Shown in pieces: positions 1-64,000 of a stretch of DNA of 64,000 nt; the stretch's first letter is position 1, and the number at the start of each line of letters is the position of its first letter. Origin of the DNA: an uncultured delta proteobacterium (GTDB lineage Bacteria > Desulfobacterota > Desulfomonilia > UBA1062); NCBI GenBank assembly GCA_963798485.1, contig CAWCTR010000020.1, positions 1-64,000 on the forward strand. Reading direction: 5' to 3'. Under the pieces are notes generated by a model that did no database searches, was not told the DNA's origin, and was given only the letters and a program-made list of their open reading frames with translations. A program made the position numbers and the translations under genes.

Positions 1-1
1 C

Positions 2-610
2 GGCAGCGGGTTTATCGCCAACTTCGGTGACGGACCCAAGGGCTCCATCGGCAAGTCCTATGTCTCCACTATCAGGGTCGTGGACGAAAAGGGCAACGAT
101 GTCCCCCATCGAACCACTGGAGAGCTGCTCTTCCAGGTCGATCCCGAGCGGAAGACCACCGTGGAATACTACAAGAACCCCGGTGCCACCGGAGAGAAGA
201 CCCGGGGCGATTGGGAATACACCGGCGACCTTGTGTACCAGGACGAGAACGGATTCATCTACTTCGTGGGCAGGAGTACGGACTCCATGCGGCGCCGGGG
301 TGAGAACGTGTCCGCTTATGACGTGGAGCAGGCCATCCTCAAGCACCCTGCCGTGATGGAGGCGGCCGTGTACGCGGTGCCTTCCGAGATGACCGAGGAC
401 GAGATCATGGCATCGGTCAGGCTCGTTGACGGGCAGAAGCTCTTGTCCAAAGACCTGTGGGGTTTCCTCCAAGACAAACTCGCCCGGTTCGCCATCCCGC
501 GCTACATCCGGTTTGTTGACGACTTCCCCAGGACCGAGACCTTCAGGGTCAAGAAGGGCGAACTGAAGTCCACAGGCGTAACCCCTGACACATACGATGC
601 GGAGGCATAA
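2..610 (+). CDS. Acyl-CoA synthetase / AMP-binding enzyme, C-terminal part (CaiC-like), truncated by window start
   Basis: Frame is open from base 2. Motifs YTGDLVYQDENGFIYFVGRSTDSMRRRGENVS, HPAVMEAAVYAVP and FAIPRYIRFVDDFPRTETFRVKK are typical of the ANL C-terminal domain. Confidence 0.9.
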   Translation, partial: GSGFIANFGDGPKGSIGKSYVSTIRVVDEKGNDVPHRTTGELLFQVDPERKTTVEYYKNPGATGEKTRGDWEYTGDLVYQDENGFIYFVGRSTDSMRRRGENVSAYDVEQAILKHPAVMEAAVYAVPSEMTEDEIMASVRLVDGQKLLSKDLWGFLQDKLARFAIPRYIRFVDDFPRTETFRVKKGELKSTGVTPDTYDAEA

Positions 611-690
611 AGAAAGGCGGGCTCACGTATCCTGACGATGTGCAATGAGGTAACACTGTTTATGACCTTATTTTTTGAAAGGAGATACTA

Positions 691-1233
691 ATGGTCCCTC
701 GTATACCACTTCCCGTTATCGAGAGCCTGCCCATGGAAATCAGAGAGGTAGTTCAAATCTTTCCATTAAACATCTTTTTGATGACAGCCAACGCTCCGGC
801 CAGTTTTAAAAGCTTAGGCGAACTTGCACGTTCAATCTTATTTGAGAGTGAATTTGACCCGCGTAAACGTGAGATCGCCGTACTCCGTGTTGCAAAAGTA
901 ACAGGCTCATCCTACGAGTGGACTCACCATGTTGCTGTTGCATATGCTTATGGTCTCACAAAGGGTGAGATTGGTAAGATTGAAAATGAAGAACCTGTTA
1001 TGTCGCTGGGAGAAGAGGGTAATCTTTTATGTCGTGTGGCGGATGAAATCAGTAGGAATGTCAGACTTAGTGATGAGGCATTAGCGCAAATCCTTGAACG
1101 TTATGGTGTGCGTGGTTCCACTGAGCTGATTCTGTGCGTAAGTTACTTTAATTTTATCAGTAGATTCCTTGAATCCACTCGGGTTCCACTTGAAAATGAG
1201 ACTACATTTAATAATATTCATAAGGAGGGTTAA
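691..1233 (+). CDS. Carboxymuconolactone decarboxylase / AhpD-like family protein
   Basis: DPRKREIAVLRVA...SSYEWTHH motif; RBS aaggag upstream. Confidence 0.8.
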   Translation: MVPRIPLPVIESLPMEIREVVQIFPLNIFLMTANAPASFKSLGELARSILFESEFDPRKREIAVLRVAKVTGSSYEWTHHVAVAYAYGLTKGEIGKIENEEPVMSLGEEGNLLCRVADEISRNVRLSDEALAQILERYGVRGSTELILCVSYFNFISRFLESTRVPLENETTFNNIHKEG

Positions 1234-1602
1234 GTGGTGATCCGGGATTTCCTCCAGGACAAACTTGCCAGCTTCGCGATCCCACGATATATAAGCGTTG
1301 TGAGCTGCGTTCATCCGGGTGGGATCAGGACCAATATTGCACGCAACGCCCGCTTCAACCGCGCCATGTACTCGCTGACCCGGGAGAAGTCCATATGTCT
1401 CTACGAGGAAGAGCTGTTCAAGACCACAGCAGACGATGCGGCCCGAGTCATCATATCCGGGATCAAGCGGAACCGGAGGCGCATCATGGTGGGGACGGAC
1501 GCCAAGGTCATTGACCTGATCACCCGTATGTTCCCCGTGACTGCTATGACTCTGTGCACAGGGTTCAGCAGGTATATTGCACGGTCATATGCTCGAAAAT
1601 AA
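1234..1602 (+). pseudogene. Chimeric remnant: short acyl-CoA ligase fragment fused to the C-terminal third of an SDR oxidoreductase
   Basis: DFLQDKLASFAIPRYI mirrors the upstream ligase (GFLQDKLARFAIPRYI). The rest (VSCVHPGGIRTNIARNARF...AARVIISGIKRNRRRIMVG) is an SDR C-terminus without the Rossmann fold or YxxxK. Confidence 0.7.
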
Positions 1603-2680
1603 CCGTAGGGAAAACGGCATACAGGAGTTTATCGGCGGAATAGTCGACAATATCTTTCTCCTCGTGCCGAAGATCGTAAGACATCTTAAGCCGCCAAGAA
1701 GTATAACGAAATCAGAATATGAATCACATATCGATTTCTATATTCAGAAGGGATTCACGGAGAACCCGGAAAGCTTCTTTACCTTTCCCAACGAGATCCC
1801 GACCCATAAAATCCTTTTGAGAAGACCCTATCTTGATGGCGAGTATCAGTTAATTTCATTTTCAAGCGGCTATGAACCTCAAAATCCCATGCTTCGAGAG
1901 AGCTACCTTTCCCATCGCAATAACAGCACATGTTATATAGTCAGGTGGACACACGGCAGGGATGATGTCAAGACGGTTCTCTGCCTACATGGGTACATGC
2001 TAGGAAACCCAAGGCAGGCGGAACGGATGTTCAGGATCAGGAAAATGTTCGAATTGGGCCTGGATGTAGCCCTTTTCATAACCCCGTTCCATTGGAAAAG
2101 GGCCCCTATACCCAAGACACAACGAGGGATCTATCTGCAGCCCGATAATGTGGTCATGACGTGTGAGTGTGTGGGGCAGACGATGTATGACCTTTATTCG
2201 ACCTGCAAAGTACTCCGAATTCTTGGGGCCGGCAGCATCGGCCTGATAGGTGCAAGCCTCGGAGGATACCTTGCAGCCCTGTTTATATGCCTTAAGCCCA
2301 TAGTCGACTTTACTGCCATGATGGTGCCGGTTGTAAATTTATCAGGCACCTTGGGCCCTGATACCGCCAAACTCCCTTTCCCAATCAATGCTGAATTCCT
2401 AAAAAAGACACAAAAGGTTTATGAGTTTCACTCCCCACTCAATTTTCATCCAAAGATACCCAAGGACCGCATCCTTATCATAGCCTCACAAGGAGACCGG
2501 CTCTGTCCCTTTGAATTCGTCCGACTCCTCTGTGAAAAGTGGGACTGGCCTAAGCACCAATTCCTCAGGGGAGGCCACTGGCTGATCTTCAATAACAACC
2601 TCAGGGGACAAACATGGTATGCATTTCTTCAAAGAATGGGTTTTCTCATCAGCAAAAACACCCAGGTGCACAATACTTAA
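1589..2680 (+). CDS. Alpha/beta hydrolase
   Basis: LCLHGY oxyanion motif, GASLGG nucleophile elbow, GDRL acid and GGH histidine. ATG at 1589 chosen over TTG at 1577. Confidence 0.8.
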   Translation: MLENNRRENGIQEFIGGIVDNIFLLVPKIVRHLKPPRSITKSEYESHIDFYIQKGFTENPESFFTFPNEIPTHKILLRRPYLDGEYQLISFSSGYEPQNPMLRESYLSHRNNSTCYIVRWTHGRDDVKTVLCLHGYMLGNPRQAERMFRIRKMFELGLDVALFITPFHWKRAPIPKTQRGIYLQPDNVVMTCECVGQTMYDLYSTCKVLRILGAGSIGLIGASLGGYLAALFICLKPIVDFTAMMVPVVNLSGTLGPDTAKLPFPINAEFLKKTQKVYEFHSPLNFHPKIPKDRILIIASQGDRLCPFEFVRLLCEKWDWPKHQFLRGGHWLIFNNNLRGQTWYAFLQRMGFLISKNTQVHNT

Positions 2681-2832
2681 TAATTAAGAAGTGTAAAAGA
2701 TTTGTATGCTCCAGATAGTGAGGGCATCTCTGGTTGACACATACCCGCCATTGCCCGTAGACTTCCTTCTTATAATAAAACCCTCTTTTCACATTCCATT
2801 AAAGCACTAGAAAGGAGAACTAAAAGAGGCTC

Positions 2833-3507
2833 ATGTCGATTAATACCAAGACCATACTCACATCAGAGGTATTCCTTTCTTTCCTCTATCGTTTTATCCG
2901 CATTTACAGCTCCACGTTCCATTATACCATCACTAATGAGAAAGAATGGATTGATTACCTCAAACAGGGCGGCAATGTGCTTCTGTGCGCCTGGCACCAG
3001 CAGTTTTTTGCTGCCATACATTATTTCAAGAACTACGAGGAATACAATCCGCCTCTGATGATCAGCAAGAGCGTGGACGGTGCCATCATCGCCGGGGTGG
3101 CAAGGCGGAGCGGATGGAACCCGGTTCTTGGATCTTCGTCGCGGGGCGGGGCCGAGGCCTTAAAGGGAATGATCGATAGTTTTAAGGAATCACACCTCGC
3201 AGGTCATGTTGTGGACGGCCCGCGCGGACCTGCCGGAAAAATCAAGGCAGGGATAATCCGCCTTGCCCATGCCGCTGACGCAGTCATTGTACCTCTGTAT
3301 ACCTTGGCAGACAGGTCCTGGTACTTCAACAGCTGGGACAATTTCCTTCTCCCGAAACCCTTCGCCCGGGTCAGCCTGTCTTACAGCACCATGATAAAAT
3401 TCAATCCAACCATTGATCCGGTTGAATTCGAAGCCCAGAGGCAGCAGCTCGAAGGGATCATGACACCCGGATTACAGGGGCGGCTGGCAACAAAAGACAC
3501 GTTATAA
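2833..3507 (+). CDS. DUF374 / lysophospholipid acyltransferase family protein
   Basis: AWHQQ, ISKSVDG, GSSSRGG, VDGPRGP and SWDNFLLPKPF motifs; RBS aaagagg. Confidence 0.85.
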   Translation: MSINTKTILTSEVFLSFLYRFIRIYSSTFHYTITNEKEWIDYLKQGGNVLLCAWHQQFFAAIHYFKNYEEYNPPLMISKSVDGAIIAGVARRSGWNPVLGSSSRGGAEALKGMIDSFKESHLAGHVVDGPRGPAGKIKAGIIRLAHAADAVIVPLYTLADRSWYFNSWDNFLLPKPFARVSLSYSTMIKFNPTIDPVEFEAQRQQLEGIMTPGLQGRLATKDTL

Positions 3508-4797
3508 ACTTCTATGATTTCCCTGCTGCTTGGCCGGGGTCGTGTTCATGGCACCGGCCTTTTCCTTCCCGGCCATGTCCGCCATGGCCCGGTAGGCCTC
3601 TTCATAGTGATTTCCGGGGCTCCACAGAAGCCATCCGACAGCCCCTGCATCCTGCGCCCCCTTGATCTGGGCCTTTACATAGCTTGGGTTGTATCCGGTG
3701 GTGATACGTAACGGAAAGGACTGGAGCCACGGCCTGATGGTTACCTCATCTCCCACCAGGGCCTTCATCCTGGTAATGCCCCTGTTGACAAAGTAGTATG
3801 GTTTGTCCGCCGGGTTTTTCTCATTGGAAAAGCCCTTGGGAAAATGGGATGGATACAGCATAGGCGAGATGATATCAAAATGGCCTTTGAGCTTCATCAC
3901 GTCCTGGCCCAGGGTCTTGATATCCTCATCCTTCTGCCAGAGCACGATGCCGAACATATCCAGAGACAGGAGCACACCCTTGGATGAGGTCAGCTCACGG
4001 ATGCGCCGTGCATAATCTGCAAGCACATCGCTTCTTACCTTACCTGCGATACCGGTATCGGCCTTCCCGTCAGTAGGATATCTGAAATAATCGACCTGGA
4101 TCTCATCGACGCCGAATCCGATGAGCTCGCGGATAATGGCCAGGTTGTAGTCCTGTACGGCCTTGTTGGCAGGGTTTACCCACTCCTTGTAGAACCTCCA
4201 CTGGGCATTGGCACAGGAGTTATGGATATCCCGGAAGATGCATACCCGGGCCACCACATGGATGCCGCGCTTGTGGAGATAGTCAACGAGCCGCGGGACA
4301 TCATCAATGGATGAGGGATATGAAGAAAGGCTTAAATATTGTTTGGGCACCGAGCTTTTGTATGTAGGCAAACCCTGGACCTCCTTGGCGTCAAACACCA
4401 AGGTGTTGCCCCCAATCTTCTTGATTCTCTCCGATATGTCCAGAACCTGGCGGGTACCCGCAGTCCACTGGTTCGCATAAACCCCCTTGGCCTCAAAGCC
4501 TTTTGCCTTTTTCACACTTAAGGGCTTAAGCGGTTCTGTCCGGACCACCGGAACCGTGAGAACCAGGCCTTGTGAGATGCCTTTGGCGCCTAAGTTGTTA
4601 CGCTCCTTAATCTGTGCAATAAATTCACTCTTGGTATAGGATTCGGCCAAGGGGAAATAGTGCGAAGCAATCTTTGCCAGCGTATCCCCACTTTGAACGG
4701 TGTATTTCACATCCGCTTGTACATATACGGGCACAAAAAGAATACACACGAGCACTACGATTATCAATCCGGCGCCACTTCGCATAAGAAACCTCAA
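3502..4797 (-). CDS. Secreted LysM + putative glycoside hydrolase (DUF4015-like) protein
   Basis: Signal peptide; YTVQSGDTLAKIA LysM motif; GVDEIQVDYFRYP, DIISPMLYPSH and RPWLQSF motifs. Confidence 0.8.
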   Translation of the reverse strand: MRFLMRSGAGLIIVVLVCILFVPVYVQADVKYTVQSGDTLAKIASHYFPLAESYTKSEFIAQIKERNNLGAKGISQGLVLTVPVVRTEPLKPLSVKKAKGFEAKGVYANQWTAGTRQVLDISERIKKIGGNTLVFDAKEVQGLPTYKSSVPKQYLSLSSYPSSIDDVPRLVDYLHKRGIHVVARVCIFRDIHNSCANAQWRFYKEWVNPANKAVQDYNLAIIRELIGFGVDEIQVDYFRYPTDGKADTGIAGKVRSDVLADYARRIRELTSSKGVLLSLDMFGIVLWQKDEDIKTLGQDVMKLKGHFDIISPMLYPSHFPKGFSNEKNPADKPYYFVNRGITRMKALVGDEVTIRPWLQSFPLRITTGYNPSYVKAQIKGAQDAGAVGWLLWSPGNHYEEAYRAMADMAGKEKAGAMNTTPAKQQGNHRSL

Positions 4798-4825
4798 TTG
4801 ATCAATATTTAAACTAGTTGCAATA

Positions 4826-5695
4826 TTATTTCTGCCGAATACCCATGATCTGTCTCGCCTCTTCAGGCGATGCCGGTTCCCTGCTCAGCGCCGATGCTAT
4901 CTTAACAGCCTGGAGGACTTGCTCATAACTGCCTTTTGCAAGTTCCCCGTTCGGCATCCTGATGTTGTCTTCAAGCCCTACCCTCATGTGGCCTCCCATG
5001 AGACAGCTCATGGTTATGGCAGGAAACTGGTCTGGCCCCACACCGCAGGTGGTGAAGTTGACCTCTTGCGGCAATGCGTTTACCATTGCAATAAAAGCCT
5101 CGGGCCTGAACCGCTGGCCTCCGGCCACACCCCACACGAAATTGAAGTTCATGGGCTCTGAGAAAAAACCCTGCTTTGCAATCATCAGGGTATTATCGAT
5201 GCCGCCCATGTCATAGCATTCAATCTCGGGCTTGATGTCAAGCTCTTCCATGACCTTGCCGAAGTCACGCAGCATGGTGAAGGTATTCTCAAAGACGCCA
5301 TCAAGAACAATCTCACCTGTGTTCCTATCAATGATGCTGAAGTTCATGGTGTTGGTGTTGAGCGATGCCATGGACGGCCTGACGGCGAGTATCTGGGCTA
5401 TCCTGTCTTCTTGCTTTCTGCCGACCCCGACGGCAGAGCTCAAGTTCACAACAAGCTCCGGGGTCTTCTCCTTGATGGCATCGTGAGTAGCCCTGATACG
5501 ATCGATCTCATGGGTGGGGATGCCTGCATCGTCCCTTGCATGTACATGGACCATGGCGGCGCCCGCTGCATAGCACTTTGCCGCCTCGTCAGCGAATTCT
5601 TTGGGTGTATAGGGAACAGCCGGGTTCTGGTGCTTCATGGTGAAGGGGCCGGCCAGCGCTGCACAGATAATGACCTTGTTTTTCGTGTCCGGCAT
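4826..5695 (-). CDS. Beta-keto acid cleavage enzyme (BKACE/Kce, DUF849)
   Basis: PAVPYTPKE, AGAAMVHVHAR, KPEIECYD and GGHMRVGLEDN motifs. Start placed at MPDTKNK, preceded by aaggaa. Confidence 0.9.
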   Translation of the reverse strand: MPDTKNKVIICAALAGPFTMKHQNPAVPYTPKEFADEAAKCYAAGAAMVHVHARDDAGIPTHEIDRIRATHDAIKEKTPELVVNLSSAVGVGRKQEDRIAQILAVRPSMASLNTNTMNFSIIDRNTGEIVLDGVFENTFTMLRDFGKVMEELDIKPEIECYDMGGIDNTLMIAKQGFFSEPMNFNFVWGVAGGQRFRPEAFIAMVNALPQEVNFTTCGVGPDQFPAITMSCLMGGHMRVGLEDNIRMPNGELAKGSYEQVLQAVKIASALSREPASPEEARQIMGIRQK

Positions 5696-5774
5696 CAGTT
5701 GATTCCTTACCTGTGGAACGTTATATAAGATGCAGATGTAATAGTGATAAGGCCAGGGTTCAAACCCACAAACC

Positions 5775-6365
5775 TCATCGCGCCCTTGCCCCGTCAATAA
5801 AGACCTTAAGGATGGCATTTGTTGCCCGCTTGTGGCGTTTTTTGGTCAGGGGTTCCTTGCCGAGCACCATGACAGAGATGAAGGTCTCAATGGCGCCATA
5901 GAAGATATAGGTGAGATGGTGTGGCGGGACATCCTTGATAAGAAACCCGCTCTCCTGTCCCTGGACCATGACCTGTTCACACAGGCTGAAGAATTTCAGA
6001 AACTTCGAGAGGCCCTCTTCGGTATGATACACCGAACTCCTGCAGACCTCGCTGACAAAGATAGACATAAGATTGGGCTTTTGGCCATAGGTGTTGAGGA
6101 AGAATTCAATAATGTTCACGAGCTTGTCCTTGATGTCATCTGCTGAGGCGATCTCATGCTCCATCATGGCATAGAGTGCGCTCCACCAGGATTCTACGAT
6201 CATCTCGAACAGGACTTCCTTGCTCCCGAAATAATGATATACAAGCCCATAGGAAACCCCTGCCCTCCGTGCAATGTCCGCCATCCGGGCATTGGCATAA
6301 CCCCTTTCCCGGAAGACTTCCAGGGCTGCATCGATGATCATACCTTGCTTGGCATTCTTCCTCAT
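5775..6365 (-). CDS. TetR/AcrR family transcriptional regulator
   Basis: IIDAALEVFRERGY...ADIARRAGVSYGLVYHYFGSKE helix-turn-helix. Confidence 0.92.
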   Translation of the reverse strand: MRKNAKQGMIIDAALEVFRERGYANARMADIARRAGVSYGLVYHYFGSKEVLFEMIVESWWSALYAMMEHEIASADDIKDKLVNIIEFFLNTYGQKPNLMSIFVSEVCRSSVYHTEEGLSKFLKFFSLCEQVMVQGQESGFLIKDVPPHHLTYIFYGAIETFISVMVLGKEPLTKKRHKRATNAILKVFIDGARAR

Positions 6366-6528
6366 ACCTTAACCCTTTGAAGTGATTAGATTGTAATTCA
6401 TTTTGCCTTGCAGCCTTTTTCTAGTCAAGCACTTAATCGACATGCGGATCAGATGAACAAGGGGTATTTCTCTTTCAAGCATGCTATGATATTTAACTCA
6501 AGTTCACTTTATTAAACGAGGAGCACCC

Positions 6529-6990
6529 ATGGACCGTCAACTGCGGGATGTGACCGGGGGATGCAGGATCAGGATCGATAAGGAAGGCACGTGGTTTTAT
6601 GAGGACTGCGAGATCATCAACCCCCTCGTTCTGCGCGCCTTCTGCAATGCCCTTGAGACGGATGAACACGGCAGGTACCGGATCGTCATAGGCGATGAGC
6701 TCTGTTATATCGACGTGGAGGACACACCCTTCGTTGTCTCAGCCATCAGGGGTGACCCAACCATAGGCCTCTATGTACGGCTCAATACCCTGGAGACCTT
6801 TCCGCTCGACCCGACCCGGCTCTGTATAGGCAAGGACAACATCCTCTACTTTACGCTTCCAGGCGGCATGAAGGTGAGATTCACCAGGAGTGCATACTAC
6901 AACCTCGCACTCATGATGGAAGAGGACGAAAACGGCATCATTGTCCTGAAGATCAGAGACACTGTTTACCCGATATGTCCATCAGAATGA
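6529..6990 (+). CDS. DUF1285-like protein
   Basis: IRIDKEGTWFY, IDVEDTPFVV and RFTRSAYYNL motifs; RBS gaggag. Confidence 0.75.
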   Translation: MDRQLRDVTGGCRIRIDKEGTWFYEDCEIINPLVLRAFCNALETDEHGRYRIVIGDELCYIDVEDTPFVVSAIRGDPTIGLYVRLNTLETFPLDPTRLCIGKDNILYFTLPGGMKVRFTRSAYYNLALMMEEDENGIIVLKIRDTVYPICPSE

Positions 6991-7043
6991 TCGACTTGGT
7001 GTTTCAGAAGTTGAATGCCGGTAATCGGTAGGGAAAAGATTAT

Positions 7044-7086
7044 AAAAGGGGGATATCAGGCCTTTGCCTGATGTCCTTCTCTTTTT
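7044..7086. terminator. Probable bidirectional intrinsic terminator between convergent DUF1285 gene and fliD
   Basis: aaaa-ggg-ggatatcaggc-cttt-gcctgatgtcc-ttctcttttt hairpin. Confidence 0.7.
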
Positions 7087-7104
7087 CTCGGTTGATCAGG
7101 TTCG

Positions 7105-10100
7105 TCAACTACTACTGCTGGTCAGCGAATTGATCTGGCTGGTCAGCCAAGACGACTGGGATTGGAGCTGAGAAATCAGGGCCTCCATTTGGACATATTT
7201 CTGGGTCATCGCCGCCTGATCCTGGGTAATACGCTCTTCCATATCACTTATATTCTTGTCTATGGTCGACATCTGCGTCTGGAGCGCCTGCTCCTTTTCA
7301 GAGACATATCCGGATATGGGATCGCTCATTTGTTCAAGTGCAGAACTCAGCACATTACCGACGCCCTTTGTGAAGGTAAAGCCAAAGGTATTGGTGTTGT
7401 CCGAGTTAACTCCGGCGCTCGTGCCGGTGTATTCCACCGCTAAGCCGGCCACGCTCTGGTTCGCATCTGCGGTCAAGGTCTGTCCGGAGCCGGTCATTGT
7501 CATCCATGCGCCGGACCCGAGCCTGATCTCCCCCGCTACATCACTACCACCAGAAGAGGTGCCGGCGATCCCGAGGTCTTGGCCGGTAGAGGTAACTGAA
7601 AAGTTGTGGTCTCCATAATCATTATTTACGAGCTCGAGCTTATTGCCGTCGTTCTCAGCCGTGATGCCCAAGGCATATCTCCCGCTCTGGGACCCGTCTC
7701 CCGCCGTGGGATTCACGCCGATTGCACCGAAATCAAGGTTATCGGCAGTGATATTGAGTGCAAGCTGGGAGTTGCCTGCAGTCAAATCCGTGATGGTAAT
7801 CCGGCCCTGAGAATCGATTGAAGCACTGTAGCCTGTTCCATATGCATTGTTGATAGAGTTGATCAGATCTCCAACAGTTTGTGTGGATGTATCGGAGATC
7901 GTGAAGGAACCCGTCACTGCGCTCCCGATACGGTTAGTCCCTGTAAATGAGATCTTGTCGCCATCGGCAAGGGCAACAGGATTTCCATTCGCATCATATA
8001 TGTTGTTCAGGTTTGTGTCTGCACTGATGAAGCCTGCCTTTCCCGCTGTATAGAGCTGATTGGCACCCACCAGGATCTGCTGGTATTGCTTCGAGAGCTC
8101 GGAGTTTATCGCATCGACAATGGTGGATATGTCCGAGTCTTTACTTAAGGATATTTGAGCCTTACTGCCTGAACTGTCCGTGATGGTGAGGTTTGTAGCT
8201 TGAGATAACGGGTCGGTTAACTCGCTACCCGTAATACTCGCCTTCGAGGCAGCCTGAATGATATGCACCTGGTAAGCTCCCGCCGCAGTATTGTCTCCGG
8301 ACCCTATATAGGTGAGGTTGCTGTTCGTACTCGTACCCTGGGCTACGAAGAGGTTCGCAACATCATTGAAATTGGTGCTCAGATATCCCTCAAGCTTCGT
8401 ACTGTCAATGGAGAGTTGCCCTGTCTCGTCTATGTTGATCCCCACAAGGCTCAGGTGGTCCAGTGTTGAATTGACCCCCGACACACCCGAGAGGATGGTA
8501 TTCCGGATAGTCCCTTTGATGGACTGCAGTGTGGAATCGCCGAAGAGCGGCGGTGTAGTAATGGTAGTAGTTGTACTGCTTGAGCTGCTCGTATCTTGGC
8601 TATAGGTGAATTGGTTGCTGATCTCGGTCATAAGATCGTTATATTTCGTCACGAAATCCGTTATCTTTGACTCTATTCCTGAGGTATCCGGTGTGATGTT
8701 CAGGGTGATTGTCGAGGTCTTGTCTGCGCCGACGAGACTGATCGTCGTGCCGGCGATGACATCGCTAATCTGGTTCGTACTACGGGTGATGGTGTTGCCA
8801 TCCAGGGTGATACTGGCATCCGCCCCTGCGACGATCTGGCGGCTCCTGGTTTTTGTTATATCGCTGAAAGTCCCCAAATTGAGACTCGTATTCGTTGGCG
8901 TCAGCGAAAGATCCAGATTCGATGTTCCCGACGACCGGTTGTCCTCCACCACAATGGCGCCATTGCTATTCACATAGGCCGAGACCTGATTTCCATAGGC
9001 GCTATCAATAGCGGTCAGCAAATCACCTACTGTGGAGTTTGCTGTCACATTAAAGGTCGTGTCTATTGAAGGAGAATTAGCATCGTTTATTGCTATCGTA
9101 TCAGCGCTTGTCCAGTTACTGTATCCGTCGATGTTTTTCAGGAGGGTGTCATTGGTTATGGCTGTCCCGCCGGTTGTATTCTGTGTATCCCCGACTGCTC
9201 CGTACACATCTGAGTTACCTGAGCTGCCCTGTTCGAGAATACCAAGGGTCTGAAGGATATTGCTCGCATCGGTAAAGGATTGGGTGCCGTTTATCTGGAG
9301 TGTATAGGTCGTGTTCCCGGAGGAGTCAGTCTTTGAAACGATGGATGAGCTGAACCCGGCAGTTACCCCGGCAGCATTTATTTTTTCATTAATGCTTTCC
9401 AATGAATCAGCCGTTTGATCGGATGACAGATCAATGGAAACATCCTGCCCGCCAATCTTCACCGTTCCCGATGCCCCATTTGTGAGCCCCAGAAGGCTCT
9501 GTATGCTCTGTGTGGAACTGGAAAAGGCCGAAGATAATGCTCCACCCGTAAAGGCATTACGTATGGAGGTGGAACTGTCGGCAAGGCCAAGCTCCCCCAG
9601 CACATTTGCTGCGGAGCCATCTGCGGCGGCGCCATTTGACAGGACCATCCCGTTCTTGCCCGTGTTCTGCGAGGTGAGGGTGAGCTGATATTGGCCGGGC
9701 GCCACGGTAATTATGGACGCAATCACCCCTGCAGGGTTCGACCCGGAATTGAGCGCATTGATCTTGTTCTGAATAGTGGTGAGGCTGTCCGTAGTTACGA
9801 TGTTCACCGTGTGGCCGTTGATCACAAGGTCCCCTGAGATGTTCAGGCCGTCCGAAAGGGAGTTGAAGTATTCTGAACCCAGTTTCTGCGCCTGAGCGAG
9901 GTTGTTTATGGTCAGCGAATAACTCCCGGGAGATGCGTTTGTCCCGACGGTAAAACTCGCGAGTTTGCTGACATCAGTCGTTGTACCGGTGGCACTTGCA
10001 TTGGATGTATAAAGATTGAAATCGTCTAACGTGGCAAGGGCACTTGCGCTTGTTTGCAGGGCAGCGAGCTTGGTGTTGATCGTGGTCCACTCATTATACT

Positions 10101-10230
10101 GATTGTCGAGCGTCGTCTTCTGCGCCGTCATGAGCGTTTCAGGCTGCCGCTCGACTGCCATCATCTGGGAGATCATGCTTTGCCAATCAATCCCTGAAGC
10201 CAAGCCTGAAATGGAAGTCGTACTTGCCAT
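7105..10230 (-). CDS. fliD: Flagellar filament cap protein FliD (extended, 1041 aa)
   Basis: ISGLASGIDWQSMISQMMAVE N-terminus; GADASITLDG..ITRSTNQISDVIAG and ITDFVTKYNDL; C-terminal coiled coil; located downstream of fliC-flaG. Confidence 0.93.
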   Translation of the reverse strand: MASTTSISGLASGIDWQSMISQMMAVERQPETLMTAQKTTLDNQYNEWTTINTKLAALQTSASALATLDDFNLYTSNASATGTTTDVSKLASFTVGTNASPGSYSLTINNLAQAQKLGSEYFNSLSDGLNISGDLVINGHTVNIVTTDSLTTIQNKINALNSGSNPAGVIASIITVAPGQYQLTLTSQNTGKNGMVLSNGAAADGSAANVLGELGLADSSTSIRNAFTGGALSSAFSSSTQSIQSLLGLTNGASGTVKIGGQDVSIDLSSDQTADSLESINEKINAAGVTAGFSSSIVSKTDSSGNTTYTLQINGTQSFTDASNILQTLGILEQGSSGNSDVYGAVGDTQNTTGGTAITNDTLLKNIDGYSNWTSADTIAINDANSPSIDTTFNVTANSTVGDLLTAIDSAYGNQVSAYVNSNGAIVVEDNRSSGTSNLDLSLTPTNTSLNLGTFSDITKTRSRQIVAGADASITLDGNTITRSTNQISDVIAGTTISLVGADKTSTITLNITPDTSGIESKITDFVTKYNDLMTEISNQFTYSQDTSSSSSTTTTITTPPLFGDSTLQSIKGTIRNTILSGVSGVNSTLDHLSLVGINIDETGQLSIDSTKLEGYLSTNFNDVANLFVAQGTSTNSNLTYIGSGDNTAAGAYQVHIIQAASKASITGSELTDPLSQATNLTITDSSGSKAQISLSKDSDISTIVDAINSELSKQYQQILVGANQLYTAGKAGFISADTNLNNIYDANGNPVALADGDKISFTGTNRIGSAVTGSFTISDTSTQTVGDLINSINNAYGTGYSASIDSQGRITITDLTAGNSQLALNITADNLDFGAIGVNPTAGDGSQSGRYALGITAENDGNKLELVNNDYGDHNFSVTSTGQDLGIAGTSSGGSDVAGEIRLGSGAWMTMTGSGQTLTADANQSVAGLAVEYTGTSAGVNSDNTNTFGFTFTKGVGNVLSSALEQMSDPISGYVSEKEQALQTQMSTIDKNISDMEERITQDQAAMTQKYVQMEALISQLQSQSSWLTSQINSLTSSSS

Positions 10231-10258
10231 GGCGTTCCCCCTTTTCTCCTCTGAATAC

Positions 10259-10292
10259 GGCTGAGGCCCCGACCGAGATCGGGGCCTCAGCC
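10259..10292. other. Perfect 14-bp GC-rich hairpin between flaG and fliD
   Basis: ggctgaggccccga-ccgaga-tcggggcctcagcc, with no U-tract. Confidence 0.75.
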
Positions 10293-10301
10293 ATTCTGCC
10301 T

Positions 10302-10679
10302 TTAGGCTCTCTCCTCCACAAGCAATCCGGTCATTTTCTTGAGATTAGCCCTTATACTGATCACAGCATCGGATGGTATCTGCCTGATCACTTTTCCCGT
10401 ATCGTCATCCACTATCTTTATCACGATGTCATTCGCCTTTCCATCGACAACGAACTGGATGGAACTGTTCATGGACTTGAGCTGCGTATTGATTGCATCA
10501 ATGTCCTGTTTGATCTCTTCGGCAGATGGTTTTTCTTTCTGAAGGGGGTTTTGTACTTGTGCTCCACTTGTTTCTTGAGATGCCTGGGCAATGGCCGGAG
10601 ACACCCCACCTGCCGTTACCATCTGGATAGGATCAATTGGTGTTGCGCTTAGAGCATCTATATTCATGTCCACACCCAC
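10302..10679 (-). CDS. flaG: Flagellar protein FlaG
   Basis: SIQFVVD...IVIKIVDDDTGKVIRQIPSD...TGLLVEERA signature; sits between fliC and fliD. Confidence 0.92.
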   Translation of the reverse strand: MGVDMNIDALSATPIDPIQMVTAGGVSPAIAQASQETSGAQVQNPLQKEKPSAEEIKQDIDAINTQLKSMNSSIQFVVDGKANDIVIKIVDDDTGKVIRQIPSDAVISIRANLKKMTGLLVEERA

Positions 10680-10688
10680 CTTTCTCCT

Positions 10689-10720
10689 AAAAGGATCAGA
10701 GGGTTACACCTGTGATCCCC
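10689..10720 (-). terminator. Intrinsic terminator/attenuator after flagellin
   Basis: Minus strand ggatcacagg-tgtaac-cctctgatcc-tttt just after the fliC stop. Confidence 0.6.
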
Positions 10721-10736
10721 GAGGAGATCGACCTCT

Positions 10737-11864
10737 TTACTTAAACAGAGTGAGAATATTCTGTGAAGTCGAATTTGCCTGGGCAAGCATCGCAGTGCCA
10801 GCCTGTTCCAGAATCTGGTTCTTGGTGAAGCTCGTCATCTCGGAAGCCATATCCACGTCCTTGATGGCAGACTCGGATGCCGAGAAGTTCGTGATGGTCG
10901 TCTGCAGATTGTTGTAGGTGTAGTCCAGCCTGTTCACGGTGGCACCGATAGAACCAAGCACATTATTTACGTCATTAAGGGCGGCATCAATGGTATCTAA
11001 CGCACTTTGTGCGGTGGTTTGGCTGCCAAGAGAAGCATTACCAAGATTAGTCGTACCATTAATACCAAGATTAGCCAACTGGAGGTTGCCCAGAGTCACA
11101 TTTATGGAGTCGTTCACGGTATTGCCGGAACCAACCTGGAATGACGCATTTCCACCCGTAGTTGCGATCAGCTTACCATTTATTGCTTGGGTGGAATAAT
11201 TGAAGCTTCCATTCGTAGTCAAGGTGATGCCGAGGGCGTCGAAATTCAGGGTTTGGACTCCACTCGTAGTGGTGGAAACCGTCTGGGAGACACCCTTCGG
11301 GCCAGTAAGGGTAATCGCGCCGGCAACTGTCTGGGCGATGGTGAATGTACCGGTCGCTGCTCCGCCGAAGTTGATACCGGTTGCATCGATGCCCATTGTT
11401 CCTGTTACATTGGTGGTTGTAGTATTTAATTGGCTTCCAAACGTACCGGTGAGTAGATCGGTGCCCTGATAATTGGTATCTCCTACAATTCTGGTTATCT
11501 CTTGCTGCAGGGTTCCGAACTCGTTTGAGAGCATTCCAATGTCCGACGACCCTACGTTACTTGATGCAGCCTGTGTTGCCAGCTCTTTCATCCTCTCGAT
11601 GATGGATTCAACCTGGTCTGCAGATCCTTCTGCGATACCGACCATTGCCTTGGCCTCACTCACGTTCTGAGATGCAACGGTCAATGACCTGACATCTGAA
11701 TCAAGATTGTTGGAAATTGCCAGACCCGGGGCATCATCCGATGCGCTGTTGATGCGTAGACCGCTGGACAGTCTCTCTATGTTTTTGGTCATCTTTGCAT
11801 CGGTCAAGACTAAGTTGTTGTGGGCGTTGAGTGCTGCGATGTTGGTGTTAATGCGAAGTGACAT
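10737..11864 (-). CDS. fliC: Flagellin
   Basis: MSLRINTNIAAL...ERLSSGLRINSASDDAPGL N-terminus and IKDVDMASEMTSFTKNQILEQAGTAMLAQAN C-terminus. Confidence 0.98.
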   Translation of the reverse strand: MSLRINTNIAALNAHNNLVLTDAKMTKNIERLSSGLRINSASDDAPGLAISNNLDSDVRSLTVASQNVSEAKAMVGIAEGSADQVESIIERMKELATQAASSNVGSSDIGMLSNEFGTLQQEITRIVGDTNYQGTDLLTGTFGSQLNTTTTNVTGTMGIDATGINFGGAATGTFTIAQTVAGAITLTGPKGVSQTVSTTTSGVQTLNFDALGITLTTNGSFNYSTQAINGKLIATTGGNASFQVGSGNTVNDSINVTLGNLQLANLGINGTTNLGNASLGSQTTAQSALDTIDAALNDVNNVLGSIGATVNRLDYTYNNLQTTITNFSASESAIKDVDMASEMTSFTKNQILEQAGTAMLAQANSTSQNILTLFK

Positions 11865-11995
11865 AATTGAATCCTCCTTGATTTTTTTTGGTTTTCCCGA
11901 CCATCCTTGGCCGTTATTTTGTATTGATCAGTTTTTCCTGTCCTGATCAGACAGCCTTACCCGTCAACCTCCTTTTGTGTTATTTACTCCTTGTG
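11865..11995 (-). promoter_or_regulatory. fliC 5' leader with multiple CsrA-type GGA motifs
   Basis: At least 7 GGA motifs, including hairpins ggcca-AGGA-tggtc and tgatcag-gacaGGAaaaa-ctgatca, and the SD caaggagga. Confidence 0.6.
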
Positions 11996-11998
11996 ATC

Positions 11999-12025
11999 TT
12001 ATCGTCAATGCGTTTGAAAACTTTA
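11999..12025 (-). promoter_or_regulatory. Sigma28 (FliA) promoter of fliC
   Basis: Minus strand TAAA-N15-GACGATAA versus consensus TAAA-N15-GCCGATAA. Confidence 0.85.
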
Positions 12026-12049
12026 ACAATAACTTATGGAATAATAGCC

Positions 12050-13696
12050 TTATTTATTTTCCCCAATCTTATCCATCCGTTCGATAATGAGCCGAGGAGA
12101 TACCCCCCTTGACAAGGCTTCCTCCAGATAGGCAATTCCCTCTGTAGAGTTGCCGGATTCAATGGAAATGTCTGCACGGACCAGATATGCCATGGTACAG
12201 GTTTGATCAAGTCTCAACGCCGAATCCGCAAGCCTTTTCGCCAGAACATAATCCTTCTGATCAAGAAGTCTTTCAGCGAGCCCTATACATACCTCTGCAA
12301 GGTCATATAAACTGTTTATCTCCCTATCATGGTCCATGCCGAGCTGTATCATGAATGATTCCAAGGATGACCGCAGGGATTCAATGTCGTTCATCTCAAT
12401 GCATGTCTGGATAAGGCCTGATAATACATCCTTATCCTCAGGAGACTCTTGGATAGACCTCAGATAAAGATCATGCGCATCCTCAAACCTCCCGACAAAG
12501 AAGTAACTCCTGGCCAGACATAACCACAATGAACGATCATACGTATCTGGATGTTCGATTACCTTTTGCAGAAAGGATATGGCATCAGCCACTTCACCTG
12601 TTTGAAGAAGCGCCATACCAAGCGCCTTTTGTGCAGGTATGAATTGCGCATTCACCCGTAAGGATGCACGATAAGCCTTTATAGCGTCCCCAATATTCCC
12701 GGCCTTTTCCATAGCAATTCCGTAGGAGAAGGGTATTTTTTCTTGAATATCAGAAGGGAGCGGGAACGTGTCGATCGTTACGCCCAGGCTTCCTGCCTTT
12801 TCCAATACCAAGACAGCCTCCTCGATCCTGCCTGTCTGTAAACAGAGGGTCCCCAAAAAATAAAACAAGATCCCGCTTTCAGGGAATACTTGTGCAGCTT
12901 GCCTGAGTTCCTGAAGTGCATTCTCCGTCATGTTCAGTCTGGCATTGCATTCAGCTATTACGATAAAGCTGTATTTATACCAGTTATTATTTCCATGGTC
13001 TCGTCTTGCCCTCTTCATATATTCCAGGCATTTCTCATACTCACTAAGGGAATAATAACTCATGGCAATATGGAAAAGATGGTTTGCGTCAAGCCTTCCC
13101 TGATGCAATTCGTCCAGGAGGATCTCTAAATTTCTCCGTGCCTTGTTCTCAATCGTCTTTTTATCATGGTATCCTGCATGATCAATGGTTATTTCTCTAT
13201 TTTCAATCTTAATACCGCATCTCTCCATACTTGGCAGTATCTGTTCGTGGATCATTCCCTCGAACATGATGTTCTTCCTGTTCGGAAAAATTCTTGGCTG
13301 GAGTGCAATAACGCTGGATGCTTCACCGACTTGATTGATAACCCTGAACAGATATCCCCTGTCTTTCCCCGGTCGGAGGTTCTTTTTCAGTTCTCGTATT
13401 TTTCTTTGATTATCCTTATTGACCCTGTCATCTGCATCAAGCCATAACAAGTAGTCCGACTCCGCAAGCTCAATGGATTTATTTCTTGCAGCTGAGAAGT
13501 CATTGCACCATGCAAAAAACCCCAGCTTTGCGCCATAGGATCTTGCTATATCGACTGTCTTATCTTGTGATCCGGTATCCACCACCACTATCTCATCAAC
13601 GATCCCCTCAATGTCGGATAATATGAGTGCAAGCCTTTCCTCCTCATCTTTCACGATCATGATAGCCCCAAGGGTGGGACGCTGAGAATCCTTCAT
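12050..13696 (-). CDS. GT2 glycosyltransferase with C-terminal TPRs (probable flagellin glycosyltransferase)
   Basis: MIVKDEEE, VVDTGSQDKT, WCNDFSAARN, WLDADD and FEGMIHEQ motifs followed by TPRs; directly upstream of fliC. Confidence 0.9.
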   Translation of the reverse strand: MKDSQRPTLGAIMIVKDEEERLALILSDIEGIVDEIVVVDTGSQDKTVDIARSYGAKLGFFAWCNDFSAARNKSIELAESDYLLWLDADDRVNKDNQRKIRELKKNLRPGKDRGYLFRVINQVGEASSVIALQPRIFPNRKNIMFEGMIHEQILPSMERCGIKIENREITIDHAGYHDKKTIENKARRNLEILLDELHQGRLDANHLFHIAMSYYSLSEYEKCLEYMKRARRDHGNNNWYKYSFIVIAECNARLNMTENALQELRQAAQVFPESGILFYFLGTLCLQTGRIEEAVLVLEKAGSLGVTIDTFPLPSDIQEKIPFSYGIAMEKAGNIGDAIKAYRASLRVNAQFIPAQKALGMALLQTGEVADAISFLQKVIEHPDTYDRSLWLCLARSYFFVGRFEDAHDLYLRSIQESPEDKDVLSGLIQTCIEMNDIESLRSSLESFMIQLGMDHDREINSLYDLAEVCIGLAERLLDQKDYVLAKRLADSALRLDQTCTMAYLVRADISIESGNSTEGIAYLEEALSRGVSPRLIIERMDKIGENK

Positions 13697-13856
13697 AGCA
13701 ACATCCAGCCGTCAGCTTTGTTAAGAGTATAGATCATCAATGCCCTTATAAAAAGTCAATGTTTTGACTCATTGACCAATACGGCCCCAATCCTTGCCCA
13801 TATTACTTAGCATGTATTTACCTGATTTAACAAGTTTATTTAACTGTTTTAATCAC

Positions 13857-13872
13857 AGGCATGCTTCTTGCT
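13857..13872 (+). promoter_or_regulatory. Putative sigma54 promoter for the GT41 genes
   Basis: AGGCATG-CTTC-TTGCT (GG-N10-GC), about 57 bp upstream of the 13929 ATG. Confidence 0.55.
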
Positions 13873-13928
13873 CATTATCCAATAAACCGCGGCTTGTCGG
13901 AGTTTTGTAAAAAAGAGACGATGATAAA

Positions 13929-16118
13929 ATGAAGAAAAAATATTGCAACACGACAATATCGAAAGGACAAGACAACTCAACAAGCCCAGTTCATTCTCAT
14001 CAAAAGGAAACAACCGGAGATAACCACCCGACGATAGAGATTCAACAGGATCCGGCAGAGGCCTTCCTGTGCCTTGGCAATACATTGTGTATGATGAATG
14101 AGTATGAACAGGCGATAGAAAATTATAACAAGGCGGTTCATATAAACCCTGCTTTAGCAGAGGCACATCATAATATTGCAGCAGTATATATAAAATGTAA
14201 TAAGATTTATGAGGGCATCAAATCATATCAACAAGCCATTATGATAAAGCCTGATTTTGCATTGGCCATCATTGGTCTTGGGGATGCACTCAGCGATGTA
14301 GGGGAATATAAAGATGGTGAATTGTGCCTGCGTAGGGCACTGGACATAAACCCCGATAATCCTTCAATCCATCATTCTTTGGGACTCGTTCTCATTAATC
14401 AACGCAATTTGAGTGAAGCGGTTTCAAGTTTCAAAAAGGCCTTGGACCTGGACCCCTGCCATGACTTTGCACTCTGTAATATGGCAAATATATTACTGAA
14501 ATTAGGCAACAGAAATGAAGCCATCCTCCTTTACCAAAGGGCTATGGAACTCAAGCCCTATATAAATTATTATTTCTCCAACCTCCTGCTTGCACTACAT
14601 TATTCTGAACATATTACCCCGAGAGAAATATATGCTCAGCATAAGAAATGGTCTGAAAAATATGAGCTGCCTTTAAAAAATCTTTTACAGTCTCATACCA
14701 ATGACAGATCCGCAGGCAAAAAGATCCGCATCGGATATGTATCGCCTGACTTCACAAGACATCCGGTTTCCAATTTCTTTGAGCCGTTGCTTGCATCACA
14801 TGACAGGTCGAATTTTGAAATATTCTGCTATTCAAATGTAAAAAGGGCAGATATCATGACGGAACATCTAAAAAATATGGCTGATAACTGGAGGGATATC
14901 TTTAATATAACTGATGAAGATGCAGCAGAGATGATACGAAGCGACAATATAGATATCCTTGTTGATCTTGCAGGACACACGGCCTTTAACAGGATGATGC
15001 TGTTTGCCCGTAAGCCCTCGCCTATCCAGGTTACCTATCTCGGTTATCCCAATACCACCGGCCTTAAAACCATGGATTACCGGATTACGGATTCATATGC
15101 AGACCCGCCCGGTAAAACAGAACACCTGCATTCTGAGGAACTGGTCCGGCTTCCTCACAGCTTTCTCTGTTACCAGCCTCCCGAAAAGACTCCTCATATC
15201 GGTGAACCGCCTTCATTAAAGAAAGGTTACGTAACATTCGGAAGTCTTAACAACAGGAGCAAAATAACACCTGACATGGTCCGGGTCTGGGCTGAGATAG
15301 TAAATATGATTCCGGATGCCAGACTGATTTTCAAATTCAATTTCTCTTCCGACCCACTGGCACAAATATTGTTACAGGATACACTTGATCAGGCAAATAT
15401 TACCATGGACCGGATCGAACTGTATGATTATACTCTATCAAAAGAAGAACACCTTGATCTGTACAACAAGGTCGATATCGCCCTGGACACATTCCCTTAC
15501 AATGGTACCACCACTACTTGTGAGGCCTTATGGATGGGTGTACCTGTCATCACGCTGGAAGGGAAAGTCCATGTATCGAGGGTGGGTCTTAGTCTCTTAT
15601 CAACCATAGGTATGACTTACCTCGTAGCTAAATCTAAAGGAGAGTATATCAAGAAGGCTGTAGACCTTGCTGCAGACATTGAAAAGCGACTATATTTGCG
15701 CTCGAACTTACAATCTCTGATGAGATCTTCCCCGCTGATGAATGCCAAGGGATTTACACAAGCCCTTGAGCATGAGTTCAGAAAGATGTGGATAAGGTGG
15801 TGTGATTCCGGACAAGGACTTATTCCGGAAGCATCAACAAGTTCTGTGATGAAATTGATTCAACAAGGGGAAGAGCTCTTCAATACCGGGGACATCCACC
15901 AAGCCCTCCGCGCTTTCCAGCAGGCACAAACCATTGCCCCCCAAAATGCCGGGGTGCTCAACAATCTCGGGGTTATATATTGGCACACGGGAAATGTTGC
16001 TCAGGCCTTCGATGTGTTCTCGCAGGCCCTTGAAATCGATCCTGACAATGCCGATGCCGTATCAAATCTGCAAGAAATTGAAAAAACATTCAGCAAAGCA
16101 GATAAACGAGGATCTTAA
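13929..16118 (+). CDS. TPR + GT41 (SPINDLY/OGT-family) protein O-glycosyltransferase with C-terminal TPRs
   Basis: N-terminal TPRs; RIGYVSPDFTRHPV, IDILVDLAGHT, PIQVTYLGYPNTTG, FGSLNNRSKI and LDTFPYNGTTTTCEALWMGVPV motifs. Confidence 0.93.
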   Translation: MKKKYCNTTISKGQDNSTSPVHSHQKETTGDNHPTIEIQQDPAEAFLCLGNTLCMMNEYEQAIENYNKAVHINPALAEAHHNIAAVYIKCNKIYEGIKSYQQAIMIKPDFALAIIGLGDALSDVGEYKDGELCLRRALDINPDNPSIHHSLGLVLINQRNLSEAVSSFKKALDLDPCHDFALCNMANILLKLGNRNEAILLYQRAMELKPYINYYFSNLLLALHYSEHITPREIYAQHKKWSEKYELPLKNLLQSHTNDRSAGKKIRIGYVSPDFTRHPVSNFFEPLLASHDRSNFEIFCYSNVKRADIMTEHLKNMADNWRDIFNITDEDAAEMIRSDNIDILVDLAGHTAFNRMMLFARKPSPIQVTYLGYPNTTGLKTMDYRITDSYADPPGKTEHLHSEELVRLPHSFLCYQPPEKTPHIGEPPSLKKGYVTFGSLNNRSKITPDMVRVWAEIVNMIPDARLIFKFNFSSDPLAQILLQDTLDQANITMDRIELYDYTLSKEEHLDLYNKVDIALDTFPYNGTTTTCEALWMGVPVITLEGKVHVSRVGLSLLSTIGMTYLVAKSKGEYIKKAVDLAADIEKRLYLRSNLQSLMRSSPLMNAKGFTQALEHEFRKMWIRWCDSGQGLIPEASTSSVMKLIQQGEELFNTGDIHQALRAFQQAQTIAPQNAGVLNNLGVIYWHTGNVAQAFDVFSQALEIDPDNADAVSNLQEIEKTFSKADKRGS

Positions 16119-16137
16119 GATCTTGCGGAGAGTCACT

Positions 16138-19100
16138 ATGGCAATGAATAATAAGACAATGCCGAGCAAACAGGAAACCCCTTATGACCTTCTCAACAAG
16201 AAAAATTTGAATGATCTGCTTTTATCAGCCTTTGAGCAACATCAGTCAGGATCTCTTGAGAAAGCCAAGGATCTCTATACCTCTATACTGAGCCATCATC
16301 CCGATCATCCGGATGTGCTGCACTTGCTTGGGGTGATTTGCTACCAGAACGGAGATATGGATGCTGCTGAAAATTTCATTAAAAAGGCTGATAAGATCAA
16401 TCCCCATGTTCCTGAATATAAATGCAACCTTGGCAATATACTCAGTAAACTGGGAAGGCATGAAGAGGCAATTTCATGCTATAGAGATGCGCTTAAACTC
16501 AACCCCGACTTTACCGAGGCATACAACAATTTGGGTGTAAGCCTCAGGTGTACATCCAAGATACAAGAAGCAGTAGATTGTTATAAAAAGGCCTTAGAAA
16601 TTAAACCCGATCATGAATCGGCTCATAATAACCTTGGAAATATATTCAGGGAAAGCGGAGAAATCGATCAGGCCCTCTTTCATTATCAACAGGCCATCAG
16701 ACTGAATCCTCATTATGTTGAGGCATATATAAATCTTGGTAAAACATTTCGGGATAAAGGCGATTATGATAACGCAATTGCGTGTTTCAGAAAGACTATT
16801 GAGATCAAGAACGACTATGCCGATGCATATCACCTCCTTGGTATTACCTATCACGAAACCGGGAGCTTCAATGACGCATGTGAATGCCTCTGTAAGGAAC
16901 TTGAGATAAGGCCGGAGAACCCGCATGCGAACAACAGTCTTGGAATTGCATTGCAGCATGCGGGAAAACCGGAGGGTGCAATCTCTTATTATCAAAAGGC
17001 CATAGAGATCGACCCTGATTTTGCAGAAGCATACAGCAACCTTGGCATTGCCCTTCATCATACAGGCAGACCGGAGGAGGCCATACTCTCTTATAAAAAG
17101 GCCATCGCCCTCAATAGCGAGTTTGCAAAGGCATACAACAACCTTGGCATCACTCTTCTTGAAATGCACAAGACAGAGGAAGCAATTGAATCTTTCGAAC
17201 AGGCCCTCCATATCCAGCCCGATTTTGCTGAAGCATACAATAACTTGGGTATCGCCCTACAGGTTGTGAAAAGACAAGAGGACGCACATACAACCTTCCA
17301 AAAGGCACTTGCCGTTAAACCCGCTTTCGTTGATGCCCACATCAATTCAGGAAATACATTCAGAGATCAGTTCCAATTCGCAGAGGCCTTATCGTGTTAT
17401 CACAAGGCATTGGAGATTAACCCTCACAATATTGATGCATTAAACAACACGGCTTATATCTTTTCCATCCAGGGAAAAGTGAAAGAATCCATCCATTTTT
17501 ATCAAAAAGCACTGGAGATAGATCCAGACCATGCAACCACTCATTCCAATCTTCTCTTTTCTTTACATTACCAGGATTCCATAGATTTTCAGGAGTTGTC
17601 AGAACAGCATAAGAGATGGGGTGAAAAGGTCGCTCGAACACTGACAATGGATATGAGCCCGCACGCAAATGACAAGACACCAGGGCGGAAATTACGAATA
17701 GGCTATGTCTCGCCTGATTTTCGCAAACATTCTGTTGCCTATTTCATTGAGCCGATTCTTGCCTCTCATGATGAGTCTGCATTCGAGGTCTTCTGCTACT
17801 CAAACGTTGCCGTCCCCGATGAGACGACTGAACATATTCAATCCCTTGTAAAGACCTGGCATGATATTACTCTATTGAAAGATAAACAAGTGGAGGATAT
17901 GATTCGGGATGATAAAATAGACATCCTTATTGACCTGGCAGGGCACTCTTCAAAAAATCGCCTATCCCTGTTCGCACTTGGCCCTGCGCCGGTTCAAGTG
18001 ACCTACCTGGGTTACCCAAACACCACCGGGCTTCTAAACATGCACTACCGTATTACCGATGCACTTGCCGACCCTGCCGGGAAGACTGACCATCTCTTCA
18101 CTGAAAAATTACTTCGTTTGCCCAGAGGATTTCTCTGTTTCAGACCACCATTGGAAACCCCTGAAGTTGCTCAACCACCCATCATGAAGTCGGGTAACGT
18201 GACCTTTGGTTCATTTAATAACCGCGCCAAAATAACCCCCCGTGTCGTGAAGGTATGGTCGGAAATCCTGAAAAGACTTCCCGGCAGTCGCATGGTTCTC
18301 AAGTCAGAAGTCCTGATCGATCCTGAGACACAACAGTCTCTTCTGGATATATTTGTCCAAAACGGTGTCAGTCCTGACCGAGTCGGATTCTATGGTTCCA
18401 TTCCAAACCAATATGACCACCTTGCTCTCTATAACAGCATTGACATTGCGCTTGATACCTTCCCATACAACGGTACTACAACAACATGTGAAGCACTCTG
18501 GATGGGGGTACCGGTTATTGTGCTTAAAGGGGATGCCCACATGTCAAGGGTGGGTGTGAGTCTCCTGACCAATGCCGGTATGGAGGAATTCATAGCTGAT
18601 ACACCCGAAGATTATGTGAAAAAGGCTGTCGGCCTTGCGAATGATCAGGATGGACTTCTCCGGCTTCGGAACAAGCAACGAAATATTATGGCCGATTCTC
18701 CCCTTATGGACGCACAAGTTTTCACACAATATCTGGAAAAAGAATACCGAAAGATATGGGGACAATGGTGTACTATGAATAATGAACGTACAATCGACAA
18801 AATAAACTGTTTTACCGGTGAGCGGGCCATGCCCCTTGCTACGAACATGGACATGGCCGTAATGCAAGAGCATTGGGCGCGATATAACCATGTTTTACCG
18901 CTGTGTACGGGAAAGAGGGTTCTGGATGTAGCCTGTGGATCCGGCTACGGATCAGACCTGCTTGCACAGAGCGCAAAGGGTGTTACCGGTGGTGATATCT
19001 CACATGATGCAATATCTTACTGCAAGGCCCACTATCATAGGCCCAATCTCAGTTTTGGGGTAATGGACATCAGGAAGCTGCCATTCTCAGATAATTCCTT

Positions 19101-22086
19101 CGACATGGTTGTCAGTTTCGAAACCCTTGAACATATCATGGAGGGAGATCTGTTTTTAAAGGAGGTATGCCGGGTCCTTTCCGACAAGGGTTCACTGGCG
19201 ATATCTACACCATTAGGAGGACCATGCGGCAACCCATACCATGTGGCATATTACCAGAAAGGTAACTTCGAGAAATATCTTCTCGATTATTTTCAAGAAG
19301 TAAACGTCAATTTCCAGCGTGGAAACAAGCTTTATCCTTCAAGCAACTCCCTTGATGATTCTTCCACGTTTACCGGAGAGTATGCTTTAGCTGTTTGCCA
19401 CTACCCTAAGAAAGGATTCGATAAGTTAACATCCATCATCATTCTTGCCCACAATCAACTAGAGTGCACCAAGAAATGTATTGAGAGTATTGAGCAAAAC
19501 ACCCCGGAAAGGCACGAACTTATCCTGGTTGATAATGGCTCCACCGACGGAACGACCGAGTTTCTTCAGACATATGCACATAATCATAACCATGTAAGAC
19601 TCATCCTGAATGAAAGTAATCTCGGTTTTGCCGCAGGCAACAATTTAGGCATCGAGCAAAGTAAAGGCAAGTACATCATGTTCCTGAATAATGATGTGGT
19701 GGTGACCGAAGGATGGCTTGGAAAACTTACAGACATTCTTAACCGCTACCCTGATTTCGGCATGGTGGGGCCTATGAGTAATAGTGTATCCGGTCCCCAA
19801 TTAGTTATGGATGTACCCTATGGTGAAGATCTTGCAAAAATGAAGGAGTTCGCCGCAACATACAGCCGGGATCATGCAGGAGAGATAAGTCAGGTGTTGA
19901 GACTTGTGGGGTTTTGTATGCTTGTTAGGAAAGAAGTATTAGATCTCATCGGCGGCTTTGACAACAACTATATGAGCGGCAATTTTGAGGATGACGATCT
20001 TTGTCTGCGATCTTTTCTTGTCGGCCATAAGCATGTGATAGCGGGAGACGCATTTGTCCATCACTACGGGAGCATGACCTTCAAAGGCAGTTCAATAGAC
20101 TATGAGAAGACCATGGAGAATAACAAAAAGTACTTTTTTTCCAAGTGGGGTCATCTTATCGACAAAACCGATTCAGGGTATGAAGTCAATATATCTCATC
20201 AGAAACTTGATGCTTATGTAGATGAGATCCTTAAATGGGGAGAAGAACAATATGAACAGGGCAAGTATAAGCAATCTGTCCTTCTCTTCCAACGGGTGCT
20301 ACAGATCCAACCGAATAATTCACGAGCAATAAACAATCTTGGCGTTGTTATGTGGCAAACCGGCAATATCCCATCTGCAATCAATATCTTTCTCAATACG
20401 CTTAATAAGAATAGAGAAGATGTCGATGCATTTGATAATCTCGTTGCATCACTGCAGGCATCCGATAGGTATGATTTGGTTGACCGTACTGTGTTGGAAA
20501 GACTCCGGCCGATCTATGGTACTACCGAGAAATTCGCCCAGCTTACACAAAAGATTCCACTTGAAGAAAAGGACATAGAGAAGACACATGGTAGGCTTAC
20601 CCAATTAGATGAATCGTGTCTTAGAATAAATATCAATGGCGGAATTCAGGTTTGTGTTCCTCCATCCATACAATTGATGACCCCGTATATACTCGTAGAG
20701 CAAGAGGATTGGTTTGAGGATGAAATCTATTATATCAGGAAATTTTTACAACCAGGAATGAATGTAATCGATATAGGGGCTAATTATGGTCTCTATACAC
20801 TCACCGCATCAAAACTTGTTGGTCCCGCCGGTAAAATATGGGCATTCGAACCAACAAGTTCTACGGCGGCATTCTTGAAAAAGAGTATTTCCGCCAATCA
20901 TATGACTAACATCGAGCTGGTGCAGGCAGGTTTGTCAGACAAGAAATGCACGGCAAAGCTTGCATTAAATCCCGATTCGGAGCTGAATTCAATAACTACA
21001 CAACCTAACTCAGGTGAGGAGTATGAAACCGTAGATATTCTGAGCCTGGATGAATGTGAAGATTTATATGGGTGGGATAATATAGATTTTATAAAACTTG
21101 ATGCAGAAGGTCAGGAACATAATATTATCATGGGTGGAAAGCATTTTTTGGCGACACGATCGCCCTTGATCATGTTTGAGTTGAAGCATGGGGATAAGAT
21201 AAACATAGAGTTGCTCAGTGACTTTTCGACACTAGGGTATCGATTATACCATCTAATACCCGATCTTAATATCTTGGTTCCGATTGATTTAAACAAATCA
21301 TTTGACCCGTATCAACTCAACCTTTTTTGCTGCAAGGAAGACCGTGCTAAGATATTAGAGGAAAAGGGCTTATTAATTACACGATTTTCATTACCAAACC
21401 CCATAAGCGATGACTCTCTCTGGCAACAGGAATTGCAGCACATGCCGTTTTTTAAATTGCTCATGGGATCTTGGACATCAACAGGAAAAGATAACGCCAT
21501 TGCCGGGTGGGACCATTATAAGAATGCATTAAATTACTTTATCATGGCACATGATGAAACAAAAACACCTCATTCCCGTTATGCGAGTCTCCGGCAGACC
21601 CTAAAAGAGTTGTCTTCAGCCCTTGAGAATGAAAAGAATATATGCCGCTTACTCACATACACAAGGGTCCTTTCCGAGCTTGGACAGAGACAGGATTCTC
21701 TCAATACTGCAGAAATCATTTTAGGCCTGAGCACATCAGAACAGGCACTTGCACTCACTGAGCCGTTTCTTTCTCCATCAAAGAGGTTTGACCAAATCAA
21801 TCCTTCAGACATATCCACCTGGGTCATAGCTTCCTTACTCGAACACTGGGAGAAAACCAGGGCCTTTTCCTCATTTTATTCAGGCAAATCTTCTCTCAAT
21901 AATCTTGAAGTAATGAAACAACTGGGATGCCAGACACCTGAGATGGAAAGAAGACGACAACTCATCAGGATACGTTTCGGGTTACAGGATAGGCCGATTC
22001 CGCATCCCCTGCTATCAACTAAAGCTCGGGACAACTTGAACCCCGGATTCTGGACACCCGATGTTAAAGCAGACGTCAAAACATAG
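16138..22086 (+). CDS. Giant multidomain protein: TPR array - GT41 - class I SAM methyltransferase - GT2 - TPR - FkbM-family methyltransferase - unknown C-terminus (~1982 aa)
   Basis: GT41 motifs as in the neighbour; FTGERA...HWARY...VLDVACGSGYG; SIIILAHNQ...VDNGSTDGT...NLGFAAGNN...FLNNDV...FEDDDL; VIDIGANYG...AFEP...FIKLDAEGQE. ATG at 16138 follows ggagag. Confidence 0.9.
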   Translation: MAMNNKTMPSKQETPYDLLNKKNLNDLLLSAFEQHQSGSLEKAKDLYTSILSHHPDHPDVLHLLGVICYQNGDMDAAENFIKKADKINPHVPEYKCNLGNILSKLGRHEEAISCYRDALKLNPDFTEAYNNLGVSLRCTSKIQEAVDCYKKALEIKPDHESAHNNLGNIFRESGEIDQALFHYQQAIRLNPHYVEAYINLGKTFRDKGDYDNAIACFRKTIEIKNDYADAYHLLGITYHETGSFNDACECLCKELEIRPENPHANNSLGIALQHAGKPEGAISYYQKAIEIDPDFAEAYSNLGIALHHTGRPEEAILSYKKAIALNSEFAKAYNNLGITLLEMHKTEEAIESFEQALHIQPDFAEAYNNLGIALQVVKRQEDAHTTFQKALAVKPAFVDAHINSGNTFRDQFQFAEALSCYHKALEINPHNIDALNNTAYIFSIQGKVKESIHFYQKALEIDPDHATTHSNLLFSLHYQDSIDFQELSEQHKRWGEKVARTLTMDMSPHANDKTPGRKLRIGYVSPDFRKHSVAYFIEPILASHDESAFEVFCYSNVAVPDETTEHIQSLVKTWHDITLLKDKQVEDMIRDDKIDILIDLAGHSSKNRLSLFALGPAPVQVTYLGYPNTTGLLNMHYRITDALADPAGKTDHLFTEKLLRLPRGFLCFRPPLETPEVAQPPIMKSGNVTFGSFNNRAKITPRVVKVWSEILKRLPGSRMVLKSEVLIDPETQQSLLDIFVQNGVSPDRVGFYGSIPNQYDHLALYNSIDIALDTFPYNGTTTTCEALWMGVPVIVLKGDAHMSRVGVSLLTNAGMEEFIADTPEDYVKKAVGLANDQDGLLRLRNKQRNIMADSPLMDAQVFTQYLEKEYRKIWGQWCTMNNERTIDKINCFTGERAMPLATNMDMAVMQEHWARYNHVLPLCTGKRVLDVACGSGYGSDLLAQSAKGVTGGDISHDAISYCKAHYHRPNLSFGVMDIRKLPFSDNSFDMVVSFETLEHIMEGDLFLKEVCRVLSDKGSLAISTPLGGPCGNPYHVAYYQKGNFEKYLLDYFQEVNVNFQRGNKLYPSSNSLDDSSTFTGEYALAVCHYPKKGFDKLTSIIILAHNQLECTKKCIESIEQNTPERHELILVDNGSTDGTTEFLQTYAHNHNHVRLILNESNLGFAAGNNLGIEQSKGKYIMFLNNDVVVTEGWLGKLTDILNRYPDFGMVGPMSNSVSGPQLVMDVPYGEDLAKMKEFAATYSRDHAGEISQVLRLVGFCMLVRKEVLDLIGGFDNNYMSGNFEDDDLCLRSFLVGHKHVIAGDAFVHHYGSMTFKGSSIDYEKTMENNKKYFFSKWGHLIDKTDSGYEVNISHQKLDAYVDEILKWGEEQYEQGKYKQSVLLFQRVLQIQPNNSRAINNLGVVMWQTGNIPSAINIFLNTLNKNREDVDAFDNLVASLQASDRYDLVDRTVLERLRPIYGTTEKFAQLTQKIPLEEKDIEKTHGRLTQLDESCLRININGGIQVCVPPSIQLMTPYILVEQEDWFEDEIYYIRKFLQPGMNVIDIGANYGLYTLTASKLVGPAGKIWAFEPTSSTAAFLKKSISANHMTNIELVQAGLSDKKCTAKLALNPDSELNSITTQPNSGEEYETVDILSLDECEDLYGWDNIDFIKLDAEGQEHNIIMGGKHFLATRSPLIMFELKHGDKINIELLSDFSTLGYRLYHLIPDLNILVPIDLNKSFDPYQLNLFCCKEDRAKILEEKGLLITRFSLPNPISDDSLWQQELQHMPFFKLLMGSWTSTGKDNAIAGWDHYKNALNYFIMAHDETKTPHSRYASLRQTLKELSSALENEKNICRLLTYTRVLSELGQRQDSLNTAEIILGLSTSEQALALTEPFLSPSKRFDQINPSDISTWVIASLLEHWEKTRAFSSFYSGKSSLNNLEVMKQLGCQTPEMERRRQLIRIRFGLQDRPIPHPLLSTKARDNLNPGFWTPDVKADVKT

Positions 22087-22139
22087 GCCACTGCCAAGGA
22101 TTTGGAATACATCCTTCAGTAAGGCGAAGCCCTCTTTGA

Positions 22140-23462
22140 TTATACTTTTCTCACATAGACAAAGATGCCGTTTTTCGAAGGGTCAAGATGATGATATCTG
22201 TGCAATGTTTCTATGCTCTTTTCATCCAGCCTGGTACCTCTCGGCATAAGCAGCACCCCTGTTCCGCTCTTGAAATCACGCGCAAGGATCATGCCCTGTT
22301 TGAGGGAGCCGGGGTGGAGCTCTTTTTCAACAATATTCCCGACCGGCTTGATGCGCTCAAAAAAGATACCGATAGGCCTGACAAAATGCGCATAGAGATT
22401 TGAATTGAACCGTGAACCCATATTTTTCTTCACGGCATTGAGGATGATCTCCTCGGCATTGCTCTCTTTAATCCTGGGTATTGCCCGGTCTACATAGTCG
22501 GCTATGGCAATAATCTGGGAGCCCAAGGGAATGGCGTCCCCCTTGAGTCCATCGGGAAAACCGGAACCATTGAACCACTCGTGGTGATGACGGATAAGGA
22601 GACCTGCGTCCTGTAAATCCTGGATAGTATCAACAGCGGCTTGCCCGCGTACACAGTGGAGTTTGTATTCATCCAGCTCGTCGGGCGTCATTCTGTTCTC
22701 ACTCTTGGCAAGGATGGCATCCGGGACCCCGATTTTTCCGATATCATGCAGGAGCGAGGCTACGATGATGTTATCGATATCCGCCTGGGGCAATTTCATG
22801 GTGCGTGCAACCCCGGCAGCTATCTCGGCTACATTGCGGGAATGACTTCTCACCTGTTTGTCCCTGAGCTCGATAAGCCCGGAAAGGGACCCGATAATGC
22901 TTCTGAAGTTCTTCTTTTCCTTCTCATAGAGGACCTTGAGGTCCTCATTCTGGCGCGTGATCTCGGAGGTCTGCTCCCTTACCTTGCTCTCAAGCTGATT
23001 ATTCCACTCCTTCAACTCTGCATTCTGGGCCTTGACGACGGCGGTGAGCCTCATGTTCTCAAGGACCAGTGAGTAATTATGCACCGCCTCCCTGACTATC
23101 TGCACCAGTTCATCATCATTCCAGGGTTTTGTGACATATCGATATGCCCCGCCCAGGTTGATGGCGTCTTTGACTAAGTTGATATCGCTATACCCGGTAA
23201 GGAGGATCCTCAGGGTATGAGGTCTTACCCTTTTTGCCTTTTCCAGAAATTCAACCCCGGTCATGCCGGGCATCCGGTTGTCTGATACGATTACCCCGAT
23301 ATCCCGGGTGCCTTCCAAGATACTGAGTCCCTGATCCCCTGAAGAGGCAGTGTAAACAGAAAACTTCTCTTCCACAAAGAGCCTGTTCATGGCACGGAGG
23401 ATATTTTCCTCGTCATCGACAAAGAGCACCGCAACCGTATTGATGACTTGACTTTCCTCCAT
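22140..23462 (-). CDS. Response regulator with HD-GYP-type domain (GFP variant) and C-terminal extension
   Basis: LFVDDE...SDNRMPGMTG receiver; coiled coil; LLHDIGKIG and HHHEWFNGSGFPDGL. Confidence 0.9.
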   Translation of the reverse strand: MEESQVINTVAVLFVDDEENILRAMNRLFVEEKFSVYTASSGDQGLSILEGTRDIGVIVSDNRMPGMTGVEFLEKAKRVRPHTLRILLTGYSDINLVKDAINLGGAYRYVTKPWNDDELVQIVREAVHNYSLVLENMRLTAVVKAQNAELKEWNNQLESKVREQTSEITRQNEDLKVLYEKEKKNFRSIIGSLSGLIELRDKQVRSHSRNVAEIAAGVARTMKLPQADIDNIIVASLLHDIGKIGVPDAILAKSENRMTPDELDEYKLHCVRGQAAVDTIQDLQDAGLLIRHHHEWFNGSGFPDGLKGDAIPLGSQIIAIADYVDRAIPRIKESNAEEIILNAVKKNMGSRFNSNLYAHFVRPIGIFFERIKPVGNIVEKELHPGSLKQGMILARDFKSGTGVLLMPRGTRLDEKSIETLHRYHHLDPSKNGIFVYVRKV

Positions 23463-23560
23463 CAAACACCACCCACGTGCTCATCCATTAAAACCCTCTG
23501 TATAGCCTTGAGAACATCCGCGTCGTCATCTACACAGAGAATTCTCTTTGCCGGTTCCAC
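23462..23560 (-). pseudogene. 32-aa truncated receiver-domain ORF coupled to the HD-GYP gene
   Basis: RBS aaagggag and GTG start; (M)EPAKRILCVDDDADVLKAIQRVLMDEHVGGV*; the stop overlaps the next ATG (TGATG). Confidence 0.7.
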
Positions 23561-23727
23561 CCTGTTATCTCCCTTTCACAAGGGAAACACCCACCAGGTA
23601 AATTGCCCCCTTGCCTCTTTCGCTCACCATTACAACTATATCGATTTTTTATATACCTTACTTGAGGGGAATCGGCTTATGCCATGAGTTATTCAAGAAA
23701 GCCGTTTATACGAACGATAAGACAGAT

Positions 23728-26568
23728 ATGTCCACAGTACAAGACCGACACCATAGGTCAGTTGACCCGACAATCATCCAGCAGATCATGGATGCCATCC
23801 CGAACCCTATATTCTACAAGGATAAAGACGGCATCTATACCGGGTGCAACAAGGCATTCGAGGCCTACCAGGGCAGGAGCAGGGATGAGATAATCGGCAA
23901 AAGTTTCTTTGACTTGGCCCCGAAAGACCTTACTGAAAAGCACCGTGCCCATGACACCGAACTCCTGAAAACCGGCCAGGGGCAGAGCTATGAGGTCCAG
24001 GTACGCTATGCGGACGGGACCCTGCATGACGTCATCTTCAACAAGACCGTATTCAAAGGATTGGATGGCAGCCCTGCAGGCATTGTAGGTATTATGATCG
24101 ACATCACGGATCAGAAAAAGGCTGAAGAGGCTTTAAAAAAGAGCGAAGAGAAATACCGCACCATCTTACAAAGCATCCAGGAGGGCTACTACGAGGTGGA
24201 CCTGCAGGGGCGTTTCACCTTTATCAATGAGGCCTGCTGCGCCATCATGGGTTATGCCGCTGAAGATGTCCTGGGATCGGACTACAACAGGTACATGGAC
24301 ACTGACACGGCGAGCAACATATTCAAGGTCTTCAACCGGGTGTTCCTCACCGGCATGCCTGACACCGGTTTTGACTGGGAGATACACCACCGGGACGGGA
24401 CAAGAAGGTCTCTGGAGGCATCCATAGCACTGATCAGAGATGGTGCGGGCCGGCCGGCGGGCTTCCGCGGGATCTTGCGGGACATCACCTCTCGCAAGCA
24501 GGCGGAACAGACATTGCGTGAGAGCGAGGAGAAGTACCGCACCATCCTGGAGAACATGGTGGAGTCATACTTTGAGCTGGACCTGATGGGCAACTACACA
24601 TTTTTCAATGAGTCCTTGTGTAGAGATCATGGGTATTCACGCCAAGAGCTCATGGGTATGAACTACAGGGTCTATACCTCTCCTGAGGCTGCAAAGAGGG
24701 TGTCCCGGTTTTTCAACGAGATTTATCATACTGGCAGACCACAGTATGTCACCGATCATGAGATTATCAGAAAGGATGGTACTAAGAGAATAATTGAGAT
24801 GTCCGTCTCACTTATGCGCTCTTTATCCGGGGAGCCTATCGGATTCCGGGGCGTAGGGAGGGATGTCACGGAAAGGATCAAGGCGGAGCAGGCACTCAAA
24901 GAGAGCGAGGAAAGGTACCGTTCCCTGTTCGAAAACGTTTCCGACCTCATCTTCTATCATGACCTGGACGGCAACCTCGACCTTGATAAATGCAACTTCA
25001 GCAGCAACCTGAAATGGGCGAATTTTGTGGAAAGGATGGGTTCAACCAACATCATCGACATGGTGCCCGAAAAGACCAGAGGCATATTCCGTGAAGTAAT
25101 GACCCAGCTTGTCAAGAACCGGTCTGGCCAGGGCTTTATTACCCTGGTCGATAAGCAAGGGGAAAAGAGCCATATGGAGTACTGGCACCATCTGGTCTAT
25201 GATGAAAGCGGCCGTCCAGGGGTCCAGGCAATAGCCCGGGATATAACGGACAAGCTCATGGCCGAACATGCCCTGGCAAAGAGCGAGGAGAAGTACCGCA
25301 CCATCCTCGAGAACATCGAGGATGGCTACTATGAGGTGGATTTAAATGGGACCTTCACCTTCTTGAATGAATCCTTCTGCAAGATCACCTATGTCCCAAT
25401 GCAGGAACTGATCGGTTCGAATTTCTGCCGTTTCACGGATGAAAAAAATATAAAGCATGTCTTCTCAACATATAATAAGGTTTTTAAAACAGGGCAGGGT
25501 CTGAATTCAGTTGATTTTGAATTTATAAGGAATGACGGACAGAAGATTTATGTGGAGATCTCCATCTCCCTCCTGATCGACAAGAAGGGTAATAAAATCG
25601 GGTTCAGGGGTTTGATTCGCGACATCACCAACCGTAAGGCCCTTGAACAGGCAATTATGGAAAAGAACATCAAGCTCGAGGGGATGCAGCAGGAGATGGA
25701 AAAGACCAATCTCGAGCTCATCCTGGCCTACAATGAGGTGAAAGAGGCCCAGATCAGGCTCGTCCAGTCGGAAAAGATGGCCACCATAGGCCAGCTTGCA
25801 GCAGGCGTGGCCCATGAGATCAACAATCCCATGGGGTTCATCACGAGCAATCTTGGGACCATGGGAAAGTATACAGCAAAGATATCCGAATACCTGAACC
25901 TGCAGGACCTTGCGTTGGCCTCGGGAAGCCCGGAGGTCTTGGCAGATGTCCCGGAGAAGAGAAAGGCCCTGAAGATAGACTATATCATGAAGGACATCGA
26001 AGACCTTGTCGTCGAATCCCTGGATGGGGCGCAGCGGGTTAAAAAGATCGTGCTGGACCTGAAGAGCTTTTCCCGTATGGATGAACCGGAGCTGAACTTT
26101 GCAGACATCAACTCGTGCATAGAGAGCTCGCTCAACATGGTATGGAACGAGGTCAAATACAAAGCCGAGGTGGTAAAAGAGCTCGGCGTGATCCCGGAGA
26201 CCTTGTGTTTTGCCCAGCAGCTCAATCAGGTCTTCATGAATATCCTGGTGAATGCCTCACAGGCCCTGGAGAACAGGGGTGAGATCCGGATCAGGTCCTG
26301 GAATGAAAACGGGAGCATCTTCGTCGCCATCTCGGATACCGGCAGCGGAATACCCGAAGAGAACCTGCCCAAACTGTTCGAGCCCTTTTTCACCACCAAG
26401 GCCAAGGACAAAGGGACCGGTCTGGGGCTGGCTATCGTCTGCGACATTGTGAGAAGACACAAAGGGGATATCAAGGTTGAGAGCGTGGTGAATCAAGGCA
26501 CCACCTTTACCATAGAGCTGCCTGTCGTGAAAGAGCGTGAAGCTATTCTCGTATCTCGTGAAGCGTAA
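23728..26568 (+). CDS. Cytoplasmic multi-PAS (about 5 PAS) histidine kinase
   Basis: Repeated PAS-PAC modules; [21 protein letters not shown]-box; NQVFMNILVNA, DTGSGI, PFFTTK and GTGLGL. Start uncertain (ATG 23728 chosen). Confidence 0.92.
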   Translation: MSTVQDRHHRSVDPTIIQQIMDAIPNPIFYKDKDGIYTGCNKAFEAYQGRSRDEIIGKSFFDLAPKDLTEKHRAHDTELLKTGQGQSYEVQVRYADGTLHDVIFNKTVFKGLDGSPAGIVGIMIDITDQKKAEEALKKSEEKYRTILQSIQEGYYEVDLQGRFTFINEACCAIMGYAAEDVLGSDYNRYMDTDTASNIFKVFNRVFLTGMPDTGFDWEIHHRDGTRRSLEASIALIRDGAGRPAGFRGILRDITSRKQAEQTLRESEEKYRTILENMVESYFELDLMGNYTFFNESLCRDHGYSRQELMGMNYRVYTSPEAAKRVSRFFNEIYHTGRPQYVTDHEIIRKDGTKRIIEMSVSLMRSLSGEPIGFRGVGRDVTERIKAEQALKESEERYRSLFENVSDLIFYHDLDGNLDLDKCNFSSNLKWANFVERMGSTNIIDMVPEKTRGIFREVMTQLVKNRSGQGFITLVDKQGEKSHMEYWHHLVYDESGRPGVQAIARDITDKLMAEHALAKSEEKYRTILENIEDGYYEVDLNGTFTFLNESFCKITYVPMQELIGSNFCRFTDEKNIKHVFSTYNKVFKTGQGLNSVDFEFIRNDGQKIYVEISISLLIDKKGNKIGFRGLIRDITNRKALEQAIMEKNIKLEGMQQEMEKTNLELILAYNEVKEAQIRLVQSEKMATIGQLAAGVAHEINNPMGFITSNLGTMGKYTAKISEYLNLQDLALASGSPEVLADVPEKRKALKIDYIMKDIEDLVVESLDGAQRVKKIVLDLKSFSRMDEPELNFADINSCIESSLNMVWNEVKYKAEVVKELGVIPETLCFAQQLNQVFMNILVNASQALENRGEIRIRSWNENGSIFVAISDTGSGIPEENLPKLFEPFFTTKAKDKGTGLGLAIVCDIVRRHKGDIKVESVVNQGTTFTIELPVVKEREAILVSREA

Positions 26569-26652
26569 AAACCGTGATGCGTATCTCGTATCTGGTAAGC
26601 CGTGAAGTACGCGAGTTGCTTTACGCTTCACGCTTCACGAGATACGCTTCAT
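26535..26652. repeat. Palindromic array of degenerate heptamers (cgtgaag/cgtatct ... cttcacg/agatacg)
   Basis: About 9 left-arm and 5 inverted right-arm heptamers between convergent genes; a second copy lies at 33986-34049. Confidence 0.8.
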
Positions 26653-26681
26653 CGTCTCCAAGCGGCATCTTTACCGGAGAA

Positions 26682-27119
26682 TCATGTCCCTTCACACGCA
26701 TTCATACCTTTGTACAGGTCCGGGCTCGGACGTACAGCCTGCGTGGAACAGCACTTCATCGCATTTATGATACCGGCCTTCAGGTCTTCTTCGATCCAGG
26801 GTTTGGATATGAACTGATGTATCTGCCCGCAGTCAAGTGCCCTGGTGAAAACGGACTGATCGGCGCTTCCCGACATCATTATCCTGACGGTCTCAGGCCA
26901 TTTTTTCAGGACTTCATCCATGAATTCTATCCCGTTCATCCCGGGCATATGATAATCGGAAATGATCACCTGCACCGGCCTCTCACAGAGTATTTTCAGG
27001 CCTTCCTCGCCTGAGCCGGCCATGATAATGTCATAACCGGAATCCATAAACTGCCTCTTCAACGCCCTGAGTATAAAGACCTCGTCATCGACACACAATA
27101 CCTGAATTCTCGCATTCAT
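26682..27119 (-). CDS. Single-domain response regulator
   Basis: LCVDDE, ISDYHMPGMNG and FISKPW motifs. Confidence 0.9.
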   Translation of the reverse strand: MNARIQVLCVDDEVFILRALKRQFMDSGYDIIMAGSGEEGLKILCERPVQVIISDYHMPGMNGIEFMDEVLKKWPETVRIMMSGSADQSVFTRALDCGQIHQFISKPWIEEDLKAGIINAMKCCSTQAVRPSPDLYKGMNACEGT

Positions 27120-27172
27120 CCTCTAAATCCCCCGCAATAGGATTTATTACTGCTGAATATTTGGTATGCCCC

Positions 27173-27199
27173 TTATCGGGATATCCAAAAAGATTCTGA
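27173..27199 (-). promoter_or_regulatory. Putative sigma28 promoter
   Basis: Minus strand TCAG-N15-CCCGATAA, about 54 bp upstream of the receiver gene. Confidence 0.55.
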
Positions 27200-27407
27200 A
27201 ATATAGGTAAGTTTCCATCTTTATTTAATGAATACGTATTGCAACGGATCGGCTGTTTATTATAATTAAGACTATGCCCGGCGTGTTTAAGTTACTCGTC
27301 ATTTTCATCCATGCTGCATCACAGCACGGGATGTACCGGCCCCGGGTCATATAGCCGCCCCAAAGGCATGTCGGGGTAAAAAATCCATCAGAATAAGGGA
27401 TTCTTGC

Positions 27408-30400
27408 ATGAGTGAAGAACTGAAGATTCTTATCGTGGAAGACATGCCCTCGGATGTGGAGCTCGTGGTGTACGAGCTTCGTAAGGCAGGCCTTTCATTC
27501 GTCTATAGAACGCTGGATACGCAAGACGCATATATGGAGGCCCTTACGGAGTTCGGCCCGGACATCATACTCTCCGACTACTCCATGCCCCGGTTCGACG
27601 GCATGAGTGCGCTCAAGATCCTGCGCGAGCGCAATGTTGATATCCCCTTCATCGTGGTGACGGGCTCGCTGAATGAAGAGACGGCAGTGGAGTGCATGAA
27701 GGCGGGCGCCACCGACTACCTCATCAAGGAGCACCTGCGCCGCCTGGGCCAGGCCGTCCTGACGGCCCTGGATATGTCCCTGATCAAAAAAGAAAAGGCC
27801 AAGACCGAACAGGCCCTGCACGAGAGTCTTGAGATCTACCGCATCATCACAGGATATATGACCGACGCCGTCTGGCTCACGGATTTGGACTTCAAGGTCA
27901 TATTCTGTACCCCTTCTCTCGAGCGTTCCCTGGGTTATACACTGGACGAGCTGAGGGCCATTCCGGCGAACCAACTCCTGGAAAGCACCTCCCTAAAGGC
28001 GATCTCGGACGAAATAGAAGATACCATTACCCGGATATTACGGGATTCATCGAAGGATCTGAGAAGATCCTTCGAGATCGAGGCCATAAGGAAAGACGGC
28101 TCAAAGTTCTGGTGCGACATATCCATAACCCTTGTGCGGGACACCAACGGCAGCCCTGTCCACTTCGTGTGCTCAGGCAGGGATGTTACAAAACGCAGAA
28201 AGGCGCAGCAGGCCCTTAAAGAGAGCGAAGAGAGGTACCGCACCCTGGTGGAGAATGCCACGGAGGCCATCGTTGTGGCCCAGGATTTCAAACTCAAATT
28301 CATCAACCCCAGCGCCATCAGGCTCACCGGGTATTCTGAAGAAGAATTGCTGTCCATGCCCTTTACCGAATGTATCCACCCCGATGACCGGGCAACAGTG
28401 GCCCAAAATTATGCGAGGCGCATGGCTGGTGATGAGGTGCCGCCCCATTATGATTTCAGGATGTTGCGCAAAGACGGCACAATACGGTGGGCCGAGATCA
28501 ATGCAGTACGCATAGTATGGAAAGGAGAACCTGCAACGCTGAATATCCTCACGGATGTCACCGAACGCAAGGCCATGACCGATGCCCTTCGCGACTACAC
28601 CGAGTTCCTGGAGGTCCTTATCGATACCATGCCCAACCCGATATTCTACAAGGACTCTGAAGGGAGATACCAGGGCTGCAACCTCGCCTTTGCCGACCTT
28701 ATCATGGGCATGCCCAAGGAAGGCATCATCGGGAAGACCGTTTTCGAGCTCGACCCTGCCATCCCCAAAGAGCACGCCCTTGAGTATCATCAAAAGGACC
28801 TCGATCTGATGAAGGGCGGCGGTTTCCAGATCTACGATGAGCAGGTAAAATGCTCCGACAAGGCGATGCACAGGTACGTGTTCTACAAGGCGGTGTATCG
28901 AAACGCCAAGGCCGAGCCGGCGGGCATCGTGGGCACCATGCTTGACATCACCGAGCGTGAACGCATGGAAAAGGACCTGCGCGAATCGCAATACCAGCTT
29001 TCCATTCGCAGCACCATTGCCGACATCTTCCTTATGCACCAGGGAGAGCGTATCTATGACGACATCCTGAAGGTGATCCTGGAAATAACCAGGAGCAGAC
29101 ACGGCTTTATCGGGTATCTCGATGAATCGGGCGACCTGGTGGCCCCAACGCTACTGGGCGAAGGGTGGGATGAATGCGAAATGCAGGACAAGCGCTACCG
29201 TTTCCCGGAAAATACCTGGGGAGACGCCGTGTGGGCAAAGGCCATCCGTGAAAAAAAGGAAATCATCTTGAACGATGAAGGTTCGGTTCCCCTCGGCCAT
29301 ATGCGCGTGAGAAACGCCCTGGCCATTCCGTTTATTTTCAATGACGTCCCAATCGGGGTCATCTGCGTAGCCAACCGCGAAGGGATGTATGACGAGACGG
29401 ACAAGGCCCTTATGGGCCGCATTGCAAACTACATAGCCCCTATCCTCGGGGCGCGGCTTGATCGCGACGAGCAGGAGAATAAGCGGATAATGGCTGAGAA
29501 GCAGATCTACCGCCTGGCCGCCGCGCTCGAACAGTCCCCCGAAGGCATATCCATGTGCGATCTCGAAGGCGCCATACTCTATACCAACCCTGCCTGGGCG
29601 GCCATGCACGGATATGATACGCGCGAGGCAATCGGAAAAAATATCAATATCTTCTATCCCGAGGACCAGGCACCTGGCCCCGGTACCTCCCTGCTTACCG
29701 GCATTGTGGAGAGAGAGGCTTACACCGAACGGGTCAACCACATCTGCAAGGACAAGACCATTCTGCCCACCCTCACGACCACTTTTCTCTTGAAGGATTC
29801 CCAGGAGGCCCCCATAGCCATCATCAGTTTCGCCCGCGATATCACCGATGAGCTCAAACTGCAATCACAACTGGCCCATGCCCAGAAGATGGAGGCCATA
29901 GGCCAGCTCGTAGGCGGGATCGCCCATGACTTCAATAATATGCTCACCCCAATCTTAGGCTACACAGAGCTCGCGCTGTCGGAACGCGATACAACCCCAA
30001 ATATAAGGGAACACTTCGAGCATATCCTCAAATCCGCTGAGAGGTCACGCGACCTTATCCGCCAGCTTCTGGCCTTCAGCCGGAAACAGATCCTCGAGCT
30101 CAAGGCCATCGACCTTGTGGAGACGGTTAAGGCCTTTCACTCCATACTCAGGCGGACCATCCGCGAGAATATCACTATCACCATTAGGTCAGACGCCTCA
30201 AAGGGCATTGTCATAGCCGACCCTGTGCAGATCAACCAGATCCTTTTAAACCTGGCGGTCAACGCACAGGATGCCATTACCGGGAGCGGGACCATCTCCA
30301 TCGAGGTGGATAACGCCCATCTCGATGATACCTGCTCAGACACCCACCCTGACCTGTCCCCGGGCGAATATGTCGTCATGTCTTTCAACGATACGGGCTG

Positions 30401-31016
30401 CGGCATGGACAGCGCCACCAGGGACCATATATTCGAGCCGTTCTTCACCACAAAAGAGCGGGGCAAGGGGACGGGTCTCGGCCTGTCGACCGTCTTCGGT
30501 ATCGTAAAACAGCACGGAGGCGCCATAACGGCATACAGCGAGCCCGGAATGGGCACGGCCTTCAAGATATACCTGCCTGTGGCGTCAGTTGAGATGAAAC
30601 CCGTGAAGAAGGCCCCATCAGGGAAGAAAAACCGCCTTACCGGCACAGAGACCATTGCCGTCATGGAAGACGACCCCATGGTAAGGAGTCTCACCTGCAG
30701 GGTCCTGAGTGTGAGCGGATACACCATACTCACCGGGGACACGGTGGAGCAGATCATCCGGGAGATTGAGGCATATAAGGGGCACATCCATCTGTTCCTT
30801 ACGGATGTCATACTCCCGGGCAAGAACGGCCATGAGCTCTACATGAGTCTGAAGACACAACACCCCGAGATGAAGGTTTTATACATGTCAGGGTATCCGG
30901 ACAACCTGATATCCTCACAGGGCATAATCAACCTGGGCCCGAATTTCATCCAGAAACCGTTCACCCTGCATGATCTCACCAGCAAAGTCAGGCATGTGCT
31001 GGATGGGGAAGGATAG
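27408..31016 (+). CDS. Hybrid histidine kinase REC-PAS-PAS-PAS-GAF-PAS-HisKA-HATPase-REC
   Basis: N-terminal receiver (ILIVED, LSDYSMP); [21 protein letters not shown]; [18 protein letters not shown]; C-terminal receiver ([12 protein letters not shown]). Confidence 0.93.
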
Positions 31017-31058
31017 GCATGGGAAGAGGACATGAATCGGCTTCATTCCATAGTTACC

Positions 31059-31169
31059 GGTCCCCCTCCTTGGTAAGGAGGAGACAGGGGAGATTTGTTT
31101 CTCAAGGGTTATGACACTTTAGGGAGTTTTCAAATCCCTCCTGTCCTCCCTTTTTCAAAGGGAGGGACC
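31059..31169. repeat. REP/REPIN-like inverted pair of ~39-bp palindromic units
   Basis: ggtccccctccttggtaaggaggagacaggggagatttg ... caaatccctcctgtcctccctttttcaaagggagggacc. Confidence 0.7.
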
Positions 31170-31315
31170 TGTATACACGATTCTACCGGCATTTTAGTAT
31201 AGTGAGGTAATTGCAGAACCCGAAAGAAGCTTTCACCCCCACGAAAACACGGGCCCAAAAGGTCTTGAAATGACTGGTTTCCGCTTTCGAGGGAATGAGA
31301 GGGGGGTGTTGAGAA

Positions 31316-33820
31316 TTGAACGGTGGGCGTGACGTCCGTGTGTTGTGGCGCATTGTGCTCTTGGGTCTGCTGACATCAGTCATCTTGATGACAGCAACGT
31401 CTCACGGCGGCCAAGACAGATGCTCCATGCGGACGCCTGACTCAAAGGCATTCCTTAAATCCCTGACTGCCGAAGAACGCGCCTGGCTGCGCGACCATCC
31501 CGTCATCCGCGTGGTCCAGGACCCGGGATGGCCCCCGGTGGAATTCACCAACGAGCGCGGTGAGCCGTCCGGCATGAGCAATGATTATTTGAGACTCGTC
31601 GAACAAAGGCTCGGCGTGAAGTTTGAGCAGGTGCGAAACCTGAGCTGGCAGGAGGCGTATGCCCGGCTGAAGCGCCGGGAGATCGACATGACCACCTCCG
31701 TGGCAGTGACGCCTGAACGCGCTGAATTCTGGGCCTTCACCAAGCCTTACATGAGGATCCCCATTGTCATCGCCACGAGACTAGATGTCACCTATATTGC
31801 AGACTTGCGGGAACTTGCAGGAAAGAAGGCCGCAGTGGCGGAGGGCTATGCGGTTGATGACTGGATACCCAGAGACTTTCCTAATATCCGGTTTGTCCGG
31901 GTCAAGACGACGCAGGAAGGACTCAAGACGCTGCAACGTGGCGAGGTCTTTGCCTACATCGATAATCTGCTCATCATAGGTCATTACCAGGCTAAGATGA
32001 AGGTGACGAATGTCAAGATCTCAGGGCAGACCCCGTATGTGAACGCCCAGTGCATGGCAGTTCGAAAAGACTGGGCGATCCTGGCCGGGATCCTTGACAA
32101 GGCCCTGGATTCGATTTCCGTAACGGAACGCAATGCCATTTACAGGAAATGGCTGCCCACCAGCTATGAACACGGGTTCAACTACACCCTGCTCTGGGAG
32201 GCTTTTGCCGTCTTCGCCGTGATCCTCCTGGGATTGATATTATGGATCAGGAGGCTTGCCAGTGAAATCAGGCATCGCAAAGAAGCGGAAGCGGCCTCAA
32301 GCGAGAATGCTCGGCGATTCCGCCGGTTCTTCGACGTCGCTGCGGTGCCCTTGTGCCTCATCGATAAGGACGGCGTCTTCAAGGACTTCAACGACCATTT
32401 CGTGAAGGCCTTCGGTTACACCAAGGATGACGCGCCGACCCTTGCCGGGTTGTTGCGGCTCGCCTATCCCGACCATGACTATCGGCGCTGGGTGGTCAAG
32501 ACCTGGGAAGCCGCAGTACACCGTGCGCAGGAAAACAATACCGACATCGAACCCATGGAATACCGGGTGACCTGCAAGAACGGAGAGATACGCACCCTGG
32601 TGATCACTGGGACCTACCTTGACGACGATCTCCTTGCCGCTTTCTTCGATATAACCGAGCGCAAGCAGGCAGAGGAGGCACGGGAGAACGCGTTACGCGA
32701 CTGGGAATACATTTTCTGTGCAATCGGACAACCGACATTGATACTCGATCCCCACTTCAGGATACTGGAGGCGAATAGTTCTGCATTTAGTGCAACCGGG
32801 CACTCAAGGCCGGAAATTATCGGCAAGATATGTTATGAGGTTTTCCATGGCACTGACCACCCACCCGATGATTGCCCTTTAAAAAGACTGACTGTCTCCG
32901 GCGTTTTTGAGACAACGGAAATGGAGGTGGAGGCGTTGGGTGGTGTATACCTTGTCTCATGCACGCCTGTATTCGATAATGCAGCTCACCTGGTAAAGGT
33001 TATCCATATCGCCATGGATATCACAGGACGCAAAAAGGCAGAGGAAGAGATCAGCAGGCTCAATGCCGAGCTGGAGCAGCGTGTCATAGAGCGCACCGCC
33101 CAGCTTGAGGCAGCCAACAAAGATCTGGATGCCTTCTCCTATTCTGTGTCCCACGACCTGCGGGCGCCGCTACGGACCGTGGACGGCTATACGCGTATAC
33201 TGATGGAGGGTTTCGGCCCTTCTCTTACAGCCGAGGGACAGCGCCTCTGCACCGCCATCAGCGACAGCGCCCATGCCATGGGAAAGCTCATCGACAACCT
33301 GCTGGCCTTTTCCCGTTTCGGCCGGGCCGCCATGAAACCTTCGCCCGTGGACATGGCGGCCCTGGCGAATTCCATCTTCCTTGAGTTGACAAGCCCCGGA
33401 CAGCGGGAGCGGATCGATTTCATTGTGGGCCCGATGCCCCGGATACAGGGAGACCCCATGCTGCTCCGCCAGGTCTGGATGAACCTGCTTGGCAACGCAG
33501 TCAAGTTTTCTTCAAAGAAAGAGCGGTCCGTCATCGCAGTGAGCGCCGGGCCACAGGGGAATGAGTTCGTCTATTCCATAAGGGACAACGGCGTGGGCTT
33601 CGACATGCGCTACGCGGACAAACTCTTCGGCGTATTCCGGTGCCTGCACAGCTCGAAAGAGTTCGAGGGCACAGGCGTGGGCCTGGCCATTGTCAGGCGC
33701 ATCATAGAACGCCACGGGGGCCGGGTATGGGCGGAAGGGGAGCCGGGTAAAAGGGCGGTGTTTTATTTTACCATTAACCCCATCCCCACTCCAACCCTCC
33801 CCTTGAAGGGGAGGGAGTAA
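31316..33820 (+). CDS. Membrane histidine kinase: periplasmic solute-binding domain - TM - PAS - PAS - HisKA - HATPase
   Basis: LTAEERAWLRDHPVIRV..DPGWPPVEF; TM LLWEAFAVFAVILLGLILW; FSYSVSHDLRAPL; NAVKF; EFEGTGVGLA. Confidence 0.92.
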   Translation: MNGGRDVRVLWRIVLLGLLTSVILMTATSHGGQDRCSMRTPDSKAFLKSLTAEERAWLRDHPVIRVVQDPGWPPVEFTNERGEPSGMSNDYLRLVEQRLGVKFEQVRNLSWQEAYARLKRREIDMTTSVAVTPERAEFWAFTKPYMRIPIVIATRLDVTYIADLRELAGKKAAVAEGYAVDDWIPRDFPNIRFVRVKTTQEGLKTLQRGEVFAYIDNLLIIGHYQAKMKVTNVKISGQTPYVNAQCMAVRKDWAILAGILDKALDSISVTERNAIYRKWLPTSYEHGFNYTLLWEAFAVFAVILLGLILWIRRLASEIRHRKEAEAASSENARRFRRFFDVAAVPLCLIDKDGVFKDFNDHFVKAFGYTKDDAPTLAGLLRLAYPDHDYRRWVVKTWEAAVHRAQENNTDIEPMEYRVTCKNGEIRTLVITGTYLDDDLLAAFFDITERKQAEEARENALRDWEYIFCAIGQPTLILDPHFRILEANSSAFSATGHSRPEIIGKICYEVFHGTDHPPDDCPLKRLTVSGVFETTEMEVEALGGVYLVSCTPVFDNAAHLVKVIHIAMDITGRKKAEEEISRLNAELEQRVIERTAQLEAANKDLDAFSYSVSHDLRAPLRTVDGYTRILMEGFGPSLTAEGQRLCTAISDSAHAMGKLIDNLLAFSRFGRAAMKPSPVDMAALANSIFLELTSPGQRERIDFIVGPMPRIQGDPMLLRQVWMNLLGNAVKFSSKKERSVIAVSAGPQGNEFVYSIRDNGVGFDMRYADKLFGVFRCLHSSKEFEGTGVGLAIVRRIIERHGGRVWAEGEPGKRAVFYFTINPIPTPTLPLKGRE

Positions 33821-33951
33821 ATAGCATGGTTTCCCCATGAAAGGTAGAGAGAAAAGGTCACGATCTCCCCTTGAAAGAGAGTAAACTATGTTCGATCTTT
33901 ACAATGTTTTCTTCCTCCCCCTTCAAGGGGGAGGTTAGGAGGGGGATGGAG
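33778..33951. repeat. REP/REPIN-like element: two inverted full units and two degenerate internal units
   Basis: ccccatccccactccaaccctccccttgaaggggagggag (33778) is inverted to cttcctcccccttcaagggggaggttaggagggggatggag (33911); internal units ttccccatgaaaggtagagag and ctccccttgaaagagag. Confidence 0.8.
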
Positions 33952-33985
33952 TAAGGGTAAAGGCGCTATGTTTTTTTCAATAGTA

Positions 33986-34049
33986 GCGTGAATCGTAAGA
34001 AAAGGATTCCGTATTTCACCCCTTACCAGATACGAGATACGCTTCACGC
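33986..34049. repeat. Second heptamer-palindrome repeat
   Basis: cttaccagatacgagatacgcttcacg is the near-exact reverse complement of cgtgatgcgtatctcgtatctggtaag at ~26573. Confidence 0.75.
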
Positions 34050-34064
34050 CTAAAAGACGCCTAA

Positions 34065-34090
34065 TAAATATCCCCCCATTATGCCGATAT
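34065..34090 (+). promoter_or_regulatory. Putative sigma28 promoter
   Basis: TAAA-N14-GCCGATAT ahead of aggagg and the ATG at 34141; spacer is 1 nt short of consensus. Confidence 0.5.
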
Positions 34091-34140
34091 GGATAGAGAC
34101 AAGTCTCGTAGACTGCGCACAGGAGGAAGAGCAACTACGC

Positions 34141-36522
34141 ATGGCCAAAGATAAGACACAAGGTCTTTCACGGAAACCGCCCGTGATACATGAAAAAGAC
34201 ACGGCCCATGCTTTAGCACGGCAACTGAACCATGCCCAGGCCCTGGCGAAGTTTTCTCACATCCTCCTGATGGATGAGAACCCTGCAGCGACCCTGGATA
34301 GGGCCCTTGAAGAACTCCTTGAGTCAAGTAGCGCCGATCGTATCTATATATTCCAGAATTTCATCGATCCGAATAAAGATCTCTGCACATGCATGACCCA
34401 TGAGGTGTGCGCCCCGGGTATCCACTCCGAGAGAGAAAACACCAGGCTGCAGCATGTGTCTTATGCGCTCAGCCATCCACGATGGGTGAAGATTCTTGGC
34501 GAAGGTTCACCCGTCAAGGGCCTGGTGCGTGACTTCCCCCCTGAGGAACAGAGACTGTTCGCCACGCAGAATATCGTATCCGTCCTGATACTGCCTTTGT
34601 ATATCCAGTGGCATTGGGACGGCTTCATCGGTTTTGACGATACACGTAACGAAAGAGAATGGGACGAAGAGGATGTCGCCTTACTGAAAACCGCCGCAGA
34701 TATGATCGGTTCTTACCTGATCAAAAAAGTGGCCCTTGAACAGTCCCAGAGATACCAGACCAGGTTGAATGCACAGCTGCCGGTGTCACATGCGGTCCTC
34801 CAGATGCCCACCTTCGAGGACGCGGTGAGTGATATCCTGAAACAGGTCCGGAAACTGACCGGTGCATATTCATGCATGCTCATCATGGAAGGGGAGACTC
34901 CCTCCAGCGATATAATGGTTATCGAGATACCCATATCGGACAGCACAATCGGGCGATCTTTTGGTCAGGACCTCTCACGGCTCAGGGATGAGTATGCCAA
35001 GAATTCCTCCCCTGTCTTCATATCGAGACTCGATCTGATACCGGCATCCGGGATGGGGCTTGAGGATGATGCCACCCTGGCCGCACCCATTATCATAAAC
35101 GGATATACCTCAGGGTTTCTGATCATTTCAGAAGGGCCCGAGGGGTTCTCGAATGAAGATGTGCAGACACTCGCCGCCTTTGCCGAGTTCGTCACTATAG
35201 CCCGGATGAACAGCCGGATGCTCAAATCATTAGATGCAAGCGAGAAAAAGTTTCGAATGGTCGCACAATCGGCGAATGACGCCATCATATCCACAGACAC
35301 CCAGGGACGGATAATCTTCTGGAACTCTATGGCCGAAGGGACCTTCGGATTTAAAGAGGGTGAAGCGCGGGATCTGAACATCGCGGCCATCATCCCTGAC
35401 CGGTTCCTGCAGGCCTTCCGCAACGAGATGAACAAGATCCTCCGGCAGGCACAAAAAGGCATTCTCCCCGAGTCTGATCATGTGGGGTTCACCGCAGATA
35501 TCATCGGCAGGAGAAAGATAGGCAGCGAGTTCCCCATGGAGGTATCCATCTCCACATGGGAATCGGAAGGCGAACAATATTTCACCTATATCATCCACGA
35601 TATAACCGAGAGGAAGCGGCTTGAAAATTCGCTCAAACAGGAAACCGAAGAACTGAAGGAAACTAAAGAAAAACTCACGGCCAAAAACCGCGAGCTGGAG
35701 AATGCGAATCTGGAGATCAAGACCACCCAGGCCCACATCCTTCAACAAGAGAAGATGGCCTCCATCGGGCAGCTTGCCGCGGGTGTAGCCCATGAGATCA
35801 ACAACCCCATGGGCTTTATCTCGAGCAATCTCGGCTCGCTCGATAAGTATGTTGACAAGATAAACGACTTCCTGGCGTTCCAGGACGATATCCTGAAGGA
35901 TATATGCACGGACGAACACATGACCCTGATGGGGGAGAAGAAGAAGACCCTCAAGGTTGACTATATCTTACAGGACATCAAAGACCTGGTGAGGGAATCT
36001 CAGGAGGGGGCACAAAGGGTTAAGAAGATCGTGGCCGACCTCAAGGGATTCTCCCGCGCAGACCAGTCCGAATTTAAACATGCCGATATCAACGAGTGCA
36101 TGGAAAGCACCATCAATCTCGTATGGAACGAGCTCAAGTACAAGACCCAGGTGATCCGCGACTATGGCACATTGCCCTTTACAAAATGCTATCCCCAGCA
36201 GCTCAACCAGGTCTTCATGAACCTGCTGGTAAATGCAGCCCATGCCATAGAGAAGCAGGGGATTATAACCGTAAGTTCAACCAGAAACGACGAATGCATC
36301 AGGGTCTCGGTGTCTGATACCGGATCGGGCATCCCCGAAGAGATACGCCGGCGGATCTTCGAGCCTTTCTTCACCACAAAAGAGGTGGGCAAAGGGACAG
36401 GGCTCGGGTTGAGCATAACCTACGACATAGTGAAAAAACATGGCGGTGATATCAGGGTGGAGAGCGAAGTCGGAAAAGGGACCACGTTCACCGTAAGCAT
36501 CCCAATCGTGGAGGAACGTTAA
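34141..36522 (+). CDS. GAF-GAF-PAS histidine kinase
   Basis: ADRIYIF...GFIGFDD GAF domain; SANDAII PAS domain; [20 protein letters not shown]; [16 protein letters not shown]. Confidence 0.92.
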
Positions 36523-36523
36523 T

Positions 36524-37333
36524 ATGGATGATCATATCCGGATCTTGTGTGTCGATGATGAGGCATCGATCCTGAAGGCCCTGGCTAGGATGTTCATGGA
36601 CTCGTCATACGAGATCCTGACCGCAGACACCGCAGAAGAAGGGTTGAGAGTGCTTGAGAAGACTTATCCCATACAGGTCGTTGTGTCCGACTACCGGATG
36701 CCGGGCATGAACGGGGTTGATTTCCTGCGGGAGGTCTGCAAACAATGGCCCGATACCGTACGGATAGTGCTCTCGGGCTATGCCGATACGGCCAGCGTGG
36801 TGGCGGCAATCAATGAAGGCGAGATCTACAAGTTCATCCCCAAGCCATGGAACGACGACGAGCTCAAGGTAACCATTTCAAACGCTGTCGAACGGTATAT
36901 GCTCCACCAGAGCAACAAGGAGCTTACCAAAAGGCTCTCCGATGCGAATGAAGAACTAAGCCTGATCAACAATAACCTGGAGATGATCGTCAAGGAACGC
37001 ACCGATGAACTCCTGTTCCAGAACTCGGCGCTGCGCAGGTCCCAGAATATCCTCAACTTCCTGCCTTTTGCCGTCATGGGGCTTGACCTTGACGGGACCA
37101 TGGTACTGACCAATAAGAAAAGCAGGGAACTGTTCAGTGAAGCCACCCTCGGGAACGGATTGTCGCATGTATTCCACGACCGGGCAGAGGGCCTTTTGGC
37201 CGATGTGGTCCGGAATGGAGCCATGACCGCACCCTTGACATATAACGGCGCCACGTTGAGGGTCAACGGCATCATGATGTCCGAAGATGAAGGCCAGCAA
37301 GGTATTGTCATGGTTTTCCAAGAGGAGAAATGA
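36524..37333 (+). CDS. Response regulator with coiled coil and degenerate PAS-like C-terminus
   Basis: LCVDDE, VSDYRMPGMNG and FIPKPW motifs; ILNFLPFAVMGLDLDG PAS-like start. Confidence 0.88.
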   Translation: MDDHIRILCVDDEASILKALARMFMDSSYEILTADTAEEGLRVLEKTYPIQVVVSDYRMPGMNGVDFLREVCKQWPDTVRIVLSGYADTASVVAAINEGEIYKFIPKPWNDDELKVTISNAVERYMLHQSNKELTKRLSDANEELSLINNNLEMIVKERTDELLFQNSALRRSQNILNFLPFAVMGLDLDGTMVLTNKKSRELFSEATLGNGLSHVFHDRAEGLLADVVRNGAMTAPLTYNGATLRVNGIMMSEDEGQQGIVMVFQEEK

Positions 37334-37334
37334 T

Positions 37335-38309
37335 ATGCGCTCCCTCCTTTTTGTAGATGACGAGCAACATATCCTTTCTTCCCTGGAGAGATTATTCTCG
37401 TGCCTGGATTACACGGCTTTTTATTGCAACAATCCGCGCGATGCCCTCGACCTGCTGAGGCATGAAGAGGTTTCCGTCATGGTCTCGGACAATTGCATGC
37501 CCGGCATGACGGGCATCGAGCTGATGTCCAAGGCCCGGTCGGTCTCGCCGGATACGGTGAAAATTCTCATGACCGCTCATGCCGATATGGAAACCGCCAT
37601 CGAGGCCATTAACCTCTGCGAGGTATTCCGTTTCGTTACCAAGCCCTGGGATAACGATGAACTGGTTTCCGTGGTGGAACAAGGCGTCAACAGGTACAAC
37701 ATCATCCAGTCCATGAGAAGTCCGGAGGAGGCGAACCTCCTCTCGCTTGCCCAGACCATTGAACTCAAAGATCCCTACACCAAGGGCCATTGCGACAGGG
37801 TGGCCGGATATGCCTTGATCATAGCAGACTCTCTGGGGCTATCTGCCCGGCAAAAAAGCGATATCCGTCACGGCAGTTGGCTGCACGATTGCGGAAAAAT
37901 CGGGATACCCGAGTCGACCCTAAATAAGCCCGGGAAACTAACCGATGAAGAGATGGCCATCATCCGGAAACACCCTGACTGGGGCGCCGAGGTGGCGCGC
38001 CTTGCCAACAGATCACCGGCCATTGTCAACATCATACGTTACCACCACGAGGCATATGACGGCACCGGCTACCCGACAGGGATTCATGGAGACGATATCC
38101 CCCTGGAGGCCCGCATAGTAACCGTGGCCGATGTGTTTGACGCGCTGACCAGCACCAGGCCCTACCGCAAAGCCTACGGCCTCGAAGAGGCGCTGAACGT
38201 TATGGAAGGTATGCGCGGAAAGGTCCTTGACCCCGGTCTCTTCGACCTCTTCCTGAAAAGTCCGGCGGCAATGCCTGCTGCTGATACGGCCATAAGGATG
38301 GCTAAATGA
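37335..38309 (+). CDS. Response regulator - HD-GYP cyclic di-GMP phosphodiesterase
   Basis: ELKDPYTKGHCDRV, LHDCGKIG, HHEAYDGTGYP and ADVFDALTSTRPYR: canonical motif set. Confidence 0.93.
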   Translation: MRSLLFVDDEQHILSSLERLFSCLDYTAFYCNNPRDALDLLRHEEVSVMVSDNCMPGMTGIELMSKARSVSPDTVKILMTAHADMETAIEAINLCEVFRFVTKPWDNDELVSVVEQGVNRYNIIQSMRSPEEANLLSLAQTIELKDPYTKGHCDRVAGYALIIADSLGLSARQKSDIRHGSWLHDCGKIGIPESTLNKPGKLTDEEMAIIRKHPDWGAEVARLANRSPAIVNIIRYHHEAYDGTGYPTGIHGDDIPLEARIVTVADVFDALTSTRPYRKAYGLEEALNVMEGMRGKVLDPGLFDLFLKSPAAMPAADTAIRMAK

Positions 38310-38318
38310 TCGCGTACG

Positions 38319-39197
38319 ATGACAGGGAAGACAAGAATGGAGGAAAGATTGGAGCTCGATGAGCTGCTGAAAAAACTCGACAAAATATCGGGCATACCCA
38401 CCCTGCCCTCTGTCGCCCTCCATGTAAACGAGCTGCTGAGCGACCCTAAGGCACCTGTCCAGAAGCTTGGCGAGATCATCATCAAAGACCAGGCAATGAC
38501 CTCGAACATTCTCAGACTTGTAAACTCTGCCTTCTACGGGTTTCAGGGCAAGATAGAGAGCATACAGCGCGCCATCATGGTCCTTGGAGTCGAGACGGTC
38601 AGGAACTCGGTGCTTGCCGTATCGGTGATCCAGAGTTTTCCCAAGGGATCGAATCTTGAATGGTTCGACATGCCTGCACTGTGGAGGCATTCCATCGCCG
38701 TTGCCGTCACCTGCCGTCACCTTTCCAAGAGAGTGCCTCTGGAGCAGCCTGACAACTGCTTCTTAGGCGGGCTTGTGCACGACCTGGGCAAGGTGATCAT
38801 AGTCCAGCATCTGGCAAAAGAGTATGCCGAGGCCCTCGACCTTATCAAAACCGGCGTGACCTTCCACGATGCCGAAGTAATAACCGCCCGGCCCGGCCAC
38901 GACGCCATCGGGGGAGCCCTGGCACAGAAGTGGCGGTTCCCTCCCCGGATCATTGAGGCCATCAAATATCATCATGAGCCGAACAAGAATCAACAACAGG
39001 ACGGACTCAGCCTCATGGTTCATGGCGCCGACACCATAGTGAACGCCTTGATGGCAATAACCCCCACTACACCCACGATAACCGCAAGCCCCCATGATTA
39101 CCTCGACGCCTGGCTTGAAGCCATTGCAGACGCCCCGAAATGGTTTAAAGAGATACTGCCCGAGATCGAGGCAGCCTGGACGTTTTATAATATCTGA
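38319..39197 (+). CDS. HDOD domain protein
   Basis: IPTLPSV, DQAMTSNILRLVNSAFYG, LWRHSIAVA, GLVHDLGK, KWRFP and YHHEP motifs. Confidence 0.92.
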   Translation: MTGKTRMEERLELDELLKKLDKISGIPTLPSVALHVNELLSDPKAPVQKLGEIIIKDQAMTSNILRLVNSAFYGFQGKIESIQRAIMVLGVETVRNSVLAVSVIQSFPKGSNLEWFDMPALWRHSIAVAVTCRHLSKRVPLEQPDNCFLGGLVHDLGKVIIVQHLAKEYAEALDLIKTGVTFHDAEVITARPGHDAIGGALAQKWRFPPRIIEAIKYHHEPNKNQQQDGLSLMVHGADTIVNALMAITPTTPTITASPHDYLDAWLEAIADAPKWFKEILPEIEAAWTFYNI

Positions 39198-39253
39198 ACA
39201 CGGGTGACATCTCGGGTATCTAAACGAGATGAAGGGTAAGACACCACTTATAA

Positions 39254-39775
39254 TCACCGATCCATCCGGTGAACCCCTCCTTTAACCCCCATCCTCTTTG
39301 GACCCTTCTCTTCCGTAGGTTTCCAATCCTTCAGGAGTTTCTTCGCCTCTGCAACCTGCTGCGTGGTCATCTTCTTAGTTACCGTCGTCATGAGCGCAGG
39401 GGCCTGTTTGCTCCCCTGCCTCTTTGCCAGTTCAAACCACATATAGGCCAGGACATAGTTCTGCGGTACACCCCTGCCGAGACGATACATGTTGCCGAGC
39501 TGAGTCTGTGCAACAGGATTGCCCTGCCGTGCCGCCCTGCCGTACCATTCAGCCGCCTTGGTAAAATTCCGGTTCACACCCTGACCGGTCTCATAGAGGT
39601 ATGCAACGAATACCTGTGCCTTGGCATCTCCTTGTTCGGCGGGTAATAGATTTTCACGGAATTCCGTGCTGGATGAACCATCATCAGAGGAGTAAGCACG
39701 CAACGGCAATGAATGAAAAACAAGACAAGTGCTGTGGAGGACCACAAGCAGTCCTATAACGAAAATCCTCCGCAT
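39254..39775 (-). CDS. Secreted Sel1-repeat protein
   Basis: AEQGDAKAQ..YETGQGV..AAEWY; AQTQLGNMYRLGRGVPQNYVLAYMWF. Confidence 0.9.
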   Translation of the reverse strand: MRRIFVIGLLVVLHSTCLVFHSLPLRAYSSDDGSSSTEFRENLLPAEQGDAKAQVFVAYLYETGQGVNRNFTKAAEWYGRAARQGNPVAQTQLGNMYRLGRGVPQNYVLAYMWFELAKRQGSKQAPALMTTVTKKMTTQQVAEAKKLLKDWKPTEEKGPKRMGVKGGVHRMDR

Positions 39776-40011
39776 TCATTCCCCTTAAAAGATAAGTCAA
39801 CAAATAACATTCTTGAAATCCTGCACTCACATTAAGGTCATTTCACCGGCAAGTCAACTCTCTGAATGTCGATCATGGCAAGTCAAAGTCCTCTGAGAAA
39901 AAAGCGGCAATTTTCCGCATTGCCCTTACACTGCAAAACGGTTATGTTATACAATATCAATTCATAGATTGTATTCATGAAAATTCGAATTGCATTATAA
40001 GGGGGGAAGAG

Positions 40012-41499
40012 ATGAGAATTTTGCGGGCCTTCTCTATTGTAATGTTGTGTCTTTTTACACAGGCAGGTTTATGTCTGGGCCTTGAGATCAAGAAGGTGAT
40101 TCTATTCAACGATCAGGCATTGGTGAGCTTTGAACACGAGATAGGCGGTCATCTCTTCATCGATGCCCCCCCTGAGATTGTGCCGGACTCACTGGCGCTT
40201 ACACCCCTTGCGGGCGGATCGGTCCGCTCGGTAAGTGTCGAGCCTTCAAGGACCATGTCCGGAAAGGTTAAGGTCATCAAGGATACCCTTTCCAAAAGAC
40301 AGGCCGCCCTTGCAATACTCAAAAGGGACCAGGCCATGTTGGAAAAACAGATAGATATCATCTATGATGCAGCCGGGTCAAAGGGCAAGGCGACAGCCTT
40401 TGAAAAGACACGCCTCGCTGATGCTTTAGGGTTTATTGAGAGCAGGGTTACTACACTGAATAATCGCATTGTTGAACTCGCTGGAAAGACTGAGATGATC
40501 GAGGTCGATATCAAAGATTTGCAGAACCAGCTGAACAAGGTCAGCCGGAACCCCGGATATAAGATCGACATCGCAGGGAACGGCCAGGTGGAGATATCCT
40601 ATATCATCAGGGCGGCATCCTGGAGACCCGAGTACCATGTATATGCATCTCCCGGTTCATCAGAGCTCATTATCGAATCATTCGCGCGTGCACAACAGAC
40701 CAGCGGCATGGATTGGGATATCGATGAAATGCTCGTATCCACTGGCAGACCGAGTTCGGGAATCGTCGCGCCCGAACTCCAACCGTGGTACCTCTACAAG
40801 ACAAAAAGACGCAACGCCAAACTCAGTGCGGAATCGTATGATATGGCACCAATGGCAAGCGCTTCGCCGGCGGATGAAGCAGGGGCATCCGTCGAGGTCA
40901 CGACCACGTCATATCTCATCGGGGCGGCAAAGAATATACATCTGTCCGGCGACGGCACCCCTGCAACTATCAAGGTCGCCAAGCAGTCTCTTAAGGCCGA
41001 TTTCTCCCTGGTAAGCATCCCCAAGTACAGCCAGTCCGCCTATCTCCGGGCTGACTTTACCCTTCAAGGCGATTCACCCCTGGTGCCGGGATCATATTCT
41101 TCCTTTGTAGATGGTGTATTTTCCGGCCATGGAGAGATGAAGCGATCCGAGCCGGGCCAGAAGACATATCTGGACCTGGGTGTGGATGAGGGGATCAAGA
41201 TCGATAGGAAAGAGACCCAGGCCTTCCATGATAAAACCATTGGCGGCAAAGAACGGGTAACATATTCCTATGAGACCACTATTGAGAACACCCGGAAACT
41301 CAAGGCCTCGGTCACCGTCAAAGACCAGATACCCATCTCACGCGATAAGACCATCGAGGTTGACCTCATCAAGACAGACCCGGAGGTGAACCCGGATCAG
41401 GACGGTATCCTCACCTGGGTCATCGACATGGAGCCGAAGCAGAAAAAGAAGGCTGTTTTCACGTTCTCCATCATCGGGAATGCCCATGACATAAAGTGA
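40012..41499 (+). CDS. DUF4139/DUF4140 (mucoidy inhibitor MuiA-like) protein
   Basis: Signal peptide; ISY..ASWRPEY, QTSGMDW, VSTGRP, LDLGVDEG and VKDQIPIS motifs. Confidence 0.82.
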   Translation: MRILRAFSIVMLCLFTQAGLCLGLEIKKVILFNDQALVSFEHEIGGHLFIDAPPEIVPDSLALTPLAGGSVRSVSVEPSRTMSGKVKVIKDTLSKRQAALAILKRDQAMLEKQIDIIYDAAGSKGKATAFEKTRLADALGFIESRVTTLNNRIVELAGKTEMIEVDIKDLQNQLNKVSRNPGYKIDIAGNGQVEISYIIRAASWRPEYHVYASPGSSELIIESFARAQQTSGMDWDIDEMLVSTGRPSSGIVAPELQPWYLYKTKRRNAKLSAESYDMAPMASASPADEAGASVEVTTTSYLIGAAKNIHLSGDGTPATIKVAKQSLKADFSLVSIPKYSQSAYLRADFTLQGDSPLVPGSYSSFVDGVFSGHGEMKRSEPGQKTYLDLGVDEGIKIDRKETQAFHDKTIGGKERVTYSYETTIENTRKLKASVTVKDQIPISRDKTIEVDLIKTDPEVNPDQDGILTWVIDMEPKQKKKAVFTFSIIGNAHDIK

Positions 41500-41554
41500 T
41501 TTGAGGGATATGAATGAACCGTAAACGTTGGGACTAGGCCTTATACGGAGGCGG

Positions 41555-42202
41555 TTAGAAATCGCATATCAACTTATCCGCCTTTCCCTTAAGTATTTGC
41601 GCCTCTGCCTTCTGTCCTATGCGATCCAGCAAGTCGGTGGTTCGCAGGGAGGGAATTTCATATTCCGGATGGAGTCGGGCGGCGAGCTCGAAGGTTTGTA
41701 TTGCTTCCATCACCTTTCCCCTTTTCACATACTGTTCCCCGAGCATAATCCAAGCCTTCAGGGAATCGGGCTTGAGCTGCAATGCCTTCTGCAGCCGGGA
41801 TATCAGATCGGTCGCAATCGTAGCGCTGAAAAGATACGGCAGGTAATTCCCCGGCTCAAGCCCTGCCGCCTCTTCAAAGTACCGGTTGGCTTGAACCGGA
41901 TCATTCCGGACTTGCATAAGGACCAAACCGTCATGGAGTAAAAGCTCGAAGCGAGATGATCGGAGCTGAAGATGTCGATCGAGAACATCTGCTCCTTCTG
42001 CTCTCGACCATTTTTCAAAAAAGTCGTGGCCCGATCCGGCTGCAGAGTCCGGAAACGGATCGCAACCATAGAACTCCAGACGCTCCCGGACATGGTCTTT
42101 CTGCATACGGTTCTGCCGGACATACGAACGTGCAATCCGCGCAAGCTTTCTATCTGAGCAATAAGAGCAGGTTTCGTCATCAGTTGGGATTGATTTTCTC
42201 AT
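41555..42202 (-). CDS. TPR-containing hypothetical protein
   Basis: LQKALQLKPDSLKAWIMLGEQY...EAIQTFELAARLHP. Confidence 0.6.
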   Translation of the reverse strand: MRKSIPTDDETCSYCSDRKLARIARSYVRQNRMQKDHVRERLEFYGCDPFPDSAAGSGHDFFEKWSRAEGADVLDRHLQLRSSRFELLLHDGLVLMQVRNDPVQANRYFEEAAGLEPGNYLPYLFSATIATDLISRLQKALQLKPDSLKAWIMLGEQYVKRGKVMEAIQTFELAARLHPEYEIPSLRTTDLLDRIGQKAEAQILKGKADKLICDF

Positions 42203-42227
42203 GTACTGATTTGAGAGAGTAAATATT

Positions 42228-42304
42228 TGGTCGGGACGAGAGGATTTGAACCTCCGACCCCCTGAACCCCATTCAGGTGCGCTACCGGACTGCGCTACGT
42301 CCCG
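42228..42304 (-). tRNA. tRNA-Pro(GGG)
   Basis: cgggacgtagcgcagtccggtagcgcacctgaatGGGgttcagggggtcggaggttcaaatcctctcgtcccgacca folds as a cloverleaf with encoded CCA. Confidence 0.96.
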
Positions 42305-42419
42305 AAACCGCCATTCTTGCTAGCACAGCCATCTTTGGGGTGTCAAGGACAAGGCGATTTATTTGGCTTGCAGCTTACGGTGCCGGGCAGAGGGCAAAGA
42401 CCTCGAACCCTTATGAGCC

Positions 42420-43625
42420 CTATGTCTTTGGCTTTGCGCCCCGCTTGGTTGTTTGAGCGACATCCAGCTGCCTGGAGAAGTAGTATCTCATGACCTGCCG
42501 GGAGAGTGTGTCTGCCTCAATCCAGAAATATCCGTTGCGAATGAGCAGGCATCCGATGGTGATGGCCTCGTTGTTGGTGCGGTTCTGTGCATACCCGACA
42601 AACCAGTTTCTCCGACCCTGTGGCTCGTTTCCATCAATACTGCCGCTCTTGGCGCCGATGGTGAGATCTCTCAGGACCCTGTCCGATCCGATATGTCTGA
42701 AGGCCTTGGCAACCGTACCGCACCTGGCCGTTCGTTCCATCATGAAGGCAAGGTTACGAGCTGCTCCCTCACTCATGGCCTGTATACGCTCCTCATCCTC
42801 GGACCTGACGAGCCGGGGGGTGACCATAGAGCCTTTATTCACTGCCGAGCTCACCATCTGTGCAGCATGAACCGGCGATATTTTTGTCTGTCTGTTGAAT
42901 CCGCAAGCAAGCTCAGCAAGGTTGTATTCACTCTGGGGGAAAAAAATGGTACTCGGTATGCACTCGATCTCTTTAAGTGGTGACTTCCAAAAACCAAGTT
43001 TCATGGCTGTCAGGTAGATAGGGGCCTCTCCGAGATGGAGCATGCCGATCTTGGCAAAGACCACATTATTGGAGTGTGCAAATGCATCAGCCAGGGTAAT
43101 ATCGGCGGTCCACCGGTCTTTCCTGTCCTTGAGCTGGTTCTTGTAGAGGGTATGGGCATTGCCTGTATATGAAAAAACGCTATTGCTGTTATAACCTCCC
43201 TGATCCATTGCAGCCACAGCAGTTACCAGCTTGAAGATGCTCGCCGCATGATTCGTATCCAGGCAGATGCTGCAATCCTGTCCGGAGGGTTTCTTGCCAT
43301 ACATGGCAAGGATGTCCCCGGTACGGGCGTCCATGACCACGATTGCACCGTAATAGACTTTGTACTTGACAGCTTCCTCGGCGATAAACTGCTGGAGGCC
43401 CCAATTGATAGTCAGATTCTGCCTTTTGATGACGTCCTGATCAATATAGGCGAGATCCTTTTTAGAAAGCGCGGCCTTCTTTTCCTTCACCGGAACCATC
43501 TCCGCCCCCCCTTTGTTGCCGGGCATGAAAAAGAGAGATCCGATGATCAACAGGAAGGGCAACAGGAGATAGCGAAGGCGTAGGTACCTCCGTTTTTCCC
43601 TCTTCGGCAGAGGATATTCGTCCAT
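42420..43625 (-). CDS. Penicillin-binding transpeptidase domain protein
   Basis: N-terminal TM; VMDARTGDILA; SxxK (ASIFK), SxN (HSNN) and KSG motifs. Start uncertain (43625 or 43643). Confidence 0.85.
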   Translation of the reverse strand: MDEYPLPKREKRRYLRLRYLLLPFLLIIGSLFFMPGNKGGAEMVPVKEKKAALSKKDLAYIDQDVIKRQNLTINWGLQQFIAEEAVKYKVYYGAIVVMDARTGDILAMYGKKPSGQDCSICLDTNHAASIFKLVTAVAAMDQGGYNSNSVFSYTGNAHTLYKNQLKDRKDRWTADITLADAFAHSNNVVFAKIGMLHLGEAPIYLTAMKLGFWKSPLKEIECIPSTIFFPQSEYNLAELACGFNRQTKISPVHAAQMVSSAVNKGSMVTPRLVRSEDEERIQAMSEGAARNLAFMMERTARCGTVAKAFRHIGSDRVLRDLTIGAKSGSIDGNEPQGRRNWFVGYAQNRTNNEAITIGCLLIRNGYFWIEADTLSRQVMRYYFSRQLDVAQTTKRGAKPKT

Positions 43626-43851
43626 TGGAAATTGTCTTATCATTATATATCTTATTTCGGCATATTGCACAGAGATATGATAGATGTCAATATTCACGGC
43701 ATCACCACAAGACTCTCCCTTGATAAACCTTGTACCTTCTGATAGTCTTTTGGGCTCATCTGCATATGAATCGTATGTGAAAATAGGAAAGTGTGCGATG
43801 TATTGTACGGATTCCCCAGGTAGGGCCATGAATGAGGCGTAAGAAATATCT

Positions 43852-44928
43852 ATGAAGAATGAAATAGAAGATATCAGGGCCAAAATCGACGCCATTGACG
43901 ACAAGATCCTCAAACTCCTCCAGGGCCGATCTATGCTGTCCGTGGAGATGGGAAAGATCAAGCGTGCGGAGAATAAAGTCATTTTTGATCCATCGAGAGA
44001 AGAAGAGATAATCAGCCGCATTGATGGGAAATGTGAAGCACCACTGACCAGGCCTATGGTAGAGGGCATCTTTCGCGAGATATTCAGCGCCTCCCGATCT
44101 CTCCAACTGCGACAGAAGGTGGCCTATCTTGGTCCGGAAGGAAGCTTCTCGCACCAGGCGGCCTTCAGCGTATTTTCACTTGACGGTGACCTCATACCAT
44201 TCAAGGACATAGAAAAGGTCATCCAGTCTGTTGCCTCATCGAGGGTGGATATCGGCGTAGTGCCTGTGGAAAATTCCACAGAGGGTATGATCAACCGCAC
44301 TTTGGATATGATGGCAACTACCCGGCTTTGTGTAATCCAGGAGTTCATGCTTCCCATTCGGAACTGTCTGCTCGCCAATATTCCCAAAGAAAATATTCGC
44401 AAGGTGTTCTCACATCCCCAGCCGCTTGCCCAGTGCAGGGTGTGGCTCTCATCAAACCTGCCCCAGGCGGAGATCATCGAGACCACGAGCACCTCGGAGG
44501 CTGCAATGGCTGCACGGTCTCACGAGGATGGGGCTGCTGTTGCTTCGTCAATGGCCGCAGAGCTGTATGGGCTTTCCATCTTTGCCGAGAATATCAATGA
44601 TTTCCGAGAGAACATTACACGGTTCTGGGTAGTCGCCCGTACGGCCGCACCGATATCCGGCAATGCAAAGACATCCATTATCGTCACCCTCGATAACCGA
44701 CCCGGCGCCTTATATAACGCGCTGGGCGTGTTCGCGCGAAAGGGGATCAACCTCACCAAGATCGAGTCGCGGCCTTCAATGAAGAGCCCATGGGAATACC
44801 TGTTCTTCATCGACTTCCAAGGGAATCTCATGGATGAAAATGTAAAGACGACTATTGAAGCGATTAAAGAATTCACCAGGGATGTGATCATCCTGGGTTC
44901 CTATCCTGAAGGGAGAACGCTTCCATGA
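43852..44928 (+). CDS. pheA: Chorismate mutase / prephenate dehydratase
   Basis: RAKIDAID, AYLGPEGSFSH, PVENSTEG, NITRF and INLTKIESRPS motifs. Confidence 0.96.
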   Translation: MKNEIEDIRAKIDAIDDKILKLLQGRSMLSVEMGKIKRAENKVIFDPSREEEIISRIDGKCEAPLTRPMVEGIFREIFSASRSLQLRQKVAYLGPEGSFSHQAAFSVFSLDGDLIPFKDIEKVIQSVASSRVDIGVVPVENSTEGMINRTLDMMATTRLCVIQEFMLPIRNCLLANIPKENIRKVFSHPQPLAQCRVWLSSNLPQAEIIETTSTSEAAMAARSHEDGAAVASSMAAELYGLSIFAENINDFRENITRFWVVARTAAPISGNAKTSIIVTLDNRPGALYNALGVFARKGINLTKIESRPSMKSPWEYLFFIDFQGNLMDENVKTTIEAIKEFTRDVIILGSYPEGRTLP

Positions 44929-46013
44929 AGACTGTGGAGCCCAATGAGTGGGTCTTCACCATCCCTGAATATGTTCCCGGCAGGTCAAAGGAAGAGATCA
45001 CCAGACAGTACGGCGCTGCAAATCCCATTAAACTTGCATCCAACGAAAACCCGTTGGGTGCAAGCCCCAAGGCCCTTGACGCCATCAGAGAGGCCATGGC
45101 GGCCTCCCACCTTTACCCGGACCCTGATTCAAGAAATCTTCGAACAGCAGCGGCGCGATTCTTTGGCTGCACGCTCGAAGACATCGTAGCCGGGAATGGC
45201 TCGGATGAAATAATCGACCTCATCTGCCGGGCATATCTGAAGCCGGGGGATGAGGTGATTATCCCATCGTGCACCTTCAGTTATTATCGCATCGCCTCTT
45301 TGGCATGCGGCGCTCACGTAGTCGCCTCCACCATGAAGGATCATTGTATAGATATAACCGCCATTGAGGCTGCCTTAAGCCCCAAGACCAAGGTCATCTT
45401 TATTGCAAACCCCAACAATCCCACAGGTACGTATCTCAAGGGAGTTGAGCTCGTGAGCCTTGTCAATGCCATACCGGAAAATGTCCTTTTAGTCATTGAT
45501 GAGGCTTATGGGGCCTTTGCAAGGGCAAATGATTACCTGAGCGCCATATCTCTCACAAAAAGCACATCAAACCTTATTACTATCCATACCCTTTCAAAAT
45601 CCCATGGACTTGCAGGTCTCAGGGTGGGATTCGGTATTGCATCAAAGGCAATCCTTAACGCTATGCTCCGCATCAAGCCTCCGTTCAATGTGAACATCCT
45701 TGCTCAAAAGGCGGGAAAGGCGGCACTGAACGACGATGCCTTCTTCAAGAAGACCCTTTCTCATACCTGGGACAGCCTGGATACTTTTTATGCTGCTTTC
45801 GAAAGACTCGGCTTATCATATATCAGGTCGCAGACAAACTTCGTCCTGGTGCATATCGGCAAGGATTCACCCAGGGTCTATGAGGATCTTTTAAAAAGGG
45901 GCATCATTACCCGCTACATTGCAAACATCGGGCTTGACGAGTATCTCCGGGTAAGCATCGGGTTGCCCGGGGAAAACAATGCATTCATTGAAGCCCTTGA
46001 AGAGGTCTTATGA
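44925..46013 (+). CDS. hisC: Histidinol-phosphate / aromatic aminotransferase
   Basis: KLASNENPLG, GNGSDEII, NPNNPTG, DEAY and TLSKSHGLAGLRVG motifs. Confidence 0.94.
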   Translation: MKTVEPNEWVFTIPEYVPGRSKEEITRQYGAANPIKLASNENPLGASPKALDAIREAMAASHLYPDPDSRNLRTAAARFFGCTLEDIVAGNGSDEIIDLICRAYLKPGDEVIIPSCTFSYYRIASLACGAHVVASTMKDHCIDITAIEAALSPKTKVIFIANPNNPTGTYLKGVELVSLVNAIPENVLLVIDEAYGAFARANDYLSAISLTKSTSNLITIHTLSKSHGLAGLRVGFGIASKAILNAMLRIKPPFNVNILAQKAGKAALNDDAFFKKTLSHTWDSLDTFYAAFERLGLSYIRSQTNFVLVHIGKDSPRVYEDLLKRGIITRYIANIGLDEYLRVSIGLPGENNAFIEALEEVL

Positions 46014-46837
46014 AGGTAACGATCATAGGCCTCGGGCTCATTGGTGCATCCATCGCGAAGGTCCTTCAAGGCACCACCCATATCACAGGCATCGACATGA
46101 GCAGCCGGGTTATACGGCAGGCACTTGAAGAGGGCGTGATATCAGATGGCGGTACCGACATGGCTATAGCCTCGGGGAGCGACCTGGTGATTATCGCCGT
46201 GCCGGTAGGAAGCATAGTGGATGAAGCATTAAGGGTGATCAGATATATCGACGAGAATACTGTCCTGACCGATACAGGTTCCACAAAGGCCACCATCGTC
46301 TGTCGCATTGACAAGGTCTTCCCCTCGTTCGTGGGATCCCATCCCATAGCAGGCAAGGAAAATCCGGGTTATACCTATAGCCAGGCTGACCTGTTCAAGG
46401 ATGCTATGACCATTATCACCCCGTCGGCATCAACACGTCAGGGGTGCATCGCTAAGGTTAAGCAACTGTGGGAGACATGCAACTCCAGAACCCATATCAT
46501 GGACCCTGTGAAACACGACCAGCTCATGGCCATCATCAGCCATATGCCCCACCTTTTGAGCTATGCATCCATGAGCATGGCAGGCGATCTTCATATACAC
46601 AAACAACTCTTGGGCGCCGGTTTCCGGGACTTCACCCGCATTGCCGCCTCAGACCCCCTCATGTGGAGGGATATCTTCCTGGAAAATAAGGATAATATCC
46701 TGCCCCTGATAGATAAATACTTAGAAGAGCTGAAGTTCATCAGGACCCTCATTGAAGAGGGAAAGACCAAAGACCTGGAAAAAGCATTATCATCTTACGC
46801 ACAGATCAAGAGAGGTTTGTATGTCAATTCACGGTGA
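46010..46837 (+). CDS. tyrA: Prephenate/arogenate dehydrogenase
   Basis: GLGLIGAS, DTGSTK, HPIAGKE, SHMPH and GFRDFTRIA motifs. Confidence 0.93.
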   Translation: MKVTIIGLGLIGASIAKVLQGTTHITGIDMSSRVIRQALEEGVISDGGTDMAIASGSDLVIIAVPVGSIVDEALRVIRYIDENTVLTDTGSTKATIVCRIDKVFPSFVGSHPIAGKENPGYTYSQADLFKDAMTIITPSASTRQGCIAKVKQLWETCNSRTHIMDPVKHDQLMAIISHMPHLLSYASMSMAGDLHIHKQLLGAGFRDFTRIAASDPLMWRDIFLENKDNILPLIDKYLEELKFIRTLIEEGKTKDLEKALSSYAQIKRGLYVNSR

Positions 46838-48065
46838 GATCACCCCTCCCCCGGACAAATCCATTTCTCACAGGGCCTTCATGCTTGGAGCCCTGGCTGA
46901 CGGTACTACTACCATAAGGAATTCCCTGAATTCAGAAGATATCAAGAGTACACGATCCGCCCTTGCTGCACTTGGTGTTGATATTCAAAAGGATGGAGAC
47001 ATATACCGGGTAAAAGGATCACAGATCAAGGAACCGATCCAGGTCATTGATGCCGGCAATTCCGGGACCACAGCCAGGCTCATATGCGGCATCCTTGCCG
47101 GGCTGGACGGCATAATCACCCTCACAGGGGACAGCTCGCTTGTCCAGCGTCCCATGGCCCGTGTTATCAAGCCGTTAGAGCTTATGGGAGCGCGTTTTAT
47201 GGCCCGCAAGGGCGGGTATCTGCCCCTGTCTATTAAGGGCGGCAGTCTAAGGGGGATCTTCCATCCCATGGAGATATCTTCCGCCCAGGTGAAGTCCGCC
47301 CTGCTTCTCGCCGGATTAAAGGCCGACGGACAGACCACCGTGAACGAGCCGTCACCAAGCCGTGATCACACTGAACGCATGCTTGGATACTTCGGGGCGA
47401 CCTTGAGCCTCAGCCAGAAATCCGTGACTATAAAGGGCGGCCAGAAACTTGAGGCGCGTGACATCATTGTCCCTGGAGATCCATCATCCGCTGCCTTCCC
47501 GATAGTATGGGCAGCCGCCGTGCCCGGCTCGGAGATTATTGTACGTGATGTATGTTTAAATACAACCCGAACAGGATTTCTTGCAGTACTTGAGCGGATG
47601 GGTGCTCAGATCGAGAGGGGCAACGTACAGGTCAGGGCCGGAGAGCCGGTGGGTGATCTCATAATACGTGGCTCCGAGCTCAAGGGCACTACTATAGCCG
47701 GTGATGAAATCCCCTCCCTGATCGACGAGATCCCCATCCTGGTAGCGGCTGCCGCACTGGCCTCAGGCACCACGGTCATCACTGATGCCAAGGAACTGCG
47801 GGTGAAGGAAACAGACCGCATTACCGCCATGGCGCAGGGCTTGTCACGGCTCGGCGCACATGTTGAGGAACTCGACGACGGTCTCATTGTCAAGGGACTC
47901 TCACAACTGTCCGCAGGCAACATCTCAACATTCTCCGATCATCGGATCGCCATGTCGTTCTTCATCCTTTCCAGGGCTTCGGGAATTGACATCCGCCTCG
48001 ATAACTCTGAGTGCGTGAATATCTCATATCCCACATTCTTCACGGACATGGAGAGGCTGAAATGA
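46821..48065 (+). CDS. aroA: EPSP synthase
   Basis: PDKSISHRA, AGNSGTT, SAQVKSA, RDHTERML, ELRVKETDRI and DHRIAM motifs. Confidence 0.97.
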   Translation: MSIHGEITPPPDKSISHRAFMLGALADGTTTIRNSLNSEDIKSTRSALAALGVDIQKDGDIYRVKGSQIKEPIQVIDAGNSGTTARLICGILAGLDGIITLTGDSSLVQRPMARVIKPLELMGARFMARKGGYLPLSIKGGSLRGIFHPMEISSAQVKSALLLAGLKADGQTTVNEPSPSRDHTERMLGYFGATLSLSQKSVTIKGGQKLEARDIIVPGDPSSAAFPIVWAAAVPGSEIIVRDVCLNTTRTGFLAVLERMGAQIERGNVQVRAGEPVGDLIIRGSELKGTTIAGDEIPSLIDEIPILVAAAALASGTTVITDAKELRVKETDRITAMAQGLSRLGAHVEELDDGLIVKGLSQLSAGNISTFSDHRIAMSFFILSRASGIDIRLDNSECVNISYPTFFTDMERLK

Positions 48066-48724
48066 CTTACCGCACCATTACCATAGACGGACCTGCAGGG
48101 AGCGGAAAATCAAGTGTTGCAAAAGAAATAGCGAGAAGACTCAAATACACGTTTCTTGATACAGGCGCCATATACCGCGCCGCTGCTGTCGTCGTTGAAA
48201 CGGCAGGCTGTGATATTCACGATGACAAAGAATGCGCCTCTGTCCTTGCAAAAGCTGACCTCAGGATAACAGCAGGGAAGACCTTTGCAAACGGTAGAGA
48301 GGTGACTGATGAGATCCGGTCTCACCATATCAGTGAGTTGGCCTCGGCAATTGCAGCTTATCCTTCCGTACGAGAGGAATTGCTTGGTATACAAAGGGCC
48401 TTCAAGGGAAACACCTCTCTGGTAGCAGAGGGAAGAGATACGGGAACAGCGGTATTCCCCGATGCCGACATTAAATTCTATCTGGATGCCACACCCGAGG
48501 AACGGGCCAGGCGCAGACACGCTGAATCTGCAAGCAAGGGCATTGATATACCAATAGGGCAGGTCCTGCTTGATTTAAAACGGCGCGATAAACGCGACTG
48601 CACGAGGACGGCCTCACCATTGACTATACCTGAGAACTCATTTGTGGTCGATACGACACACCTAAATTTTGAAGAGGTAGTTGAGAAGATCCTCTTAATT
48701 ATTAATGAGAGGTTAACCGATTAG
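48062..48724 (+). CDS. cmk: Cytidylate kinase
   Basis: ITIDGPAGSGKS, DTGAIYR and EGRDTGTAVFPDA motifs. Confidence 0.96.
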   Translation: MTYRTITIDGPAGSGKSSVAKEIARRLKYTFLDTGAIYRAAAVVVETAGCDIHDDKECASVLAKADLRITAGKTFANGREVTDEIRSHHISELASAIAAYPSVREELLGIQRAFKGNTSLVAEGRDTGTAVFPDADIKFYLDATPEERARRRHAESASKGIDIPIGQVLLDLKRRDKRDCTRTASPLTIPENSFVVDTTHLNFEEVVEKILLIINERLTD

Positions 48725-48943
48725 GAGTCGGTCCTGCTTGCCTGAATCCTCCAAAGTGGCATCTTTACGCATCTCTAACGCCATATGGTCAAGAATCTCT
48801 CTTGAAAAATTTATAACATCCTTGTTTGTGAAACCATTACGGATGAGTTCCTTGTAAAGGCTCTTAGCAAGGATCTTAGTAGCCCTCGTCGTATCCATAT
48901 TTTTCAAAATAATATCAAGATTACCCTTTGAGTTCATATTCAA
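48713..48943 (-). CDS. Small hypothetical protein (76 aa)
   Basis: RBS gagagagga; helical TKILAKSLYKELIRNGFTNKDVINFSREILD; sigma54-like promoter upstream. Confidence 0.65.
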   Translation of the reverse strand: MNMNSKGNLDIILKNMDTTRATKILAKSLYKELIRNGFTNKDVINFSREILDHMALEMRKDATLEDSGKQDRLLIG

Positions 48944-48968
48944 TCCTCTCTCACTTGACCCATATTAA

Positions 48969-48985
48969 TGCATCCACCATGCCAA
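48969..48985 (-). promoter_or_regulatory. Putative sigma54 promoter
   Basis: Minus strand TTGGCATG-GTGG-ATGCA (GG-N10-GC). Confidence 0.6.
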
Positions 48986-49161
48986 GTATGATAATTGTTA
49001 ATTTAACGTTAATATATCAATGGTTGCTTGTTCAATTGCTTAAGCTTCCTTAACTTTGCTGTGGAAATTTTGCAATAGGTGAATAGCTGTTCATACTGTG
49101 CATATCCTCCCCAGGCCGATCTAGAGAGACTTCACTTCTGCTGATGAAAAACCACACAACC

Positions 49162-50448
49162 CTAAAAGATCTCACTGGTCAGAGTCAACTGATCGCTGTT
49201 GGCTTTGGTCTTGGGCCTGCGGTACCTCCTGCGCCTCTTTTTCTGGATCTTTCCCATGCCATTGCTGAAAGGGAATTTCTCATTAAAGACAGCGGCAAAG
49301 GCACTCCCATCATGAACGATCCGACCCAGCGTAATAAGGGCAAACATCTCGTCCGCGTCTTTATAACTGGCCTTCTTCGCCAGGGACCATCTCATCCTTC
49401 CTGTCTGCATCGCAGACATCATCTGCTCCAGAATCTCCAGGGCATGGACCATATTCGACCTCAATGCCTTTGGAATGACCACGAGCACCTGTGAGCCGGC
49501 ATACTCCTCGGTAAGCAGGTTCATCTTGTCTCTATAATTATGTCCTTTTTTATGAATAATCCGGCAAGCCCAGGGCCAAAAGAACAAACCATATGACACA
49601 ACCTGTGATGGAGGCTCTCCTCTCCTGAGCGCCCCATCGAGAATGTCCAGCAGTCTCAGAAACTCTTCCCTTACCTCTTGGGATTCTTCGACAATTTTTC
49701 CCACCTTACCCAGGATGATGGAAAGCAAGGAGCAGGCTGCCATCTTGCGAATAAAATCTCCGGCAAAACCGGAGGTAAGATCCTTGTTCAACTCTTCGTA
49801 CAACCTGGAGCCGGAGCTCGCGGCCAGGAGATGCCGGTTCGTTTCAATGGCTTTGGCTGTTTCATGTTCAATAGTAAAACCTTGGCGAGAGGCATATCTG
49901 AGAACCCTCCACATCCTCACCGGGTCTTCAGAATATCGCACAGCCGGGTCACCTATGATGCAGACCCTCTTCTGCTTGATATCTTCAAGACCGCCTACAT
50001 AATCGATGATCGAGAAGGTATTGATGTCATAGAACAAGGCATTGATGGTAATATCTCTCCGGAAGGCGTCTTCCTGAGGTGTGCCGAATGTGTTATTGTG
50101 ATCAGACTCGGCCTCCTGGGTTGCCTCCGGCTCTTTCCTGAAGGTGGCTACCTCGATTATCTTGTTACCCTTGAACCGGATGTGAGCCAAGCGGAAGCGT
50201 CTGCCAATGAGAAAGCAGTTGGCAAAAAGCTTTTTTATCTGGCCTGGCCTGGCATCGGTAGCAATATCGAAGTCCTTGGGCTTTTTGCCAAGGAGAAGAT
50301 CACGGACTGCACCGCCTACCATAAATGCCTTGAATCCGTTGCGTGAAAGCCTGTAAAGCACCTTCAATGCATCAGGATCGATCTCTCTGCGGGATATTTG
50401 GTGATAGGCCCTGGGTAGGGTGAACGGCTCTTTACTCTGTCTCTTCAT
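49162..50448 (-). CDS. pcnB: Poly(A) polymerase I
   Basis: VGGAVRDLLLG..PKDFDIAT, the PAP-type IGRRFRLAHI motif, EDAFRRDITINAL, EDPVRM and a basic RRRRYRRP tail. Confidence 0.92.
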   Translation of the reverse strand: MKRQSKEPFTLPRAYHQISRREIDPDALKVLYRLSRNGFKAFMVGGAVRDLLLGKKPKDFDIATDARPGQIKKLFANCFLIGRRFRLAHIRFKGNKIIEVATFRKEPEATQEAESDHNNTFGTPQEDAFRRDITINALFYDINTFSIIDYVGGLEDIKQKRVCIIGDPAVRYSEDPVRMWRVLRYASRQGFTIEHETAKAIETNRHLLAASSGSRLYEELNKDLTSGFAGDFIRKMAACSLLSIILGKVGKIVEESQEVREEFLRLLDILDGALRRGEPPSQVVSYGLFFWPWACRIIHKKGHNYRDKMNLLTEEYAGSQVLVVIPKALRSNMVHALEILEQMMSAMQTGRMRWSLAKKASYKDADEMFALITLGRIVHDGSAFAAVFNEKFPFSNGMGKIQKKRRRRYRRPKTKANSDQLTLTSEIF

Positions 50449-50599
50449 TCTGGTTGTCTTCGTCCGGCCTTCCCTCTATGCGGTATGATTCACTTGCCCA
50501 GCCGATAAGGTCAAGGCCCTTACAGACCCTAGAACAAAACGGCCTGTAAGGGTTCCCATCAAAGGGTACTTCCTGTTTACAGGCAGGGCATCTGACCAT
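50432..50599 (-). CDS. yacG: DNA gyrase inhibitor YacG
   Basis: CPAC...YRPFCSRVCKGLDLIGWASESYRI. Confidence 0.9.
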   Translation of the reverse strand: MVRCPACKQEVPFDGNPYRPFCSRVCKGLDLIGWASESYRIEGRPDEDNQNEETE

Positions 50600-50811
50600 C
50601 CTTTTCACAAGCTTATACTCATTCTCTTTTACCACATAGGGCTCATACTTTATTTTCATATTTAAAGTAAATTGTTTTGATTATTATATTTTACTCTTGA
50701 GTTCCCTACCCATTGTGTGAATTATCGGCAGGATTTTCTTTTAATAATTCCTATTGACTAAAACAATAAAAGAATGATTTGGTAATTACAAGTAAAACAA
50801 CAGAAGATGCA

Positions 50812-51459
50812 ATGCTAAAAAAGATTAGAAGAAAACGCCAGATTTTACGCAACAGAACCGTCATCCTACGGTCTGCCCGAGAGCTCTTCCATAAAAAGGG
50901 TTTCTATGGAACCACCATGGAAGACATCGCCCAGCACTCGGGATTTGACAGAAGGACCATTTATAATCACTTTAAAAACAAGGAAGATGTCTTTGCTGCA
51001 TTGATATCCAGCATCCTGACGGATATTGATGCCGTCTTTAATGACGTATCCGCCGAGATCGGCTCTCCGCTGGATAAACTCAGGGGGCTTGTCTTAAGCC
51101 TTCTGGATCTGTACATCGATAATTCCCAGCTATTAAACATCTTCATGTCTGAATACGAGACGAACGAGATCAAGAAGAGACAACACCTCTCTGTGTACAC
51201 CCTCAAGAATATCAGCGCCTATAAAAAGATCGAGGCACGTCTCGTTGCTATGATTAAAGACGCCCAGGAAGTAAACCTAGTGGTAAATGTCCATCCGTAT
51301 ATACTCGCGGGTATGCTTAATGAGCTGATATTAAGGAGCGTCATTGTCCTGCACAACCAGAAAAACGCCATACGCAAGAAAGATATCATCCACGATATCT
51401 TTGAGCTCCTTGGCAAGAACGTCATGAAGGCGCCTATTATATCCCCTGACAATGAATAG
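50812..51459 (+). CDS. TetR/AcrR family regulator
   Basis: ILRSARELFHKKGF..TTMEDIAQHSGFDRRTIYNHFKNKE. Confidence 0.9.
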   Translation: MLKKIRRKRQILRNRTVILRSARELFHKKGFYGTTMEDIAQHSGFDRRTIYNHFKNKEDVFAALISSILTDIDAVFNDVSAEIGSPLDKLRGLVLSLLDLYIDNSQLLNIFMSEYETNEIKKRQHLSVYTLKNISAYKKIEARLVAMIKDAQEVNLVVNVHPYILAGMLNELILRSVIVLHNQKNAIRKKDIIHDIFELLGKNVMKAPIISPDNE

Positions 51460-51511
51460 ACCTTCTTCTTAATCCCCAATCCGAATACCTAAGTCATCAT
51501 CCCTTGAACAT

Positions 51512-51545
51512 AAAGAGAGGGGTGAGTTAAACCCTCACCCCTCTT
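51512..51545 (-). terminator. Intrinsic terminator after groEL (possibly bidirectional)
   Basis: 11-bp stem agaggggtgag-N7-ctcacccctct, followed by cttta on the minus strand. Confidence 0.75.
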
Positions 51546-51572
51546 CGAGTTTGCTACGTACAAGCCTTTTTG

Positions 51573-53225
51573 TTACATCATGCCGCCCATACCACCCATG
51601 CCGCCCATGCCGCCCATATCGGGCATGCCGGGTGCACCTGATCCCTTTTCATCAGGGATCTCGGCAATCATGACCTCGGTGGTGAGCAACAACCCTGCAA
51701 CTGAAGCTGCATTCTGCAGGGCCGAGCGTGCAACCTTGGTGGGGTCGATGATACCGGCCTTCACCATGTCTTCATATTCCTCGGACTCGGCATTGAATCC
51801 GACATTGCCTTTGAGGCCCTTCACCTTTTCCACCACAATGCCGCCTTCCATGCCTGCGTTCACTGCGATCTGACGAAGAGGCTCTTCCAGGGCCTTCTGA
51901 ATGATCTTTACGCCGAACTGCTGTTCGCCGGGCAGATCAAGCTTGCCCAGCTTCTCGATGCAGCGCAGCAGCGCCACGCCGCCGCCCGCGATAAAACCCT
52001 CTTCCACGGCTGCACGGGTGGCATGGAGTGCGTCTTCTACACGGGCCTTCTTCTCTTTCATCTCAGGCTCGGTAGCGGCTCCCACCTTGATTACTGCGAC
52101 ACCGCCGGCAAGCTTGGCAAGCCTCTCTTGAAGTTTCTCGCGGTCATAATCAGATGACGTTTCTTCGATCTGGGCCTTGATCTGGCTGATCCTTGCCTGG
52201 ATCTGTGCCTTTTTGCCTGCACCCTCAACGATGGTGGAGTTATCTTTGTCGATAATGATCTTCTTGGCAGTTCCCAGGTCGTTCATGGTCACTGACTCGA
52301 GCTTTCTGCCGAGATCTTCCGACACAACCTCGCCGCCGGTAAGAATAGCTATGTCTTCCAGCATGGCCTTACGCCTGTCTCCGAAGCCCGGAGCCTTGAC
52401 AGCGGCGCACTTGAGCGTACCCCTGAGCTTGTTAACCACAAGTGTTGCGAGCGCCTCGCCTTCGATGTCCTCAGAAATGATAAGCAGCGGCTTACCCTTC
52501 TTCGCGATCTGCTCCAGCACAGGGATAATATCCCTCATATTGCTGATCTTCTTATCGTAGATAAGGATCACCGGTGCCTCGAGCACCACTTCCATACGCT
52601 CTGCATCGGTAACGAAGTAGGGTGAGAGGTAACCCCTGTCGAACTGCATGCCTTCCACCAGGTCAAGGGTGGTGTCCATGCTCTTGGCCTCTTCCACGGT
52701 GATGACGCCTTCTTTGCCGACCTTGTCCATTGCATCGGCAATCAGGGCGCCCACTTCATTGTCGCCATTGGCCGAGATGGTTCCGACCTGCTCGATCTCC
52801 TTCTTGTCCTCAACCTTTCTGCTCATCTTCTTGAGTTCTTCAACAATCGCTGAGGTAGCCTTATCGATGCCGCGCTTAAGATCCATGGCGTTCATGCCGC
52901 CTGCCAGATACTTCAGGCCTTCCGTATAGATGGCCTGGGCCAGGACGGTAGCCGTAGTGGTTCCATCTCCTGCTATATCGGAGGTCTTGGAGGCCACTTC
53001 CTTGACCATCTGGGCACCCATATTCTCAAACTTGTCCTTAAGTTCGATCTCCTTGGCCACACTCACGCCGTCTTTTGTGACAAGCGGTGCCCCAAAGGCC
53101 TTATCAAGGATTGCATTGCGGCCCTTGGGGCCGAGAGTAGCCTTGACTGCATTGGCGAGCTTGTTCACGCCGCTTACAATTTTATTCCGTGCTTCCTGAT
53201 TATAGATTATCTCTTTGCCTGCCAT
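51573..53225 (-). CDS. groL: Chaperonin GroEL
   Basis: [19 protein letters not shown] and the GGM tail. Confidence 0.99.
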
Positions 53226-53242
53226 TTCATCTTCCTCCTTGC

Positions 53243-53530
53243 CTACTGGATAATCCCGAGGATGTCTTCCTCTCTCATGATGAGCAGTTCCTCACCCTCG
53301 ATCTTGATCTCGTTCCCTGCATACTTAGAGAAGAGCACCCTGTCACCCTTTTTCACATCGAGGGGGATGACTTTCCCATCCTCGGTCTTCTTGCCGCCAC
53401 CAGCGGAGATGACCTCTCCCATCTGGGGTTTTTCTTTTGCCGTATCAGGGATGATAATTCCCCCTTTGGTCTTCTGTTCCTCTTCGATCCTCTTGACGAG
53501 AACTCTGTCGTGCAATGGCTTAATCTTCAT
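53243..53530 (-). CDS. groS: Co-chaperonin GroES
   Basis: [13 protein letters not shown]...[14 protein letters not shown]. Confidence 0.98.
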
Positions 53531-53553
53531 TCCTTTCCTCCAGACTCTGATTG

Positions 53554-53580
53554 TTAGCACTCACTATAAATGAGTGCTAA
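53554..53580. promoter_or_regulatory. CIRCE element (HrcA operator)
   Basis: Perfect TTAGCACTC-N9-GAGTGCTAA upstream of groES. Confidence 0.97.
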
Positions 53581-53829
53581 TCTCGTAGCAAGGATTATAG
53601 GTAAGTTCAAGGCTCAAAATTACTTTGTTCCATGAACCATTCATGATTTACAGATACTATACGGTTAAATAATCCATATCCTAAAGATATCAGTAAATTG
53701 CTGCTTCTTTCCCTTAATTACTTACTCAATGATCTTAGACATAAACTCCGGCAAAGGCCGATTTGACAAATAAGCACCCTGTGTGCAAGATGACCGGGTC
53801 CATTAATCAAGAAAAGGGGAATATCAAAG

Positions 53830-54570
53830 ATGAGCCTGCTATCGAAAAAGCTGTTGTTCGGCATGTCTCTGATTATCTTGTCTGTCCTTTTTTATATCCT
53901 GGACTACCTCTTATTCAGTGATGCCCGGGATCTCATCTTTTATACCATCATGGACATTGCATTCCTGTTCATCCAGGTATTGCTCGTTACCATCATTATC
54001 CAGGAACTCCTTGATATAAGAGAAAAACAGGAGCGGATGCAAAAACTCAACACCGTCATTGGGGTCTTTTTCAGCGAGTTCGGGACCGATCTCCTTTCCT
54101 ATTTTTCCGATCTCGACCGCAACCTTGGCACCATCAGAAATGATTTGCTTGTCTCTGTACAGTGGACTGATGAACAATATTCCAACGCCATGAAGCGACT
54201 CGGCAGTTATATATATAAAGTGGAACCCGAAAAGCTCGACCTTGAAAGACTCAAGCAATACCTCCTCGGGAAAAGGGATTTCCTGCTTATCATGATGGAA
54301 AACCCCAATCTCATGGAACATGAGCGCTTCACCGAGCTCCTGCTGTCGGTCTTTCACCTTGTGGAGGAACTCAAGCTGAGAAAAACCATAGAGGAACTCC
54401 CCTGCGAAGACTGCGACCATATAGCAGTCGACATTAACCGTGCATATCAGATGCTTGTCAGGGAATGGATATCCTACATGAAACATCTCAAGGACAACTT
54501 CCCTTACCTTTTCTCACTGGCCATGCGCACAAACCCCTTTGACCAGGATGCATCGGTTATTGTGAGCTGA
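53830..54570 (+). CDS. Hypothetical membrane protein (two N-terminal TMs)
   Basis: Hydrophobic N-terminus; KLNTVIGVFFSEFG, ENPNLMEHERFTELL and YLFSLAMRTNPF look like conserved blocks; family not identified. Confidence 0.7.
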   Translation: MSLLSKKLLFGMSLIILSVLFYILDYLLFSDARDLIFYTIMDIAFLFIQVLLVTIIIQELLDIREKQERMQKLNTVIGVFFSEFGTDLLSYFSDLDRNLGTIRNDLLVSVQWTDEQYSNAMKRLGSYIYKVEPEKLDLERLKQYLLGKRDFLLIMMENPNLMEHERFTELLLSVFHLVEELKLRKTIEELPCEDCDHIAVDINRAYQMLVREWISYMKHLKDNFPYLFSLAMRTNPFDQDASVIVS

Positions 54571-54665
54571 ACTTCAGATGGGGAACCATTGATCATATGA
54601 ATCATATGTGTTATTCCCCCCAAAAGGTATTGAAATGAAGTAGCCGTTTCTTAAGGAATACGGAG

Positions 54666-57600
54666 GTGAACGTGAGCTTTCTTGGTATTGATGTGGGGAG
54701 CTCCTACATTAAACTTTGGTACGAAGATGTCAGCGGTTCTGTCATTACTGCTCGAAACATCCACCACAGGGGATCACCCCAGAGTACTGTAATCAACGAG
54801 TTGTCCTGCCTGAACCCTGAGCCTATGTTTCTCAGTTTCTCAGGCAACCTGGCCGGGCAGGATATTATGGGATGGCACCATGAAGGGCTCCTGTCAGAGA
54901 TTGATTACCTGAGGAAGATGTATCCCAGCAGACAACTGCTCATCTTTGGTGCGGAGAAGATTGAACTCGTTAATTTTGACGAGAGCGGGCACATCCTTTT
55001 TTATCAGACAAACCCTTCATGCGCCGCAGGAACAGGCTCATTCCTTGACGAGCAGATGCTCAGGCTTGGTCTCGACTTCTCTGATCTGCCTCATATCGCT
55101 ATTGACGAAAGTGCCCCCCTTGTGGCCACGAGGTGTGCCGTTTTTGCAAAAACCGACATTATCCATCTTCAGCAGGATGGGCATACTGCATACTCCATAT
55201 ACAACGGGCTGTGTAAAGGCCTGGTGCTGAGCAGCCTTAAAAGCGTGTTCGGCGGCAATCTTCCCAATGGCTCCGGCATCATTGCCACCGGGGGCTTGCT
55301 TGAAAATCTCCATATCCGTCATTATCTCAAGCAGGTCTTCCCCATGATACAGATCGCCCAGGACCCGGCGTTCACCAGGGCGCGCGGCTTAAGCCTTGCT
55401 GCACGGCTTCATGGACAAAACTTCACCGGCTTCATGACTATCCTTAAGGAGCACACCCCGGGCAAGGCCCGTTCTTCAGCCCTTCGGCCACTGAAACTCA
55501 AAAAGAGCGCCTTCCCGGCTACAGAGATGACCCGCCGTACGGATAACTACGGAAATGAGATCTGGCATGACCTGTGTGAAAACGAATCTTTAGAGGTCTT
55601 CCTCGGGGTGGACATAGGGTCCACCTCAACAAAGGCAGTGCTCACTGATACCAAAGGTACTATCAGGTTGGATATCTATACCAAGACTTCAGGCAACCCT
55701 ATCGAGGCAACAAAAAGGATTTTTCAGGGGATATTATCGGTTCAGAAAGACCTTCCGTGCTCCATTGCCATCCATGGTTGCGCAACCACCGGCTCAGGGA
55801 GGAAGCTCATAGGCACCATCATCGGTGCGGACCTCATTGTCAATGAGATCAGCGCCCATGCCAAGGGAGCCCTCACCCTTGATGAAAACGTCAGTACCAT
55901 CTTCGAAATCGGCGGCCAAGACGCAAAATTTATCCGTATTGAGAACGGCCGCATTGTTGATGTAAACATGAACTATGTATGCGCTGCAGGCACCGGATCT
56001 TTCGTGGAGGAACAGGCCAGGACCCTGGACATGAGCCTCGATGAGATCAGCGCCAAGGTAATGGGGGTGATCCCCCTGCCCAATTCCGACCGCTGCACGG
56101 TATTCATGAACCAGGAGATCACCAGACAAATCTCATCAGGATACCCCAAGGACCAGATCATGGCAGGCGTGCTGATGGCAGTGTTCAAGAACTATGTCAG
56201 CAAGGTCGTAGGCAACCGCAACTATAATAAAGATAAAATCGTCTTCCAAGGTGCGACAGCCCGCAACAAGGGACTGGTAGCGGCACTGGAACAAATCACC
56301 AATGCACAAGTCATGGTCTCAGAGTTCTGCCATGTCATGGGTGCTTACGGTGCAGCGCTTCTCACCAAGGGGAAAGGCCTTGGAAAGACATCCTTCAGGG
56401 GTCTTGTTATCCCTGATGTCTCTATTAAGGAGAAGGCGTGCAAGGGGTGTGAGAATACCTGCAGGATCACTTTTGTCAAGGCCGGCACTGAAAAGACGAG
56501 CTGGGGATATATGTGCGGCAGGGAACCTGGTGCACAAAGCGAAGAAAGGAAGATCAACCAGAGCGTTAAAATCAGGGATGACCTCCTCAAGGGCTATAAA
56601 ACCGCACTGCAAAAAGGAACGCACGCCTTTAAAATGCCTGCCCTTGGTTTGTACGAGGAATTCCTTCCCCTGCTCACAGAGGTAGCATCCGCCTGTGACT
56701 TAAGCATTGAGGTGTGCTATCCCGGGAAAAATGAAATCCAAAAAGAGCTTTCTGCAATCGGCTCAGGGGATTTCTGCTATCCCATCAAGGTCGCCATGGC
56801 CTGCGTCAATGTCCTTCTCAAGGAAGATCCTTCGAGCAGGATATTGCTTCCATTCCTCATACAGGACATCAAGGATGATTCTATCCACCCGCGCAGCTAC
56901 TACTGCCCGTTCATCACTACCGTGCCGAGCTTTTTCAAGGACAAAACCCTTTCCTCACGGGTATTCACCCCTGAGATCGACTTAAGCAGAAGCATTCCCT
57001 GGCAGGCACGGCAGATATGGGACTTCCTTAAACGCTCCGGAATTGATGGGATAAACCCGTTCAAGATCATAACCGGGATCAGACGGGGGATGGAGAAACT
57101 GGAACAGCATCGCAGGGAACTGACATCAAAGGCAACCTCGATCCTTGATGATGTCGGGGATGAAAAGGCAATCGTGCTCCTCGGCAGGCCCTATAACCTC
57201 TACCACAGGATACTCAATCTTGGCATACCTGAACTCATCGAGTCTTTAGGGTACCGGGTGATCACCATGGATGCCATCCCGGATGACATCACAAACAAGG
57301 ATATCACAGGCTTATACCCGGATATGTACTGGTATCAGGGACAGAGGTTGCTGAAGAAGGCACTGAGTATCCGCAACATGCCGAATCTCTTCCCGCTCAT
57401 GATATCCAACTTCTCGTGCGGACCTGACTCGTTTATCCTCACCTATTTCGAAGAGATCTGCAGCGATAAGCCATACCTCATCCTCGAACTGGATGAGCAC
57501 GGCTCGGCAACAGGCTACCAGACGCGGATCGAGGCCTTCATCGATATGATCGAGCAGCATAGCGGCTGCAGTATTCAAGCCCCGCATATCTCAAAGTCCG

Positions 57601-58907
57601 CAAGGATACGTTACAGTATTGAAGATATCAGGCACAACACCAAGGTCTGGATACCCCAGATCCACCCGTACATACCCCAACTGTGGTCTGCCATGTTGAA
57701 CCACTACGGCTACGAAACAAACGCCATGGGCGAGGAGACTGCCGCCGAATGCACGGCAGGCAGGGCATTATGCCGCGGGAGCGAGTGCCTGCCGGCAGCG
57801 GTTACTACCGGTAAGTTTCTCTCGGTAATCAAAGACGGCCCGGCAAACTGCCACCAAACCCTGTTCATGCCCCGGGCAGAAGGCCCTTGCAGGTTTGGTC
57901 AGTATGCAACACTCCAGTCCATGATCTTTGACCGGGCAGGGTATAAAAATATCAGCATATTCTCTCCCACTTCAGAGGACGGATATACCTTTCTTACGCC
58001 CAGGATGGAGATGGATATCTGGAAGGCTATCTGCCTGGGTGATGCCTTGTTCAAGCTGCGGTGCCGGGTATTGCCCTATCATAAACACCCGATCATGGCA
58101 GAGGCCCTCATCAAGGAAGTCCTTGATGAAATCTGCGGCCTGATCCGCACAGGCAAAGACTGGAAGGTGGCCCTGTCATCGCTGACAAACACACTCAGCA
58201 TCGATTCGGGACTCGATCAACCGTTAAAACCGCTTGTGGGTATTGTGGGCGAGATCTTTGTTCGGCTCAACAGCTTTTCCAACCAGCACATCGTGGAGAC
58301 CGTGGAGGCCAATGGCGGCGAGGTCTGGTTATCACCCTTTTCGGAATGGATTCATTATGTCCGGGACATCCTTGCCATGAGATCAGGGCCCGTTAAGAAG
58401 CTTGGCACGCGCATTAAGAACCATATCCTCCATAGGGTTGAGAGGGACATCATATCCCTCTTCTCACCGGTGCTCGACCATAGACATGAGCCTTCCATAG
58501 CAGCGGTCATAAGCAAGGCCAAGAGATTCATCCCGCCGACCTTCGAGGGAGAGGCTATCCTCACGATTGGAAGGGCCAAATTGTTTGCTGAACAGGGGGC
58601 AAGCCTTGTGGTGAACTGCTCGCCCTTCAGTTGTATGCCTGGAAGGGTAACTTCGCACCTGTTCCAGACCTACCGGGATTATTTCCAGGTACCGGTGGTG
58701 AACCTGTTCTTCGATGGCACAGGCGATATTTCGAACCAGGTGGGGATCTATCTGAAATCCATAACCCAGGCCTATACAGAAAAGCGCCCTATGCCCTCCA
58801 CAATCTTCCAAAAACCAGGGAAGAAGCCTGCAGCCACTCCGTGGGCAAAGGTTATGGGTGACTCCCTGCAGGAAGATATCTTTGATGATGAATACAGGAG
58901 CAAGTAG
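54666..58907 (+). CDS. Fused acyl-CoA dehydratase activase (2x BcrAD/BadFG ATPase + DUF2229 + HgdB-like)
   Basis: GIDVGS and GVDIGSTSTK; CAAGTGSF twice; EIGGQDAK; CKGCENTC; FSCGPDS; ELDEH; GPCRFGQY. Confidence 0.9.
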   Translation: MNVSFLGIDVGSSYIKLWYEDVSGSVITARNIHHRGSPQSTVINELSCLNPEPMFLSFSGNLAGQDIMGWHHEGLLSEIDYLRKMYPSRQLLIFGAEKIELVNFDESGHILFYQTNPSCAAGTGSFLDEQMLRLGLDFSDLPHIAIDESAPLVATRCAVFAKTDIIHLQQDGHTAYSIYNGLCKGLVLSSLKSVFGGNLPNGSGIIATGGLLENLHIRHYLKQVFPMIQIAQDPAFTRARGLSLAARLHGQNFTGFMTILKEHTPGKARSSALRPLKLKKSAFPATEMTRRTDNYGNEIWHDLCENESLEVFLGVDIGSTSTKAVLTDTKGTIRLDIYTKTSGNPIEATKRIFQGILSVQKDLPCSIAIHGCATTGSGRKLIGTIIGADLIVNEISAHAKGALTLDENVSTIFEIGGQDAKFIRIENGRIVDVNMNYVCAAGTGSFVEEQARTLDMSLDEISAKVMGVIPLPNSDRCTVFMNQEITRQISSGYPKDQIMAGVLMAVFKNYVSKVVGNRNYNKDKIVFQGATARNKGLVAALEQITNAQVMVSEFCHVMGAYGAALLTKGKGLGKTSFRGLVIPDVSIKEKACKGCENTCRITFVKAGTEKTSWGYMCGREPGAQSEERKINQSVKIRDDLLKGYKTALQKGTHAFKMPALGLYEEFLPLLTEVASACDLSIEVCYPGKNEIQKELSAIGSGDFCYPIKVAMACVNVLLKEDPSSRILLPFLIQDIKDDSIHPRSYYCPFITTVPSFFKDKTLSSRVFTPEIDLSRSIPWQARQIWDFLKRSGIDGINPFKIITGIRRGMEKLEQHRRELTSKATSILDDVGDEKAIVLLGRPYNLYHRILNLGIPELIESLGYRVITMDAIPDDITNKDITGLYPDMYWYQGQRLLKKALSIRNMPNLFPLMISNFSCGPDSFILTYFEEICSDKPYLILELDEHGSATGYQTRIEAFIDMIEQHSGCSIQAPHISKSARIRYSIEDIRHNTKVWIPQIHPYIPQLWSAMLNHYGYETNAMGEETAAECTAGRALCRGSECLPAAVTTGKFLSVIKDGPANCHQTLFMPRAEGPCRFGQYATLQSMIFDRAGYKNISIFSPTSEDGYTFLTPRMEMDIWKAICLGDALFKLRCRVLPYHKHPIMAEALIKEVLDEICGLIRTGKDWKVALSSLTNTLSIDSGLDQPLKPLVGIVGEIFVRLNSFSNQHIVETVEANGGEVWLSPFSEWIHYVRDILAMRSGPVKKLGTRIKNHILHRVERDIISLFSPVLDHRHEPSIAAVISKAKRFIPPTFEGEAILTIGRAKLFAEQGASLVVNCSPFSCMPGRVTSHLFQTYRDYFQVPVVNLFFDGTGDISNQVGIYLKSITQAYTEKRPMPSTIFQKPGKKPAATPWAKVMGDSLQEDIFDDEYRSK

Positions 58908-59050
58908 AAGATACAAATAGAAGATAATAATGACCACTACAAAATGGAAAGCGATTATGAAGGCGCAATAAGCAGTTCGCTAACAACACCACCCATACCA
59001 TATCAATAAACAAGGTCCGCCTTATAATTCCTATATCTTTATTAATCTAA

Positions 59051-59073
59051 TGGTCGGGCAGTGGGGATTTGAA
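59051..59073 (-). mobile_element. att-like tRNA-Pro 3'-end fragment, copy 1 (left edge of accessory region)
   Basis: tggtcgggcagtggggatttgaa is the reverse complement of T-loop + 3' acceptor + CCA; followed by cgtgagaa/cgtgaaag direct repeats 11 bp apart (59116, 59127). Confidence 0.7.
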
Positions 59074-59238
59074 ACACGAAACCGTATTGTATCTAAGCCA
59101 CTCCACAGGCCGCTGCGTGAGAATCACGTGAAAGTTGAAAATTAGTTGGCTGAGAAAATTCTTGAATACCCCCTCCCCTGACAATAATATGCTGATACAA
59201 TAAATACGTTATTATTGAGATTGACTCTTTCTCCGATA

Positions 59239-59256
59239 TGATATACGTGTATAGCA
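59239..59256. promoter_or_regulatory. Probable TA autorepression operator
   Basis: Palindrome TGATATAC-GT-GTATAGCA overlapping a ttgaga-N16-tatgat promoter. Confidence 0.55.
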
Positions 59257-59271
59257 TAAGGGAGAGAACCT

Positions 59272-59496
59272 ATGCTTGCTATCCGACTTCCCGCAGAAAT
59301 TGAAGACCGACTTGAAGCCCTGGCAAAAGCCACCGGACGGACTAAGACCTATTATGCCAGAGAGGCAATTCTTGAGTATATTGACGACCTGGAAGATGTC
59401 TACCTTGCCGAGAAACGGCTGGAAGATATCCGAGCAGGCCGAACAAAGACCGTTCCGCTCGAAAAGATCATGAAACGCCATGGCATGGAAGGTTGA
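59272..59496 (+). CDS. RHH antitoxin (RelB/StbD/DUF6290-like)
   Basis: MLAIRLPAEIEDRLEALAKATGRTKTYYAREAILEYIDDLEDVYLA; overlaps the toxin gene. Confidence 0.9.
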   Translation: MLAIRLPAEIEDRLEALAKATGRTKTYYAREAILEYIDDLEDVYLAEKRLEDIRAGRTKTVPLEKIMKRHGMEG

Positions 59497-59752
59497 GCTT
59501 GACCCCGCAACAGTGCGGGATTTAGACCGCCTTGATAAGCAAGTTGCCCGACGCATCCTCAGTTTCTTATATGAAAGGGTTGCTCAACTGGACGATCCAC
59601 GCAGCATCGGCCAAGCGTTGCAGGGTTCCAAATTTGGAGAGTTCTGGAAGTATCGCGTGGGTGACTGGCGAATAATCTGTAAGATAGAAGATAAACGAAT
59701 AATTGTGTTAGTTCTCCGTATTAGACATAGAAGTAAGGTATACAGGCCCTAG
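59480..59752 (+). CDS. RelE/StbE family toxin
   Basis: DPRSIGQALQG..FWKYRVGDWRIIC...VLRIRHRSKVY. Confidence 0.92.
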   Translation: MAWKVELDPATVRDLDRLDKQVARRILSFLYERVAQLDDPRSIGQALQGSKFGEFWKYRVGDWRIICKIEDKRIIVLVLRIRHRSKVYRP

Positions 59753-59785
59753 AAAATCCAGGTCACCATGGAATCGATAGTAAAC

Positions 59786-59890
59786 TGGCCGGGAAGCGGG
59801 GATTTGAAGACTATTCCCTTGATTATAAACCGTCATCAGGCCTAATTCTACAGACTCGTACAGGATTTATGTCCGAGACTTGTCCGAGTC
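59786..59890 (-). mobile_element. att-like unit, copy 2: tRNA-Pro 3' fragment plus arm-type repeats
   Basis: tggccgggaagcggggatttgaa plus 82 bp; ungapped 87/105 match to 61331-61435 (counted by hand). Confidence 0.8.
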
Positions 59891-60078
59891 AAAATCATGA
59901 GATATTAAGTTCATTATTGAGAGTAAATTAATAATGATCCGTCATGACTCCTTATCGAATATCATGGTGACTTCATAAGTGCCGTAGCTTGATGTCATGC
60001 ATGTTGTTTATAGTTGTAGTGATTCGAATAAATTAGATTTATCTTGCATCCTTGCAATTTGGAAGGTAGTATTCCAAT

Positions 60079-61245
60079 ATGCAAGGTATTTACATTCCCA
60101 GATCTCTAGAAAACGATGTACGTCGTGGACTTGAGGAATTCCCGGCTGTGGCAGTCTTGGGTCCGAGGCAGTGTGGTAAGTCAACCCTGGCAAAGCATGT
60201 TATTGAGAGCTTCCCGCAGAGTATCTATCTCGATCTCGAACGTCCGTCCGATGGGCGCAAGCTTACCGATCCCGAACTGTTCTTTGATCACTATAAGGAC
60301 AGGCTCATCTGCCTGGATGAGATCCAACGTCTCCCAGAAATCTTCACCATATTAAGAAGCATGATCGATGAAAGAAGGAGGCCTGGTCAATTTCTCATTC
60401 TTGGATCAGCTTCTGGTGATCTGCTCCGGCAAAGCTCGGAGAGTCTCGCAGGTCGTATTGCCTACCTGGAATTGGCACCTTTCAGTATTAATGAAATATC
60501 TGATCGACCTGTGAGTACTCTCTGGTTACGCGGAGGGTTCCCCTCAGGCTTGCTTTCTAATGATGATCAGTCAAGCTTCCGCTGGCGACAGAATTTTGTT
60601 CGCACGTTTCTGGAACGTGACATATCCCAGCTTGGAATCCGGATATCTTCAGCCTCAATCGAGCGTCTCTGGCGCTTATGCGCACATTATCATAGTCAGC
60701 TGCTCAATCTCTCGGCCATTGGGAGTTCTCTGGGGATAACCCATCATACCGCCCGTTCCTATATCGATCTTCTCAGCAAGACCTTTATGCTCAGGGTACT
60801 TCCCCCGTTTGAGGCAAATGCAAAGAAAAGGCTTGTGAAGTCGCCGAAAATTTATATCCGGGACAGCGGACTGTTGCATACATTACTGGGAATTCGGGAA
60901 TATGAAGATCTGTTGGCACACCCTGTATTCGGGGGATCTTGGGAAGGTTTTGTTATTGAAAACATACTGACTTGTTTGCCTGACTGGAATCCGAGTTTTT
61001 ATCGTACCTCTGCTGGCGCGGAAATAGATCTTGTGCTTGAGAGAGGCAAACATAGGATTGCCATCGAATGTAAGGCATCATCTTCACCGTCAGTCACGAA
61101 GGGATTCTGGTATGCCCTCGATGATATTCAACCCGATGAAGTCTTGATTGTGGCTCCGGTCAAGAAAACGTACCCCATCAAAGAAGGAGTGATGGTTATT
61201 CCTTTGCAAGAGCTTGTGCAACACCTGATGAAAAAATCCCCATGA
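60079..61245 (+). CDS. AAA+ ATPase with DUF4143 / C-terminal nuclease-like domain
   Basis: GPRQCGKST Walker A; LDEIQ; ESLAGRI; GGFP; KSPKIYIRDSGLL; EIDLVLE...IECK. Confidence 0.9.
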   Translation: MQGIYIPRSLENDVRRGLEEFPAVAVLGPRQCGKSTLAKHVIESFPQSIYLDLERPSDGRKLTDPELFFDHYKDRLICLDEIQRLPEIFTILRSMIDERRRPGQFLILGSASGDLLRQSSESLAGRIAYLELAPFSINEISDRPVSTLWLRGGFPSGLLSNDDQSSFRWRQNFVRTFLERDISQLGIRISSASIERLWRLCAHYHSQLLNLSAIGSSLGITHHTARSYIDLLSKTFMLRVLPPFEANAKKRLVKSPKIYIRDSGLLHTLLGIREYEDLLAHPVFGGSWEGFVIENILTCLPDWNPSFYRTSAGAEIDLVLERGKHRIAIECKASSSPSVTKGFWYALDDIQPDEVLIVAPVKKTYPIKEGVMVIPLQELVQHLMKKSP

Positions 61246-61352
61246 AGGATTTAAGAAAATTATTTGAAATGTATCAGGCTCTTCTCATCGAGAATGGAGC
61301 CCTGAAGAAAGAAAATCAATTATTGAAAGATGGTCGGGAAGCGGGGATTTGA
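61242..61352 (+). pseudogene. 36-aa ORF that runs into att copy 3; likely a truncated gene start
   Basis: ATGA overlap with the ATPase stop; MKDLRKLFEMYQALLIENGALKKENQLLK, then att-derived DGREAGI*. Confidence 0.5.
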
Positions 61353-61435
61353 AGACGGTACCCTTCGCTGCAAACTTTCATCAGCCCTGCTTCTACAGAC
61401 TCGTACAGGGTTTCTGTCCGAGACTTGTACGAGTT
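61331..61435 (-). mobile_element. att-like unit, copy 3: tRNA-Pro 3' fragment plus arm-type repeats
   Basis: tggtcgggaagcggggatttgaa; ACTCGTACA...TGTCCGAGA..TGTACGAGT motif triplet. Confidence 0.8.
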
Positions 61436-61699
61436 CAATTGAATAGTTTATTATACCGGAGAGTCGACTTGAATCCCCACATCCACAAGGGACTTCGGAT
61501 TTTGGTTTCGTTAAAGCAAAATATCAAACCCCTTGATCTTAGGTCTTATTTTCCGTAATACCTTAAATTTAGGTCAATTTATGATTTCAATCTATTCCCT
61601 TACAGTCTATCAGTTCTCACATTTTTCCTTGGATTCTAGCACAATTTTAGCACAGTTATGGCGTATGTTAAGTAGCAGATATTATATCTAATCACCATA

Positions 61700-62339
61700 A
61701 ATCATAAGAAGACAGACAGGATATACCGGGAAGAAGGGTTATCGTTGAGGAGAAAGAAGAGGAAGAAGCTCCTAGGAATAAGGGTTGCCCCTGAATTAGC
61801 TACGAGAGTGAATGAGGTATGGTCCATGGATTTCGTGTCAGATGCACTTGCATGCGGCAGGAGATTCCGAGTGCTGACGGTTGTGGACGATTATTCCCGA
61901 TTGTCACCTGGACTTGAAGTAGCCTCATCGCTTCCTGGGCAGAGGGTAACAAGATTTCTTGACCACGTGAGCTTGAACCATGGATATCCAGAGCGTATCC
62001 GTGTGGATAATGGGCCGGAGTTTCTTTCCACGAATTTTACCGCCTGGGCTTTGAAGAAAAGGATACGGATTGAATATATCAGGCCGGGCAAGCCTTCAGA
62101 TAACTGCTACATTGAGAGCTTCAACGGTAAGTTCAGGGACGAATGTCTCAACGAGAACTGGTTTCTGAGTATCAAGGAGGCCAAAGAGATCATTGAAGGA
62201 TGGAGGGCCGAATATAACGAGATCCGCCCGCACAGTTCCCTAGGGAACTGTACTCCTTGAGTTTTACAGGGAACACCAGGCCGTGCTAAAAAGAAAAAAT
62301 ACTTGCCTTGGAAGTGGCCTAGTCAACGGGGTAAGGTCA
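61700..62339 (+). mobile_element. IS3-family (IS407/IS150-like) remnant: 5'-truncated OrfB transposase and right IR
   Basis: [48 protein letters not shown] and [11 protein letters not shown] motifs; frameshift after TP; ends ...ggggtaaggtCA. Confidence 0.88.
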
Positions 62340-62584
62340 AATATACCGATATGGGAGAAATCAAGGCACGCGGTCGCAAACGTCTTGCCGTAAAACAGAA
62401 AAAGCCAAAGTCCTAATGCCGCTGATGTTCACGATAGTGTTGTGTTCACAATTAATGAACGATGATGGATCGTGAACTACATCAATTAACCAAAATTGAT
62501 GCAGCCCATATTTAATCAATTTGCACTATTTCATGTAACTAAGGCTCAGCATCCATTGTCTCTGGTTTGGATCTCATAGTTTAG

Positions 62585-64000
62585 TCAATGATTCAGGGAT
62601 TCACTCGATAGCGACAAGCTTTTCATCAGCTCATGGGCAATGTTTGGGCTTTCGAGCCGCATAATGCTTTCTTCAGCACTCCCAAAGCTCAAAAGATTGA
62701 TACTCCCATACCAGATGATTCTTTGGTCCAATGCAGAAAATTTCTGGTGGATATTGGATTTGAACACCAATTGGACACCGGCTTTTTTCAACAAATCCAG
62801 GACTTCCTCCAGAGCTGTTCTGTTCTTGTCCTTAAAATCGGAGGCCGGTCTTGTCACAACTACCACCTTAACGCCTTTCTCCAGCGCAGCACCTAAGTGT
62901 TGCAGCATCTGAAGAGCACGTCTCTTCGTAACAAATGGGCTTACGATCAGGACCTCTCTTGAAGCATTCATCAAATCATTACTGTATACGGGAAGAAAAT
63001 TGCTTTTATCGAAAATGATGTTCACGGATTCATCGCCAAGGCTTTCCGCCTTCGCGGAATAGCCTATGGACGCATATCCGGCAAGTCTTTTACCATACAT
63101 TTTTTCCAGCATCCTTACATGGATATCGACGTAGTCGTAAATCCGGACCTCCTTTTTGTCTTCAAACAAACGATGCAGCCTGCCTGCGTATTGCTGCAAT
63201 GTCCCTTTCCATGATATGGGCATGGCTAGAAATAAAGTGTCCAGGCGAGGCTCGTCAAAACCTTCGCCTATGTATTTGCCGGTTGCAACCAGAGTTAAAT
63301 GCTTATCAGCAGGCACATTGGTTATCCTAGCAAGCACCTCTCTCGTTTCTTTAACTCCGCGCCCGCCCGTTAGAGTCATCACGTCCGGTATCTTTTCACT
63401 CAACATCTTTGCCAGCAATTCGACATGGGCGGTTCTTTCAGTCAAAACGAGTGAATATCTTCTTTCAGAAAAGTTTTTAATCACATCATCGATAATGAAT
63501 TGGTTCCTGAATTCATCTTTGGTTATCTCGGTATATAGTTCCTGGATCGAAAGGCCCTTTTCATCCTGTTCAAACGGTATCCTGAAGCCGGTGAATCTGG
63601 GAATTATGTAATGTGCGAAAGGTCTTTTTTCCGCCTGAGATCTGGCGTCAACCCTGTACCTGACCGGCCCGCAATGCATAAAGATAATAGGATGGTGTCC
63701 ATCCTGCCTTGTAGGGGTAGCCGTCAATCCATACACATATTTCGCCTGAACGGCTTTAAGTATCTGCTCAAAGCTGAATGCCGGGACGTGATGGCATTCG
63801 TCCACGATCACCATACCATAATTCCTGACAAGATCTTTTACTTCACCGCTGTTGTTCAGGGACTGCATAATCGCAATATCGATGATGCCACTCGGATTAT
63901 CCTTTCCTGCTCCTATCTGGCCGATCAGGCTTTGCTTTTTCTTTCGTCCCCGTCTTTTCTCCAATACCGGGAGTTTCTCTTTAATGTTCAAGAACTCGGA
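62585..64000 (-). CDS. SF2 DEAD/DEAH helicase with C-terminal PLD-like domain (TOTE-type primase-helicase-like); runs off window end
   Basis: IVDECHH, GLTATP, GEGFDEPRLDTL and QYAGRLHR; C-terminal IVSPF...HQKF..LD...YGSINL. Frame is open to base 64000. Confidence 0.85.
   Translation of the reverse strand, partial: SEFLNIKEKLPVLEKRRGRKKKQSLIGQIGAGKDNPSGIIDIAIMQSLNNSGEVKDLVRNYGMVIVDECHHVPAFSFEQILKAVQAKYVYGLTATPTRQDGHHPIIFMHCGPVRYRVDARSQAEKRPFAHYIIPRFTGFRIPFEQDEKGLSIQELYTEITKDEFRNQFIIDDVIKNFSERRYSLVLTERTAHVELLAKMLSEKIPDVMTLTGGRGVKETREVLARITNVPADKHLTLVATGKYIGEGFDEPRLDTLFLAMPISWKGTLQQYAGRLHRLFEDKKEVRIYDYVDIHVRMLEKMYGKRLAGYASIGYSAKAESLGDESVNIIFDKSNFLPVYSNDLMNASREVLIVSPFVTKRRALQMLQHLGAALEKGVKVVVVTRPASDFKDKNRTALEEVLDLLKKAGVQLVFKSNIHQKFSALDQRIIWYGSINLLSFGSAEESIMRLESPNIAHELMKSLSLSSESLNH

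Follow-up and report, generated by a model that had tools for sequence, protein, structure and literature searches.

How did three truncated 3' ends of a tRNA-Pro gene come to stand in a row on a chromosome with only small gene blocks between them? The window, i.e. the whole stretch of 64,000 nucleotides analyzed here (positions 1 to 64,000 of contig CAWCTR010000020.1 from an uncultured delta proteobacterium), had been described in an earlier note as holding three such co-oriented copies at 59051, 59786 and 61331, and this observation was confirmed. Each copy reads on the plus strand as a 23-nt core, TGGTCGGGAAGCGGGGATTTGAA, which is the reverse complement of the tRNA-Pro end from the T-loop to CCA. 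The tRNA likeness ends after the T-loop (TTCAAAT in the tRNA sense) in all three, as the note had it. From start to start, the cores are 735 bp (copies 1-2) and 1545 bp (copies 2-3) apart. With up to three mismatches allowed, the core had four matches in the window, namely the three copies and tRNA-Pro(GGG) at 42228, and a mean of 0 matches in 100 dinucleotide shuffles of the window. The contig contains no N, and when Rfam was run over the 9.4 kb of the locus with E values up to 1 admitted, only the tRNA passed its threshold.

The note had placed the target, another proline isoacceptor, to the right of the window. An intact tRNA-Pro(CGG) indeed lies on the minus strand at contig positions 67975-68051, 4 kb past the window end and 6.6 kb right of copy 3; it ends in the predicted string, identical to the core over 23 nt, and only four such ends exist genome-wide. 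All copies are co-oriented with it, and core mismatches drop in its direction from 2 through 1 to 0. The locus thus has the direct repeat of a tRNA 3' end, with a co-oriented intact tRNA at one end, that marks Campbell-type integration, and the note's reading of the fragments as att-type duplications with a crossover in the T-loop stood up. The site is unoccupied in relatives. The distal junction, i.e. the left flank together with copy 1 (58949-59073), was 70.5% identical over 139 nt to the tRNA 3' flank of one such genome, G007, and the tRNA lies 84 bp from the activase gene in G012 and 157 bp from it in G003. Relative to the nearest relative, the 8.9 kb from copy 1 to the tRNA are an insertion whose cargo comprises RelB/RelE, the PDC-S01 (AAA-DUF4143) ATPase, an insertion sequence (IS) stump, a TOTE gene and AbiE (Table 1). 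The exact core had no match in viral contigs; it was found in 51 stretches among all GTDB representatives, with no arrays besides those already found in the family.

Table 1. Features of the array and its surroundings (window positions).
Feature	Position	Strand	Remarks
Original chromosomal flank downstream of tRNA (B' side)	58908..59050		Between activase gene stop and copy 1
Copy 1, tRNA-Pro(CGG) 3' end	59051..59073	-	2 mismatches; putative displaced original 3' end, outermost attR core
Cassette A arm ("type 1")	59074..59160		Tandem 11-nt repeat GCGTGAGAATC/ACGTGAAAGT at 59115-59135
RelB-family RHH antitoxin, 74 aa	59272..59496	+	NCBIfam NF048017, 3.3e-33; Pfam RHH families
RelE/ParE-family toxin, 90 aa	59480..59752	+	Pfam PF05016, 1.5e-16; TIGR02385; overlaps antitoxin gene
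Copy 2, tRNA-Pro(CGG) 3' end	59786..59808	-	1 mismatch
Module B arm ("type 3")	59809..59889		81-84% identical to arm after copy 3
AAA_14-DUF4143 ATPase, 388 aa	60079..61245	+	Pfam; PADLOC PDLC04790, 8.4e-96
TOTE-type gene stump, first 29 codons	61242..61328	+	ATG overlaps ATPase stop codon; frame runs into copy 3
Copy 3, tRNA-Pro(CGG) 3' end	61331..61353	-	0 mismatches; 25 nt identical to tRNA locus
Module C arm ("type 3")	61354..61434		Inverted repeat of ~11 bp near 61399-61434
tRNA-Leu(CAA) 3' fragment, degenerate	61456..61507	-	Anticodon loop to near 3' end; left end of nested module
Arm of second att family	61508..61700		Tandem repeat TAGCACAATTT/TAGCACAG at 61637-61655
IS3-type transposase stump, ~170 aa	61745..62260	+	rve catalytic core only; Pfam rve, rve_3
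951-aa TOTE gene (AEP primase-helicase-PLD), 3' part	62585..64000	-	Continues to contig position 65440

Protein typing of the two intervals between copies agreed with the note, which had assigned a RelBE pair to the first, an AAA-DUF4143 ATPase to the second and an integrase to neither. Cassette A encodes a predicted type II RelBE system in which the small RHH antitoxin gene overlaps the RelE/ParE-fold toxin gene by 17 nt. A promoter-like site (59215-59242) precedes the antitoxin gene within a block that is conserved in homologous cassettes; in a scan for promoters and terminators, counts were no higher than in shuffles. The repeats of the type-1 arm are candidate binding sites for an arm-type protein. 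The ATPase of module B matches the PADLOC profile PDC-S01, a system whose defense role is itself a candidate one. As claimed, the likeness of copies 2 and 3 extends past the core into an arm, for which a repeat search gave 81% identity over 113 nt and blastn 83.7% over 104 nt. Beyond the core, the B/C arm found a match only in the source genome (G000) when 60 relatives were searched with it, and an arm 17-mer run across GTDB representatives yielded no further occurrence; its eight matches in unrelated phyla were taken as chance.

The stump at the end of module B is identical to the 951-aa TOTE protein at 21 of 29 positions (TOTE residues 1-29; E 8e-11). That this stump arose when an integrase deleted the DNA from a pseudo-site in TOTE to the core at the tRNA was rejected on reasoning, as such a deletion would replace the tRNA's own 3' end. 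Module C is nested. The tRNA-Leu(CAA) fragment at its left is identical to the genome's tRNA-Leu(CAA) at 39 of 49 positions and has a partner at contig 67697-67752 (89% identical over 56 nt). The arm that follows aligns with contig C7 at 627728-627884 (77% over 157 nt), where a 3' fragment of a tRNA, severed at the anticodon loop, likewise precedes it. The IS3-type stump lacks its N-terminal part and is single-copy in the genome. To the right of TOTE, past the window, lie a 158-aa ORF, AbiEii, AbiEi and then tRNA-Pro(CGG). A literature search found no description of TOTE.

The note had suggested extending the contig to the right in search of the intact tRNA and an integrase; no integrase was found beside that tRNA. 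No recombinase is present in either interval between copies (59051-59786 and 59786-61331) and no integrase in the 8.9 kb from copy 1 to the tRNA by Pfam typing, which included all ORFs of at least 70 aa from copy 3 to the tRNA; the genome's 23 PF00589 matches all lie on other contigs. The two closest homologues in this genome are at tRNA-Met (75% identity) and near tmRNA (67%). An element that contains its integrase is found at this tRNA in relatives. G002 carries a 16.2-kb element with integrase, MobA/L relaxase, T4CP and Fic, the integrase gene ending 15 bp from the tRNA, and in G028 a 64%-identical integrase adjoins the tRNA. Next to the G002 element is an 807-bp Phd/ParE cassette that lacks an integrase and has an arm with homology to the attR arm of the element itself. 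Plain decay does occur at the tRNA-Pro(CGG) site, as C-terminal remnants of integrases adjoining cores show in G005 and G019.

Small variable cargo bounded by units of core and arm, another proposal of the note, was seen in relatives. At least two cores occur on one contig in 8 of 52 family genomes, and besides that of G002 the integrase-less intervals measure 667 bp (RelB/RelE, G010), 1310 bp (PDC-M05A/B, G011), 1479 bp (PDC-S01, G019) and 2496 bp (G069). The cassettes of 0.67-1.5 kb have homologous ends of core plus arm and differ in cargo; the type-1 arm follows the core in six cassettes with three different cargos. The pattern of core plus type-1 arm recovered two loci among GTDB representatives, both already known, and two metagenome contigs with identical sequence. 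The G011 cassette recurs on metagenome contig L124, where it is 92.4% identical from core to core (1172/1268); in the 150 nt beyond each core identity falls to about 50%, and the neighbors differ. Between G000 and G010, the RelB/RelE genes differ at a pS of 0.65-0.71, yet the distal cores carry only 2 and 0 mismatches, so the integrations are far younger than the cassette lineages.

We propose that the array probably arose by tandem accretion of helper-dependent mini-elements that resemble cis-mobilizable elements (CIMEs). The three fragments would be attR-type junctions, in each of which a displaced 3' end of tRNA-Pro(CGG), the core, is followed rightward by the P-arm of an integrated element. 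Site-specific integrations, one after another, would have taken place at the tRNA's T-loop-to-3' end and displaced older modules from the tRNA. By this order A (RelB/RelE) would be the oldest, B (PDC-S01 ATPase and TOTE stump) the next and C (IS stump, TOTE and AbiE, itself bounded by tRNA-Leu fragments) the youngest. The recombinase-less modules would be CIME-like members of a family of integrative mobilizable elements; in relatives, the tyrosine integrase of this family abuts the tRNA. Their movement was most likely catalyzed by a co-resident helper, either through composite excision and integration via the outer cores (cis-mobilization) or through a helper integrase acting in trans, and the cassette would remain once the helper departs or decays. 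Since this genome has no cognate integrase at the locus, the array is stranded at present. Modules B and C have additionally decayed in place. The 29-codon stump at the end of B shows decay in situ as well, and together with the IS stump of C it marks at least B and C as deletion products. The evidence for discrete units comes from the relatives' cassettes, not from B or C. Only 12-86 nt lie between cargo and the next core, so a free mini-circle would be without a P' side, a part that the 3' end of the integrase gene provides in the full element.

The note had weighed eroded islands against mobile mini-cassettes, and these proved not to be exclusive: the truncated gene of B speaks for decay and the core-bounded cassettes of relatives speak for mobility. 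A history of decay only, in which three islands of full size, each with an integrase, inserted successively and shrank in place by deletion, the blocks never being mobile themselves and their toxin-antitoxin (TA) and defense genes being kept as selected or addictive, seems unlikely to us. The TOTE stump fused to copy 3, the IS3 stump, the integrase remnants by cores in G005 and G019 and a contig free of integrases all agree with it. Between G000 and G010, dS is saturated in the RelB/RelE cassette (1.5-2.2) as well as in its flanks (above 2.5), and so does not distinguish old vertical descent from horizontal transfer. It fits poorly with the minimal cassette of G011 and L124, whose homology breaks exactly at both cores in unrelated contexts, and with the RelB/RelE cassette, whose boundaries coincide in G010 and L046. 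Near-perfect cores next to cassettes with saturated synonymous sites also count against it, as do closer relatives in which the site is empty (G007) or holds another cassette (G011).

Integron cassettes are small, mostly one-gene and recombinase-less units stacked at one site, and TA cargo is common among them. The units described here share the small size, the lack of a recombinase and the stacking at one site. The note's term "integron-like" holds for behavior alone. A dedicated capture platform of this kind, with free circles of 0.7-1.5 kb that a purely trans-acting integrase inserts or excises singly and with core plus arm as the sole need in cis, is quite improbable. It would account for the reassortment of arms and cargo, including the one arm type with three cargos, PDC-S01 genes that are 81% identical in G019 and L124 behind arms with different repeat motifs, and a tandem of two diverged RelB/RelE cassettes with a perfect core between them in L046. 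On the other hand, no integrase adjoins the array: there is no intI, attI and promoter platform beside it (the contig has no PF00589 match), and the folding of the three 105-nt units does not exceed expectation (z -2.3, -0.7 and -2.0); they share no hairpin across the unit and are not attC-like. Their site is instead a tRNA 3' end with a double-stranded-type arm, and the cassettes have promoter-like regions of their own and would not rely on a platform promoter. The P' side is nearly missing, and since full elements with the same arm exist, deletion plus hitch-hiking is the simpler account.

Public sequencing runs were available as assembled contigs, in which starts, circles and rare variants are invisible and uncovered parts carry no evidential weight. 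No joint at a core occurs in these contigs, with circles and rare variants invisible there. Runs X1, X2 and X5 contain the TOTE-AbiE part at ~97-99% identity. In X1, two joints were recorded (L001 4022>4117 and 5152>5780, with a side of fewer than 30 letters), and in X2 one back-joint (L001 9964>9706). That repeats fused DNA of different organisms during assembly or binning is extremely improbable, in spite of a contamination of 6.96%, a genome split into 32 contigs and public runs that each contain no more than 0.33 of the words sampled from the 9.6-kb stretch, because the cores of 23-25 nt are below the assembly k-mer length, both flanks are syntenic with relatives and contigs of the independent run X4 bridge copies 1 and 2 with 0-2 differences, so that this part at least is no assembly artefact.

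Tandem accretion of mini-elements has precedents. CIMEs of the ICESt1/ICESt3 family in Streptococcus thermophilus lie between attL and attR and have lost integration and transfer genes, as excerpts of PMC5704250 describe them. Here, att sites lie on both sides (A and B between cores, C between copy 3 and the tRNA), modules A-C have no integration or transfer genes, and the attR arm of the related 16.2-kb element at the same att site in G002 aligns with the cassette arms. Tandem arrangement at the 3' end of the target gene and integrase-bearing kin at the same site are further likenesses to those excerpts (PMC5704250). The array differs from what they describe in that its units are of 0.7-1.5 kb with one TA or candidate defense system each, one arm recurs with different cargo, at least three units form a stack at a locus that has no helper, and mobilization is deduced (PMC5704250). 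The tandem ssrA islands of Dehalococcoides, in the portions of PMC3146451 that treat them, likewise show numerous direct repeats that derive from a small-RNA gene's 3' end and delimit the islands, the T-loop being the insertion point, 15 islands without an integration module that were proposed to be CIMEs, and conserved sequence adjoining the repeat. Those islands use a CcrB-like serine recombinase and a tmRNA gene, are larger and carry rdhA (PMC3146451, same portions), whereas in the present case the family's integrase belongs to the tyrosine recombinases, integration targets tRNA-Pro(CGG) and defense or TA genes form the cargo. In the Prochlorococcus tycheposon islands at tRNA genes, as sampled from bioRxiv 10.1101/2020.12.28.424599, a partial tRNA copy alone separates neighbors, newcomers push older elements inward, and degenerate fragments and extra partial tRNAs occur, which resembles the present locus; tycheposons have their own integrase and often replication genes, and the units here have neither.

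In partial accounts of pdif (Xer) modules on Acinetobacter plasmids, these too are small, recombinase-less and bounded by recombination sites, and TA modules are among them. They are shuffled between replicons at XerC/D sites served by the host Xer system. The boundaries in the present array are chromosomal, tRNA-derived att cores, that is, a tRNA-Pro 3' end in place of the XerC/XerD sites of pdif or IMEX modules.

Stacking of small TA and phage-defense blocks beside a tRNA is a known way to build defense islands. Distinctive here are the unusually small size and clean bounds of the units, a compact defense-cassette form of CIME-like accretion. The assembly of defense islands is still debated, and at this tRNA hotspot the joints are legible, with each system in its own att-bounded unit. 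Homology elsewhere that is exact to the cores, and one arm with different cargo, point to helper-dependent mini-elements left at a tRNA gene, a route that is concrete and testable. Such elements escape current tools; a large ICEfinder-based census did not report a single CIME and put their number in ICEberg at only 31 (PMC10201445). For annotation, att cores set exact cassette limits for the candidate systems PDC-S01, PDC-M05 and TOTE.

A stronger version of this reading is possible, although we hold it only tentatively: a core, an arm of ~85 nt and one defense or TA system may make up a complete mobile unit. Whichever helper of the family is resident would use its integrase to excise and insert such cassettes of 0.7-1.5 kb singly at tRNA-Pro(CGG). 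In cis, nothing would then be required beyond phased 11-nt repeats in the arm and a short stretch rich in AT by the core. If this is true, the tRNA gene would serve as an integron-like, exchangeable rack of defense genes across a bacterial family.

The T-loop-to-CCA end of a tRNA-Pro, reverse complemented, occurs in three co-oriented copies on the + strand of the window, spaced by 735 and 1545 bp, and in all three the likeness to tRNA stops after the T-loop, as the earlier note had described. The perfect 23-mer at up to 3 mismatches gave no match in shuffled windows. The target had been predicted to be another Pro isoacceptor to the right of the window, and tRNA-Pro(CGG) was indeed located further along the same contig (C20, of which the window is positions 1-64000); its last 23 nt are those of copy 3, with identity running 2 nt past the tRNA end. 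This 23-nt core is present only four times in the whole genome (G000), as copies 1-3 and in tRNA-Pro(CGG) itself. The arm following the core is common to copies 2 and 3 (81% over 113 nt; 83.7% over 104 nt in a second alignment) and occurs at no other site in the genome. An integrase had also been expected on rightward extension, but none of the 23 genomic PF00589 matches is on C20, and no recombinase is found among the genes in the 8.9 kb from copy 1 to the tRNA. At C20 67916-67930 (9916-9930 in L001, the extracted locus), 44 nt before the end of the tRNA, is a degenerate core piece of 15 nt that contains an exact 11-mer of the core and may have been left by a further junction. A similar core copy with 4 mismatches lies 96 bp from the tRNA of a related genome, G005.

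Across the genus (21 loci examined) the order activase, tRNA-Pro(CGG), IAT_beta protein, 338-aa protein is conserved; the tRNA-activase gap is 84 bp in G012 and 157 bp in G003. In G007, the nearest relative by flank identity (87-92% of amino acids), the site holds a small ORF and no core fragment. Since copy 1 and its left flank align to the tRNA end and flank of G007 (70.5% over 139 nt), copy 1 is the displaced original tRNA end. All DNA from copy 1 to the present tRNA is a later arrival, and the mismatch gradient of 2, 1 and 0 fits insertion each time at the tRNA-proximal site.

Features of the tRNA-Pro(CGG) locus and core-bounded intervals in related genomes
Feature	Position or size	Strand	Remarks
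Copy 1	59051-59073	+	reverse complement of tRNA-Pro 3' end; 2 mismatches to perfect 23-mer
Copy 2	59786-59808	+	reverse complement of tRNA-Pro 3' end; 1 mismatch
Copy 3	61331-61353	+	reverse complement of tRNA-Pro 3' end; 0 mismatches
RelB-family RHH antitoxin and RelE/ParE toxin	59272-59752		module A
AAA_14-DUF4143 ATPase	60079-61245		module B; PADLOC candidate PDC-S01, 8.4e-96
tRNA-Leu(CAA) 3' fragments	61456-61507; C20 67697-67752 (L001 9697-9752)		module C
IS3-type transposase stump	~170 aa		module C
TOTE-type AEP primase-helicase-PLD protein	951 aa		module C
158-aa ORF	C20 65445-65921 (L001 7445-7921)	minus	directly upstream of TOTE
AbiEii and AbiEi			between copy 1 and tRNA
tRNA-Pro(CGG)	C20 67975-68051	minus	ARAGORN; beyond window
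G010 interval	667 bp		no integrase; RelB/RelE pair as in window, directly against tRNA
G002 interval	807 bp		no integrase; Phd/ParE
G011 interval	1310 bp		no integrase; PDC-M05A/B, MNT/HEPN-like pair
G019 interval	1479 bp		no integrase; PDC-S01 ATPase, only 29.5% identical to window's
G069 interval	2496 bp		no integrase; one BNR/neuraminidase-like protein

Directly after the stop of the module B ATPase, an ORF encodes 29 residues with 72% identity to the TOTE N-terminus before reading into copy 3; the remainder of a TOTE-type gene has therefore been lost from module B. In module C the IS stump is a sign of decay. Two nested tRNA-Leu(CAA) 3' fragments, each cut at the anticodon loop, flank the IS-TOTE-AbiE segment, and C20 has no intact tRNA-Leu near them. 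A second kind of arm follows the first Leu fragment (fragment and arm together, window 61456-61700) and recurs on another contig of the genome, C7, behind another tRNA fragment. In this second att family a tRNA 3' fragment that stops at the anticodon loop precedes a homologous ~190-nt arm with TAGCACA-type tandem repeats; the fragment is Leu-CAA-like on C20 and Arg-like, beside tRNA-Lys, on C7 (627680-627884). The 158-aa ORF, which matches nothing in Pfam, NCBIfam or PADLOC, may be a partner of the TOTE protein. In G013 (L034 1-1657) a TOTE gene 78-83% identical to that of G000 lies 150 bp from tRNA-Pro(CGG), oriented like the module B stump; its tblastn match skips residues 424-629, and the gene may be internally deleted.

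When the core was searched at up to 2 mismatches in 52 family genomes, 43 had a match, nine at least two, and eight at least two on one contig. The G011 cassette is 92.4% identical from left core to right core (1172/1268 aligned) to a metagenome contig, L124 (L125 is the same sequence and was counted once); the 150 nt beyond each core are ~50% identical. The left neighbour in L124 is an MlaA-like gene, 43% identical to its best homologue in the family; on the right, another arm and a PDC-S01 gene take the place of the tRNA. The RelB/RelE cassette has ends identical in position in G010 and in L046, where two diverged cassettes stand in tandem with a perfect core between them.

The RelB/RelE cassette genes of G000 and G010 differ with pS of 0.65-0.71 and dN/dS of ~0.03-0.04, the latter being rough since dS is saturated. 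The distal core has 2 mismatches in G000 and 0 in G010; by hand calculation, the probability that neutral decay over this distance would leave at most 2/23 mismatches is of order 1e-8. Because the distal cores are near-perfect despite such divergence, the integrations are much younger than the cassette lineages.

Other lineages have close RelB/RelE homologues beside tRNA genes of other kinds. In L110 (3624-4362) the pair, its orientation to the tRNA reversed, fills a 664-bp interval between tRNA-Ala(CGC) and a repeat of the last 24 nt of that tRNA with 1 mismatch. The pair is <200 bp from a tRNA in L050 (Asn), L059 (Cys) and L117 (Leu), where no repeat was found. In L043 (3378-3640), from a MAG titled Desulfomonilia, a RelB/RelE cassette has a type-1 arm and a badly decayed core; a piece of tRNA-Pro(GGG) that breaks off at the anticodon loop lies ~185 nt to its left, and the 7.7-kb locus holds no intact tRNA.

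All arms share a layout in alignment: the core, ~40 nt and two phased ~11-nt repeats. Six cassettes, with three kinds of cargo among them, have the type 1 arm (that of module A) after their core: four carry RelB/RelE, one PDC-M05 and one PDC-S01. A PDC-S01 gene, 81% identical, stands in G019 and L124 behind arms with different repeat motifs. By inspection, element-derived junctions repeatedly show a short AT-rich stretch (AATCAAT-like) immediately next to the core, on the side of the cargo. The type-3 arm contains an ~11 bp inverted repeat around GTAC motifs (61399-61434 and 59854-59889), a possible target of a dimeric protein. We infer a role for the arm repeats.

An integrase family is found in relatives. 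G002, of the same genus, has a 16.2-kb element flanked by a core and the tRNA. Its genes include one for a 414-aa tyrosine integrase, which ends 15 bp from the tRNA, and others for Fic, a coupling protein and a MobA/MobL relaxase-helicase; the TA cassette beside the element shares its type of arm. An integrase 64% identical to that of G002 lies against the tRNA in G028, and C-terminal remnants of 37-100 aa lie beside a core in G005 and G019. The homologues in G000 are only away from this locus, on C7 (75% identical to the G002 integrase) and C8 (67%, 2 kb from the tmRNA gene). The C7 homologue (385865-387034), which adjoins a copied tRNA-Met(CAT) 3' end, is inside a second tandem array, whose distal arm has the repeat motif of the tRNA-Pro cassette arms. 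This array spans 376511-396231, the last 23 nt of tRNA-Met(CAT) recurring at 385819-385841 and 396209-396231. The 86-nt 'tRNA-Cys' that ARAGORN calls at C7 385756-385841 looks like a junction hybrid, since its anticodon stem is poor and its end is the tRNA-Met 3' repeat. On C8 (116246-180906) two further copies of the tmRNA 3' end lie ~64 kb downstream, at 180806 and 180884, spaced by 78 bp.

The G000 assembly comprises 32 contigs with 6.96% estimated contamination. The public runs, all in the form of assembled contigs, each contained at most a third of the words sampled from the locus; contigs of run X4 span copies 1 and 2, and those of X1, X2 and X5 cover the TOTE-AbiE part. Independent support for the junctions extends to copies 1 and 2 only, and no joint at a core was seen under this partial cover by assembled contigs. 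X2 contigs contain a back-joint from L001 9964 to 9706, with 11 other letters between and a depth of 11.4, which may come from another organism.

We are highly confident that the anatomy of the locus is tandem accretion at a tRNA att site. The modules correspond to CIMEs as defined in PMC5704250, and they parallel the Dehalococcoides ssrA islands without an integration module (PMC3146451) and the tycheposon arrays separated by partial tRNAs (bioRxiv 2020.12.28.424599). One census reports zero CIMEs (PMC10201445). The literature searched yielded CIMEs and tandem accretion and no description of mini defence cassettes at tRNA genes. The helper and the direction of transfer are likewise what we infer. 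What is less ordinary is the format, with one system per unit of 0.7-1.5 kb, conserved arms and reassorted cargo.
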